From IMG/VR virus record IMGVR_UViG_3300011337_000132, positions 1-46,964 of that record: a DNA stretch of 46,964 nucleotides; one strand, given 5' to 3'. How positions within the stretch are numbered: the stretch's first letter is position 1; each line of letters begins with the position of its first letter. A model generated the notes under the pieces. That model ran no database searches. It saw nothing but the letters and a program-made list of their open reading frames with translations, and was not told the origin of the DNA. The stretch comes from a virus (taxonomy: Duplodnaviria > Caudoviricetes). Made by a program: the position numbers and the translations under genes. Shown piece after piece: positions 1-46,964 of this stretch.

Positions 1-343
1 CCAAGACAGCATCCTTCTGGATAGCTTTCTCAATCCTAGCATAGTCATGGTTCCCTGTTGTCATGATAAAGCGAGGTAGCTTCTTCTTAGTCTCGCGGAT
101 AGGCTTGAACATCAACTCCTGTGCGATGCAGGAAGCTTCGATATCCTTCTTGTACCTTCGTCCTTCGAAGCCCTTCGTACCCCTATCGTAGGAGCAGAGG
201 GAAGGCATGTCAGCCCAGTCACCAATGCAGATAACAGTATCAGGCTTGACACTAGCGATGAGTTTACCAAGGTAACTGAACCGTGACAAGTCCTCATCTG
301 GTGCTGCATGAGGATCAGGAATAATGAGATGAGTATTACTCAA
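1..343 (-). CDS. Metallophosphoesterase, 5' part only (truncated by window edge)
   Basis: Same sequence as the 5' end of 43462..44217. Confidence 0.85.
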   Translation of the reverse strand, partial: MSNTHLIIPDPHAAPDEDLSRFSYLGKLIASVKPDTVICIGDWADMPSLCSYDRGTKGFEGRRYKKDIEASCIAQELMFKPIRETKKKLPRFIMTTGNHDYARIEKAIQKDAVL

Positions 344-518
344 TAGCTATATCCTCTTCATCAAGAAGACCAACTGCAATGCAGAGGTCAACTTCCATTT
401 CCTCTAGTGCTTCAGCCCACTCAGTATCATCTTGGTACATATCACCATCATCATACTTTGTTTCGAGATAGACCTTAACGAGTGCCTTCAGTTCCTCAAA
501 CTCTTCTCTGATTGTCAT
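336..518 (-). CDS. Small acidic hypothetical protein
   Basis: 60 aa ORF, AGGAG SD upstream, overlaps start of downstream gene. Confidence 0.75.
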   Translation of the reverse strand: MTIREEFEELKALVKVYLETKYDDGDMYQDDTEWAEALEEMEVDLCIAVGLLDEEDIAIE

Positions 519-540
519 GATACTCTCCTATTAGAATGAA

Positions 541-616
541 TGGTGCTGGTAGTAGGACTCGAACCCACGACCTCCTGATTACAAATCAGATGCTCTACCA
601 ACTGAGCTATACCAGC
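541..616 (-). tRNA. tRNA-Thr(UGU)
   Basis: Cloverleaf: acceptor GCTGGTA/TACCAGC, anticodon loop TTTGTAA, TTCGAGT T-loop, encoded CCA. Confidence 0.95.
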
Positions 617-617
617 T

Positions 618-694
618 TGGCCTACCCTGCTGGACTCGAACCAGCGACCCATAGCTTAGAAGGCTATTGCTCTATCCAACTGAGCTAAGGGTAG
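618..694 (-). tRNA. tRNA-Arg(UCU)
   Basis: Cloverleaf: acceptor CTACCCT/AGGGTAG, anticodon stem ATAGC/GCTAT, loop CTTCTAA, encoded CCA. Confidence 0.95.
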
Positions 695-708
695 TTATCA
701 AATGATAA

Positions 709-1059
709 TTAATCTGGTACCCTACCGTAGTTCTTCTCAGTAGTTAGATACAGATACAAACGCTTTGCCATTTCTGCATCGTCTCTTAAGATCCTTCCAA
801 GAAGCACATGATTGCAGCGGTAACACAGCGCCCCTCGAATCTCTCCAGTCTTGTGATCGTGATCGACTGCAAGGTTTCTCCTTGGTCTGATCTTGTCAGG
901 ATGTCGTTGACATATAGCACAAGTTCCTCCTTGGAGTTGAAGAATCGTGTTGTATCCATCCTTTGTAAGACCAAAGTCTTTAAAGATTCTGCGCCATCTT
1001 GATGGGCTATCATTAAGTGGCTTCTTTGTCTTCGTAGACTTTCGGTTCTTCCTCAACAT
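709..1059 (-). CDS. Endonuclease VII family (Holliday junction resolvase-like)
   Basis: CAIC...LAVDHDHKTGEIRGALCYRCN motif; start codon uncertain. Confidence 0.9.
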   Translation of the reverse strand: MLRKNRKSTKTKKPLNDSPSRWRRIFKDFGLTKDGYNTILQLQGGTCAICQRHPDKIRPRRNLAVDHDHKTGEIRGALCYRCNHVLLGRILRDDAEMAKRLYLYLTTEKNYGRVPD

Positions 1060-1849
1060 GGGTCAGCCATACTGGGCCAGTACTATAGATAAACTTTCTA
1101 AGTGGTACATCTGAATAACATTCTTTCTTAAAGGAACAATAGGAACAACCAGTAGACAGCTTCATGTTACCGGACTTACCCATTGGTTCGGGTTCGAAGC
1201 AGCGAGTAGGGGGTGTCTCTTTACTAACTACTTCCTTAACGTAAGCTATCCTAGCGTTAATGTCTACCCTATCAGTATCTTGCAGTGTCATAACAGCGAT
1301 GTGACCATTCTGTTTGTCTACTGCTACGTAGGCACCATCGTTTATACCCGTACCAGTTAGGTACCCGGACAACTGGGGAATGTATGCGAAGGGATCATCG
1401 TTACGAAGGCTACCATCCTTAAACTTCTTAAAGGAATAAGGGGAGGTACTCTTTACATCGATTAGAACACCATCGATAACAGCATCAATGTGACCAACAA
1501 TACCATCAACAGTAACTTCTCGCTGTCGATCCGACACAGTGTGACCCGACACCTCAGCGAGGAATAGGACAACCTCTTCGATAATGTCACCATATAGGAA
1601 CTTAAGGTATGTCGGTCCATTAAAGTCTTCCTTTGGAATGGAACTGTTAACTTCATACCACAGCATACGATCAGGCTTGCCAATGTTAGACATCCTGAGT
1701 GTACGCTTCTCTGTCTTAGGCTTCATCCTGTCTTTGATTAGGCCAGCAAGACGATGCCCGAACTCAAGGCACGATGAGGTAATGTCCTCCTCAGTACCCT
1801 CTTCAAGTAGGTGGTGGATATCCTCAGCAAGGGTGTTAATAGAAGCCAT
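1013..1849 (-). CDS. PD-(D/E)xK Cas4-like exonuclease
   Basis: GHIDAVIDGVLIDVKS core, QLSGY, C-terminal CSYCSFKKEC. Confidence 0.85.
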   Translation of the reverse strand: MASINTLAEDIHHLLEEGTEEDITSSCLEFGHRLAGLIKDRMKPKTEKRTLRMSNIGKPDRMLWYEVNSSIPKEDFNGPTYLKFLYGDIIEEVVLFLAEVSGHTVSDRQREVTVDGIVGHIDAVIDGVLIDVKSTSPYSFKKFKDGSLRNDDPFAYIPQLSGYLTGTGINDGAYVAVDKQNGHIAVMTLQDTDRVDINARIAYVKEVVSKETPPTRCFEPEPMGKSGNMKLSTGCSYCSFKKECYSDVPLRKFIYSTGPVWLTHVEEEPKVYEDKEAT

Positions 1850-2199
1850 TACCTATTGTCTCCATTACCCTGTAGCGTACCATTCTCCTGCCTCTTGCCC
1901 AACTTCTCTAGATTATGTAGGGCAATTGAACTCATGGGGAAACCATGATGACTAGCAAGGCATGAGAGATACCAGAGAACATCACCCAGTTCTGCAAAGA
2001 TCTTCTCCTTAAACAAGGGAGTATAGTCTCCAAAGAAATGGTCAGACTCACTAGACCAGTACCGGGGATCACGCCGTGCTGCCTTCTGCATAAGGGACAT
2101 AACCTCACCAACCTCAGCAGCAAGGCCATAGGTAAGGTGATCCTCGCTATCTACAAGAAGGGTAGTAAGAGCCTTGTTCTGGTAGTCATCAAGGTCCAT
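1849..2199 (-). CDS. mazG: MazG-like NTP pyrophosphohydrolase
   Basis: YQxxA...GLAAEVGEV...ELGDVLWY...NLEKL..R...LQGNGDNR. Confidence 0.9.
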   Translation of the reverse strand: MDLDDYQNKALTTLLVDSEDHLTYGLAAEVGEVMSLMQKAARRDPRYWSSESDHFFGDYTPLFKEKIFAELGDVLWYLSCLASHHGFPMSSIALHNLEKLGKRQENGTLQGNGDNR

Positions 2200-2446
2200 C
2201 AGACAACTCCTTAATCAATCGGTTCAGGTACCACTGTGCCTTCTTGAGATCTTCTAGTGGCTTTTTCTTGTACCTCCAACGATGAAGATACTTCTTCGTG
2301 TTACCTTCGAGGTACCCAATGAATGTTTCGAAGGGCATGTTGTCCTTGAGGTAGTCGATGCACTCAACCCTACCAGAGTTGTAGTGGGAGGGAGACTCCA
2401 CAGAATCCCCCTCCTTCGGCATTTCGTCAACAGAGTAGTACATCAA
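2189..2446 (-). CDS. DUF3310 / T7 gp1.7-like nucleotide kinase domain protein
   Basis: VESPSHY..GRVECID...GNTKKY..R...KK..EDLKKAQWYL. Confidence 0.85.
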   Translation of the reverse strand: MMYYSVDEMPKEGDSVESPSHYNSGRVECIDYLKDNMPFETFIGYLEGNTKKYLHRWRYKKKPLEDLKKAQWYLNRLIKELSDGP

Positions 2447-3022
2447 TTAGGCTTCGATCTCAAACGATACCGACTTAGACTTCTTAGCCTTCACCTCAGG
2501 AGGCGGAAGTTCAGCAGACTTAGGGAAGGGATCAGCTTCTTCAGCGGTATCCATTGCATCAGCGAACTCGTTAGGCTTGCTGTACTCTACAAGCTCAACG
2601 ATCTTAAGCGCACCGAACTTCTTCTTCTTGTTCTCTTCGTCCCAGTCAAGCATCTTACCAAGCTTAATGACTTTACCATACTTCGGGGTATCGTAAACAC
2701 GCCAGTACACGATGCACTCAGAGTCGTTACCAATCAGTGCCTTCGAACGCTTACCATTCTGATCGATGATAACCATCTCAGATTCGAAGCCCTTCAAATC
2801 TACGACAGCATTACGAAGGGTGAGGAACTTACCACCATTGTTAATACGTTCCTTACCATCCTTGATCTTCTTATCAAGACGGAGTTCGATAAGCTTCTTC
2901 TCAATCTCAGGGGTAACAGCGAGGTTGATCTCGTAGTTACCAAACTGAGAAGGCTCCTGCACATGAGCGAAGTAAACCTTGGTACGAAACTCACCAGTAA
3001 TAGTCTTCGAAGCAGTAGTCAT
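2447..3022 (-). CDS. Single-stranded DNA-binding protein (gp2.5-like)
   Basis: Follows PolA; IGNDS motif; start moved to ATG 3022 because of GGAG SD and upstream promoter. Confidence 0.65.
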   Translation of the reverse strand: MTTASKTITGEFRTKVYFAHVQEPSQFGNYEINLAVTPEIEKKLIELRLDKKIKDGKERINNGGKFLTLRNAVVDLKGFESEMVIIDQNGKRSKALIGNDSECIVYWRVYDTPKYGKVIKLGKMLDWDEENKKKKFGALKIVELVEYSKPNEFADAMDTAEEADPFPKSAELPPPEVKAKKSKSVSFEIEA

Positions 3023-3054
3023 TCGAGTAGTCTCCGCTAGTTGTTGATAGTCAT

Positions 3055-3082
3055 ATATTATCATGTCTTGATAGATTGTCAA
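3055..3082 (-). promoter_or_regulatory. Sigma70-type promoter for SSB operon
   Basis: TTGACA-N16-TAATAT with TGn extension; in the diverged copy only spacer bases change. Confidence 0.7.
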
Positions 3083-4791
3083 TGTGTTTCTGCCCAGTTG
3101 TTACCGATCTTGTACTCACCATCTAGTGGGCAATTCAAATCGAAATGCTCACCAGTATCTATAATAGACTGGACTTGTAGCTTGCCTAACTCTTCTGCCT
3201 TGCTCTCCTCTGTTTCAGTCTGCCATTCGTCATGGACCCAGACTGTCTGCTTGAACTTGATCTTATTCTTCTTGGCCTGAGTATACCATAGATAGTTAGC
3301 CATACGCATGATGACTGTCTCACCACCTTGAAGGTAGACAGAGAGAGCCTTATGGTCTGACTCAATCTTGATACGCCTACCGTCAAGGCTGACAAGGTAC
3401 CCACGCTGTGCAGCCATAGCAGCCTTCCTCTTCAACTCCTTTAGTGCAGGAATAGAACGAAGGAAGTTATCCATAGCATCCCCGGCTTGACTAACAGAAC
3501 AGTTCAAGATCTGTGCTACCTTAGCCTGACCAGCACCAAGCAACCAAGCGTAGATGAATGTCTTAGCTGTTGGTCTATCCTTACAGTACTCACCTAGTGC
3601 ATTCTTATTAAAGGTATGAATGTCACCCTCAAGAAGAGTCTTCGTATACTCAGGGTCGTTCATGTAGTGGGCGAGTACACGAAGTTGTATTCCCGCAGCA
3701 TCTGTTCCAACCAGCTTAGAGCCTCTTGGGACAGTCCAAGCCTCTCTGCATTCGTATGCAAATAGTCCAGATAAGCCACGTTCTGTGGTGATAGAGGGGA
3801 TGTTTGCCATGTTTGGGTTCTGGTGTGAGGCTCTATGGGTAACGGTACCGGGAATGATAACTTGTCCGTGGACTCTACCATCTCCGTCCATTCTGTTAAG
3901 CCAGTCCTTTGCAGTCTTCCATCTTGTTTCAAGGATCTTCCATTTCTTTAGATCTTTAATACACTCTGGCATAGGGGTACCATCAGGCATACTATCAGGA
4001 ATAGTGTTAAGGTTTTCCTGACAGATCTTCCAAGACTTCCCCGTCTTAGTCTTCACTGTCGGCTTCCAACCAAGCTCATCAAGACGCTTTACTATTTGAT
4101 TTGGTGAGGCAAGGTTGAAAGACTCGACATCATCTTTAAGGCGCTTACCTGTCTTCTCTGAGTACCGCTCAGTGATGATAGGTGGGAAGAACTTTATAAC
4201 ACCTTCTTCGATACGGTTAGCCTCAGTTAATGCACCAGTATAAATGTTAAGTGCAACTTGTTTATCTAAAAGAAAACCATTTCTGATTTGCTCAGAGATA
4301 ATATACTGGGTTGCATGCTCAAGGCGAATAGACTCAGCAGAAAAGCAAAAGAGCATACGATTAAGGTGCTTATAGACATGCTCAGTAATCTTAACGTCTC
4401 TCTTGCAATACTGCTTCATCTCTTCTGAGTAGACGGAGAACTCCTTGAATTGGATCTTCGCTTCACCGAGACGGTTGCCCCATGCTTCCAGTGAGTGGCC
4501 GTCAAGAGTTGGCTCCCACATTCTTGACATGACAAGAGTGTCGGATTGTTTTCCGAGAGGGATAGTGACGCCCCACAGACGGGACAGGACAACCGAATCA
4601 AAGGCGATACTGTTGTGTCCGATCCATTCAGCGTCATCGTTGTCTTCATAAAAGGCTCTGAAGTTCTCAGCGTCCCGAAAGATATAGTATCCTTCTTTCC
4701 CAGCAAACTTCGCAACCAAGAGGTGAATAACTGTAGCGTCGAGGGCATCAGTCTCTATGTCCCATATAATTTTCCCAGTCGGTGATTGCAC
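3079..4791 (-). CDS. polA: Family A DNA polymerase with 3'-5' exonuclease domain
   Basis: DIETD exo I, GHNSIAFD exo II, motif A DAAGIQLR, motif B RPTAKTFIY, motif C VHDE. Confidence 0.97.
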   Translation of the reverse strand: MQSPTGKIIWDIETDALDATVIHLLVAKFAGKEGYYIFRDAENFRAFYEDNDDAEWIGHNSIAFDSVVLSRLWGVTIPLGKQSDTLVMSRMWEPTLDGHSLEAWGNRLGEAKIQFKEFSVYSEEMKQYCKRDVKITEHVYKHLNRMLFCFSAESIRLEHATQYIISEQIRNGFLLDKQVALNIYTGALTEANRIEEGVIKFFPPIITERYSEKTGKRLKDDVESFNLASPNQIVKRLDELGWKPTVKTKTGKSWKICQENLNTIPDSMPDGTPMPECIKDLKKWKILETRWKTAKDWLNRMDGDGRVHGQVIIPGTVTHRASHQNPNMANIPSITTERGLSGLFAYECREAWTVPRGSKLVGTDAAGIQLRVLAHYMNDPEYTKTLLEGDIHTFNKNALGEYCKDRPTAKTFIYAWLLGAGQAKVAQILNCSVSQAGDAMDNFLRSIPALKELKRKAAMAAQRGYLVSLDGRRIKIESDHKALSVYLQGGETVIMRMANYLWYTQAKKNKIKFKQTVWVHDEWQTETEESKAEELGKLQVQSIIDTGEHFDLNCPLDGEYKIGNNWAETH

Positions 4792-5023
4792 TAGCTTGGT
4801 TCCTTAAATATCCTGCTGTAGCTTCTAGGATGTATGCCAACTTAGCAATGTTCTCCCGTCCATCCTGTCGTATAGTAGGTGGTACACTAGGAACGCACTG
4901 ACTTTCGATGAACTCATTAGCCATCCTAAAGAAGGTAATGATTTCTTCTTGATCCTCTACAAAGATATGGAATCCCTCTTCTGAGATCCATCCGTCAACA
5001 TGCAAGTCTACTTTAATTGTCAT
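4748..5023 (-). CDS. Hypothetical protein
   Basis: ORF between primase and PolA; likely start MTIKVD overlapping primase end. Confidence 0.65.
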   Translation of the reverse strand: MTIKVDLHVDGWISEEGFHIFVEDQEEIITFFRMANEFIESQCVPSVPPTIRQDGRENIAKLAYILEATAGYLRNQASAITDWENYMGHRD

Positions 5024-6596
5024 CTTCGTTCTCCACTGGTGTATCAGGTTGCTCTTCGATAAGCCTACCAGATTCGGTATGATACCGCAAGTGGGTAGCA
5101 AGACCAGTCATACCAGAGAACCTGTTCTTAACAACACGTACCCTTACGATGTGCCTCTCTGCTGGATCATCCGCTTGCGTATTACGTTCAAGACCCAGAA
5201 TGATATTACTAAGCTGCCCAATTCCGGCAGTCCCGCGAATATCAGAAAGACTAACAGCAGCACCCTCTTCATGTGATTGACCATTCGGCTGTCTCCTAAG
5301 ATGAGCAGCCATGATAATACAGACAGAGAGTTCAACTGTCAAAGTCTTAAGCTTAGTTGCAATCTCATCCAAGGCACGGCGCTCATCACCATTACTCTGA
5401 TCTGATACGACGATACTGATATGGTCTAGGATGATATACTTGCAATCCAATGCGCGAACAAGATAACGAATAGTACCCAAGATCCTGTCAATACTGTTTG
5501 ATCCAAAACTGTCATACAGAAAGACACGCCCAGATCCCACAGTCGCCTTGTACGCATCATCAAACTCATCTTTGGTATACTCTTCATCGGGTAGGTACAT
5601 CCGCTTATTAGCATGGACTGACATAAGACCAAGGCCAGTGTCACGGATGGGTTCTTCTAAGAAGAGTACACCTACGTTAGCCTTAGTGTTATTCAGTAGA
5701 CCATAGACTAACTCTCTGAGGAATTGTGTCTTTCCAACGCCTGTTCCAGCAATGACAGTAACAAGTTCTCCAGTCCTAAGTCCATAGGTATAATCATTGA
5801 CACCATCCCACGGGTAGTTAACAGAGTCATACTCAGGCTTTGTTCTGAGTAGATCATAGATGCTTGCCCCGGATACAATGCCATCGGGGGTGAATGGTCC
5901 TGCTGTTCTGTGCTGCTCATAGAACTCCTTGATATTATTATTGACAAGATAATCAGAAGCATCCTTGTGCATAGCAAGCTTCATGATCCTTACTTTCTTA
6001 GGATCAAACAAGGATGCCGCCTTAGTCTGTGCTTCCTGCCCTGCCTTGTCATTGTCGAAGGCAAAGAAGATACGCTTAAAAGAATTTACCCACTCATAGT
6101 TACGCTTAAGATCTGAGACAGCGGTACTAGCAGAGCATACCGATACGACTGGTTCGTTAAGCATCTGGTGTGCAGACAAGGCATCAAGCTCACCCTCTAC
6201 AATGGTAAGCGTGTTACCACCCTGAGGGAATAGGTTCTGACCAAAGAGTTCAACACCCCCCGGAGAACCAGACCAAGGGAAACCAGCCTTATCAGGAAGC
6301 CGTGTCTTAACAGCGACAAGCTTACCGTCCTTATAGTAAGGATAGTGGTGCTTACCATCCTGCTGTAGCACACGGTACAGTTCGACAGTCTTCTGATTAA
6401 TGTTCCGGTCAGGGATAGCGGATAACTCGCCCTTCATCTGGACTGGAGTGTTAGACATATCAGTCATCTCTTCTGAACCTTCTTGATTGTTAGTATCATT
6501 GAAGTATTTATTACACACGAAACAATACTGGTGGTCACCGTAGTCGTACAGCCCATCACTCGATGTCCCACAGGGGCATGGTAGGTGCTTCCTCAT
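5013..6596 (-). CDS. Primase-helicase (T7 gp4-like)
   Basis: Zn ribbon CPC..CFVC, TOPRIM EGELDA/FDND, Walker A AGTGVGKT, IILDHI, LSDIRG, KNRFSG. Confidence 0.97.
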   Translation of the reverse strand: MRKHLPCPCGTSSDGLYDYGDHQYCFVCNKYFNDTNNQEGSEEMTDMSNTPVQMKGELSAIPDRNINQKTVELYRVLQQDGKHHYPYYKDGKLVAVKTRLPDKAGFPWSGSPGGVELFGQNLFPQGGNTLTIVEGELDALSAHQMLNEPVVSVCSASTAVSDLKRNYEWVNSFKRIFFAFDNDKAGQEAQTKAASLFDPKKVRIMKLAMHKDASDYLVNNNIKEFYEQHRTAGPFTPDGIVSGASIYDLLRTKPEYDSVNYPWDGVNDYTYGLRTGELVTVIAGTGVGKTQFLRELVYGLLNNTKANVGVLFLEEPIRDTGLGLMSVHANKRMYLPDEEYTKDEFDDAYKATVGSGRVFLYDSFGSNSIDRILGTIRYLVRALDCKYIILDHISIVVSDQSNGDERRALDEIATKLKTLTVELSVCIIMAAHLRRQPNGQSHEEGAAVSLSDIRGTAGIGQLSNIILGLERNTQADDPAERHIVRVRVVKNRFSGMTGLATHLRYHTESGRLIEEQPDTPVENEDDN

Positions 6597-6735
6597 TCTC
6601 TACCTCTTTATAAAGGACTGTCTTCTGGATTACGTTAGAGCATTCTTTACAGGGGGTGAACGTGTACACCCCATCTCTACGCTCTAGATAAATTTCCCCA
6701 TCGGGACAATCCTTATTACAAATGTAACATCTCAT
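6556..6735 (-). CDS. Small CxxC..CxxC zinc-finger protein (59 aa, below ORF cutoff)
   Basis: Manual translation MRCYICNKDCPDGEIYLERRDGVYTFTPCKEC... Confidence 0.7.
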   Translation of the reverse strand: MRCYICNKDCPDGEIYLERRDGVYTFTPCKECSNVIQKTVLYKEVENEEAPTMPLWDIE

Positions 6736-6759
6736 CTTGTTCTATCCCGATAGGGAAGA

Positions 6760-6930
6760 TTATACAATCTCCCAACACCTAACATAGAAATGCTTACCAA
6801 GCTTCTCTATCTCCTGCTTTGGGTACCCTACTTCAACAATCCAGTCAAGGATTCTATGCTTGTGTTCTTCAGGGCATACCTTAGGAAAACTGTAACGCCA
6901 TCCCTCAGGTGGATCAACCATAAGCTTCAT
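6760..6930 (-). CDS. Small hypothetical phage protein (56 aa)
   Basis: Manual translation MKLMVDPPEGWRYSFPK...GYP...; fills the gap in tandem. Confidence 0.75.
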   Translation of the reverse strand: MKLMVDPPEGWRYSFPKVCPEEHKHRILDWIVEVGYPKQEIEKLGKHFYVRCWEIV

Positions 6931-6931
6931 C

Positions 6932-7090
6932 TTAATAGTCCTTCAGTTGCTGTTGAAAACTGTTGAGATATTCTTTTACCTTATAGATACCATCAAGTGC
7001 AACGAGATCACCAAGTGATACCTCTAAGACAGAGAGTAGTAGTTTCCTTCGTCGTTTCCTTACTGCTTCTTCTGCTTGTGTGTCAGTCAT
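6932..7090 (-). CDS. Small hypothetical protein (52 aa)
   Basis: Manual translation MTDTQAEEAVRKRRRKLLL...; ATGA overlap with upstream gene. Confidence 0.6.
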   Translation of the reverse strand: MTDTQAEEAVRKRRRKLLLSVLEVSLGDLVALDGIYKVKEYLNSFQQQLKDY

Positions 7091-7632
7091 GTGCGTTCTC
7101 TTGGACATAAGCCATCCTCATGACCAATTGAATGGACATCCATCTCACGATAGTCCAGTGCGGCGCGGGCGGCGGCTTTAATGGCCTCTCGCGCTTGATA
7201 AACACCATCCAGCAAGCCTGCCTCATAGCAGTCCTTGGGTGTCATTGCTGAGTAGTCGCGATCTGGCACCACCACATCAACATCCACTGTCGGCGCTTCA
7301 AGTAGGGCTGCGTTGATGCGCGTCAGCATCTTGCACTCCTCGCTGTCAGACCAAATCGCCGTCTTGGCGTGGCCCTGCCAGACCTTCACTTCGGCCTCAA
7401 GCTGCTGCATTCGTTTTGCCATGATGCAGAAGGTGGTGCCACCCTGACCGTAGACAAGGCCAGTCTTGCCGTCCGTGAACTCGCACTGCCATGTGGCAAG
7501 GGAGGCGTTCTCGGCCTCAAGCTGCTCAATGCGGTCGGCGGCTTCGTGCATCACCGTTCCTGCGGCAGGACATTCATAGCCGCTGCTAACCATAGGCCCC
7601 CAAGCCCGCAGCCTTTCCACAAGGTCACTCAT
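7087..7632 (-). CDS. Hypothetical coiled-coil protein, GC-rich
   Basis: MSDLVERLR...AADRIEQLEAE; GGAGG SD before 7632. Confidence 0.75.
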   Translation of the reverse strand: MSDLVERLRAWGPMVSSGYECPAAGTVMHEAADRIEQLEAENASLATWQCEFTDGKTGLVYGQGGTTFCIMAKRMQQLEAEVKVWQGHAKTAIWSDSEECKMLTRINAALLEAPTVDVDVVVPDRDYSAMTPKDCYEAGLLDGVYQAREAIKAAARAALDYREMDVHSIGHEDGLCPRERT

Positions 7633-7864
7633 CGCTGGCCTCCTGCTTCGGAAGGGGGAGGATGATGGATGGCTCCGCAAAATACTTGCCGTGGATCATC
7701 CCCGTCCAAGCGCCGAGCGCGGCTGTGATGGCGGCGCGGGCGTGAGCCTTGAAATAGGCGCAACCACACTCATCCGGGTAACAGCGGCAAGGCCCGCAGT
7801 GCGTCTCACAGATAGCCCTCGCCCCCGCCTCCAGCGCAGCCGGTGGGATGATGATGTCACTCAT
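7625..7864 (-). CDS. Hypothetical Cys-rich protein, GC-rich
   Basis: MSDIIIPPAALEAGARAICETHCGPCRC; GGAG SD. Confidence 0.7.
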   Translation of the reverse strand: MSDIIIPPAALEAGARAICETHCGPCRCYPDECGCAYFKAHARAAITAALGAWTGMIHGKYFAEPSIILPLPKQEASDE

Positions 7865-8057
7865 GATCTTCAACCTTAGCATCAACCTGAGGATGGAGAC
7901 ACAGAGCATTCCATTCGATGAACTCTCCCGCTTCCTTCTTCTTATCCAATGTCTCCGTTAGTGCTTCCTTTTCAGGACACACTGATAGTTCCTTACTGTG
8001 CAACTGTAACTCACCTTGGTTTGTAACTATTGCAAGGATTAATATCGCTACCTTCAT
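7857..8057 (-). CDS. Hypothetical protein with hydrophobic N-terminus
   Basis: MKVAILILAIV; AAGGAG upstream. Confidence 0.7.
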   Translation of the reverse strand: MKVAILILAIVTNQGELQLHSKELSVCPEKEALTETLDKKKEAGEFIEWNALCLHPQVDAKVEDHE

Positions 8058-8120
8058 CTCTTGGTACTCCTTATGTTATACTATATGTTTATCTATAGTT
8101 CCACCCCGTAGGCAGTGACC

Positions 8121-8303
8121 TTATTCTATCGATTCTTTCTGAGTTGTAAAGGACAATATGTAATCACGGATCTCTATCAGTTCCCGGTAGAGTGAGCCCG
8201 GTTCCTCTAAGAAGAAATGATTCTCCTGATCTAGGACATACAGCCTGTAATCAAGGGCCTCAATGATAAGTTCTAAGTCTTCTTTAGGTAGGTTGAGGAT
8301 CAT
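8121..8303 (-). CDS. Hypothetical protein
   Basis: 60 aa, ATGA overlap, GGAG SD. Confidence 0.7.
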   Translation of the reverse strand: MILNLPKEDLELIIEALDYRLYVLDQENHFFLEEPGSLYRELIEIRDYILSFTTQKESIE

Positions 8304-8596
8304 GATCTATCTCCAGTATTAGCAGGACGGACAACGTAATAGCGAGTATGGTTTAAACCCCTTATAAAGGGTACTGAGGGGCGCTTGTCACTGTAGGGTA
8401 CATCCCTACCATCATGGTCAGACTTGCGTCTGTAGTGTACGTGCCTGTCGATTTTTAGGTAGTGTTTATAGACGAGGGCAAGGACTACGTTCTTCGTAAG
8501 ACCAGTCTCCTTACTGATCTTCTCACATGACAGCCCTCGCTTGCGTAACTTGCAGATTGTATCGATAGTCTCTTGACTGTGATTAACCTTTGCCAT
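8300..8596 (-). CDS. HTH protein, GcrA N-terminal-like
   Basis: ETIDTICKLRKRGLSCEKISKETGLTKNVVLALVYK resembles the GcrA HTH pattern (by eye). Confidence 0.55.
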   Translation of the reverse strand: MAKVNHSQETIDTICKLRKRGLSCEKISKETGLTKNVVLALVYKHYLKIDRHVHYRRKSDHDGRDVPYSDKRPSVPFIRGLNHTRYYVVRPANTGDRS

Positions 8597-8790
8597 TATT
8601 CAAAGTACTCCCCTGATACAGGTGTATCTGTTTCAATGTCACTGTCAACAAACTCCCAAGTAAGCGTCGCATGTACAGCCGCTTCTTCCTGTGCAATCTG
8701 AGCAGCTTTATGTCTGTTAGGTGCAATGACTTCGATTGTTGTATGGTAAACCTCAGTCTTCCATACATTTACTTTATATTTAGCAGCCAT
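8596..8790 (-). CDS. Hypothetical protein
   Basis: 64 aa, TAATG coupling to next gene. Confidence 0.7.
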   Translation of the reverse strand: MAAKYKVNVWKTEVYHTTIEVIAPNRHKAAQIAQEEAAVHATLTWEFVDSDIETDTPVSGEYFE

Positions 8791-8792
8791 AC

Positions 8793-9449
8793 TTATGCCA
8801 CCTTATTGACACGATTAACAATGAGATTGATCTTCTTCTTAGGTGTATGCAGTGGATAGACTACCAAAGAAGTAGACTTATCCCAACACGCACGACAAGG
8901 ACCACACTTACCACCGCGAGTATAAGCATCGCACATCTTTCCATTCTGAATTGTATCTGTAACTGACTGGACTACGACAGAGCCATGCTCACTGGTGTAC
9001 TCACCGTGTGTACTGGGTGAGGAGAACCGAACGGATACATTCGGCAACTCTCTGAGCCTATCCAACCAGTATCTAATCTTGGGAATGTTATAGGACTTAC
9101 TTGGTATCCAGTGATTACACCAAGGGGTACGCCTTGCTACCTCATGGATCTTCTGTGCTAGTGGAGCGGTATAGATGTCACCGCTATCGAACCAGCGAAA
9201 CCAACGCTCATTGTCTAGTGCTGCAACCATATCATCAGCCCAATCGGGACGCTTCCAATCCTTACGATTGGATAAGCGAGGGGCCTTGACATTATCCATA
9301 CGATAGAAGCCAGACTTAGCATAGCAATCAGCGCATACCTCGATGACTTCCTTAGTCAAAGGATTAATAGAACCGGGACAAGTATCCCCTGCTTGGAGGG
9401 ACCACGATTTACCCGGCATCTTACTCGCCTTACTAAGCAGGACAGGCAT
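8793..9449 (-). CDS. Gp88-like Cys-rich (putative Fe-S) protein
   Basis: SKMPGKSWSL...CPG...CADCYA...FRWFDSGD...C...CGPCRAC. Confidence 0.75.
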   Translation of the reverse strand: MPVLLSKASKMPGKSWSLQAGDTCPGSINPLTKEVIEVCADCYAKSGFYRMDNVKAPRLSNRKDWKRPDWADDMVAALDNERWFRWFDSGDIYTAPLAQKIHEVARRTPWCNHWIPSKSYNIPKIRYWLDRLRELPNVSVRFSSPSTHGEYTSEHGSVVVQSVTDTIQNGKMCDAYTRGGKCGPCRACWDKSTSLVVYPLHTPKKKINLIVNRVNKVA

Positions 9450-9450
9450 G

Positions 9451-9675
9451 TTATCTTTCTCCTATAAGTTTAACGTCTGCTTCTGTTTCTATCCATAGTT
9501 TAGCACCACATGGACGGGGATTATCAGGGCGGTATACCATAGCAGAGGGACCAAGGATTGCTACCTCCATACAATAACGAACAACTCCGTCCTCTTCTAC
9601 ACGACAGACAGGATCAGAGTTACCTCTCTTTGCATTAGCTTGAATGATGTTACGATTGATATGAATTATCTTCAT
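9451..9675 (-). CDS. Hypothetical phage protein
   Basis: IHINRNII.AN...GPS..VY.PD.P..CGAKLWIET; tandem arrangement. Confidence 0.8.
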   Translation of the reverse strand: MKIIHINRNIIQANAKRGNSDPVCRVEEDGVVRYCMEVAILGPSAMVYRPDNPRPCGAKLWIETEADVKLIGER

Positions 9676-9680
9676 GATAG

Positions 9681-9923
9681 TTAGAACTCCTCCATTGCAT
9701 TGTCAGACCAACCCATTGGTTCCTCATAAATAGACCAGACAATAACTTCCTCAGTTACATCAACGTCTACTTCTGTTTCGTATTGGACATAGACTTTATC
9801 CCACCCACCCATGTTACGGAAGGTATACTTCTTTGCCCAGTCAATAGCTTCCTTCTCAGTCCAGAGTGAGTGCAATAAGCAAGTCTCATCACTGTCTAGA
9901 TCATATCCGTATACGTGATACAT
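9681..9923 (-). CDS. Acidic hypothetical protein
   Basis: GAGG SD before MYHVYGY. Confidence 0.7.
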   Translation of the reverse strand: MYHVYGYDLDSDETCLLHSLWTEKEAIDWAKKYTFRNMGGWDKVYVQYETEVDVDVTEEVIVWSIYEEPMGWSDNAMEEF

Positions 9924-9942
9924 TATTCGTTCCTCATACACA

Positions 9943-10233
9943 TTAGTCAACCTCCTCAATTGGTAGTGCCGATACCATACAAGTTACCCAGTTGTGCAGA
10001 TCCTCTACCGCATAAGCAGCCTCTGATTTTTTATACTTCCTACCAGTGTACTGCTCTGCCATCTTGAGTAACTTAGTGATAGTTACCCCTCTAGTAGGCA
10101 TCATGCCAGTCTTCATCCAAAGCTTGATGCTAACCTTGATCATGTTAACACGATACAATGAGGTCGCATCAGTACCTACGTATGATGTAACCTCACCCCT
10201 ACCCCTGCTATACCTAATAAAGCTATCGCTCAC
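9943..10233 (-). CDS. Hypothetical protein
   Basis: ORF-track 9943..10263; likely GTG start overlapping the upstream stop. Confidence 0.7.
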   Translation of the reverse strand: MSDSFIRYSRGRGEVTSYVGTDATSLYRVNMIKVSIKLWMKTGMMPTRGVTITKLLKMAEQYTGRKYKKSEAAYAVEDLHNWVTCMVSALPIEEVD

Positions 10234-10439
10234 AGTGCTTCTCCCATAATTGCTGCATCCCAACCTAACGTGTACTGACCCTTGTCATAGACAGACATAG
10301 CAGTACCATGACACAACTCAGATACATTCTTCTCGAATGATACCCAGTAGTGAGGGTAAAACTCCTTACCTTCCTTACAGTCAGCATAACCCTGCCCGTA
10401 AGGATCATTCATGTGCTTAATAGATACAAGTTGCATCAT
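10230..10439 (-). CDS. Hypothetical protein
   Basis: ATGA overlap; tandem early gene. Confidence 0.7.
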   Translation of the reverse strand: MMQLVSIKHMNDPYGQGYADCKEGKEFYPHYWVSFEKNVSELCHGTAMSVYDKGQYTLGWDAAIMGEAL

Positions 10440-10645
10440 GTCACCTTCTTGATAAGACCAGCTTCCATGTAGACGTTTGCGAAGAACTCCCTGCCTAAGC
10501 CTGTAATGTGAGGACGATTGGCAACGGTAAGCATACCATCCTGCCTATATTCAGGTCCGAACAGACTTGTTTCGATGTACCGGAGAGGTTTACCTACCTC
10601 CTCCTTAAGTACCTTCTTGCTAGGATACTTTACAACGAGTGTCAT
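10436..10645 (-). CDS. Hypothetical phage protein
   Basis: YPSKK.LKE.VG..L.YIETSLFGPEY; TAATG coupling. Confidence 0.8.
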   Translation of the reverse strand: MTLVVKYPSKKVLKEEVGKPLRYIETSLFGPEYRQDGMLTVANRPHITGLGREFFANVYMEAGLIKKVT

Positions 10646-10821
10646 TACGATACCCTCTCCTTGCTAATCCAATAGACGTTAGGTTCCTCTCGCATAACAT
10701 TCTCAATGAACCCCTTCTCTAGCTCTGCCTTCTTCATGCTAGAACATACCCTACTGATATAAGTAGAACTGTACTTAGAATTAAACCCCATGAGTACATA
10801 GACATACTTGTTGCGTGCCAT
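10645..10821 (-). CDS. Small hypothetical protein (58 aa)
   Basis: Manual translation MARNKYVYVLMGF...; TAATG coupling. Confidence 0.65.
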   Translation of the reverse strand: MARNKYVYVLMGFNSKYSSTYISRVCSSMKKAELEKGFIENVMREEPNVYWISKERVS

Positions 10822-10848
10822 ATTAGTTTACCCTTCTGTTTCAATATG

Positions 10849-11202
10849 TTAGCGATCAGGACCATAGAAGTAGCGCATCTCTGCCCTACGTTCTGACTCA
10901 TACTCTATCTCAGCTTGCACATGTTCTAGATACTTTTTCTCCTGTTCCTCTGTCATCTTACCATGATCTGGCACGACAACCTTGCCACTACCATCGCAGC
11001 AATCGCATACTCTATCATAGTTACCAGCAAAATAGTCTTCTATAAATTCCTCTCCTTGTTCATTTAGTTCATCCCAAGTGTACGAACCAAGGTAAGCAGA
11101 TGATCTACCATCACCACTGCAATGAGAACATATCTCCCACTTATATGGTACTTGGACAAACTTATCTTCTTCCTCTGAGTAGTAACCCGGATACTTTGCC
11201 AT
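10849..11202 (-). CDS. DnaJ-type CxxCxGxG zinc-finger protein
   Basis: CSHCSGDG and CDCCDGSG; AGGA SD before MAKYPG. Confidence 0.75.
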   Translation of the reverse strand: MAKYPGYYSEEEDKFVQVPYKWEICSHCSGDGRSSAYLGSYTWDELNEQGEEFIEDYFAGNYDRVCDCCDGSGKVVVPDHGKMTEEQEKKYLEHVQAEIEYESERRAEMRYFYGPDR

Positions 11203-11203
11203 G

Positions 11204-11572
11204 TTAGTAGTTCCTATAAGAGTTGACAGTAACGCGATAGTGCCACCCATCTTCGTGTTTGTGAAGATACTCAGGCTTCTGTGCTGAGAAAGACCTACAC
11301 CCACAGCAATCATACTCATGATGACAACCCGAATGGGAGAAGGCATCTATTAAAGCCTGATCAATATCATCAAGACGCCCTGCCCCATTTGGGATAACGA
11401 CTACCTCATAGATATGCTTAAGAGGTTCCGTTTCTTCGAAGTCATGATCATCCGTGATCTCCCTCCACTTCTGGGTAGACACTATCTCAAACTCACCAAT
11501 AGCTTTCCACTCGTCTTCATTCCTCCACGTATCAGCGTATACATGAGTAAGCCTAAGCTCTAGCGTTTGCAT
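11204..11572 (-). CDS. Hypothetical protein with CHHEYDCCGC motif
   Basis: 122 aa ORF, SD upstream. Confidence 0.8.
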   Translation of the reverse strand: MQTLELRLTHVYADTWRNEDEWKAIGEFEIVSTQKWREITDDHDFEETEPLKHIYEVVVIPNGAGRLDDIDQALIDAFSHSGCHHEYDCCGCRSFSAQKPEYLHKHEDGWHYRVTVNSYRNY

Positions 11573-11573
11573 G

Positions 11574-11660
11574 TTAGATCCCTTTCCTGCCTTCTATATA
11601 AAGCAGAGTTACGATTGCAACCATAATGCAGTACATACCAGCCGTTAGAAACATTTCCAT
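11574..11660 (-). CDS. 28 aa single-pass membrane peptide
   Basis: MEMFLTAGMYCIMVAIVTLLYIEGRKGI; AGGAG SD. Confidence 0.55.
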   Translation of the reverse strand: MEMFLTAGMYCIMVAIVTLLYIEGRKGI

Positions 11661-11669
11661 TCTGATCTC

Positions 11670-11849
11670 CTAGTTTTCACAGAAGTACAAAGCGACACTC
11701 ACCGCATCTGCATAGTCATCCGTGTAGTAGTCATCGCGGAACCACCCATCGCTACCCGTATCGAAGGTAACCGTGTATTCCCTGTACTTCTCATCAAAGT
11801 AAACGTCAGCTTTCTTCAAACCAAAGTCAAAAGTCTTTATCTTCTTCAT
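11670..11849 (-). CDS. Small acidic/aromatic early protein (59 aa)
   Basis: MKKIKTFDFG...YYTDDYADAV; AGGAG SD. Confidence 0.75.
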   Translation of the reverse strand: MKKIKTFDFGLKKADVYFDEKYREYTVTFDTGSDGWFRDDYYTDDYADAVSVALYFCEN

Positions 11850-12111
11850 GTTAGTTGCTCCTATTAAATTACCTAACAGGCTTTCGCCTAATCTTTACTA
11901 CTTTCCAGCCACTTCGCCGCCTTCTAGGCAACTACCTTCTAGACAATTAAAAAAAAAATAAGAAAATTAAAAGCAGTTTTACTACATGCTTAGGTAGCGT
12001 GAGGGCCTTATGCCGCTACAGCTCAGCTCCCCCACAAAAGAATAGATTTACAAAAGAAATTGATTTCCCATGTGGGAAAAGGACTAGGATTTTATTCTAA
12101 AATTAGGTACG

Positions 12112-12141
12112 AAAAAAGAGGCCACCCTTTCGGATGACCTC
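12112..12141 (-). terminator. Rho-independent terminator
   Basis: GAGGTCATCC-GAAA-GGGTGGCCTC-TTTTTT just after the 12155 stop. Confidence 0.9.
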
Positions 12142-12154
12142 TTGGTGTTTCTAC

Positions 12155-12658
12155 TTAGGCAACTTCCATAAACTTCTCGATAGCCTTGATGATAACACTA
12201 TCAAAAGTTTTGATATTCTTTTCTGTCATACCTAAACGCTTCTTAATGATGTGCTCCACGTAAGAGGGCATTTCCATTTCGTTCAAGTCAACAGACGGGA
12301 TACGCGGCGTTTCCTCAGCTTCCTGAGACTTCGCAAGCTTGTTCGCATGGGCAATGGCCTTCTTCCATGCTGCGTGATCTGAGTAGTTGTGACCAACGGC
12401 AAGCTCTATCGCCTTGCGGGACATGGAACGGTAGTTCGCCAGTGTCTTAGGCATGGGATTTCCTTCCAAGCCCGCATCCCGGTCTGACCAACCGTTCGTG
12501 CGGGCGATGCTTGCCCAAACCATATTGACGTCGGTTCCGTTGCTCTCAGCTTCCCTAAAGGCATGCAACAGCTTGTCGGAGAGTTGCACCATTCCGTTGC
12601 CCTGCGCGACATAGAGCTTGGCAATTTCATTTGCGGCTTTGATATAGTTAATAGACAT
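12155..12658 (-). CDS. First early gene, hypothetical
   Basis: 167 aa, AAGGAAAG SD, own terminator. Confidence 0.85.
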   Translation of the reverse strand: MSINYIKAANEIAKLYVAQGNGMVQLSDKLLHAFREAESNGTDVNMVWASIARTNGWSDRDAGLEGNPMPKTLANYRSMSRKAIELAVGHNYSDHAAWKKAIAHANKLAKSQEAEETPRIPSVDLNEMEMPSYVEHIIKKRLGMTEKNIKTFDSVIIKAIEKFMEVA

Positions 12659-12926
12659 AATGTTTTACTTTCCTTTGTTGATGTTGATTGGACTGATTGG
12701 CCAGTCCCCTAGTTTCCCACATGGGAAAACAGGAAACTAAGGGACTAGCCAAACCAACCCCCGCTTGTCAGACGGTAACGGGTAAAGGCAATTTAGCTAG
12801 TTGGTTTCCATTCTAATCTCAGCTCTTTGGCATCTACGATTAGGCCGGACCTAACAGGCATAGGTCGCCCCGCCCCGATTGGGGTTGGTAAGTCATTTAC
12901 AATGTGAAACAGCAGGTAGTGGCCTC

Positions 12927-12956
12927 ACCTTAAGGGTGGAGCTGGAAACCTGTCAA
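12927..12956 (-). promoter_or_regulatory. Putative early sigma70 promoter
   Basis: TTGACA-N18-TAAGGT facing the early arm. Confidence 0.55.
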
Positions 12957-13010
12957 GGGTGCTACCAGTGCATAAGGGTATGTTTGTTTTGCATGGCTCT
13001 TTCCTTGTGA

Positions 13011-13164
13011 TATCAATGGGTTAAATCTCTACTGGATTAGTGGTGTATTATTTCACTAGTGATGTCCATATTGGGAATATCTTTATTCCTATGGTTCACT
13101 AACAGTTGTCCTGGGTGTTTCTAGGAATAGAAGAACAATCCCCATGTGGTCTAACCCATTGATA
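13011..13164. promoter_or_regulatory. Inverted pair of IHF-consensus sites (13011-13023, 13152-13164)
   Basis: TATCAATGGGTTA on both strands = WATCAANNNNTTR. Confidence 0.6.
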
Positions 13165-13519
13165 TTCCTCGGTATGTTTATGCTTGACAGGAATGTATAC
13201 CCATCGGGCTTTGACCCCATGCTAGGTATGTAGTCCTAGGAAATCCGTAGGATTATATTCCGTCCATGCGACAGAAGGTAGCAGCTTTTATTCCTAACCT
13301 GTGAATATATTCCTAGTGCTTCCCCTTGAATAGGATTATAGTCCTAGCATAAGATTAAACGGGTGGGAGGGGGGTTTAACTACCCCCTATCCCCCTAAAT
13401 CACACCATGAATTTTTCTCAGAAAAATTTCTAGCAACCGGCTTACCCTTAAGTAAGGTTGATATACTGTGGTATTAATATCACACAAGGAGTTTATTTAG
13501 CCTTTAGGCATGTTTATTC

Positions 13520-13548
13520 TTGACTGGGAGCGGGGGATTAAACATAAT
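13520..13548 (+). promoter_or_regulatory. Sigma70 promoter (late arm, upstream)
   Basis: TTGACT-N17-CATAAT. Confidence 0.6.
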
Positions 13549-13551
13549 CTC

Positions 13552-13580
13552 TTGACTCCCGATTCAGCATATGTTATAAT
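13552..13580 (+). promoter_or_regulatory. Sigma70 promoter (late arm)
   Basis: TTGACT-N17-TATAAT with TGn extension. Confidence 0.8.
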
Positions 13581-13794
13581 AACCATATGTTAAACCGGGG
13601 GGATTAAACTTAAGTTAGACTAGTCATAGTCTGGGGTAAGAAAATCTTATAGGTTTCTTCTACTAAAGGTTATAACTAATAGTTAAACCATAGATTAATC
13701 TCTAACTTACGTAGAGTTAAACCTATGGTAGGTAAACCAAACTTAATCTTTTATTTGTGTCTTCTTAACTAACGTAGTCTATTAAAGGGTCCGA

Positions 13795-14262
13795 ATGCCT
13801 CTTTACGCTGTGACAGGTGCGCTTAACGTAGTTGTAAATGATACCTCAGTTAGTCGAGGTCTTTACGCTGCATCTGGTGCTATGCGTGTATCCCTTGTCG
13901 CAGGGACTTCTTATACTGGTCTATACGCCCCGGATGGTTCAATTAACGTCTGCATTGATAGCACTGGCCTTGGTAAGTATCACCCCTCTGGGGCATTGCG
14001 TGGGGTAACCCAGACAGTCCTTACTACAGCAACGGGATTGTATGCTCCGACTGGTGCTACTTTTATGGTTGGTCTTCTGACTTCCTCTGAACTCCTTCTC
14101 TATAATGATTGGGCTGGCTTCAGTATTGATTTCGTCTCTAATGATTACACTATGAAGAACGCAAGTGGGGCTGAACAGTTGACTGGTATTACTCCGAATA
14201 CAATTGAGTCTGCGGTCTTTGCGACTGACTTTACTGATAACTCTTATTCATTGAGGTATTAA
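13795..14262 (+). CDS. Hypothetical, probably tail-fibre associated
   Basis: Repeated GLYA(P/A)xG motifs; precedes fibre gene. Confidence 0.7.
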   Translation: MPLYAVTGALNVVVNDTSVSRGLYAASGAMRVSLVAGTSYTGLYAPDGSINVCIDSTGLGKYHPSGALRGVTQTVLTTATGLYAPTGATFMVGLLTSSELLLYNDWAGFSIDFVSNDYTMKNASGAEQLTGITPNTIESAVFATDFTDNSYSLRY

Positions 14263-14268
14263 TTTAAT

Positions 14269-16509
14269 ATGGCTACAGTACAGACAGGTATCGCCACCTC
14301 GTTCATCGACTTTACCCGTGCATCCAATGCGACCGTCACCGACAGCGATGGTCTGGTAAAGTGGGCTCCACATAATCTGCTGACGAACAGCGAGAACTTT
14401 GATGCGGCGAGTTGGACGAAATCCAACGCAACTATAGCCGCAAACTCCGCAGTTGCGCCAAACGGCACTACAACAGCAGATAAAGTGTACCCCACCATTA
14501 ACGGAATTGGTCGTGGCGTTAACCAGCGTGTACTAATAGATGGACCTACCAATTATTCTGTTTCTATCTATGCAAAAGCTGCCGGGAAAAACTTCATAGC
14601 GTTTACGGATTTAGCAGCGGCAGATTTTAGGGCGTGGGTAAATCTTTCTACGGGCGCGAAGACTGAAACAGCTGGATACTTTGTGACTGTTACGAGCGTA
14701 GGTAATGGTTGGTATAACTGCGTCTTCACACAGACAGCCACAGCCGCAAACCCATACGCATATGTCGTGGTTTGTGACGCAGACAGTTCTGCTGCCGTAA
14801 CTGTTAACGGCACTGACGGCGTCCACCTCTGGGGAGCCCACCTCTACCGCTCCGACCTTGGCGGCATGCAGCCGAACACCTCTGCGTACCCGATGTATAA
14901 CCCCACGACACCGAAGAATTTGCTGGGGTTCACGGAGAACTTTGAGAATGCGGCGTGGTCGAAATCCAACACCGCTGTTACGGCAAACGCAATTACTGCA
15001 CCAAACGGACTGCAAACTGCTGACCTATTTGTTCAGACTTCAGGAACAACTGGCGGGTCTATTTTCCAGAGCAGTGGGCCTACGTGGTCTTCCAACAGCA
15101 TGGTTTTGTTTAACCTTGCTACGGGAACAGTTGGCACTGTAACGGCGGGTTCGTTCACATCAACGTCAATCACTTCAGTAGGCGATGGCTGGTATCGCTG
15201 CGCTGCCGTGAAAGATGGATACACGCTCTCTTTCTATGGCAAAGCTGGCGCATGGTCTTCTGTGGCTTTGCAGACGTTCAGTTCAGAAAAAATGCGTCTC
15301 TACCCAAGCACGTCTTCTACTGCCCAGACAGGAACCGGAGACGGCACCTCTGGCATCTACCTCTGGGGAGCCCAACTCTCCGACAGCGCCAGCCTCGACC
15401 CCTACGTTCCCGTCTACGGAGCCGCTGTTACGAGTGCAGCGTATTACGGCCCGCGCAGGGATTTCGATCCGGTGACGCTGGCTTGCAAGGGGCTGCTGGT
15501 TGAGGAGCAGAGGGTCAACCTTATCCGCTACTCACGCACGCTCGAAACAACGGCCAGCTATTGGGGTGGCTTGGCATCCGGTACGGCAAACACAATCACC
15601 ATCGACAACGCACCGGGGCCGGATGGTCTTTCGACGTCTGCTTCGATGATTACCTACAACACGGCGGTGACGGGCGCAGGGACTTACAGTGCATGGCGGC
15701 ATACGCTCTCAACGACAGCCAATGGCACTTACACATTTACCATTTGGCTAAAGGCTGGCACCACCAGCAGCGTCTACCTGCGCTTTAGTGACAGCGGTGG
15801 AAATCGTGCAAACACGCTCTGCACTCTCACCTCATCGTGGCAGCGTTTTACCGTCACTGGAACAACTACGGCTTCCATTACGACTATCTCTTGCGATGTC
15901 GGTGCAGATGGCAACGCTGGTGGGCAGACGCTGACCGCTGGCACTGTGTACGCCTACGGAGCGCAGCTTGAACTGGGCAGCTTTGCGACAAGCTACGTGC
16001 CGAATGGTTCTGCCGTTGCAGGAGCCACCCGCAACGCTGACGTTGCCAGCGTCAGCACGCAAGCGTTTCCGTATAGTGCGACTGAGGGGACGTTGGTGGC
16101 GAATGTATCAACATTTGACACTTCGTCTAATCTTCCAACTCATATCAATCTGAGCGATGGAACGACAAGTAACTACATAAGGATGAACGCGCAGCCAACA
16201 TCGTACAAACTGCGGAACTACGTTCGCGCTGGTGGGGCTGATGTGGTCAATTCGACAATAGGCGGAGTAACTGTTGTGAACGATCCGTTCAAAGCGGGTG
16301 TTTACTACAAGACAAACTCGTTCAACAGCAGTGTTAATGGTGCGATTTCTACAGAGGTGACAACTGGTGCTGTACCCTCTGCCGCAACAACATTGTCACT
16401 TGGTAATTGGTTTGTATCTGCTGGTACGTTCTTGAACGGCCACATCCGCCAGATCACCTACCTCCCGCGCCGCATCAGCAACGCCGAACTCCAGACGAGG
16501 ACAACCTAA
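14269..16509 (+). CDS. Tail fibre / receptor-binding protein with repeated carbohydrate-binding-like modules
   Basis: FTRASNAT, three NL(L/I)...(W/Y)GAxL modules, GLLVEEQRVN, ATSY..ATRNAD. Confidence 0.8.
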   Translation: MATVQTGIATSFIDFTRASNATVTDSDGLVKWAPHNLLTNSENFDAASWTKSNATIAANSAVAPNGTTTADKVYPTINGIGRGVNQRVLIDGPTNYSVSIYAKAAGKNFIAFTDLAAADFRAWVNLSTGAKTETAGYFVTVTSVGNGWYNCVFTQTATAANPYAYVVVCDADSSAAVTVNGTDGVHLWGAHLYRSDLGGMQPNTSAYPMYNPTTPKNLLGFTENFENAAWSKSNTAVTANAITAPNGLQTADLFVQTSGTTGGSIFQSSGPTWSSNSMVLFNLATGTVGTVTAGSFTSTSITSVGDGWYRCAAVKDGYTLSFYGKAGAWSSVALQTFSSEKMRLYPSTSSTAQTGTGDGTSGIYLWGAQLSDSASLDPYVPVYGAAVTSAAYYGPRRDFDPVTLACKGLLVEEQRVNLIRYSRTLETTASYWGGLASGTANTITIDNAPGPDGLSTSASMITYNTAVTGAGTYSAWRHTLSTTANGTYTFTIWLKAGTTSSVYLRFSDSGGNRANTLCTLTSSWQRFTVTGTTTASITTISCDVGADGNAGGQTLTAGTVYAYGAQLELGSFATSYVPNGSAVAGATRNADVASVSTQAFPYSATEGTLVANVSTFDTSSNLPTHINLSDGTTSNYIRMNAQPTSYKLRNYVRAGGADVVNSTIGGVTVVNDPFKAGVYYKTNSFNSSVNGAISTEVTTGAVPSAATTLSLGNWFVSAGTFLNGHIRQITYLPRRISNAELQTRTT

Positions 16510-16988
16510 TGACAATCGAAATCTTCGCATGGTGTTCCTCCCGCGAACTCTTCGTCACGGGCATGACCACAACGGCACTGCCTGACGGCTCAATGCTGGC
16601 AACCGTCGATGAGCAGGGCAGGCTCATCCCGCATGAGGGCGTCATCATCGACGAGATCGGCCCGGTGACGAAGGTGCCTGCAAAGGAGGATACTCCCGCA
16701 GTCATCATCGCTGGGCATCACGTCAACCTAATGGCAACTGGCGCTATCGCTAGCATGCTTATGATGGGACCGCCTGATGCTGAAGGTAACCCGACCACGC
16801 TGCCGCAGTACGATGACGAGGGGAAACTTCTGTCGGTCTTCCAGCGCACCAACATCCTGTCGCTCATTCCCGGCATGGTGTGGACTGCTATTCCCAGTCC
16901 CGGTGTTCCCGGTGGGTATGAGGGTCCGAATGGCGTGTGCCTCTTTGATCCGGGTGCCGTTCACAATAGAGCAAGAGTCTTTCTGTAA
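16509..16988 (+). CDS. Fibre-associated hypothetical protein
   Basis: TAATG coupling, GAGG SD; same GC-rich style as the fibre gene. Confidence 0.7.
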   Translation: MTIEIFAWCSSRELFVTGMTTTALPDGSMLATVDEQGRLIPHEGVIIDEIGPVTKVPAKEDTPAVIIAGHHVNLMATGAIASMLMMGPPDAEGNPTTLPQYDDEGKLLSVFQRTNILSLIPGMVWTAIPSPGVPGGYEGPNGVCLFDPGAVHNRARVFL

Positions 16989-17281
16989 TGGCTAAGAAAC
17001 CTAATATCAGTACAGTCAGTACAGGTTATCAGGCAACTGAAACTATTAATGATAACTTTAATAATCTTAGGAATGGGTTTGAGAATACTCTTTCTTTAGA
17101 TGGATCTACTCCGAATGCAATGAATGCAGACCTAGACATGAATGGTAATTCAATCATGAATGCTGATGGTCTGTACGTTAACGGTGTAGATATCTTTTCA
17201 ATATATAATAGAGTCACGATTAGTACAGACTCTCCGTCTGGTGGTATAAACGGGGATATCTGGTTTAAGGTTTCTTCTTAG
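16988..17281 (+). CDS. Short tail-fibre adaptor-like protein
   Basis: INDNF...NTLSLDG.TPNAMNADLDMNGN.I.N; C-terminal PSGGINGDIWFK. Confidence 0.65.
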   Translation: MAKKPNISTVSTGYQATETINDNFNNLRNGFENTLSLDGSTPNAMNADLDMNGNSIMNADGLYVNGVDIFSIYNRVTISTDSPSGGINGDIWFKVSS

Positions 17282-17293
17282 GGGTAAAACGGA

Positions 17294-17686
17294 ATGGCTG
17301 CTCTATCAAACTACGCTGAGAAGCTTCTTCTAGACTGGCTTGTAACAACGGGGAGTGCTACTCGCCCGACAGTTTGGTATGTTGCCCTTTATACCGCTGC
17401 ACCGTCTGACTCAGGTGGTGGTACGGAAGTCTCTGGGTTTAACTACTCAAGGAAGACTATCACCTTTGCTGCTGCTACTTCTCCTGATGGTTTTACAAGT
17501 AATACAAACTCTCTCTTGTTTACTGCTATCGGTGGTGCTTGGGGTACGGTAACACACCTTGGAATCTTCGATGCTGTAACCTCTGGTAATCTCCTGTGGC
17601 ATGGAGCATTAACGGCTGGTAAGACTATCTCTGATGGGGATTCTCTTGAGTTTCTCGCTGGGGATATTGGCCTAGCACTCGCTTAA
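17294..17686 (+). CDS. Tail-associated structural protein
   Basis: SNYAE..LLD...YVALYTAAP...GTEVSG..Y.R...GTVTH.GIFDA.T.GNLL. Confidence 0.75.
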   Translation: MAALSNYAEKLLLDWLVTTGSATRPTVWYVALYTAAPSDSGGGTEVSGFNYSRKTITFAAATSPDGFTSNTNSLLFTAIGGAWGTVTHLGIFDAVTSGNLLWHGALTAGKTISDGDSLEFLAGDIGLALA

Positions 17687-17691
17687 TTAGT

Positions 17692-18177
17692 ATGCCTGAG
17701 TTTCGTATAACAGAACTCGGTGACTTCAGAATTACTGAGGGTAGTGATTCTAGAATCCTTGAGAAGTTTGGACCTACGCTGACTGGTGTCGGTTCTTTCA
17801 GTAATTATACAAGCTTCAATCTTAATTTCCTCTCTGACTATTATTTAATAACAGATAATACAGGAAACATAAATAGTAGGGTAACGTATAAAGCTAAGTT
17901 TGAAGCTATCTCTATTCCTGCTGATAGAGTTACAGAGGCTGGTGATACAAGAGTTACTGAGGATGGTTTAATAAGATCTACAGAAGCGTTTAGTTCTAAT
18001 TCTGGTAGTTCTTCCATTTCTGCATCTGGTAATAAGATTGTATTCGACTCCGAACTTTATGTAAAATATCTAACTAACTGGAAGATTGGTACACCGTATA
18101 TTAATTACCAGAATAACTGGATTCTACCAATAGCGATATATAAGTATGTAGACAATAATTGGGTGAGGGTTAACTAA
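17692..18177 (+). CDS. Tail-associated protein with RITE.GD.RITE repeats
   Basis: Two R(I/V)TExGDxR(I/V)TE blocks. Confidence 0.7.
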   Translation: MPEFRITELGDFRITEGSDSRILEKFGPTLTGVGSFSNYTSFNLNFLSDYYLITDNTGNINSRVTYKAKFEAISIPADRVTEAGDTRVTEDGLIRSTEAFSSNSGSSSISASGNKIVFDSELYVKYLTNWKIGTPYINYQNNWILPIAIYKYVDNNWVRVN

Positions 18178-18179
18178 GA

Positions 18180-19142
18180 ATGGCTAACATTAAAATCTCA
18201 GATCTAACAGCGGCTGCATCTGTTTCTGGGACACAGCAGTTTGAGGTTAACGAAGCGGGTACCAGTAAGAAGGTTACCGGAGCACAGATTGCAACGTATG
18301 TCGAAGGTGAGATCTCTTCGTCTCCATCCTTTACTGGTCAGGCTTCAGTCGCTGCTGGTACTGCTGCTCTACCTTCTATTACGGTTACTGGTGATACGAA
18401 TACGGGTATCTACTTTCCGGCAGCGGATACCGTAGGTATTAGTACTGGTGGTACTCTGAGAGTCTCTGTTGATCCTGCTGGTAGCCTTGTTACTGCTGGT
18501 AACATTGAACTTGGTAACGCTTCTGATACGACTATCTCAAGAGTCTCTGCTGGTGTCATCGCTATTGAAGGACAGGTTCTAGCAACTCAAAATTATGTTC
18601 TATCTAATACACCCGCTGGTTCTCTTATGCCTTTTGCTGGTACGACTGAACCTTCTGGCTGGTTCTTCTGTGAAGGGCGCAGTCTTTCAACTACGACTTA
18701 TGCTACGCTCTTTGCTGCTATTGGTTACACCTACGGCGGCAGCGGAGCAAACTTCAATATTCCAGATCTCCGTGGTCGCGTCATTGCGGGTCAGGATGAT
18801 ATGGGTGGGACATCCGCTAATCGCCTGACGGGACTCTCCGGTGGCGTCAATGGTGACACTCTGGGTGGAACGGGTGGCACTGAGGCCCATACCCTGTTGA
18901 CTGCTGAGACACCAGCGCACCAGCATTTTGTAGCCAACAACAACACTGGCACCGCAGCTCTTAATTCTACGAATTATCTGAATGATTCTGCTGTATACGG
19001 CAGTCCCAATCAGGAATCAAAGTACACTCTGGCAGGGTCTGCAAACGTAGCTATTAATGGTTTGTCCAGTTCTACCGGAGGCGGTGGCGCGCACAATAAC
19101 GTACAACCCACGATAATCCTTAATTACATCATTAAGGTTTAA
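18180..19142 (+). CDS. Tail fibre with tail-collar domain
   Basis: MANIKISDL; PAG.LMPFAG...PSGW..C.G...Y..LF..IG..YG...FNIPDLRGR; HNNVQP.I.LNYIIK. Confidence 0.9.
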   Translation: MANIKISDLTAAASVSGTQQFEVNEAGTSKKVTGAQIATYVEGEISSSPSFTGQASVAAGTAALPSITVTGDTNTGIYFPAADTVGISTGGTLRVSVDPAGSLVTAGNIELGNASDTTISRVSAGVIAIEGQVLATQNYVLSNTPAGSLMPFAGTTEPSGWFFCEGRSLSTTTYATLFAAIGYTYGGSGANFNIPDLRGRVIAGQDDMGGTSANRLTGLSGGVNGDTLGGTGGTEAHTLLTAETPAHQHFVANNNTGTAALNSTNYLNDSAVYGSPNQESKYTLAGSANVAINGLSSSTGGGGAHNNVQPTIILNYIIKV

Positions 19143-19145
19143 TCT

Positions 19146-19418
19146 GTGGAACAGTGGCAGATTGAGGTAGCGGAAAGGTTGGCTAGGATTGAAGCTAATC
19201 AAGAATACATGAAGGATGGTATTAAAAGTCTGCCTCAGTCTGAGCAGTGTCTTAAAGACATCTCTGAATTACAGGATGAAGTTGAAGAGCTTCAGGCATT
19301 TCAGACAGCTATTAAAGAGAAGATTGCTTATATTGGTGGGGTAATTGTTATTATTGGTATGGCTATTCCGTATGCCTTTCAATGGATAGCTTCGCATATT
19401 CACTGGAGAACACCGTAA
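19146..19418 (+). CDS. Coiled-coil + C-terminal TM protein (lysis module, holin-like)
   Basis: ERLARIE coiled coil; hydrophobic IAYIGGVIVIIGMAIPY. Confidence 0.65.
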   Translation: MEQWQIEVAERLARIEANQEYMKDGIKSLPQSEQCLKDISELQDEVEELQAFQTAIKEKIAYIGGVIVIIGMAIPYAFQWIASHIHWRTP

Positions 19419-19831
19419 TGGATATCAACGCTTCATCTGAAGCAAAGCTTAAAAGAGTCCACCCGGATCTAGTCAAGGTAGTTCGGCGTACTGCCAAGCT
19501 AATTACTAACGTAAGTAAAGATAAGTCTTTTGGATTTGTCATTACCTGTGGTGCTAGAACTCTAGAAGAACAGAAGAAGTTGCTTAAGGCTGGTGCTACG
19601 ACTACGCTTAACTCTCGCCATATTCCCGGTAAGGATGGTACTAGTAAGGCTGTAGACTTTGCTGTTACACTAAACGGTAAGATTAAGTGGGACTGGCCGT
19701 TGTATGCAAAGCTTGCCGCTATCGTAAAGGAAGCTGCCAAGCTAGAAAATATTCCTATTACTTGGGGTGGAGACTGGAAGTCTTTTAAAGATGGTCCTCA
19801 CTTTGAACTGCCTAGAAATAAGTATCCATAA
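19418..19831 (+). CDS. Endolysin, M15 L-Ala-D-Glu peptidase type
   Basis: G.RT.EEQ..L...SRH...AVD...WGGDW..FKDGPHFEL; TAATG start. Confidence 0.92.
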   Translation: MDINASSEAKLKRVHPDLVKVVRRTAKLITNVSKDKSFGFVITCGARTLEEQKKLLKAGATTTLNSRHIPGKDGTSKAVDFAVTLNGKIKWDWPLYAKLAAIVKEAAKLENIPITWGGDWKSFKDGPHFELPRNKYP

Positions 19832-19845
19832 TTAAGGAGATTAAT

Positions 19846-20022
19846 ATGTTTTCATCGATGGATAAGGCCCTTGTTGCACTAATCATGTCGGTCATCTTCC
19901 TGCTTAACTTCTTCTTTGGTATCAACCTTGGAGTTGTTAGTCAGGATACTGTTGCTACGATTGTCAGTCTTCTGACTCCTATCCTTGTCTGGGCTATTCC
20001 GAATAAGCCTAAGCCTGTCTAA
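19846..20022 (+). CDS. Probable holin (58 aa, two TM segments)
   Basis: Manual translation MFSSMDKALVALIMSVIFLLNFFFG...ATIVSLLTPILVWAIPNK; AAGGAG SD. Confidence 0.75.
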   Translation: MFSSMDKALVALIMSVIFLLNFFFGINLGVVSQDTVATIVSLLTPILVWAIPNKPKPV

Positions 20023-20261
20023 TGTCTTGGCAGGAGATCCTTGCTATAGCCTGTATCGTAATCGGGCTTATAGCTGGTGGTTATCTTGCTGCACAAAGAC
20101 CAGCCTTCTGGGTTGAGTTCTTCACTAGAATATTAATTAGTTTTCTACCGTTTGCCATGAAGTACATCTCTAAAAGAATGACTCCAGAAGAAGAGGAAGC
20201 TTATAGAAATTGTGTTCGTCGTGGTGGTGAGTGGGATCATTTCAGGAAAAGATGTAAATAG
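20022..20261 (+). CDS. Membrane protein in lysis cassette
   Basis: N-terminal TM; TAATG coupling. Confidence 0.7.
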   Translation: MSWQEILAIACIVIGLIAGGYLAAQRPAFWVEFFTRILISFLPFAMKYISKRMTPEEEEAYRNCVRRGGEWDHFRKRCK

Positions 20262-20262
20262 T

Positions 20263-20760
20263 ATGGCTGCATTCCAGACAAAAGGTTTGTTCTACGAGAC
20301 TACACTCCCGGATGAAAGACCAATCTTCGGGACATCTTGGACATTGAAAGAAGACGATCACCGTGCTGATGGTACTATCTATAAAAGCATGAAGAAGGTT
20401 TACATTCAGATGGAGGATGTAACTGAGTATGACTTTGCTATGGCTACACTTGGTTCCTTTAAACACTGGGAAAGAGTCCTAGAGTCTCCTTCTATCCGGA
20501 AGCATGTAGACCAGTGGAGGAAGGAACTTAACCTCAAGCTTAAGGCTAGGGCTATGCGCTCGATTATTAAGGCTGCTACTGAGGATGAGAAGCTTTCTTT
20601 CCAAGCTATGAAGTACCTCGCTGATAACGAGTATCTAGACAAGCAAGGTAAGCGTGGTAGGCCCAGCAAAGATGAGATCAATGCTGAACTTCGTAGAGAA
20701 GTAGAAAGTAGTAAGAACTTCAAGGATGACGCTGAGAGAATTGGTCTGAAGCTTCAGTAA
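20263..20760 (+). CDS. Probable terminase small subunit
   Basis: Directly upstream of TerL, TAATG coupled; LFYE...TEY.FA...W.KEL; KRGRPSK. Confidence 0.7.
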   Translation: MAAFQTKGLFYETTLPDERPIFGTSWTLKEDDHRADGTIYKSMKKVYIQMEDVTEYDFAMATLGSFKHWERVLESPSIRKHVDQWRKELNLKLKARAMRSIIKAATEDEKLSFQAMKYLADNEYLDKQGKRGRPSKDEINAELRREVESSKNFKDDAERIGLKLQ

Positions 20761-22301
20761 TGGCAAACCTTGATGACATCAGAGAAGCTGCTGAACAGGA
20801 TCTAATTACTTTTATTAGACTTGTTGCACCGCAGCGTGTCCTTGGATCTGTCCATGAAGAACTCTGCCGTTGGTGGAACCGTGAGGATGCTAAGACCCAT
20901 CAGCTTACTCTTCTTCCTAGAGATCATGGTAAGTCTGCACTAGTAGCCTACCGTGTAGCTTGGGAATTAACCCGAGATCCTACCTTGAGGGTGCTGTATA
21001 TCTCTGCTACCTCTAACCTAGCACAGAAGCAGCTATCATTTATCAAGGCTATCTTTACTTCGGATATTCATAGGCGGTACTGGCCTGATTATGTCCACTA
21101 TGACGAAGGTAAAAGAGAGAAGTGGACTATGACTGAGATCAGTCTTGACCATCCTAAGAGAAAAGCTGAGTCAGTCCGTGATCCCAGCATCTTTACTGGT
21201 GGTCTTACGACCTCACTTACTGGTTTGCACTGTGATATTGCTGTTTTGGATGACGTTGTAGTCTATGAGAATGCGTATACCCAAGAAGGTAGAGACAAAG
21301 TTAAGTCTCAGTATTCTCTTTTGTCTTCTATTGAGGGCGCTAATGCTAGAGAATGGGTGGTGGGTACCCGGTACCACCCCAAGGATCTATACTCAGAACT
21401 CCTCAGCATGGAGGAAGACATCTACAATAGTTCCGGTGAGATCATAGCAGCAGAACCTATCTATGAAACCTTCGAAAGGGCTGTAGAAAATACTGGTGAT
21501 GGTACTGGAGAGTTCCTTTGGCCCCGTCAGGTAAGGCATGATGGTAAAGCATTCGGCTTTGACATCCAGATTCTAGCTAAGAAGAGGGCTCAGTACTTAG
21601 ATAAGACCCAGTTTAGATCTCAGTACTATAATGATCCCAATGATCCTGACAATCGTCCTATTGACTATGATAAATTTCAGTATTTCCAAAAAGAACACTT
21701 GACAAATACACATGGTTCATGGTATTATAGGGATCGAAAGTTAAATGTTTTCGCGGCAGTTGACTTTGCTTATAGTCTTAGACGCAAGGCAGACTATACT
21801 GCAATTGTAGTTATTGGCGTGGACTTTGAAAACAATGTTTATGTTCTTGATATTGACCGATTCAGAACAGATAAGATTTCTGAGTACTTTAGCCACATCC
21901 TTGAACTCCTTAATCGGTGGGACTTCAAGAAACTCAGGGCAGAAGTAACAGCGGCTCAGGCTGCTATTGTCCAAGAGTTAAAGGATAGTTATATTCGTCC
22001 TCATGGGCTTATGCTGAAGATTGAGGAGCATAAACCTACGAGACACTCTGGTTCTAAGGAAGAGCGTATGGCTGCGGTCCTTGAACCAAGGTACGACAAT
22101 CTTAGTATCTACCATTATAAAGGTGGTAACTGTCAGCTTCTTGAAGAGGAACTCGTCAGCAATAACCCACCACATGATGACATTAAAGATGCTCTTGCTT
22201 CCTGTATTGAGATTGCGGTTCGCCCGTCTTCTAATATGCATAAGAGAACATCGAATAATAACATAGTTTATTCTGAACGATTTGGCGGGGTTTCGCACTA
22301 A
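20760..22301 (+). CDS. terL: Terminase large subunit
   Basis: PRDHGKS Walker A, VLDD Walker B, VGTRY, nuclease D..A..ADYTA, HDDIKDA. Confidence 0.95.
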   Translation: MANLDDIREAAEQDLITFIRLVAPQRVLGSVHEELCRWWNREDAKTHQLTLLPRDHGKSALVAYRVAWELTRDPTLRVLYISATSNLAQKQLSFIKAIFTSDIHRRYWPDYVHYDEGKREKWTMTEISLDHPKRKAESVRDPSIFTGGLTTSLTGLHCDIAVLDDVVVYENAYTQEGRDKVKSQYSLLSSIEGANAREWVVGTRYHPKDLYSELLSMEEDIYNSSGEIIAAEPIYETFERAVENTGDGTGEFLWPRQVRHDGKAFGFDIQILAKKRAQYLDKTQFRSQYYNDPNDPDNRPIDYDKFQYFQKEHLTNTHGSWYYRDRKLNVFAAVDFAYSLRRKADYTAIVVIGVDFENNVYVLDIDRFRTDKISEYFSHILELLNRWDFKKLRAEVTAAQAAIVQELKDSYIRPHGLMLKIEEHKPTRHSGSKEERMAAVLEPRYDNLSIYHYKGGNCQLLEEELVSNNPPHDDIKDALASCIEIAVRPSSNMHKRTSNNNIVYSERFGGVSH

Positions 22302-24049
22302 TGGTTGGTACAACTCTAGACATGAAGCTGATTATCAGCCCCGACAGCGTTGCTACGGAGATCTCTGATAAGTGGCGTCTCTGGAACCAGCAGAGAGTTG
22401 GTAAGCTTGAAGAGTGGAAGGAACTTAGAAACTATCTCTTTGCTACGGATACAAGATCGACTAGCAATAGTTCTCTCCCTTGGAAGAATAGCACGACAGT
22501 CCCTAAGCTGACACAGATTAGAGATAACCTCCACGCTAATTACATGGCTACACTCTTCCCTCAGAATAAGTGGATGAAGTGGATGGCTTCGGATAAGACC
22601 AGCAACGCTAAGATCAAGCGTGAGACTATCCAAGCTTATATGGAGAATAAGGTCCAGCAGTCTGACTTTGAGATTGTTATGTCTAAGCTGGTCCTCGACT
22701 ATATCGACTATGGTAATTGCTTTGCTACAGTAGACTGGGAAGCTAATTATACTGAGCTTGAGAACAAGGAGATTATTCCGGGGTACATTGGCCCTAGAGT
22801 AGTCAGAATCTCTCCGTATGACATCGTATTCAACCCTGTTGCTGCTGATTTCAAGGCTACACCAAAGATTATTCGTTCTGTTCTTTCGATGGGTGAAGCC
22901 AGAAGAATGATCGAAGAAGATCCTAATAAAGAGTACATGAAGAAAGTCTTCGACAGAATGATTGGCGTTAGGAATGCCATTCAGGGTTACTCTGATTCCG
23001 ATCTCCATAAGAATGATGGCTTTGTTGTCGATGGCTTTGGCTCGATTAGAGAGTATTATAACTCCGACTACGTTGAGATCCTGACATTCTACGGGGATAT
23101 CTACGATAAACTTACGGATACTCTTATGAAGAATCGTATCATTAAGGTTGTTGATAGGTCGTATGTCCTCTCTGATATGGCTAACCCCTCTTGGCTGGGT
23201 AAGTCTCCTATCTACCATGTTGGCTGGAGAGAGCGTCCTGATAACCTGTACGCTATGGGTCCATTGGATAACCTCGTTGGTCTTCAGTACAGAATGGATC
23301 ATCTTGAGAATCTTAGAGCGGATGTCTTCGACCAGATTGCTTTCCCTGTTCTGAAGATTAAGGGTGATGTCGAAGACTTTGACTTCCAGCCGGGAACAAG
23401 AATCTACCTTGGTGATGAAGGTGATGTCGGCTACCTTGCTCCTGATCCGACAGCACTGAATGCGGATAACCAGATTGCTGTTCTTGAGAACAAGATGGAG
23501 CAGCTTGCTGGTGCACCTAGAGAAGCTATGGGTATTAGAACTCCGGGTGAGAAGACAGCATTCGAAGTTAGTTCTCTCCAGAATGCAGCCTCGCGTATCT
23601 TCCAGAATAAGACTCAGCACTTTGAGCGTATCTTTGTAGAGCCTATCCTGAACGCTATGCTTGAGGCTTCTAGAAGAAACATGGATGCCTCTGATGTTAT
23701 CCGTGTTATGGATGATGAACTTTCTGTCTCAATCTTTCAGACGATTACGAAGGAAGATATTACAGCAAACGGTAAGATCATTCCGATGGGTGCTAGGCAC
23801 TTTGCTGAGAGAGCCCAGAGAGTACAGAATCTATCCCAGCTTTGGCAGCTTAAGGCTGCTGACCCATCTGTTGCAGCCCACCTCAGTGGTAAGGAGTTTG
23901 CTAGGATCATGGCTGAGGAACTTGGTGAGAAGAGCCTCTTTGCTTCTAATATCTCTATCTATGAGAACTATGAAACTCAGAAGGTTGCACAGGAAGTCCA
24001 GCTTATTGCTGACGAGGAGAATGCAATCGCTGTGGATGAGGGTATCTAG
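22301..24049 (+). CDS. Portal protein
   Basis: 582 aa after TerL; podoviral portal-like GIRTPGEKTAFEV. Confidence 0.9.
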   Translation: MVGTTLDMKLIISPDSVATEISDKWRLWNQQRVGKLEEWKELRNYLFATDTRSTSNSSLPWKNSTTVPKLTQIRDNLHANYMATLFPQNKWMKWMASDKTSNAKIKRETIQAYMENKVQQSDFEIVMSKLVLDYIDYGNCFATVDWEANYTELENKEIIPGYIGPRVVRISPYDIVFNPVAADFKATPKIIRSVLSMGEARRMIEEDPNKEYMKKVFDRMIGVRNAIQGYSDSDLHKNDGFVVDGFGSIREYYNSDYVEILTFYGDIYDKLTDTLMKNRIIKVVDRSYVLSDMANPSWLGKSPIYHVGWRERPDNLYAMGPLDNLVGLQYRMDHLENLRADVFDQIAFPVLKIKGDVEDFDFQPGTRIYLGDEGDVGYLAPDPTALNADNQIAVLENKMEQLAGAPREAMGIRTPGEKTAFEVSSLQNAASRIFQNKTQHFERIFVEPILNAMLEASRRNMDASDVIRVMDDELSVSIFQTITKEDITANGKIIPMGARHFAERAQRVQNLSQLWQLKAADPSVAAHLSGKEFARIMAEELGEKSLFASNISIYENYETQKVAQEVQLIADEENAIAVDEGI

Positions 24050-24294
24050 TGAAGACTATCTGGTTTATGGACCTTCCTAAAGACGAACAGGATGGTTTTA
24101 AAAGAGAAGTCAAGTCTGCTAAGAATGTACTAGATAAGCTTGAGCAGATCGTTCAGAACAGAATTAAACAGATTGTAATTGCTGATGATTACGATAGTCC
24201 TAGTTGGGCTTATAAGCAAGCAGACCGTAATGGTTACAACAGGGCTTTAACAGAAATTATAAACATCTTACACCTAGACCAAGAGGTAAAATAA
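24049..24294 (+). CDS. Conserved small protein after portal
   Basis: DYDSPSWAYKQADRNGY. Confidence 0.8.
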   Translation: MKTIWFMDLPKDEQDGFKREVKSAKNVLDKLEQIVQNRIKQIVIADDYDSPSWAYKQADRNGYNRALTEIINILHLDQEVK

Positions 24295-25055
24295 TGAGTG
24301 ATATTTTTAGTTCCGCGACCACGGAAGGTACGACAAATGAGACGCAGCAGATACAGACAAAAGAGTCTTTTGTAGATCATTTGGTAGGAGAAGGCAAGAA
24401 GTTTAGGGATATCGAAGCCCTTGCTAGAGGTAAACTTGAAGCCGATAAGCACATTGGTGAAATCACTAAGACGCTTGATGAACTTCGGGCAGAACTCTCA
24501 AAGCAGGATTATGCTAAGACTCTCCTTGAACAGATGAGCAAGGGTTCTGAGACTGGTGCAGAACAGCCTCCTCCGGTAACAACCAGTTCCTCTAATACTG
24601 AGAACACCACTCAGAGCGCGAGTGACTTTGAAGCCCTTGTAGAAAAGGTTATTACTGCGAAGGAAAAGAGCAAGACTGCTTCTCAGAATATCTCCGTAGT
24701 TGGAGAAGAGATGCAGAAGCAGTACGGTGATAAGACTGCGGATTATCTTAAGGCTAAGAGTCTGGAGCTTAATATGTCTCTTGACAGGCTTAAGGAAATT
24801 GCAGCGGAGTCACCTACAGCATTCTTTCAGTTGATTGGAGTTAAGAAGATGAACGAGAAGGCAAGTACTTCTGGTACAATGACAACCCAGTCAACAATTC
24901 GTAGTGAGAACTTCAACTCTAATTCTCAGGACCGCGACTTCAATTTCTATCAGAAGCTGCGTAAGGAGAACCGGAGTTTGTACTATTCCCCTAAGATCCA
25001 GAACACTATGATTCAGGATCGTGAAAGACTAGGGGATCGTTTCTACAACTCTTAA
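24294..25055 (+). CDS. Capsid scaffolding protein
   Basis: Position before MCP; LVGEGKKF; coiled coil. Confidence 0.8.
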   Translation: MSDIFSSATTEGTTNETQQIQTKESFVDHLVGEGKKFRDIEALARGKLEADKHIGEITKTLDELRAELSKQDYAKTLLEQMSKGSETGAEQPPPVTTSSSNTENTTQSASDFEALVEKVITAKEKSKTASQNISVVGEEMQKQYGDKTADYLKAKSLELNMSLDRLKEIAAESPTAFFQLIGVKKMNEKASTSGTMTTQSTIRSENFNSNSQDRDFNFYQKLRKENRSLYYSPKIQNTMIQDRERLGDRFYNS

Positions 25056-25077
25056 CATAATATAAAGGAGATCAGAT

Positions 25078-26019
25078 ATGTCGGGTATGACAACTGGTAA
25101 TGTATCTCTCCTTACTCGCGCTGAAGTTTGGTCGCGTGAGCTTAAGGAGATTCTGCGTGATGAGCTTATGGCTCAGTCGTACGTGCGTTGGCTTCAGGAC
25201 TTTCCTGATGGCGACACATTCAAGATCCCGTCGATTGGTCAGGCGTATGTCGATGACTACGTTGAAGACGAAGCGGTAAAGTATCGCCCGCTTGATACTG
25301 GGCAGTTCACCTTCCAGATCAACGAGTACCTCTCTTCGGGTACATACGTGACGAAGAAGGCTGAACAGGATATGTTTTACATGAACGAACTTGTCTCGCG
25401 CTTTGTGCCTGAGCAGGAGCGTGCTTTGATGGAGCATGTCGAGGAGGCCATCCTTGGTCTTCAGTCGCAGCAGACAGCGGCTAATACCAATGCTATTAAC
25501 GGTGGTAAGCATCGTTATGTCGCTACTGGTTCTAGCAACGTCATTAACGTGGCTGACTTTGCCCGCGCTAACCTTTCGCTGAACCTTGCCAATGTCTCGG
25601 CTAATAACCGTGTCGCTATTGTGGACCCTTCGGTCGCTTACACAATTGAGACGGCTACTCAGCTTGTTGGCATTAACAACAACCCGATGTTCGAGGGTAT
25701 CGTCTCTTCGGGTATTGCGACTGGTATGCGCTTCGTCCGTAACGTCTACGGCTTCGATGTCTATACCTCGCAGCGTCTGGCTACAATCTCTGCTGAAACG
25801 CTTGAGACTGTGAACTGCGCTGGCTTTAAGGCTAACCTGTTCTTCTCTGCTGATGGTGCGGTTACTCCGTTCATTGGTGCTTGGAGACAGATGCCTGAGG
25901 TTGATACTGAATACAACAAGGACTTCCAGCGTACAGAGTTTGTAACTACCGCTCGTTATGGTGTCAAGCTTTTCCGTCCTGAGAACCTTGTCTGTGTTCT
26001 TTCGAACGCAGCGGTTTAA
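25078..26019 (+). CDS. Major capsid protein
   Basis: EVWS..L, GDT.KIP.IG, YGFDVY.S, YGVKL.RPE; strong AAGGAG SD. Confidence 0.92.
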   Translation: MSGMTTGNVSLLTRAEVWSRELKEILRDELMAQSYVRWLQDFPDGDTFKIPSIGQAYVDDYVEDEAVKYRPLDTGQFTFQINEYLSSGTYVTKKAEQDMFYMNELVSRFVPEQERALMEHVEEAILGLQSQQTAANTNAINGGKHRYVATGSSNVINVADFARANLSLNLANVSANNRVAIVDPSVAYTIETATQLVGINNNPMFEGIVSSGIATGMRFVRNVYGFDVYTSQRLATISAETLETVNCAGFKANLFFSADGAVTPFIGAWRQMPEVDTEYNKDFQRTEFVTTARYGVKLFRPENLVCVLSNAAV

Positions 26020-26034
26020 TAGGAGGATATATAA

Positions 26035-26526
26035 ATGGCTGATTGGACAAATACTGACGGACTTGAAGTTCGTTTTAAGAACCCTGAGGCTGGGCAGCTT
26101 GCTGCTGGTCTGAGCACGATGGGCGCTATTAAGACGCTGGAATTGGATCTTGACTATCTCTCGGCAGCAGTAACGGCTGTTTCGGATACTCAGGCTGCTG
26201 CTCTTCCGGCTGGTGCCTTTATCGTCAACGCCTTCCTTATTGCTAAGACAGCGATGACGGGTACCTCTGGTACTCTAACAGTTGGTCTTGCCGCTAAGGA
26301 CGGTACCAGTGCTTCGGCAAACGCTATCCTGACATCGACTCTCGGTACTCAGGCCAATCTTGCAGTGACTAACGTCCTTGCTTGTGATGGTAACAGAGCT
26401 AATGCTGCTTCGGGTATCTATACGAAGTTCTCTAACACGATTGACGGTTATGTCTATACCGTTAAGGGTGGTACGATTACTGGTGGTACGGGTCGCCTTA
26501 TCATCAACTACATCGAAAGAGACTAA
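26035..26526 (+). CDS. Putative capsid decoration/minor capsid protein
   Basis: Follows MCP with AGGAGG SD; Ala/Thr/Gly-rich; hairpin after it. Confidence 0.7.
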   Translation: MADWTNTDGLEVRFKNPEAGQLAAGLSTMGAIKTLELDLDYLSAAVTAVSDTQAAALPAGAFIVNAFLIAKTAMTGTSGTLTVGLAAKDGTSASANAILTSTLGTQANLAVTNVLACDGNRANAASGIYTKFSNTIDGYVYTVKGGTITGGTGRLIINYIERD

Positions 26527-26536
26527 TACTCTCGTT

Positions 26537-26562
26537 AAGGGGGAGCTTAACGGTTCCCCCTT
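26537..26562 (+). terminator. Hairpin (probable terminator) after capsid genes
   Basis: AAGGGGGAGC-TTAACG-GTTCCCCCTT; short U tract. Confidence 0.65.
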
Positions 26563-26588
26563 GACACTTCTGAAAGAATCGATATAAT
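26561..26588 (+). promoter_or_regulatory. Sigma70 promoter for tail genes
   Basis: TTGACA-N16-TATAAT. Confidence 0.75.
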
Positions 26589-26619
26589 AATACTAATGGT
26601 CCTCCGGGGTGAACTATAG

Positions 26620-27240
26620 ATGGCTAACGTACAACATTCAAGTCTGACAGATCCCAATATCCACGAACCTAAGGGTATCTCTAGTGCCTCCGCTAACCAG
26701 CTATACCTTGCTAATGGTAGTGGCTCTGGTACATGGACTAACGCTAATAGGTTCCCCGGTACAGGCTGGGGTAAATATACGAATACGACATACGTAGGGG
26801 CTACAGCCCTAGCAATTGGTACTACACCTGTCCTTCTTCCCTTTACTACTGCTGATGATGTTTCTCAGCTTCCGATTACCCTTACAGGTACAACTTCCAG
26901 TCTTATGAATCTGGCTACTGAAACTCTCCAGTTTGTTGCTGTAGGAGATCTTCATTCTATTACATTGACTATGCAAGCTCTTGCTCCGACAGGTTCTCCT
27001 GCACATATGGATCTAATTATTTATGGATCTTCTGATGGTAGCACTTATGGTACACGCCTTGGTGAAACAACTATCTATCTAGATAAGGGTGCTGGTCAGG
27101 TTATTACAGAGTCTTCTTTGTTTCCAGTTTCATCTAATATGGTGTCTCATGGTGCTAGGATTTATCTTAATACTAATACTGCTACAGCTAATATGATTAA
27201 TATTGGTCTAATTACAGCCCGTGTACATAAGGCTAGGTAA
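26620..27240 (+). CDS. Virion structural protein
   Basis: H..L.DP.IHEPKG...Y.ANG.GSG.W. Confidence 0.7.
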   Translation: MANVQHSSLTDPNIHEPKGISSASANQLYLANGSGSGTWTNANRFPGTGWGKYTNTTYVGATALAIGTTPVLLPFTTADDVSQLPITLTGTTSSLMNLATETLQFVAVGDLHSITLTMQALAPTGSPAHMDLIIYGSSDGSTYGTRLGETTIYLDKGAGQVITESSLFPVSSNMVSHGARIYLNTNTATANMINIGLITARVHKAR

Positions 27241-27245
27241 GAATA

Positions 27246-28004
27246 ATGGCTACAGTTAAAATGACACTGTTGGAGATTGTTCAGGATGTTCTGAATGATC
27301 TAGACTCCGATGAAGTTAACAGCATTTCCGATACAGTAGAAGCAACCCAAATAGCTAACGTCTGTAGGAGTGTCTATTATGATGTAATTACAACTGTTGA
27401 TCTTCCTGAGCATACGGAGTTGATGACAGTAACTGGTCTATCTAACTCCTCCCGTCCTAACTTCATGGATGCAGACAGCATCACTGAGATCAAGGAGTTG
27501 AGGTATAATGTATCTGAGACGGCTGGGCAACTTGAGTACAAGCTTATCGATTATCTTTTACCGGATGAATTTATTCAGAGAATTGTCAAGAGGGATACCT
27601 CTTCATCCGAAGTAATCATCGTTACAGATCCGACATCAGGAATATCTCTTCCTATCGACAATAGTAAGATGCCTGACTATTATACATCGTTTGATGATAG
27701 GTATCTTTGTTTCGATAGCTATAAGAGTTCTGTAGATAATACTCTACAGTCTAGTAAGACAATGGTACTAGGGATTAAGCTTCCGACATTCACCCTGACA
27801 GATAGCTCTGTTCCAGATATGGATGATACGATCTTTCCCTATTACCTTTCCGAAATTAAAGTTAGAACTCAGTCGCTCTTTAAGGGTGGACCAGATCCTA
27901 AAACAGAACAGTTTGCTAGAAAGCACAGATACTTCCAGAAGAACAATCGCTGGAAGACTGGAGAACAGAGGGTACTCAATGACTATGGTAGAAAACGATA
28001 TTGA
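27246..28004 (+). CDS. Tail tubular protein A (adaptor, gp11-like)
   Basis: TLLEIVQDVL..LDSDEVNSI.DT.EA; synteny. Confidence 0.75.
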   Translation: MATVKMTLLEIVQDVLNDLDSDEVNSISDTVEATQIANVCRSVYYDVITTVDLPEHTELMTVTGLSNSSRPNFMDADSITEIKELRYNVSETAGQLEYKLIDYLLPDEFIQRIVKRDTSSSEVIIVTDPTSGISLPIDNSKMPDYYTSFDDRYLCFDSYKSSVDNTLQSSKTMVLGIKLPTFTLTDSSVPDMDDTIFPYYLSEIKVRTQSLFKGGPDPKTEQFARKHRYFQKNNRWKTGEQRVLNDYGRKRY

Positions 28005-28314
28005 CCTTATCGTAACTGAAGATAATAAAGAGGGTACAATTCTAAACGTAACCTCTCCTAAAAGAAAGACGATGTATACTATTTATAAGCCTACCGATGG
28101 CTATAGTATGTTCAAGATTAAAGCAGATAATGGTCTTGTACCTGAGCATCTCTCTGGTTATTACACGAATAGAAAGACTGCTTTGGCTGACTTGTCGTAT
28201 TGGTTGAACCATACACAAGAAAGTAAAGAAGCTAAGTGGGATAGAATGTTCGGTGAGGAAAAGGCTCCTCCTCCGAAACTAAAGGAAAAGAAGAGTGGCA
28301 CCACAGCAGTATAG
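27979..28314 (+). CDS. Hypothetical protein
   Basis: VPEHLSGYYT; likely start 27979 or 27985. Confidence 0.65.
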   Translation: MTMVENDIDLIVTEDNKEGTILNVTSPKRKTMYTIYKPTDGYSMFKIKADNGLVPEHLSGYYTNRKTALADLSYWLNHTQESKEAKWDRMFGEEKAPPPKLKEKKSGTTAV

Positions 28315-30679
28315 TCAGAAAACTGTAAATACTTTTATTAAGGGGCTTTATACTGAAGCCTCTGTTATGACCTATCCTGAGAACACTTCTTCAGATGAAC
28401 TTAACTTTGATCTTCTTATTGATGGTACACGGCGCAGAAGAAGAGGCATTGCCTACGAAGATAACTACCAGAATAGTACCTTCTCTGTAGCCTCTGGGGA
28501 TCTAGTCCATACTGAAACTTGGACTAGTGTCTCTGGTATTGGTGGTACTGAGTTCCTTGTTGTCCAGCATAATAACATGGTCTACTTCTACGATAAGTCG
28601 TTAGACACTATCTCTGCTGGTCAGAAGTCTTTCAGTATTGATTTGAATAATTACTCTGCTAATAACAGTTACTCTGTCTCTAGCTCCTATATTAATATCG
28701 CTTCTGTTACTGGGTATCTAATCATTGTATCCCCAGCTATCGAACCTATTCGTGTAGAGTATATCCCTACTGACGATAACATTACAGTGAGTAAGATCAA
28801 GATCCAGATTAGAGATCTTGAGTATCTTGGCATGTCCTCTAATATTACCTTTATCTCTAGGACAAGTAACCTCGTTACCATTACGGTTAATACGCCTCAC
28901 TATTATAATGCTGGTGATACTGTAGAGATTGATTCCAGTATCTACCAGTTCAATGGTACATTTACTCTTGTAGGCGCTCCGACTAGCACGACCATGACCT
29001 ATACTCTTGCTGGTACAGACTTCAGCAGTACCGCAGCAACTGGTCTAGCTATTAAAGAAGTTGCTCCTGAGGTTCCCCCTACAGCTATTACGAATAACTA
29101 TCTCTACGATCTCTTTAATCAGGGATGGTATTCGGATAATAATGGTAGATCTGGTAATGCCTTTGACTATTGGGACAATACTAGATCAGATTTTCCTCCT
29201 AGAAATAAGTCTTGGTGGACTGGTAAGAATACAGATAACGATCAGGATATCGCCCAGTACTTAAAGGTGGAGTTTGGTAACACCCTTGCTCCTAATGGTC
29301 ACTTCATTCTAGACTTCTTTAACCAGAATAGATCCGCTGTATCCAATGTTAATAACCTTACAACGATTGTAGAGACAGCACGGTTTAACTCTGTAGCTCC
29401 GTATGCTGGGCGTATCTGGTATGCTGGTCTTGACTCTGCTAAGAATGGTGGCAAGGTCTTCTACTCTAAGACAATTGAAAGTGAGAAGGACTTCGGTATC
29501 TGCTACCAGAAGGAAGATCCTACATCTGAGGATACTCCCGGTCTAGTAGACTCTGATGGTGGGTACATCATTATCCCTGAGGCATCCAGCATTCAGGCTC
29601 TCTTCACGACAGGTTCTATTCTGTATATCTTTGCTTCGAATGGCGTATGGATTATTGGTGGTGTCGATCAGGTCTTTAAGGCTACGGAGTACTACGTTAG
29701 CAAGATAAGTAGCTTTGGTATCTCTAGCAAGAGAACCCTAATTAATGTTTCAGACTCTCCTGTCTTCTGGGGTACTTCAGGTATCTATACAGTTGCGATT
29801 GAGAATAACACTCCCTTCGTTACAAGTATGTCGGATAACATCCGCTCCTTCTATGAGGCTATCTCTCCTAATAAGAAGAAGGATGCTACGGCAGTCTTTG
29901 ATAGAATGGGTAAGCGTATTATCTGGATGTACTCTAGTGAGACTGAGACAGTAAGCAATAAGAAGTCTAAGATTCTTATTTATGATCTTAACCTTCAGGC
30001 TTTCTTCCCTTGGGAGATTAAAGACACTACGGGTACCAGCCCGTATCTTTACTGTGGATTCTATCTCTCTGGTCTTGGCTCTGCTGAGGTAGACTATAAC
30101 ATCTTGGTTGGAGCAGATCAGGTAATCGACGCTAGTTCTAATACTGTTGTCGAGAGTATCTCTTCTACTTCGACTACTAATTCTGATACGAAGTTTTTTG
30201 TAAGGACTGCTGATGGTTATCTTACCGTTGCTAACTTCACTAGTAGGTCTTTCCTTGACTGGGGTTCTGCTGATTACTCTTCTTACGCTGAGACAGCCTA
30301 CGACTTCTCCGGTTCGGCTATCCTCAAGAAGAATACTCCGTACATCGTAAGCTACATGAGACGTACGGAGGAGAACTTTATTCCTTCTGGTGAGGGGTAT
30401 ATCTCCGATTATCCTTCTAGCTGTATTCTTACTGTTAAGTGGGATCTCTCTATTGATAGCTCTCGCTGGAGTACTCCTAGCCAACTCTACCGTATGGTGA
30501 ATTACCCTACAGTTAATATCAATGATTTGACTTTTTCTTATCCTTATGATACAATTGTAGCTAGAACAAAGATAAGAGGTAAAGGTCGAGTCTTAAGGAT
30601 GCGCTTCGAAAGCGAGTCCGGTAAAGACCTAAACCTTATTGGTTGGGAAACTATTGATGCAAGTAATACCAGTTATTAG
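28295..30679 (+). CDS. Tail tubular protein B (nozzle, gp12-like)
   Basis: F.KGL.TEA...N.DL..DG.RRRR.G; YAGRIWY; RGKGR.L..RF. Confidence 0.8.
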   Translation: MAPQQYSQKTVNTFIKGLYTEASVMTYPENTSSDELNFDLLIDGTRRRRRGIAYEDNYQNSTFSVASGDLVHTETWTSVSGIGGTEFLVVQHNNMVYFYDKSLDTISAGQKSFSIDLNNYSANNSYSVSSSYINIASVTGYLIIVSPAIEPIRVEYIPTDDNITVSKIKIQIRDLEYLGMSSNITFISRTSNLVTITVNTPHYYNAGDTVEIDSSIYQFNGTFTLVGAPTSTTMTYTLAGTDFSSTAATGLAIKEVAPEVPPTAITNNYLYDLFNQGWYSDNNGRSGNAFDYWDNTRSDFPPRNKSWWTGKNTDNDQDIAQYLKVEFGNTLAPNGHFILDFFNQNRSAVSNVNNLTTIVETARFNSVAPYAGRIWYAGLDSAKNGGKVFYSKTIESEKDFGICYQKEDPTSEDTPGLVDSDGGYIIIPEASSIQALFTTGSILYIFASNGVWIIGGVDQVFKATEYYVSKISSFGISSKRTLINVSDSPVFWGTSGIYTVAIENNTPFVTSMSDNIRSFYEAISPNKKKDATAVFDRMGKRIIWMYSSETETVSNKKSKILIYDLNLQAFFPWEIKDTTGTSPYLYCGFYLSGLGSAEVDYNILVGADQVIDASSNTVVESISSTSTTNSDTKFFVRTADGYLTVANFTSRSFLDWGSADYSSYAETAYDFSGSAILKKNTPYIVSYMRRTEENFIPSGEGYISDYPSSCILTVKWDLSIDSSRWSTPSQLYRMVNYPTVNINDLTFSYPYDTIVARTKIRGKGRVLRMRFESESGKDLNLIGWETIDASNTSY

Positions 30680-31109
30680 GTATTGTCAAGAACAAGACTA
30701 TGAAGAACTTCTTACCCTTATAAAAGAATCTGTAAATAAAGCCCTCCCTAACGAAGAGTTTGAAGAAGACAAGATTAGGGATCTCTTCGATAATGCTTTA
30801 CTTAATGACCAGTATACTGGGATAGTTCTTCTTATAGATGGTAAAGTCTGTGGTTATGTCTTAGGTTTGTTTACAGACCAGTACTTCCACTCAAAGAAGA
30901 TAGCCTACTGTCTTTCGATCTATGTATCAGAAGAATACAGACAGTACGGGCTAGAGATGATGAGATCCTTCGAAGCTTGGGGTAAGTATAAGGGGGCTAA
31001 GACCCTCTCAATAAGTGCATTTAAAGGATTAAGCCCAGAGAAGCTTAGTAAGGTTCTTAACAGAATGGGCTATACTGAACAAGAGATTGCATACTGGAAG
31101 GAAGTATAA
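30657..31109 (+). CDS. GNAT-fold acetyltransferase-like protein
   Basis: IR.C..ED..., YVSEEYR..G..M...FE.W....GA...MGY...E..Y.K. Confidence 0.75.
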   Translation: MQVIPVIRYCQEQDYEELLTLIKESVNKALPNEEFEEDKIRDLFDNALLNDQYTGIVLLIDGKVCGYVLGLFTDQYFHSKKIAYCLSIYVSEEYRQYGLEMMRSFEAWGKYKGAKTLSISAFKGLSPEKLSKVLNRMGYTEQEIAYWKEV

Positions 31110-31110
31110 G

Positions 31111-31548
31111 ATGGGTGGAGTTGTTGGCGGTATCGTCGGTGCTGGAGCAAGCATGAAGGCTATGCAAGCACAGGAAAAGGCTATGAAGATGCAGCAGAAG
31201 GCTGCTGAAGAACAACTTAAGATGCAGAAGATGCAGGATCTCCGTGAGAGAAGGAAGATGCTGAGGGAAGCTGCTATTGCTAGGGGCCAGACTGTTAACA
31301 TCTCCGCTCAGATTGGTGGTGGACAGGGTAAGTTCTCCAGTAGCTCTCTAATGACTGGTCTTTCTGGTCTTCAGAGTCAGACTCTTTCGGGTCTTGGCTT
31401 CCAACAGACTGCAAGAAGATCTGCTGAGGTACAGCAGAAGTATCTTAATAAGGCTGCTCAGTATGAGATGGATGCTAGTAAGTGGGCTGGCTTTGGTAGC
31501 ATGGCTCAGAATATCCTTGGGGCTTTTCCAACCCCTAACTTTGGGTAA
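31111..31548 (+). CDS. Internal virion protein (gp14-like)
   Basis: Gly-rich hydrophobic N-terminus, Gln/Ala coiled coil; synteny. Confidence 0.7.
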   Translation: MGGVVGGIVGAGASMKAMQAQEKAMKMQQKAAEEQLKMQKMQDLRERRKMLREAAIARGQTVNISAQIGGGQGKFSSSSLMTGLSGLQSQTLSGLGFQQTARRSAEVQQKYLNKAAQYEMDASKWAGFGSMAQNILGAFPTPNFG

Positions 31549-31558
31549 GGAATAAATA

Positions 31559-34500
31559 ATGGGTCTTTTTGATGAAGTCTTTGGTAGTCAGGAAAAAGAA
31601 TATAAGGTTGTAGAAAGCCTCTTTCCTTCTGAAGAAGAAGTAACTAAAGACATTGTTAAGTCACAGAAGTACAAGCTTTCTCTTGCGGAGAGGTACGCTA
31701 ACCATGTTGGCACCACCGTAGAGGAAGCTTTGTCTTTTGTAGAGGTTGATAAGCAACAGGAACTCCTCTCGACTAATACAGATTTTTCTTATACTCCGGT
31801 AATGAATAAGGCGTATGCAGAGGGTGCTTCGCCTGAAGAATTTAAGATGAGTATGGATGTCTACAAGAGGAATACAGATTATCTCCTTAGCTCCGGGGAT
31901 AGTAAGGATGTCCTAGAAGATATCATTATTGATAAGTTTGATCCTAATACGGATAACTTGTCTATCTCTCTTGCTATTCTTAGAGAACAGTTTGATGCTA
32001 TTGCACCAGATGAGAATGTCCTTGGTCTTGCCTCTTCTTTCTTTGGCACTATTGGTAGAGAAAGCACAGTCGGTGTAGTTGAGAATCTTTTTGGTGCTAC
32101 AGGGGCAAGCATGTCTAACTGGAAGGGTAAGTCCCAGATTGGTAATGAGAAGTTTCAGGCTATCATGGAAGAGCCTAGCCTAGAGAGAAAGAGACTTCTT
32201 GCTAGACAGTATGCTATTGAAGCTAAGGACATTGGTGTCTTCGGGGATAACACTCTTAACTACTGGTCTAGGTTTGCTACTATTGCGACTGCTGGTAAGG
32301 GTGAAGCTGAAGCAATCTGGCTTGGTGTGGATCTCCTTGGTCTGGTACCCGTTGGTAAGGTTCTGGGAGTTACTGGTAAGGCTGCTAAGACTTCTGGTAC
32401 AGCAGCAAAGCTCACCCTTGCAACGGATGCTCTTGAGGTTGCAGAGGCTACTGGTGGCAAAGTAGCAGCTAATAGGGTACTTGATAGTGCCTTGAGCAAC
32501 CCAGTTACATCCATCAATACAGCGAAGCATACGGCACCTTCATCTTCTTCAGTGGCAAGTAATGGCCTTGGTCCTACCATGAAGCCTACCCTGATGAATG
32601 AGGTGGCTAACGATTACGCTGAGACTCTCCGTAATGCCTATAAGGGTATGTACAGCGAAGACATGATCCAAGCCGCTAAGTCTAGAAAGAAGGTACAGCT
32701 TGAGAAGGCTACGAAGTACCATGTTCTAGACATTGCTGAGAAGGACATTGGCTTTGATAATTACACCGTTGAGATTACAATGGGTAAGGATAATGGTCTT
32801 CCCTTCGTAGACAAAGACAACGCTGAGAAGTTTGCTAAGAATCTTGGTGGTAGAGTAGAGCCGTATGGTATTAACTCTGCTGGTACTGCCCCTGAGGGCT
32901 TTGTAGTTAAGCTTGATAGAAACCTGAACATGAAGGGCTTGGCTAGTGCTACTGAGCTAGGTAAGCTTAGATCTTCCATGTTTGATATCTTTGCTTCTCC
33001 TGAGATTACATCTAGCAAGGATCTCAATACTGTCCTTAAGCGTGGCCTTGACAAGATTGGCTTTGTCGAGAATGAGATTATCAATCAGCATAAAGCCTTG
33101 TTTAAGAAGATCTCTAAAGATGATGCTAGGGGTATCGATCAGGTTATCTCTAAGCTGAACACTGAAGATCCTCTCGACGGTGACTGGTATGATATCAGTA
33201 CTTTTAAAGATAAGTTCTATAATCAGACTGGCCGTGCTGCAAGTAAGGAAGTCATTGATGGTTATGTCTCCAGTTACAAGCTTGCTGAGACAGCGAGATG
33301 GCTTGAGGCTGACCGTATCCTGAAGAGAAGCACTGGCGAAAAGCTTGACCAGTTTGTTGGCTCTGCTGATGGTAAGACTTTCTATCGTATGAAGAGACTT
33401 CCTGCTGGCGCTCTCCCTCGCCTTGAGGACTATGCCCAGAAGTATGTCTATGATCTTAATACGGGTAAAATTATTGATAGAAAATCCTTTATGAAGGGTG
33501 GTAAGAATAAGAACCTTTACCAGATTGTTGATGTAGACAATGCTCCTGAGGTAAACGGTAAGAAGGTTCTCTATGCTACTGGTAGCCTAAAGACTTCCCG
33601 TCCTCTCTTTCCCTCTGATGTAGTCCCTAGAACTGCTGGTGGTACCAGACAGACAGGAAATATCCACGGTTTCCTTGTCTCTCAGAGGAAGACTGTAGAC
33701 CTCTCTGACAACGCTGTGAACCTTACACCGACTGTCTTTGGTGTGGGTAGAACAGCACAGGAACTCGTTAAGATGGGTACTGAGGTGAATACTCTGCTTA
33801 AGGGTCTTCGAGACTTTGATGCTGGGACCATCAGTAAGGAGATCATGAATGGTCTGATTAAGGCTAGTAACAACTTTAATCCTAGCATTGAGGATGTCGA
33901 TGGTCTTAAGGCTTTCATCGATAAGCATGGTATTAATGCTGCTGAGGATATCCAGATTGTAACAAAGGATATGCCTCTGCCTGAGGTAGGTGTAGCTAGG
34001 TTTGAGAACTATCGCCTTGGTAAACTCACAACATACGATGAGCTTTACAGCAGGGGTTCTAGACAGAATGCAATTATATATGGTTATGATAACAAGTCCT
34101 TTAAGCAAGTCGATGCTGTTAGAGGTATCGAAAGAGACTTCGCTAAGGGTACAAACTACATTGCTGAAAGAGAGTACTCTGTAAAGGCTGTTGAAGGTTT
34201 CCTAAACTCTGCTATCCAGAATAAGCTTATCCTTAACTATGAAGATATTAAGAAGAAGCCTTTTATTCAGCAGTTGAAAGAAGCCCAACTTGCTAACTCT
34301 GAAGCTGGTAACAAGCTTAAGACAGAGAGAAGAGTTATCCTGAATAGATTGAGTGAGAGTAATGAGTTTGCTCAGGCTTGGAATAGACGGATGACTGGGA
34401 TTGGTGAGTACATCTTTGATAAGAAAGGTTGGGATGTCATCGACAAGATGAGCATCAGACCGGATGTAGCCTTGAGATCCTTCGCCTTTGACATGAAGCT

Positions 34501-35953
34501 TGGTCTATTCAATCCCGATCAGTTTGTTGTTCAGGCTTCCTCTGCCTTGAACATTATGGCTATTGCTCCAATGGATGGGCTTAAGGCTGCGGCTTCGTAT
34601 CTCCCGCTTAGAATGGCTATGATTAATCCTGACCCGAATGTACTTAAGGCTTTGTACAAGAGGTCAAGTACTTTCATTGGCATGACTGAGGGCGAGTTCC
34701 TTGAGTCTATCGATTACATGAGGAGATCCGGTAGATTCCAAGTTAATCAGAATATCTCCGAGATTAATGGTACCTACGATGTTACAAGGGGTATGATTAA
34801 CAAGGTTAGAGAACTGGGTAGAACCCCCTTTAACGAGGGTGAAAGAGTCCAGAGACTGATGGCTACTAACGTAGCTTACCGTGAGTTCAGGAAGGCTAAC
34901 CCTTTCCTTGATGTCAATACGGATGCTGGCTTCAGGATCATGGATGACTTCATTACGAACCGTGCTGATAACCTTACTATGAACATGACAAGATCTTCAG
35001 CAGCTTGGTGGCAGCAAGGTTTTATGTCTCTCCCTACCCAGTGGTTGGGCTATCAGGCAAAGCTTATGGAGAACATCTTCTTTAGTAGAAACCTAACAGG
35101 AATAGAAAGAACTAGGCTTGGCTTGGCACAGGTTGCCCTGTTCGGTGGTGCTGGTATCCCGCTTGGTGGCTTGGCTGTAAATGCTTTTGTGGATCAAGGC
35201 ACAGAGGGTATTGACAAGGATGCCTATACTGTGCTAAGGTATGGGTTGATTGATTACACTCTATCAAATATTATCAATGAAGATACAGCTATGTCAGGTA
35301 GACTTGGTGTCGGTGATGGCATCCTTCAGGTCTACGAAGATTTCATGGACAAGAACTTTGCTGAGTTAATCGGTGGTCCTTCCCTGTCTATTGCTACGGA
35401 TACAGGATCTTCAGCTATAACTCTAGTTGGCTCACTCTTTAATAGTGATATCAGCCTTACTCAGTATGACGCTAGTAAAGTCCTGAGGAATATCTCTACG
35501 TTGGATAAAGCTGCTAAGGCTTACTATCTGATGCAGACTGGTGAGTTCATTGACAAGAAGGGTAGAGCATTGGCTGAGGGTATGAGTCCTTGGAATGCTC
35601 TGTGGAACACCCTTGGTACTCCCTTCCAAGAAGTAGAGTTGTACTACGATGTTCGTCAGGCTTTGTATTCTGAAAGCCAGATGGTTAAGGGTGTAACAGA
35701 CCGTACTAGAGAGCTTGTCAGACTCCAGAATGATTACATCATGCAGGATGACATGGCTTCTGCAATTGGTATCAGAGATGAAATTCTTTCTCTCCTTGCT
35801 CCATTGGCTCCTGACCAGAGGAGAAGTGTAATTAACTTGAGCAGAGAAAGTTTCAGAACTCTCGCTAAGACTTCTATTATGCAGGATGCAAAGACGGCTA
35901 ATCAGGGCCTCAGTATCCAGCTTCAAAAACTTATTTCTAAAGAGGGACAATAA
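31559..35953 (+). CDS. Large internal virion (ejection) protein
   Basis: 1464 aa, helical, hydrophobic C-terminal stretches; synteny. Confidence 0.75.
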   Translation: MGLFDEVFGSQEKEYKVVESLFPSEEEVTKDIVKSQKYKLSLAERYANHVGTTVEEALSFVEVDKQQELLSTNTDFSYTPVMNKAYAEGASPEEFKMSMDVYKRNTDYLLSSGDSKDVLEDIIIDKFDPNTDNLSISLAILREQFDAIAPDENVLGLASSFFGTIGRESTVGVVENLFGATGASMSNWKGKSQIGNEKFQAIMEEPSLERKRLLARQYAIEAKDIGVFGDNTLNYWSRFATIATAGKGEAEAIWLGVDLLGLVPVGKVLGVTGKAAKTSGTAAKLTLATDALEVAEATGGKVAANRVLDSALSNPVTSINTAKHTAPSSSSVASNGLGPTMKPTLMNEVANDYAETLRNAYKGMYSEDMIQAAKSRKKVQLEKATKYHVLDIAEKDIGFDNYTVEITMGKDNGLPFVDKDNAEKFAKNLGGRVEPYGINSAGTAPEGFVVKLDRNLNMKGLASATELGKLRSSMFDIFASPEITSSKDLNTVLKRGLDKIGFVENEIINQHKALFKKISKDDARGIDQVISKLNTEDPLDGDWYDISTFKDKFYNQTGRAASKEVIDGYVSSYKLAETARWLEADRILKRSTGEKLDQFVGSADGKTFYRMKRLPAGALPRLEDYAQKYVYDLNTGKIIDRKSFMKGGKNKNLYQIVDVDNAPEVNGKKVLYATGSLKTSRPLFPSDVVPRTAGGTRQTGNIHGFLVSQRKTVDLSDNAVNLTPTVFGVGRTAQELVKMGTEVNTLLKGLRDFDAGTISKEIMNGLIKASNNFNPSIEDVDGLKAFIDKHGINAAEDIQIVTKDMPLPEVGVARFENYRLGKLTTYDELYSRGSRQNAIIYGYDNKSFKQVDAVRGIERDFAKGTNYIAEREYSVKAVEGFLNSAIQNKLILNYEDIKKKPFIQQLKEAQLANSEAGNKLKTERRVILNRLSESNEFAQAWNRRMTGIGEYIFDKKGWDVIDKMSIRPDVALRSFAFDMKLGLFNPDQFVVQASSALNIMAIAPMDGLKAAASYLPLRMAMINPDPNVLKALYKRSSTFIGMTEGEFLESIDYMRRSGRFQVNQNISEINGTYDVTRGMINKVRELGRTPFNEGERVQRLMATNVAYREFRKANPFLDVNTDAGFRIMDDFITNRADNLTMNMTRSSAAWWQQGFMSLPTQWLGYQAKLMENIFFSRNLTGIERTRLGLAQVALFGGAGIPLGGLAVNAFVDQGTEGIDKDAYTVLRYGLIDYTLSNIINEDTAMSGRLGVGDGILQVYEDFMDKNFAELIGGPSLSIATDTGSSAITLVGSLFNSDISLTQYDASKVLRNISTLDKAAKAYYLMQTGEFIDKKGRALAEGMSPWNALWNTLGTPFQEVELYYDVRQALYSESQMVKGVTDRTRELVRLQNDYIMQDDMASAIGIRDEILSLLAPLAPDQRRSVINLSRESFRTLAKTSIMQDAKTANQGLSIQLQKLISKEGQ

Positions 35954-35955
35954 GA

Positions 35956-37857
35956 ATGGCTATCTTTAAACCTGAAGTGAGAACTGTTGAAGGTTCAAAT
36001 GTAGGTACATACAATCCACCGACTGTTGATTACTCTGGTTTCTACTCTGGTATTGGTAGGAGTATTGGGTCTAGTATTACTAGCATGTTTGATGCTTCTG
36101 GTGGTAAGAGCGGTAACTCTGAGGGTGATAAAGAAATGATTGCTCTCCAAGATGTCACCTCTCAGTGGCAGAGAGCTTCTGAAATTGAAGATCCGACTGT
36201 TCGTTCTGTCACTCTTAAAAATATTCAGAAGAATGCTTACCTTGAGTACCCTAAGTACCGGGAAGGTATTAAGGGTATCTTCTCTGAACTTTCGGGCTTT
36301 GTCTATGAAGGCACTGGTGCTGATCCTGACCAGCTTGTTCAGGCTAGTACCTATAAGTGGGCAACGAGTACCTCTGAAGGTCAGTCTGCTGCTGTTGTAG
36401 CTCAGATGAAATCTGGTGGTGATCCTCTTCTTATGGATCAGTATATTAAGGATGCTTATCTGGTAGATCTAACATACAAAAATAAAGCTGCTGCTGCTGA
36501 ACAAGAAGCAAAGCTTATGGAATCTGATGAAAAGAAAAGAAAGATTCTTTTTGGTACTAATGTAAGACCTCTCTTGCAGGGTAAAATTGATAGTTCTTTT
36601 GCTCAGGATACTTCTAAGGAAGTTATCGATAGACTTAGACAGGAAGCTAGAACAAATAATCTTGATGAGACTACTTTCCTTATTGATTCTTTGACAGCTA
36701 CAAGAAACCAGAGACTTGCTGAAGTTACAAACGAGATTAACCGTATGGGTCTTGATCCTACAACAGTTAATCCTGAGAGCTTTATGGCTGGCTATGATTC
36801 TACTTTGAAGACTCTTACACAGAATAAGGATCTTATCTCCCGGTCTATGCAGACTATGACTGAGAATCAAAAGGCTCAAGTTTCTGGTATTATTAGAGAT
36901 CCTTCATTGAGAAGTGCTTTCAATAAGGACAATCCTATTGTTCTTTCAGAACTTCTTCTTAACCCTGAAAACAAGGCTGACCTTGTAAAGGTTTCTGAAT
37001 TGTCTATCGGCATTGCTGGTAACGGTATGACTCCGAATGTTTCTGAGACAAGCCTTGGTACAGAGGACATTGGAGATTCACCTAGAAGATTTGCAGAAGT
37101 CTATAAGGGTATGGCCCCAGAAGAAGAACTTATGAAGATCTTTAATGCACCGAGAGACACTAAGATTGCTCTTGGTAAGCTGGGCATTAACTCTATCAGG
37201 ACTTATAAGAACGATCCTAATATGCCTGAGAAGACAGAAGCAGCATATCGTAATATCGGTGCTATGTATGTTACTGCCTTGCCTAGCATCGATGTCGAAG
37301 GCTCTAGCTATAAGTCTGCTAATGTCAGAAACCTTATTGGTGACATGGCCTTTACTACAATCGATAGCATTAAATCTACAAACCCTAACCTTGGTAATGA
37401 TCTCTATAACAAGATGAATACTTATGCAGCTAATGCTGTAAAGAAGCTGACTGATTCTTTTAATGTCAATATGGATATCATTAAGGACACTGAGTTCTCT
37501 CCCTTTATTCTTGAGATGGATAAGAATGGGAACCTTGCTCTTAATGTAAACTCTGAAGCTCTTAGTAACGATGTCAATCTTAAGAAGGCAATGGGTGCCT
37601 ATCGCTACGAGACAAAGGGTTCTGGTCGTAGTGTCAAGACAGTTGGTGTTGAGATGCTGCCTACAGAGACAGACCCCATGAAGATCCTCTCTAACTATGT
37701 ATCTATTACAGAGGGTGCTAACTCTAGAGAGATTACAGATATCATTCAATCTCTTAAAATTCTTGCTTCTCAGTCTAAGAAGATCCCTCCTGATATCAGA
37801 AGCAAGATCGACCCGATTGAGATTATTAAGCAGAACGTAACAGTCTTGGGTAAGTAA
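35956..37857 (+). CDS. Internal virion protein
   Basis: 633 aa helical; synteny. Confidence 0.7.
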   Translation: MAIFKPEVRTVEGSNVGTYNPPTVDYSGFYSGIGRSIGSSITSMFDASGGKSGNSEGDKEMIALQDVTSQWQRASEIEDPTVRSVTLKNIQKNAYLEYPKYREGIKGIFSELSGFVYEGTGADPDQLVQASTYKWATSTSEGQSAAVVAQMKSGGDPLLMDQYIKDAYLVDLTYKNKAAAAEQEAKLMESDEKKRKILFGTNVRPLLQGKIDSSFAQDTSKEVIDRLRQEARTNNLDETTFLIDSLTATRNQRLAEVTNEINRMGLDPTTVNPESFMAGYDSTLKTLTQNKDLISRSMQTMTENQKAQVSGIIRDPSLRSAFNKDNPIVLSELLLNPENKADLVKVSELSIGIAGNGMTPNVSETSLGTEDIGDSPRRFAEVYKGMAPEEELMKIFNAPRDTKIALGKLGINSIRTYKNDPNMPEKTEAAYRNIGAMYVTALPSIDVEGSSYKSANVRNLIGDMAFTTIDSIKSTNPNLGNDLYNKMNTYAANAVKKLTDSFNVNMDIIKDTEFSPFILEMDKNGNLALNVNSEALSNDVNLKKAMGAYRYETKGSGRSVKTVGVEMLPTETDPMKILSNYVSITEGANSREITDIIQSLKILASQSKKIPPDIRSKIDPIEIIKQNVTVLGK

Positions 37858-37858
37858 G

Positions 37859-38953
37859 ATGGGTATCTTTGCACCTGAATTGAATACAGCAGGATCTTCA
37901 GTGCAAGCTGTAGCTCCTCCTGTTAACTTAACTGAAGACCAGCTTACTAATATCGGTAAGGGTATTGCTGATATTATTGGAGGCATCATTCCTCCTAAGC
38001 CTATTGAAGGTCTAGTCAGTGATCAAGAGTCAGAGGAAGACTACGTAATCCCTGAGGGTACTCCTCAGACTACACCAGCTTCTTCTACATCTGGTCTGCC
38101 TATCGAAGCACAAGCCTTCCTAGATGCTATTGCTTCTGCTGAGGGTACAGGTGGTGATTATAACATCATCGTCGGTGGTAGTAAGTTTGATAGCTTTGAA
38201 CAGCATCCGGGTATCGTTGGTCTTAAGACTAAGGCTGGCCCTAGTACTGCCGCTGGTAAGTACCAGATTACAAAGCAGACATGGGATGATCTTCAGAAGA
38301 AGTATCCTGAGTTAACAGACTTTAGTCCTGACAATCAGGATAAAGCTGCATTCTATCTGGCTACTGATAGGTACAAGAGAGGCACAAAGGGTAGAGATCT
38401 TGCCGCTGATCTTGCTGCTGGTAATACATCATACCTTAGAGAGAGCCTACAGAGTACTTGGACAGGTATCCGTGTAACGAAGGACTTCGAAAAGACTATC
38501 GATAATAATGTTAAGAGTCGTTCGACTACAGTACTGAAGCCTGTTGGCTTTACCAATATGAAGTACTCGAATGAACAGGCTATCAGAAATAAAGTTGTTG
38601 CTCCTGAGCTAGAGCTAAAGCTTGATGTTGCAGTAAGCACTATTCTTGGTACTGGGTATACCGTTGAGATCTTCTCAGGTGGACAGGAGAAGAAGGGTAC
38701 TGGTGTACGTAGGACAGGTAGCATCCGCCATGACGTAGATGATCTTGGTCGTGGTCTAGCTGCTGACGTTCGTATCTATGATCCCGCTGGTAAGCAGATT
38801 ACAGATAGGACTCAGTTGGATAAGGTAAGAGACTTCTGGATACAGAAGAACTATGGGTCTGTCGGTACGTATATGCCGGGGGCTGGTATTCACTTTGACA
38901 TCTGGACGAAGGATAAACTCCTCCCCGGTATGTCTTCTACTTGGAGTTATTAA
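37859..38953 (+). CDS. Virion-associated peptidoglycan hydrolase (lambda-R-like lytic transglycosylase + putative Zn peptidase)
   Basis: AFLDAI..AEGT...Y....GG..F....HP...STAAGKYQI...TW...FSP..QD; C-terminal S.RH...AAD...IH.D. Confidence 0.8.
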   Translation: MGIFAPELNTAGSSVQAVAPPVNLTEDQLTNIGKGIADIIGGIIPPKPIEGLVSDQESEEDYVIPEGTPQTTPASSTSGLPIEAQAFLDAIASAEGTGGDYNIIVGGSKFDSFEQHPGIVGLKTKAGPSTAAGKYQITKQTWDDLQKKYPELTDFSPDNQDKAAFYLATDRYKRGTKGRDLAADLAAGNTSYLRESLQSTWTGIRVTKDFEKTIDNNVKSRSTTVLKPVGFTNMKYSNEQAIRNKVVAPELELKLDVAVSTILGTGYTVEIFSGGQEKKGTGVRRTGSIRHDVDDLGRGLAADVRIYDPAGKQITDRTQLDKVRDFWIQKNYGSVGTYMPGAGIHFDIWTKDKLLPGMSSTWSY

Positions 38954-38954
38954 T

Positions 38955-39146
38955 ATGCCATTGAATGCAAAAGGTAAGAAGATCATGACTGCTCTTAAGA
39001 AGCAGTATGGAGATAAGGCAGAGGATGTCTTCTACGGTATGAAGCAGAAGAAGAAGATCTCTGGTGTAGAAAAGATTGATAAGGATATGGGGAAGAAGCC
39101 AGCAAAGAAAGCCCCTCCTGCTAAGAAGAAGGCTAAGAGGGTCTAA
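38955..39146 (+). CDS. Small Lys-rich protein
   Basis: MPLNAKGKKIM..LKKQYG....VFY; GGAG SD. Confidence 0.75.
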   Translation: MPLNAKGKKIMTALKKQYGDKAEDVFYGMKQKKKISGVEKIDKDMGKKPAKKAPPAKKKAKRV

Positions 39147-39418
39147 TGGCTATCGAGTATAGAGGTGAGAAGTTCGCTGGGTACAATAAACCTAAGAAGA
39201 CCCCGAATGCTAATAAGTCCCACGCTGTCCTTGCTAAGGATGGTAGTCAGGTAAAGCTTATTAGGTTTGGTCAGAAGGGTGTCTCAGGTTCTCCTAAGAA
39301 AGCTGGTGAGTCTGCATCCTACCGGAAGCGTAGAGAAAGTTTCAAGGCTAGGCATGCAAAGAACATTAGTAAGGGCAAGATGTCTGCTGCTTACTGGGCG
39401 GATAAAGTAAAATGGTAA
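39146..39418 (+). CDS. Small basic phage protein
   Basis: GYNKPK.TP...KSH.V....IRFGQ.G...RR.SFKARH...SAAYWA.K.KW. Confidence 0.85.
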   Translation: MAIEYRGEKFAGYNKPKKTPNANKSHAVLAKDGSQVKLIRFGQKGVSGSPKKAGESASYRKRRESFKARHAKNISKGKMSAAYWADKVKW

Positions 39419-39546
39419 AGCAAGGACTCTACGCTAACATCAATGCCAAGCGTAAGGCTGGCAAGAAGATGCGAAAGAAAGGTGAGAAGGGCGCACCTAC
39501 AGATAAAGCCTTTAAACAAGCTGCACGGACAGCAAAGAAGCGATGA
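39412..39546 (+). CDS. 44 aa basic protein
   Basis: Manual translation MVKQGLYANINAKRKAGKKMRKKGEKGAPTDKAFKQAARTAKKR. Confidence 0.75.
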   Translation: MVKQGLYANINAKRKAGKKMRKKGEKGAPTDKAFKQAARTAKKR

Positions 39547-39587
39547 TGACAACAGGTAATACTGGTAATCTAAGGAGAAAAGAAGTT

Positions 39588-39749
39588 ATGGCAAAGAAGG
39601 CAAAGAAGCCCATGAAGCATGGGATGAAGGAAGAGAAGGCTGAGATGAAGGGCGGTAAGTACCGTGGTGGATTCAAGGAAGAGATGGCAGAGATGAAGTC
39701 CATGAAGAAGTCAAAGGGTAAGAAGCCCGCTAAGAAGAAGGGTAAGTAA
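39588..39749 (+). CDS. Lys/Met/Glu-rich small protein
   Basis: AAGGAG SD before MAKKAKKPMK. Confidence 0.7.
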   Translation: MAKKAKKPMKHGMKEEKAEMKGGKYRGGFKEEMAEMKSMKKSKGKKPAKKKGK

Positions 39750-39750
39750 G

Positions 39751-40485
39751 ATGGCTGCTCCAAGACCAAAGAAGAAACCTCCCGTTAAGAAGGCTCCTCC
39801 TAAGAAGAAGCCTAGCTTCCTTAGGAAGGATACACCTCGTCCTGCTAGAGATGTCAAGCCGGGTGATCTTAGATCTCAGACACTAGCTAATGATAACAAG
39901 CCTCGTCCTGCTAAGGATCTTAATAAGGGTGGGCTTAGATCGCAGTACCTTAAGGGTACTAATGCTGGTGGTAGTTCTGCTGTAGCTAAAGGTCTTATTA
40001 AAAAGATTCCTGTTGTCGGTGCAGCACTTGGGTTTATTACAGATGCAGCCCCCGCTGGTGCTGGTTCGGATAAGCCTAGTGGTCCTTTGATGAAGAGTAG
40101 TATGCCGGGAGGTTATGGTTCTAAGACCTCTGGCTATGGTCCTACACCCAAGAAGAAGTCTTCAGTAATTATGCCTAAGGCCAGTATGTCTGGAGGTGGT
40201 GTCAATAAGCCGGGAGGTACGGCTTCTGGAAATACCTCTAAGGTTGGTGGTCCGGGGGGTGCTAGGGCGCTTACTGATGTCAAGGCTAAGAAGTCTGGTT
40301 CATCTAAGGCAGCTTCTGTAGCCCCTGCTGCGGGCTCTAGTGATACAGCTCAGGCGGCTAGTACTGGTAAGACAAAGCGTAGATCTCCTACTAGATACCA
40401 GCGTAATGAGACTGCTATGGAACAGAGAAAGAGTTCTTCGGGTAAGCCCAAGAAGTCTATCTTCAGTCTGTTCAGAAAGGGTTAA
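39751..40485 (+). CDS. Lys/Gly/Ser/Pro-rich low-complexity basic protein
   Basis: 244 aa, genome-typical codon usage, internal PRPA.D....LRSQ.L duplication. Confidence 0.75.
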   Translation: MAAPRPKKKPPVKKAPPKKKPSFLRKDTPRPARDVKPGDLRSQTLANDNKPRPAKDLNKGGLRSQYLKGTNAGGSSAVAKGLIKKIPVVGAALGFITDAAPAGAGSDKPSGPLMKSSMPGGYGSKTSGYGPTPKKKSSVIMPKASMSGGGVNKPGGTASGNTSKVGGPGGARALTDVKAKKSGSSKAASVAPAAGSSDTAQAASTGKTKRRSPTRYQRNETAMEQRKSSSGKPKKSIFSLFRKG

Positions 40486-40490
40486 ATAAA

Positions 40491-41021
40491 ATGGTTGGAT
40501 TTGGTACTGTCGATATGATGCGTAATGCATCTAGACAGAAGAAGGCAGAGACTGCTGCGACTAAGACTCCAGCTAGTACTAACGTAGGTACAACTACTAC
40601 AGAGAAGCCTCTTACAAATACCTCTGGTACTGCTGGTGCTAAGAAGACTGATATGAAGCAGACAATGAAGCAGATCGCCTTTGGTGCACAGATGGCTGGG
40701 GGTATGGGAGCAATGGCTGGCTTCCTTGGTATGCCCTTTACCAAGAAGGTGAAGGGTTCAGCTATGGTTGTTGATCCTCTTAACCAGCAAGTTGTTGGCT
40801 TTGGTTCAAATGTAAAGGCCCCAAAGAATGCTACCATTGGTGGCTTTGCAGTGAATCCTTCTGCTAAGAAGCCAACTACTCCAACTGGTACAGGTATCGA
40901 TGCCCCGGCTCCCGATACAGGTTGGAGGCCGTCTGGTACTAATACTGCCCTTGGTCTTCAGCAGACACAGATGGGTATTCCTCTTCAAGAAACCATTGGC
41001 GTCTCGAAGAGGAAGCGTTAA
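40491..41021 (+). CDS. Low-complexity Thr/Gly/Lys-rich protein
   Basis: 176 aa, last gene of plus arm. Confidence 0.7.
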   Translation: MVGFGTVDMMRNASRQKKAETAATKTPASTNVGTTTTEKPLTNTSGTAGAKKTDMKQTMKQIAFGAQMAGGMGAMAGFLGMPFTKKVKGSAMVVDPLNQQVVGFGSNVKAPKNATIGGFAVNPSAKKPTTPTGTGIDAPAPDTGWRPSGTNTALGLQQTQMGIPLQETIGVSKRKR

Positions 41022-41023
41022 CC

Positions 41024-41272
41024 TTAGAACTCAAACATCTTCTTAAGGAGTCTATCTTTAGCTAAGTCAAGCTGAAGGTAGACTTCCTCAGGTGCTAGAT
41101 CCTCTGACCAACTGATCTTAAAACTGTCTTCTTTCCATCCTACAAGGATAAGACTTTCATACTGATTAAGACCGTCTTTAAGTAGATCGTTAGGTGTAAC
41201 CCCCGGAGTTTCCTCTGGGGGTTTTTCTTTGTTGACAAGCTTGATAATGTTCTTGACCTTATCGTCTTCCAT
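41024..41272 (-). CDS. Hypothetical protein
   Basis: TGATG overlap with the RNR stop. Confidence 0.75.
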   Translation of the reverse strand: MEDDKVKNIIKLVNKEKPPEETPGVTPNDLLKDGLNQYESLILVGWKEDSFKISWSEDLAPEEVYLQLDLAKDRLLKKMFEF

Positions 41273-43191
41273 CAGGTGAGATCCACAATTTCACAGGTAC
41301 CACTGGAACAAGCAAGAGACTGACTAGCCTTAGTCGTATCTTCCTTCTCATAGTCTGAAAGCTTAGACCAATCAATACTCTCTGGCATCTTCTTAAGGAG
41401 TTCTTCGTACTCTTCCTTGGTGCAATCTTCGTAGGGTGCTTGCTTATAGATGTGATCCGAATGAGGAAGGAAGCTTAGACCAGATGCAACATTGAAGTTA
41501 TCGTAGAGCCAAGAGCCAACAGTAACCCATTCGTCAGGTTTAACAGAGACAGTAATGCTAGGTTTATGCTCACACCAGAACTCAGCGTAGATCTTCCAGA
41601 GATGGAGATGAACAGTAGCTGAGATATCATGGCGAGTAACAGCCGTATCAGGAGCCTTAACCGGGAAGCTGAAGACTGTCGTATTCTCAGGCTTCATGAT
41701 GTCAGGCTCATGCGGGATCTCCATATCCTTCATGAACTGGGTAATCGGATCTTTGTTATCACCACGGACACGACGAATATAATAAGTGTTGTGCCGGGGA
41801 TGGATACCAGAGGCAGAGTCAACAAGCTGAGAAACAGTACCAGAAGGCTTGACACAGGTGATAGCCTTAGACACCGGAATGCCAAGCTTATCAGCCCACT
41901 CCTTATTAGTATCGATAGCAGCCTGCTTCAGTGCAGTCAAAGCAGCAGGAAGATTACCATGAGGGTTCATACCATTCAAGACATCATGGTCCATGATACC
42001 AGTAAGTGATACACCAAGGAGTCGTTCTTCCTCAGTGTTCTTAGTCCAGATCTTCCTAAGGTAGGGGAAAGAAGTATAGGTAGCCTGAATGGTACCAAGG
42101 ATAGTAGCAAGCTTAACCTTACGCTCAAGCTCAACAAGGCTATCATCTGCACGGACTACAACCTCAGTCAGGTTGCAGAACTGATAGGGACGAAGGATGA
42201 TCTCTGAGCAAGGGTTAGTACCGAACTCATGGTTAGGGTCACGCCTACCGTTCTTACCAGTGTGGTTCTGTGCAGCGATACGCGAGAACATACCACGCTC
42301 ACCAGTACCAGAGTCTACAAGGCTGGCCCACTCATGCAGGAAGGTACTAGCATCAGGCTTCTCAGTATAAGCTACAGAGTTATTAGCAAGGCTACGCTGG
42401 GGATTAGTCTCCCAGAACTGACCTGTCTTAGCGTTACGCATACGATCATCAGAAAGGTTAGACAGAGAGATCATAGCAGAACGACGAACACCACCGACTA
42501 CGACAACCTCACCGATCTTGCACATGATGTCATGGCACTCAAGAGAGTTAAGCTTACGGCCAGCAGCGTTCTTAAAGATGGAGGTAACGAACCGGAACAA
42601 CTGGTCAAGGGGTTCAGGACCAGAGGCGCGACCACCGAATACCTTCAGACGGGAACCAGCAGGACGGATCTTGCTCATGTCCCACTTAGCAATCTCACCG
42701 GAGTACAGCAAAGAGATAAGCTGACGAAGAGCCTTAGACCAGCCTTCCTTACTATCTGATACAGAGATAACTGTGTTAGAGTCGAACATCTTCTCAGGGA
42801 TTTCAGGAAGCTTAGAGACGTACTGACGCTCGACTGAGAAGCCAACACCAGTGCCACACATCAGGATAAACATAGCCTCATCGAAAGACTTCATGTCATC
42901 GACAGGGAGGTAGGAACAGTTATAGGCACAGGTATTGTCACGCTCAAGAGCCTTACCAGCGGTCATCATAGCACGCATACTGGGCATGATCTCAAGGTTA
43001 AGGATGGCACTGCGGATAGATTCGTAGGGGTATCCAAATCCAATCTTATCGGCTACCACATTCTCCATGAACCGATCTACAGTCTCTTCCCAAGACTCAC
43101 GACGATTCTCGCTATCAACCCAACGGGCATACCGTGAGGTGGCGATAAAGGTCTGGTAATCAGTTGGGAGATTCTTCATTGGCGTAGTCAT
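41272..43191 (-). CDS. nrdJ: Class II (adenosylcobalamin-dependent) ribonucleotide reductase
   Basis: YNC, GGVRRSA, TNPCSEI, CNLTE, CVKPSGT, C-terminal CSSGTC; no small subunit present. Confidence 0.93.
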   Translation of the reverse strand: MTTPMKNLPTDYQTFIATSRYARWVDSENRRESWEETVDRFMENVVADKIGFGYPYESIRSAILNLEIMPSMRAMMTAGKALERDNTCAYNCSYLPVDDMKSFDEAMFILMCGTGVGFSVERQYVSKLPEIPEKMFDSNTVISVSDSKEGWSKALRQLISLLYSGEIAKWDMSKIRPAGSRLKVFGGRASGPEPLDQLFRFVTSIFKNAAGRKLNSLECHDIMCKIGEVVVVGGVRRSAMISLSNLSDDRMRNAKTGQFWETNPQRSLANNSVAYTEKPDASTFLHEWASLVDSGTGERGMFSRIAAQNHTGKNGRRDPNHEFGTNPCSEIILRPYQFCNLTEVVVRADDSLVELERKVKLATILGTIQATYTSFPYLRKIWTKNTEEERLLGVSLTGIMDHDVLNGMNPHGNLPAALTALKQAAIDTNKEWADKLGIPVSKAITCVKPSGTVSQLVDSASGIHPRHNTYYIRRVRGDNKDPITQFMKDMEIPHEPDIMKPENTTVFSFPVKAPDTAVTRHDISATVHLHLWKIYAEFWCEHKPSITVSVKPDEWVTVGSWLYDNFNVASGLSFLPHSDHIYKQAPYEDCTKEEYEELLKKMPESIDWSKLSDYEKEDTTKASQSLACSSGTCEIVDLT

Positions 43192-43333
43192 CGATGTTCC
43201 TTACATTCAGCTTTTGACGTTTATAATCTTTATCAGATTCTTTTATTCGTTGTCTATATTGCCCTTCCTCTAACTCCTTAGCAACTGGACTACGTTTAAT
43301 TCTCTTCTGAAAACTTTTCTTTCTCCAGCCCAT
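43160..43333 (-). CDS. Small basic protein (57 aa)
   Basis: Manual translation MGWRKKSFQKRIKRSPVAKELEEGQYRQRIKESDKDYKRQK...; GAG SD. Confidence 0.65.
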   Translation of the reverse strand: MGWRKKSFQKRIKRSPVAKELEEGQYRQRIKESDKDYKRQKLNVRNIDDYANEESPN

Positions 43334-43478
43334 TGTCTATCTCTTTTAACTTATCGAAGCGTTCAATAATGATATCTTCAAATCTATCATAGAACTCTTC
43401 TGGGTCTAGGTCAAGGATTTCTACAAGTTCGAGAACAGAGAATCGATCAAGGATAAGTTGTTTAAGTTCGAAACTCAT
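43296..43478 (-). CDS. Small acidic conserved protein
   Basis: MSFELKQLILDRFSVLELVEILDL...DRFED; AGGA SD. Confidence 0.7.
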   Translation of the reverse strand: MSFELKQLILDRFSVLELVEILDLDPEEFYDRFEDIIIERFDKLKEIDNGLEKEKFSEEN

Positions 43479-44217
43479 CTTTAATCCTGTCCATGCTAAT
43501 CCATTCATGGTCGTACATACCGTTGTGTACACCACGTTTAATGATTACTCCCGGCCACCACATCTTGTTAGCCTCCCCTGCATAGTCATGCTTCCTATCG
43601 ATGTAGCAACCTACGACTAGGCCCAGAAGTCTTCGTCCGTCAGGTCCAGTCCTCTCTGCGAAATCTCTAGTGTGAGTGTGGCCCTGCGTGCAGGATACGA
43701 ACTGCTTGGTGAGTAGAGTGTATGCTTGATGTTCACCGCTTGTAGCTCTACCCATGACCCCCGTTGGGAAATAGTGAGCGTAATAAACACCATCGACTTC
43801 AACAGGTTCCAGAAAAGGATAAGCTTCCCAGCCAAAGTCTTCGTATTGTAGATCCTGTACGGAGATGGTTCCATCCAAGACAGCATCCTTCTGGATAGCT
43901 TTCTCAATCCTAGCATAGTCATGGTTCCCTGTTGTCATGATAAAGCGAGGTAGCTTCTTCTTAGTCTCGCGGATAGGCTTGAACATCAACTCCTGTGCGA
44001 TGCAGGAAGCTTCGATATCCTTCTTGTACCTTCGTCCTTCGAAGCCCTTCGTACCCCTATCGTAGGAGCAGAGGGAAGGCATGTCAGCCCAGTCACCAAT
44101 GCAGATAACAGTATCAGGCTTGACACTAGCGATGAGTTTACCAAGGTAACTGAACCGTGACAAGTCCTCATCTGGTGCTGCATGAGGATCAGGAATAATG
44201 AGATGAGTATTACTCAA
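43462..44217 (-). CDS. Calcineurin-like metallophosphoesterase
   Basis: DPH, GDWAD, GNHD, H, QGHTH motifs. Confidence 0.9.
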   Translation of the reverse strand: MSNTHLIIPDPHAAPDEDLSRFSYLGKLIASVKPDTVICIGDWADMPSLCSYDRGTKGFEGRRYKKDIEASCIAQELMFKPIRETKKKLPRFIMTTGNHDYARIEKAIQKDAVLDGTISVQDLQYEDFGWEAYPFLEPVEVDGVYYAHYFPTGVMGRATSGEHQAYTLLTKQFVSCTQGHTHTRDFAERTGPDGRRLLGLVVGCYIDRKHDYAGEANKMWWPGVIIKRGVHNGMYDHEWISMDRIKDEFRT

Positions 44218-44392
44218 TAGCTATATCCTCTTCATCAAGAAGACCAACTGCAATGCAGAGGTCAACTTCCATTTCCTCTAGTGCTTCAGCCCACTCAGTA
44301 TCATCTTGGTACATATCACCATCATCATACTTTGTTTCGAGATAGACCTTAACGAGTGCCTTCAGTTCCTCAAACTCTTCTCTGATTGTCAT
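44210..44392 (-). CDS. Small acidic protein (copy of 336..518)
   Basis: Identical translation. Confidence 0.75.
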   Translation of the reverse strand: MTIREEFEELKALVKVYLETKYDDGDMYQDDTEWAEALEEMEVDLCIAVGLLDEEDIAIE

Positions 44393-44414
44393 GATACTCT
44401 CCTATTAGAATGAA

Positions 44415-44490
44415 TGGTGCTGGTAGTAGGACTCGAACCCACGACCTCCTGATTACAAATCAGATGCTCTACCAACTGAGCTATACCAGC
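44415..44490 (-). tRNA. tRNA-Thr(UGU), repeat copy
   Basis: Same as 541-616. Confidence 0.95.
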
Positions 44491-44491
44491 T

Positions 44492-44568
44492 TGGCCTACC
44501 CTGCTGGACTCGAACCAGCGACCCATAGCTTAGAAGGCTATTGCTCTATCCAACTGAGCTAAGGGTAG
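44492..44568 (-). tRNA. tRNA-Arg(UCU), repeat copy
   Basis: Same as 618-694. Confidence 0.95.
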
Positions 44569-44582
44569 TTATCAAATGATAA

Positions 44583-44933
44583 TTAATCTGGTACCCTACC
44601 GTAGTTCTTCTCAGTAGTTAGATACAGATACAAACGCTTTGCCATTTCTGCATCGTCTCTTAAGATCCTTCCAAGAAGCACATGATTGCAGCGGTAACAC
44701 AGCGCCCCTCGAATCTCTCCAGTCTTGTGATCGTGATCGACTGCAAGGTTTCTCCTTGGTCTGATCTTGTCAGGATGTCGTTGACATATAGCACAAGTTC
44801 CTCCTTGGAGTTGAAGAATCGTGTTGTATCCATCCTTTGTAAGACCAAAGTCTTTAAAGATTCTGCGCCATCTTGATGGGCTATCATTAAGTGGCTTCTT
44901 TGTCTTCGTAGACTTTCGGTTCTTCCTCAACAT
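44583..44933 (-). CDS. Endonuclease VII (repeat copy)
   Basis: Identical translation. Confidence 0.9.
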   Translation of the reverse strand: MLRKNRKSTKTKKPLNDSPSRWRRIFKDFGLTKDGYNTILQLQGGTCAICQRHPDKIRPRRNLAVDHDHKTGEIRGALCYRCNHVLLGRILRDDAEMAKRLYLYLTTEKNYGRVPD

Positions 44934-45723
44934 GGGTCAGCCATACTGGGCCAGTACTATAGATAAACTTTCTAAGTGGTACATCTGAATAACATTCTTT
45001 CTTAAAGGAACAATAGGAACAACCAGTAGACAGCTTCATGTTACCGGACTTACCCATTGGTTCGGGTTCGAAGCAGCGAGTAGGGGGTGTCTCTTTACTA
45101 ACTACTTCCTTAACGTAAGCTATCCTAGCGTTAATGTCTACCCTATCAGTATCTTGCAGTGTCATAACAGCGATGTGACCATTCTGTTTGTCTACTGCTA
45201 CGTAGGCACCATCGTTTATACCCGTACCAGTTAGGTACCCGGACAACTGGGGAATGTATGCGAAGGGATCATCGTTACGAAGGCTACCATCCTTAAACTT
45301 CTTAAAGGAATAAGGGGAGGTACTCTTTACATCGATTAGAACACCATCGATAACAGCATCAATGTGACCAACAATACCATCAACAGTAACTTCTCGCTGT
45401 CGATCCGACACAGTGTGACCCGACACCTCAGCGAGGAATAGGACAACCTCTTCGATAATGTCACCATATAGGAACTTAAGGTATGTCGGTCCATTAAAGT
45501 CTTCCTTTGGAATGGAACTGTTAACTTCATACCACAGCATACGATCAGGCTTGCCAATGTTAGACATCCTGAGTGTACGCTTCTCTGTCTTAGGCTTCAT
45601 CCTGTCTTTGATTAGGCCAGCAAGACGATGCCCGAACTCAAGGCACGATGAGGTAATGTCCTCCTCAGTACCCTCTTCAAGTAGGTGGTGGATATCCTCA
45701 GCAAGGGTGTTAATAGAAGCCAT
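44887..45723 (-). CDS. Cas4-like exonuclease (repeat copy)
   Basis: Identical translation. Confidence 0.85.
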   Translation of the reverse strand: MASINTLAEDIHHLLEEGTEEDITSSCLEFGHRLAGLIKDRMKPKTEKRTLRMSNIGKPDRMLWYEVNSSIPKEDFNGPTYLKFLYGDIIEEVVLFLAEVSGHTVSDRQREVTVDGIVGHIDAVIDGVLIDVKSTSPYSFKKFKDGSLRNDDPFAYIPQLSGYLTGTGINDGAYVAVDKQNGHIAVMTLQDTDRVDINARIAYVKEVVSKETPPTRCFEPEPMGKSGNMKLSTGCSYCSFKKECYSDVPLRKFIYSTGPVWLTHVEEEPKVYEDKEAT

Positions 45724-46073
45724 TACCTATTGTCTCCATTACCCTGTAGCGTACCATTCTCCTGCCTCTTGCCCAACTTCTCTAGATTATGTAGGGCAAT
45801 TGAACTCATGGAGAAACCATGATGACTAGCAAGGCATGAGAGATACCAGAGAACATCACCAAGTTCTGCAAAGATCTTCTCCTTGAACAAGGGAGTATAA
45901 TCTCCAAAGAAATAGTCAGCCTCACTAGACCAATACCGGGGATCATGCCGTGCTGCCTTCTGCATAAGGGACATAACCTCCCCTATTTCAGCAGCAAGGC
46001 CATAGGTAAGATGCTCTTCGGTAGCTACAAGAAGAGTAGTAAGAGCCTTGTTCTGATAATCATCAAGGTCCAT
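45723..46073 (-). CDS. mazG: MazG-like protein (variant copy)
   Basis: Several substitutions vs 1849..2199. Confidence 0.9.
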   Translation of the reverse strand: MDLDDYQNKALTTLLVATEEHLTYGLAAEIGEVMSLMQKAARHDPRYWSSEADYFFGDYTPLFKEKIFAELGDVLWYLSCLASHHGFSMSSIALHNLEKLGKRQENGTLQGNGDNR

Positions 46074-46320
46074 CGGATAACTCCTTAATCAATCGGTTCA
46101 AGTACCACTGTGCCTTCTTGAGATCTTCAACAGGCTTCTTCTTATACCTCCAACGATGGAGATACTTCTTTGTGTTACCTTCGAGGTACCCAATAAAGTT
46201 ATCATAGGGCATGTTGTCCTTGAGGTAGTCGATGCACTCAACCCTACCCGAGTTGTAGTGGGAGGGAGACTCCACTGAATCCCCCTCCTTAGGCATTTCG
46301 TCAACAGAGTAGTACATCAA
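46063..46320 (-). CDS. DUF3310 protein (variant copy)
   Basis: PYDNF vs PFETF etc. Confidence 0.85.
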   Translation of the reverse strand: MMYYSVDEMPKEGDSVESPSHYNSGRVECIDYLKDNMPYDNFIGYLEGNTKKYLHRWRYKKKPVEDLKKAQWYLNRLIKELSDGP

Positions 46321-46893
46321 TTAGGCTTCGATCTCAAACGAGATAGACTTGGACTTCTTTGCCTTCACCTCAGCAGGAGGAAGTTCAGCAGACTTAGGGA
46401 AGGGGTCTTCCTCAGCGGTATCCATTGCATCAGCGAACTCGTTAGGCTTGCTATACTCTACAAGCTCAACGATCTTGAGGGTACCAAACTTCTTCTTCTT
46501 GTTCTCTTCATCCCAGTCAAGCATCTTGCCAAGCTTGATGACTTTACCATACTTAGGGGTATCGTAAGCCCGCCAGTACACGATGCACTCGGAGTCATTA
46601 CCAATCAAAGACTTCGTACGCTTACCGTTCTGATCGATGATAACCATCTCAGACTCAAAGCCCTTAAGATCCACGACAGCATTACGAAGGGTGAGGAACT
46701 TACCACCATTGTTAATGCGTTCCTTCCCACCTTTGATCTTACCATCAAGACGGAGTTCGATAAGCTTCTTCTCAATCTCAGGGGTAACAGCGAGGTTGAT
46801 CTCGTAGTTACCAAACTGAGAAGGCTCCTGCACATGTGCGAAGTAAACCTTGGTACGGAACTCACCAGTAATAGTCTTCGAAGCAGTAGTCAT
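46321..46893 (-). CDS. SSB (variant copy)
   Basis: One codon shorter than 2447..3022. Confidence 0.65.
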   Translation of the reverse strand: MTTASKTITGEFRTKVYFAHVQEPSQFGNYEINLAVTPEIEKKLIELRLDGKIKGGKERINNGGKFLTLRNAVVDLKGFESEMVIIDQNGKRTKSLIGNDSECIVYWRAYDTPKYGKVIKLGKMLDWDEENKKKKFGTLKIVELVEYSKPNEFADAMDTAEEDPFPKSAELPPAEVKAKKSKSISFEIEA

Positions 46894-46964
46894 TCGAGTA
46901 GTCTCCGCTAGTTGTTGATAGTCATATATTATCATGTCTTGGTATATTGTCAATGGGTTTCTGC

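Follow-up and report, generated by a model that had tools for sequence, protein, structure and literature searches.

The Polymerase Locus and Its Genome

The window, meaning the whole stretch of 46,964 nucleotides analysed here (IMG/VR virus record IMGVR_UViG_3300011337_000132), carries on its minus strand a single-copy polymerase gene, the sole family A polymerase of the phage. The ORF (3079-4791) matched the Pfam family DNA_pol_A with an E value of 1e-41. Its features are as follows.

3079..4791, minus strand: PolA, a T7-like family A DNA polymerase of 570 aa, with 3'-5' exonuclease and polymerase domains
4396..4761, minus strand: proofreading exonuclease carboxylates D11, E13, D65 and D132, all retained (codon check)
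3832..3837, minus strand: TGR motif, present as THR, with H319 (T7 G428) and the invariant R320 (T7 R429)
3679..3702, minus strand: motif A, DAAGIQLR, with catalytic D364 at 3700-3702 and gate Q369 at 3685-3687 (T7 E480, E. coli E710)
3535..3564, minus strand: motif B, KTFIYAWLLG, with K410, Y414 at 3550-3552 (T7 Y526, position 762) and L418 at 3538-3540 (T7 Y530, E. coli Y766)
3319..3342, minus strand: helix Q (motif 6), with S484 at 3340-3342 (T7 N611), Y486 at 3334-3336 and conserved Q488 at 3328-3330 (T7 Q615)
3319-3321, minus strand: new Glu of helix Q, E491 (T7 G618), coupled to Q369 (alignment to T7)
3226..3234, minus strand: motif C, H520-D521-E522, intact (alignment, codon check)

The top fold matches of the AF2 model (mean pLDDT 96.8) were T7 gp5 structures, with TM values of 0.83-0.89, and helix Q was found within a helix spanning residues 479-508. 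The catalytic Asp residues in motif A and motif C are kept, and so are the exonuclease carboxylates, of which E13, D65 and D132 are invariant among 119 aligned relatives. The Klenow-type exonuclease and polymerase fold, nearest to T7 gp5, is that of the T7-like cluster 5; a Tyr at position 762 of motif B (B3) is given as a feature of this cluster in the accessible text of PMC10201439, and Y414 (T7 Y526) supplies it, as the initial annotation had said. The enzyme thus resembles T7 gp5 in its fold, its proofreading domain, the Tyr at 526 and the equivalents of D475, K522, R429, Q615 and the HDE motif, but differs in E480>Q, Y530>L, N611>S, G618>E and G428>H and in the missing thioredoxin-binding insert (38 residues opposite T7 246-333 in a local alignment to gp5).

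The contig was found to be a complete circular phage genome of ~43,874 bases with a 3,090-base wrap-around overlap. The two copies of the overlap (1-3090 and 43875-46964) are identical over the first 1,937 bases and then show 80 mismatches and small indels; the mismatches are mostly synonymous in MazG, DUF3310 and a 211-aa ORF, and this looks like two strains merged by the assembler. Gene content was read from 60 of the 168 ORFs of at least 60 aa, and from 38 by Pfam, and comprised a primase/helicase, PolA, a Cas4-like exonuclease, endonuclease VII and an opposed structural arm. It also included the four genes named from the sequence before, which are MazG, DUF3310, a metallophosphoesterase and an RNR, here assigned to class II (ORF scan, Pfam). 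The failure to recognise a thymidylate synthase was likewise borne out, with none among the 60 of 168 ORFs scanned and a best E value of 0.25 for five tblastn queries against the whole window. Two tRNA genes, tRNA-Thr(TGT) and tRNA-Arg(TCT), lie in the replication arm at 541-694, with a copy at 44415-44568. Two unannotated ORFs at 7087-7909 have a GC content of 56% against 45% for the genome and are possibly a recent acquisition. A GP88 (PF17338) protein is encoded in the early arm at 8793-9449, and homologues occur at other loci with the variant polymerase, such as L032 and L113.

The nearest cultured polymerases were those of SIO1, ICBM1, ICBM3 and P12053L, at 54-56% identity. The accessible part of PMC6775973 describes the Cobavirinae by a SIO1-like PolA and primase/helicase, an RNR that depends on cobalamin, two opposed arms and no RNA polymerase. 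The window has the SIO1-like PolA and primase/helicase, the cobalamin-dependent RNR and the opposed arms, and no RNA polymerase family was matched among the 60 of 168 ORFs scanned. The PolA proteins of SIO1 and ICBM1/ICBM2 (Zobellviridae, Cobavirinae; 55% identity to SIO1) share Q369, Y414, L418 and E491 with the window, and these phages also share the order primase/helicase-PolA, the class II RNR and the two opposed genome arms. In contrast to them, the window has no ThyX, two tRNAs and a motif B Trp where they have Phe; ICBM1/2 are given as having no tRNAs in the accessible text of PMC6775973. ThyX (tblastn, whole window), PhoH and glutaredoxin (ORFs scanned) of the ICBM1 type were not found; these genes and the lack of tRNAs are listed ICBM1 gene contents and not formal criteria of the Cobavirinae. 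The phage is accordingly called a cobavirus-like podovirus, and cobavirus-like only.

Substitutions in the Nucleotide Pocket

The initial annotation had placed a Gln at the steric gate and a Leu at the motif B Tyr, and these assignments to positions 710 and 766 were confirmed by a gap-free local alignment to T7 gp5 and by MAFFT, which agreed. Window residues D364, Q369, K410, Y414 and L418 correspond to T7 D475, E480, K522, Y526 and Y530, and further toward the C-terminus S484, Q488, E491 and D521 correspond to N611, Q615, G618 and D654. The canonical pair of Glu710 and Tyr766 is therefore replaced by Q369 and L418. The E. coli numbers 766, 845, 849 and 852 are those that we take to apply by standard motif equivalence; the helix Q site becomes 852 when counted from T7 Q615 = Q849, and the E. 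coli residue at 852 is Ala. The equivalence of T7 E480 with E. coli E710 is stated in the accessible text of bioRxiv 10.64898/2026.05.20.726624. The codon of E491 (3319-3321) falls outside the segment 3530..3705 to which the pocket change had been ascribed.

SIO1, ICBM1, ICBM2 and P12053L have Q369, Y414 and L418 in common with the window, and all four signature codons vary synonymously with unchanged amino acids among 54 viral loci related to the window, which excludes sequencing error or chance. Motif A was the same as in the window in 119 of the 120 closest database proteins, the remaining one being a fragment that lacks motif A.

Coupling of the Gate to Helix Q

Covariation was evaluated in an alignment of the best 150 cluster representatives at 50% identity and six references, in which 152 of 156 rows were complete at six scored positions and four were left out because of gaps. 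Glu618 was present in 118 of 118 rows with Gln or His at 480 and in 0 of 34 rows with Glu480. All 34 Glu480 rows had Tyr530, Asn611 and Gly618, while the 118 variant rows (gate Gln in 111, His in seven) had Tyr530 or Asn611 in none and carried Leu (97), Phe (8), Asn (7) or Met (6) at 530. Positions 480, 530, 611 and 618 gave the strongest association among all alignment columns scanned. In 228 fetched loci, Glu618 accompanied the Gln in each of the 77 complete rows with that gate, the window among them, and Gly618 accompanied the Glu in each of the 143 complete rows of the other kind; this count leaves out seven rows that were partial and one in which a base was ambiguous. Two other candidates for an obligate partner were rejected as merely enriched, namely the His of the TGR motif (95 of 118 variants, 4 of 34 canonical) and Tyr486 (aromatic or His there in 91 of 118 variants, 0 of 34 canonical). 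A sub-state with a His gate, Asn766 and the helix Q Glu was found in P0164, P0178, P0218, P0220, P0228, P0241 and P0251, six of which form one clade, the seventh being possibly separate.

The association was also found in bacterial-type Pol I. Metagenome contigs were scanned with a bacterial-type motif A carrying Gln, a pattern that is blind to helix Q, and 57 matches were obtained, 48 in frame and 44 reaching motif C. The helix Q Glu was present in 43 of these 44 (the exception, L293, has Ala), although the matches fall into eight groups at 60% identity, the largest with 30 members, and 43 sequences are not 43 events. Position 766 was Tyr in 33 of the 43 and Phe in two, with eight outside the search pattern (two inspected were Phe), and Asn845 was retained by all 43. 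These counts imply that Gln710 is accompanied by the new Glu and that the loss of Tyr766 is optional.

At the level of the alignments, then, a gate Gln or His (T7 480) and a Glu on helix Q (T7 618) demonstrably occur together, in phage lineages as well as in bacterial-type Pol I. The proposal of a co-evolved, remodelled pocket was upheld, but its pairing of Gln710 with Leu766 as obligate partners was not, since 766 is Leu, Phe, Met or Asn in phage variants and often Tyr in bacterial-type Pol I, and Gln710 tracks E491 instead. The alignment check suggested for Gln/Leu covariation gave the same divided outcome: in phages the Gln occurs clade-wide without Tyr530, but Tyr766 is kept by 33 of 43 bacterial-type enzymes. 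Because those 33 retain Tyr766 beside Gln and Glu, Leu766 is, on sequence grounds, secondary to the pair of Gln710 and the new Glu.

Distribution and State Changes

The Gln gate and L766 are common to the cultured cobaviruses SIO1, ICBM1, ICBM2 and P12053L. Further cultured phages with the variant are CRP-4, CRP-9, CRP-13, CRP-7, Kolga, RIO-1, Vibrio 172P1, Erwinia Pecta and the Felixounavirus heid. The swap recurs across RIO-1, a Felixounavirus and the HTVC/CRP phages, which are separate lineages, and also among bacterial-type Pol I. The heid polymerase domain has 302 phage records at a match of at least 60%, the motifs having been read in heid alone. Canonical residues were found in Kuravirus, rV5-like phages, ICP1, Bjorn, LUZ100, Slicky01 and HTVC103P, and in LUZ24-like phages by motifs A and B only. 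Some members show further deviations: heid (L234:450-3170) has, next to Phe766, its Gln gate and the helix Q Glu, a Met in place of the conserved minor-groove Gln (T7 Q615), while RIO-1 (L243:430-2469) and Kolga (L230:2062-3885) have, in a single alignment, Leu at 762 beside the Gln gate. Exonuclease and polymerase are annotated as separate genes in ICBM2 (L004:1983-3894) and in T5S1-k141_653015 (L066:2206-6804), in the latter several kb apart.

In the first polymerase-domain tree, one branch parted the canonical from the variant rows. A single origin of the variant fitted that tree and failed after more lineages (prophage and MAG loci) were joined. Three loci with Gln, Leu, Gly and Glu (L181, L201 and L220) were found to be sister to the canonical P0266, with 54-57% identity, a support of 100 and a private indel in common, and an AU test on 58 hand-picked rows rejected a single variant clade (p 0.007). 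With cultured phages included, the 72 rows comprised 38 with Gln or His, each with Glu618, 33 with Glu, each with Gly618, and VpV262, which aligned ambiguously; three state changes were forced by starred branches and five were counted on the best tree. The trees are quick LG+G4 trees of hand-picked rows with long branches, in which the direction of change is unsettled case by case; starred branches supply only two independent pairs (sign test p 0.5). An apparent reversion in P0239 was an alignment artefact, and the exonuclease-domain tree had too little resolution for use. Nevertheless, these phylogenies establish that the state of gate and helix Q, as read from sequence, has switched more than once. 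Such repeated independent origin could mean that a new property was selected for, and not that the two states are neutral equivalents.

Proposed Mechanism and Alternative Explanations

In the accessible text of PMC3715850, E710 is described as blocking the 2'-OH and hydrogen-bonding Y766, although a minor role is assigned to this hydrogen bond. In Klenow E710Q, according to the same text, closed-state binding of the correct dNTP is weakened ~280-fold (Kd2 of 230 vs 0.83 uM), and closing on rUTP is not favoured (K2 of 0.056, against 0.083 for the wild type and 0.16 for E710A). The accessible part of PMC10520511 describes the Bst equivalents of Q849, R668, E710 and D882 as close and electrostatically linked, and that of PMC3241644 reports a contact between the gate Glu and the Pol gamma equivalent of R668 in the apoenzyme.

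Against this background, the most probable reading is that the nucleotide pocket has been rebuilt, with compensation, in an ordinary dNTP replicase that proofreads and is the only family A polymerase of its phage. Gln, equal in size to Glu, would remain packed against the sugar C2' and so exclude rNTPs. E491, three residues beyond Q488, would lie on the helix face that holds Q615 and N611 in T7, where it is predicted to anchor Q369 and restore the lost negative charge. Its carboxylate may serve as hydrogen-bond acceptor for the Q369 amide, pair with R320, or both, in place of the canonical Glu-Tyr bond. With that bond lost, the Tyr hydroxyl and N611 would be freed to drift to L/F/M and to S/A/G/V in phages. 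The His/Asn sub-state fits this mechanism, as His could likewise donate to a carboxylate. A direct contact between Q369 and E491 and a normal sugar selectivity would follow. The signs of a working enzyme are the intact catalytic and proofreading residues and the presence of the variant in cultured lytic phages. The Klenow mutants E710Q, E710A and Y766A/F (accessible text of PMC3715850) offer the closest engineered comparison: E710Q shares the gate substitution and closes poorly on rUTP, but the engineered single mutants are crippled mutators, whereas the natural enzymes add the helix Q Glu.

It is possible, if rather unlikely, that the compensated swap tunes the enzyme toward looser sugar discrimination, lower base fidelity or a changed dNTP affinity, selected for instance at low dNTP pools. 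E710Q and Y766A are mutators in Klenow and side-chain size at 766 is said to affect the shape of the pocket (accessible text of PMC3715850), N845A reduces fidelity (accessible text of PMC10520511) and the variant clade alters all three sites 710, 766 and 845; furthermore, the state arose more than once, as expected under selection. Tuning is opposed by the E710Q enzyme, in which closing on rUTP is not favoured (PMC3715850, as above), by the invariant proofreading residues and by the occurrence of variants beside RNR of class I as well as class II, whether or not a thymidylate synthase is present. Since the swap is found in marine phages, enteric phages and bacterial-type Pol I and in mixed RNR and thymidylate synthase settings, no single ecological driver is visible. 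It is doubtful that sugar selectivity itself has been altered by evolution, which would make these enzymes fast PolA proteins tolerating rNTPs or 2'-modified nucleotides, would predict ribonucleotide-rich genomes in abundant marine phages and in Felix O1-like phages, and would let one second-site Glu restore efficiency to Klenow E710Q, which is crippled by itself.

That Gln369 and Glu491 co-occur without touching, with Glu491 acting indirectly by charge or space filling through R320, water or helix packing, appears very unlikely. The invariant Gly at 618 in T7-like canonical enzymes possibly serves helix packing and not a polar role, which would suit such an arrangement; however, phage variants always carry Glu, never Asp or Gln, across clusters below 50% identity, and this suggests a geometrically specific interaction.

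A pocket suited to some modified nucleotide, be it dU, dZ or another base, whose pool MazG, DUF3310 and the phosphoesterase would shape, is scarcely credible; the initial annotation had raised modified-nucleotide use and had mentioned these genes and the lack of a recognised thymidylate synthase. The window genome does lack that synthase while encoding MazG and the phosphoesterase, and about twenty early ORFs without a family leave a small opening. However, the same pocket occurs in SIO1, ICBM1 and ICBM2 (all with ThyX) and in CRP-13, which encode a thymidylate synthase, so that the link between the Gln gate and its absence was rejected; bacterial-type Pol I also carry the swap. ThyX-type genes were present at 17 of the 82 variant loci and at 14 of the 143 canonical ones, as counted in partial flanks. 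Pfam assignments for 64 neighbour proteins of 19 variant loci included ThyX, ThyA, MazG, PhoH, nucleases, UDG, amidoligases, RNA polymerase and, at one locus (L201), a dATP/dGTP diphosphohydrolase domain that would favour pool shaping; 39 had no family, and no base-modification family common to the loci was recognised in this set. DpoZ of the Z-DNA phages (clusters 18/19, accessible text of PMC10201439) has also naturally lost Tyr766, but to Phe, and the window PolA scored 52 bits against the DpoZ model, with a cut-off of 500. PurZ and other modification families were not found among the 60 of 168 window ORFs scanned. A uracil-DNA glycosylase gene (L060:7888-8613) lies just upstream of a Gln-gate PolA and has a homologue in L061. 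The Felixounavirus isolate Bas63, a genus relative of heid with a different genome, is described as remarkably sensitive to several restriction systems (accessible text of PMC8594841).

A degenerate or mis-assembled gene, for which the 80 mismatches between the contig ends and the strain mix might speak, has a negligible probability and is already refuted by close homologues and cultured phages with identical motifs and by synonymously varying signature codons.

Implications for Family A Polymerases

The Gln gate with its helix Q Glu is a real and widespread form of the active site in T7-like PolA, and apparently one that has not been described. VpV262 and PaP1 Gp90, which we took to be possible characterised Gln-gate enzymes, were both set aside: VpV262 has canonical Glu/Tyr, and so does Pakpunavirus PaMx12, read in place of PaP1. 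No description of a natural Gln gate or of the helix Q Glu was found in the full-text literature searched, most subscription papers being beyond reach and the motif logos of PMC10201439 being a place where Gln might be shown; nor was any biochemical study of the SIO1, ICBM1 or ICBM2 PolA, or any assay of another variant enzyme, found in that literature. The variant probably represents a functional remodelling of the pocket that evolved repeatedly, and not a sign of exotic DNA, and Gln710 in viromes is a poor mark of modified DNA. The swap separates the steric role of the gate from its charge role, and the natural variants offer scaffolds for polymerase engineering. E710 and Y766 are called universally conserved in family A polymerases (accessible text of PMC3715850); natural replicases, among them those of cultured SIO1-like phages and of a Felixounavirus, break this rule by way of one recurring second-site Glu.
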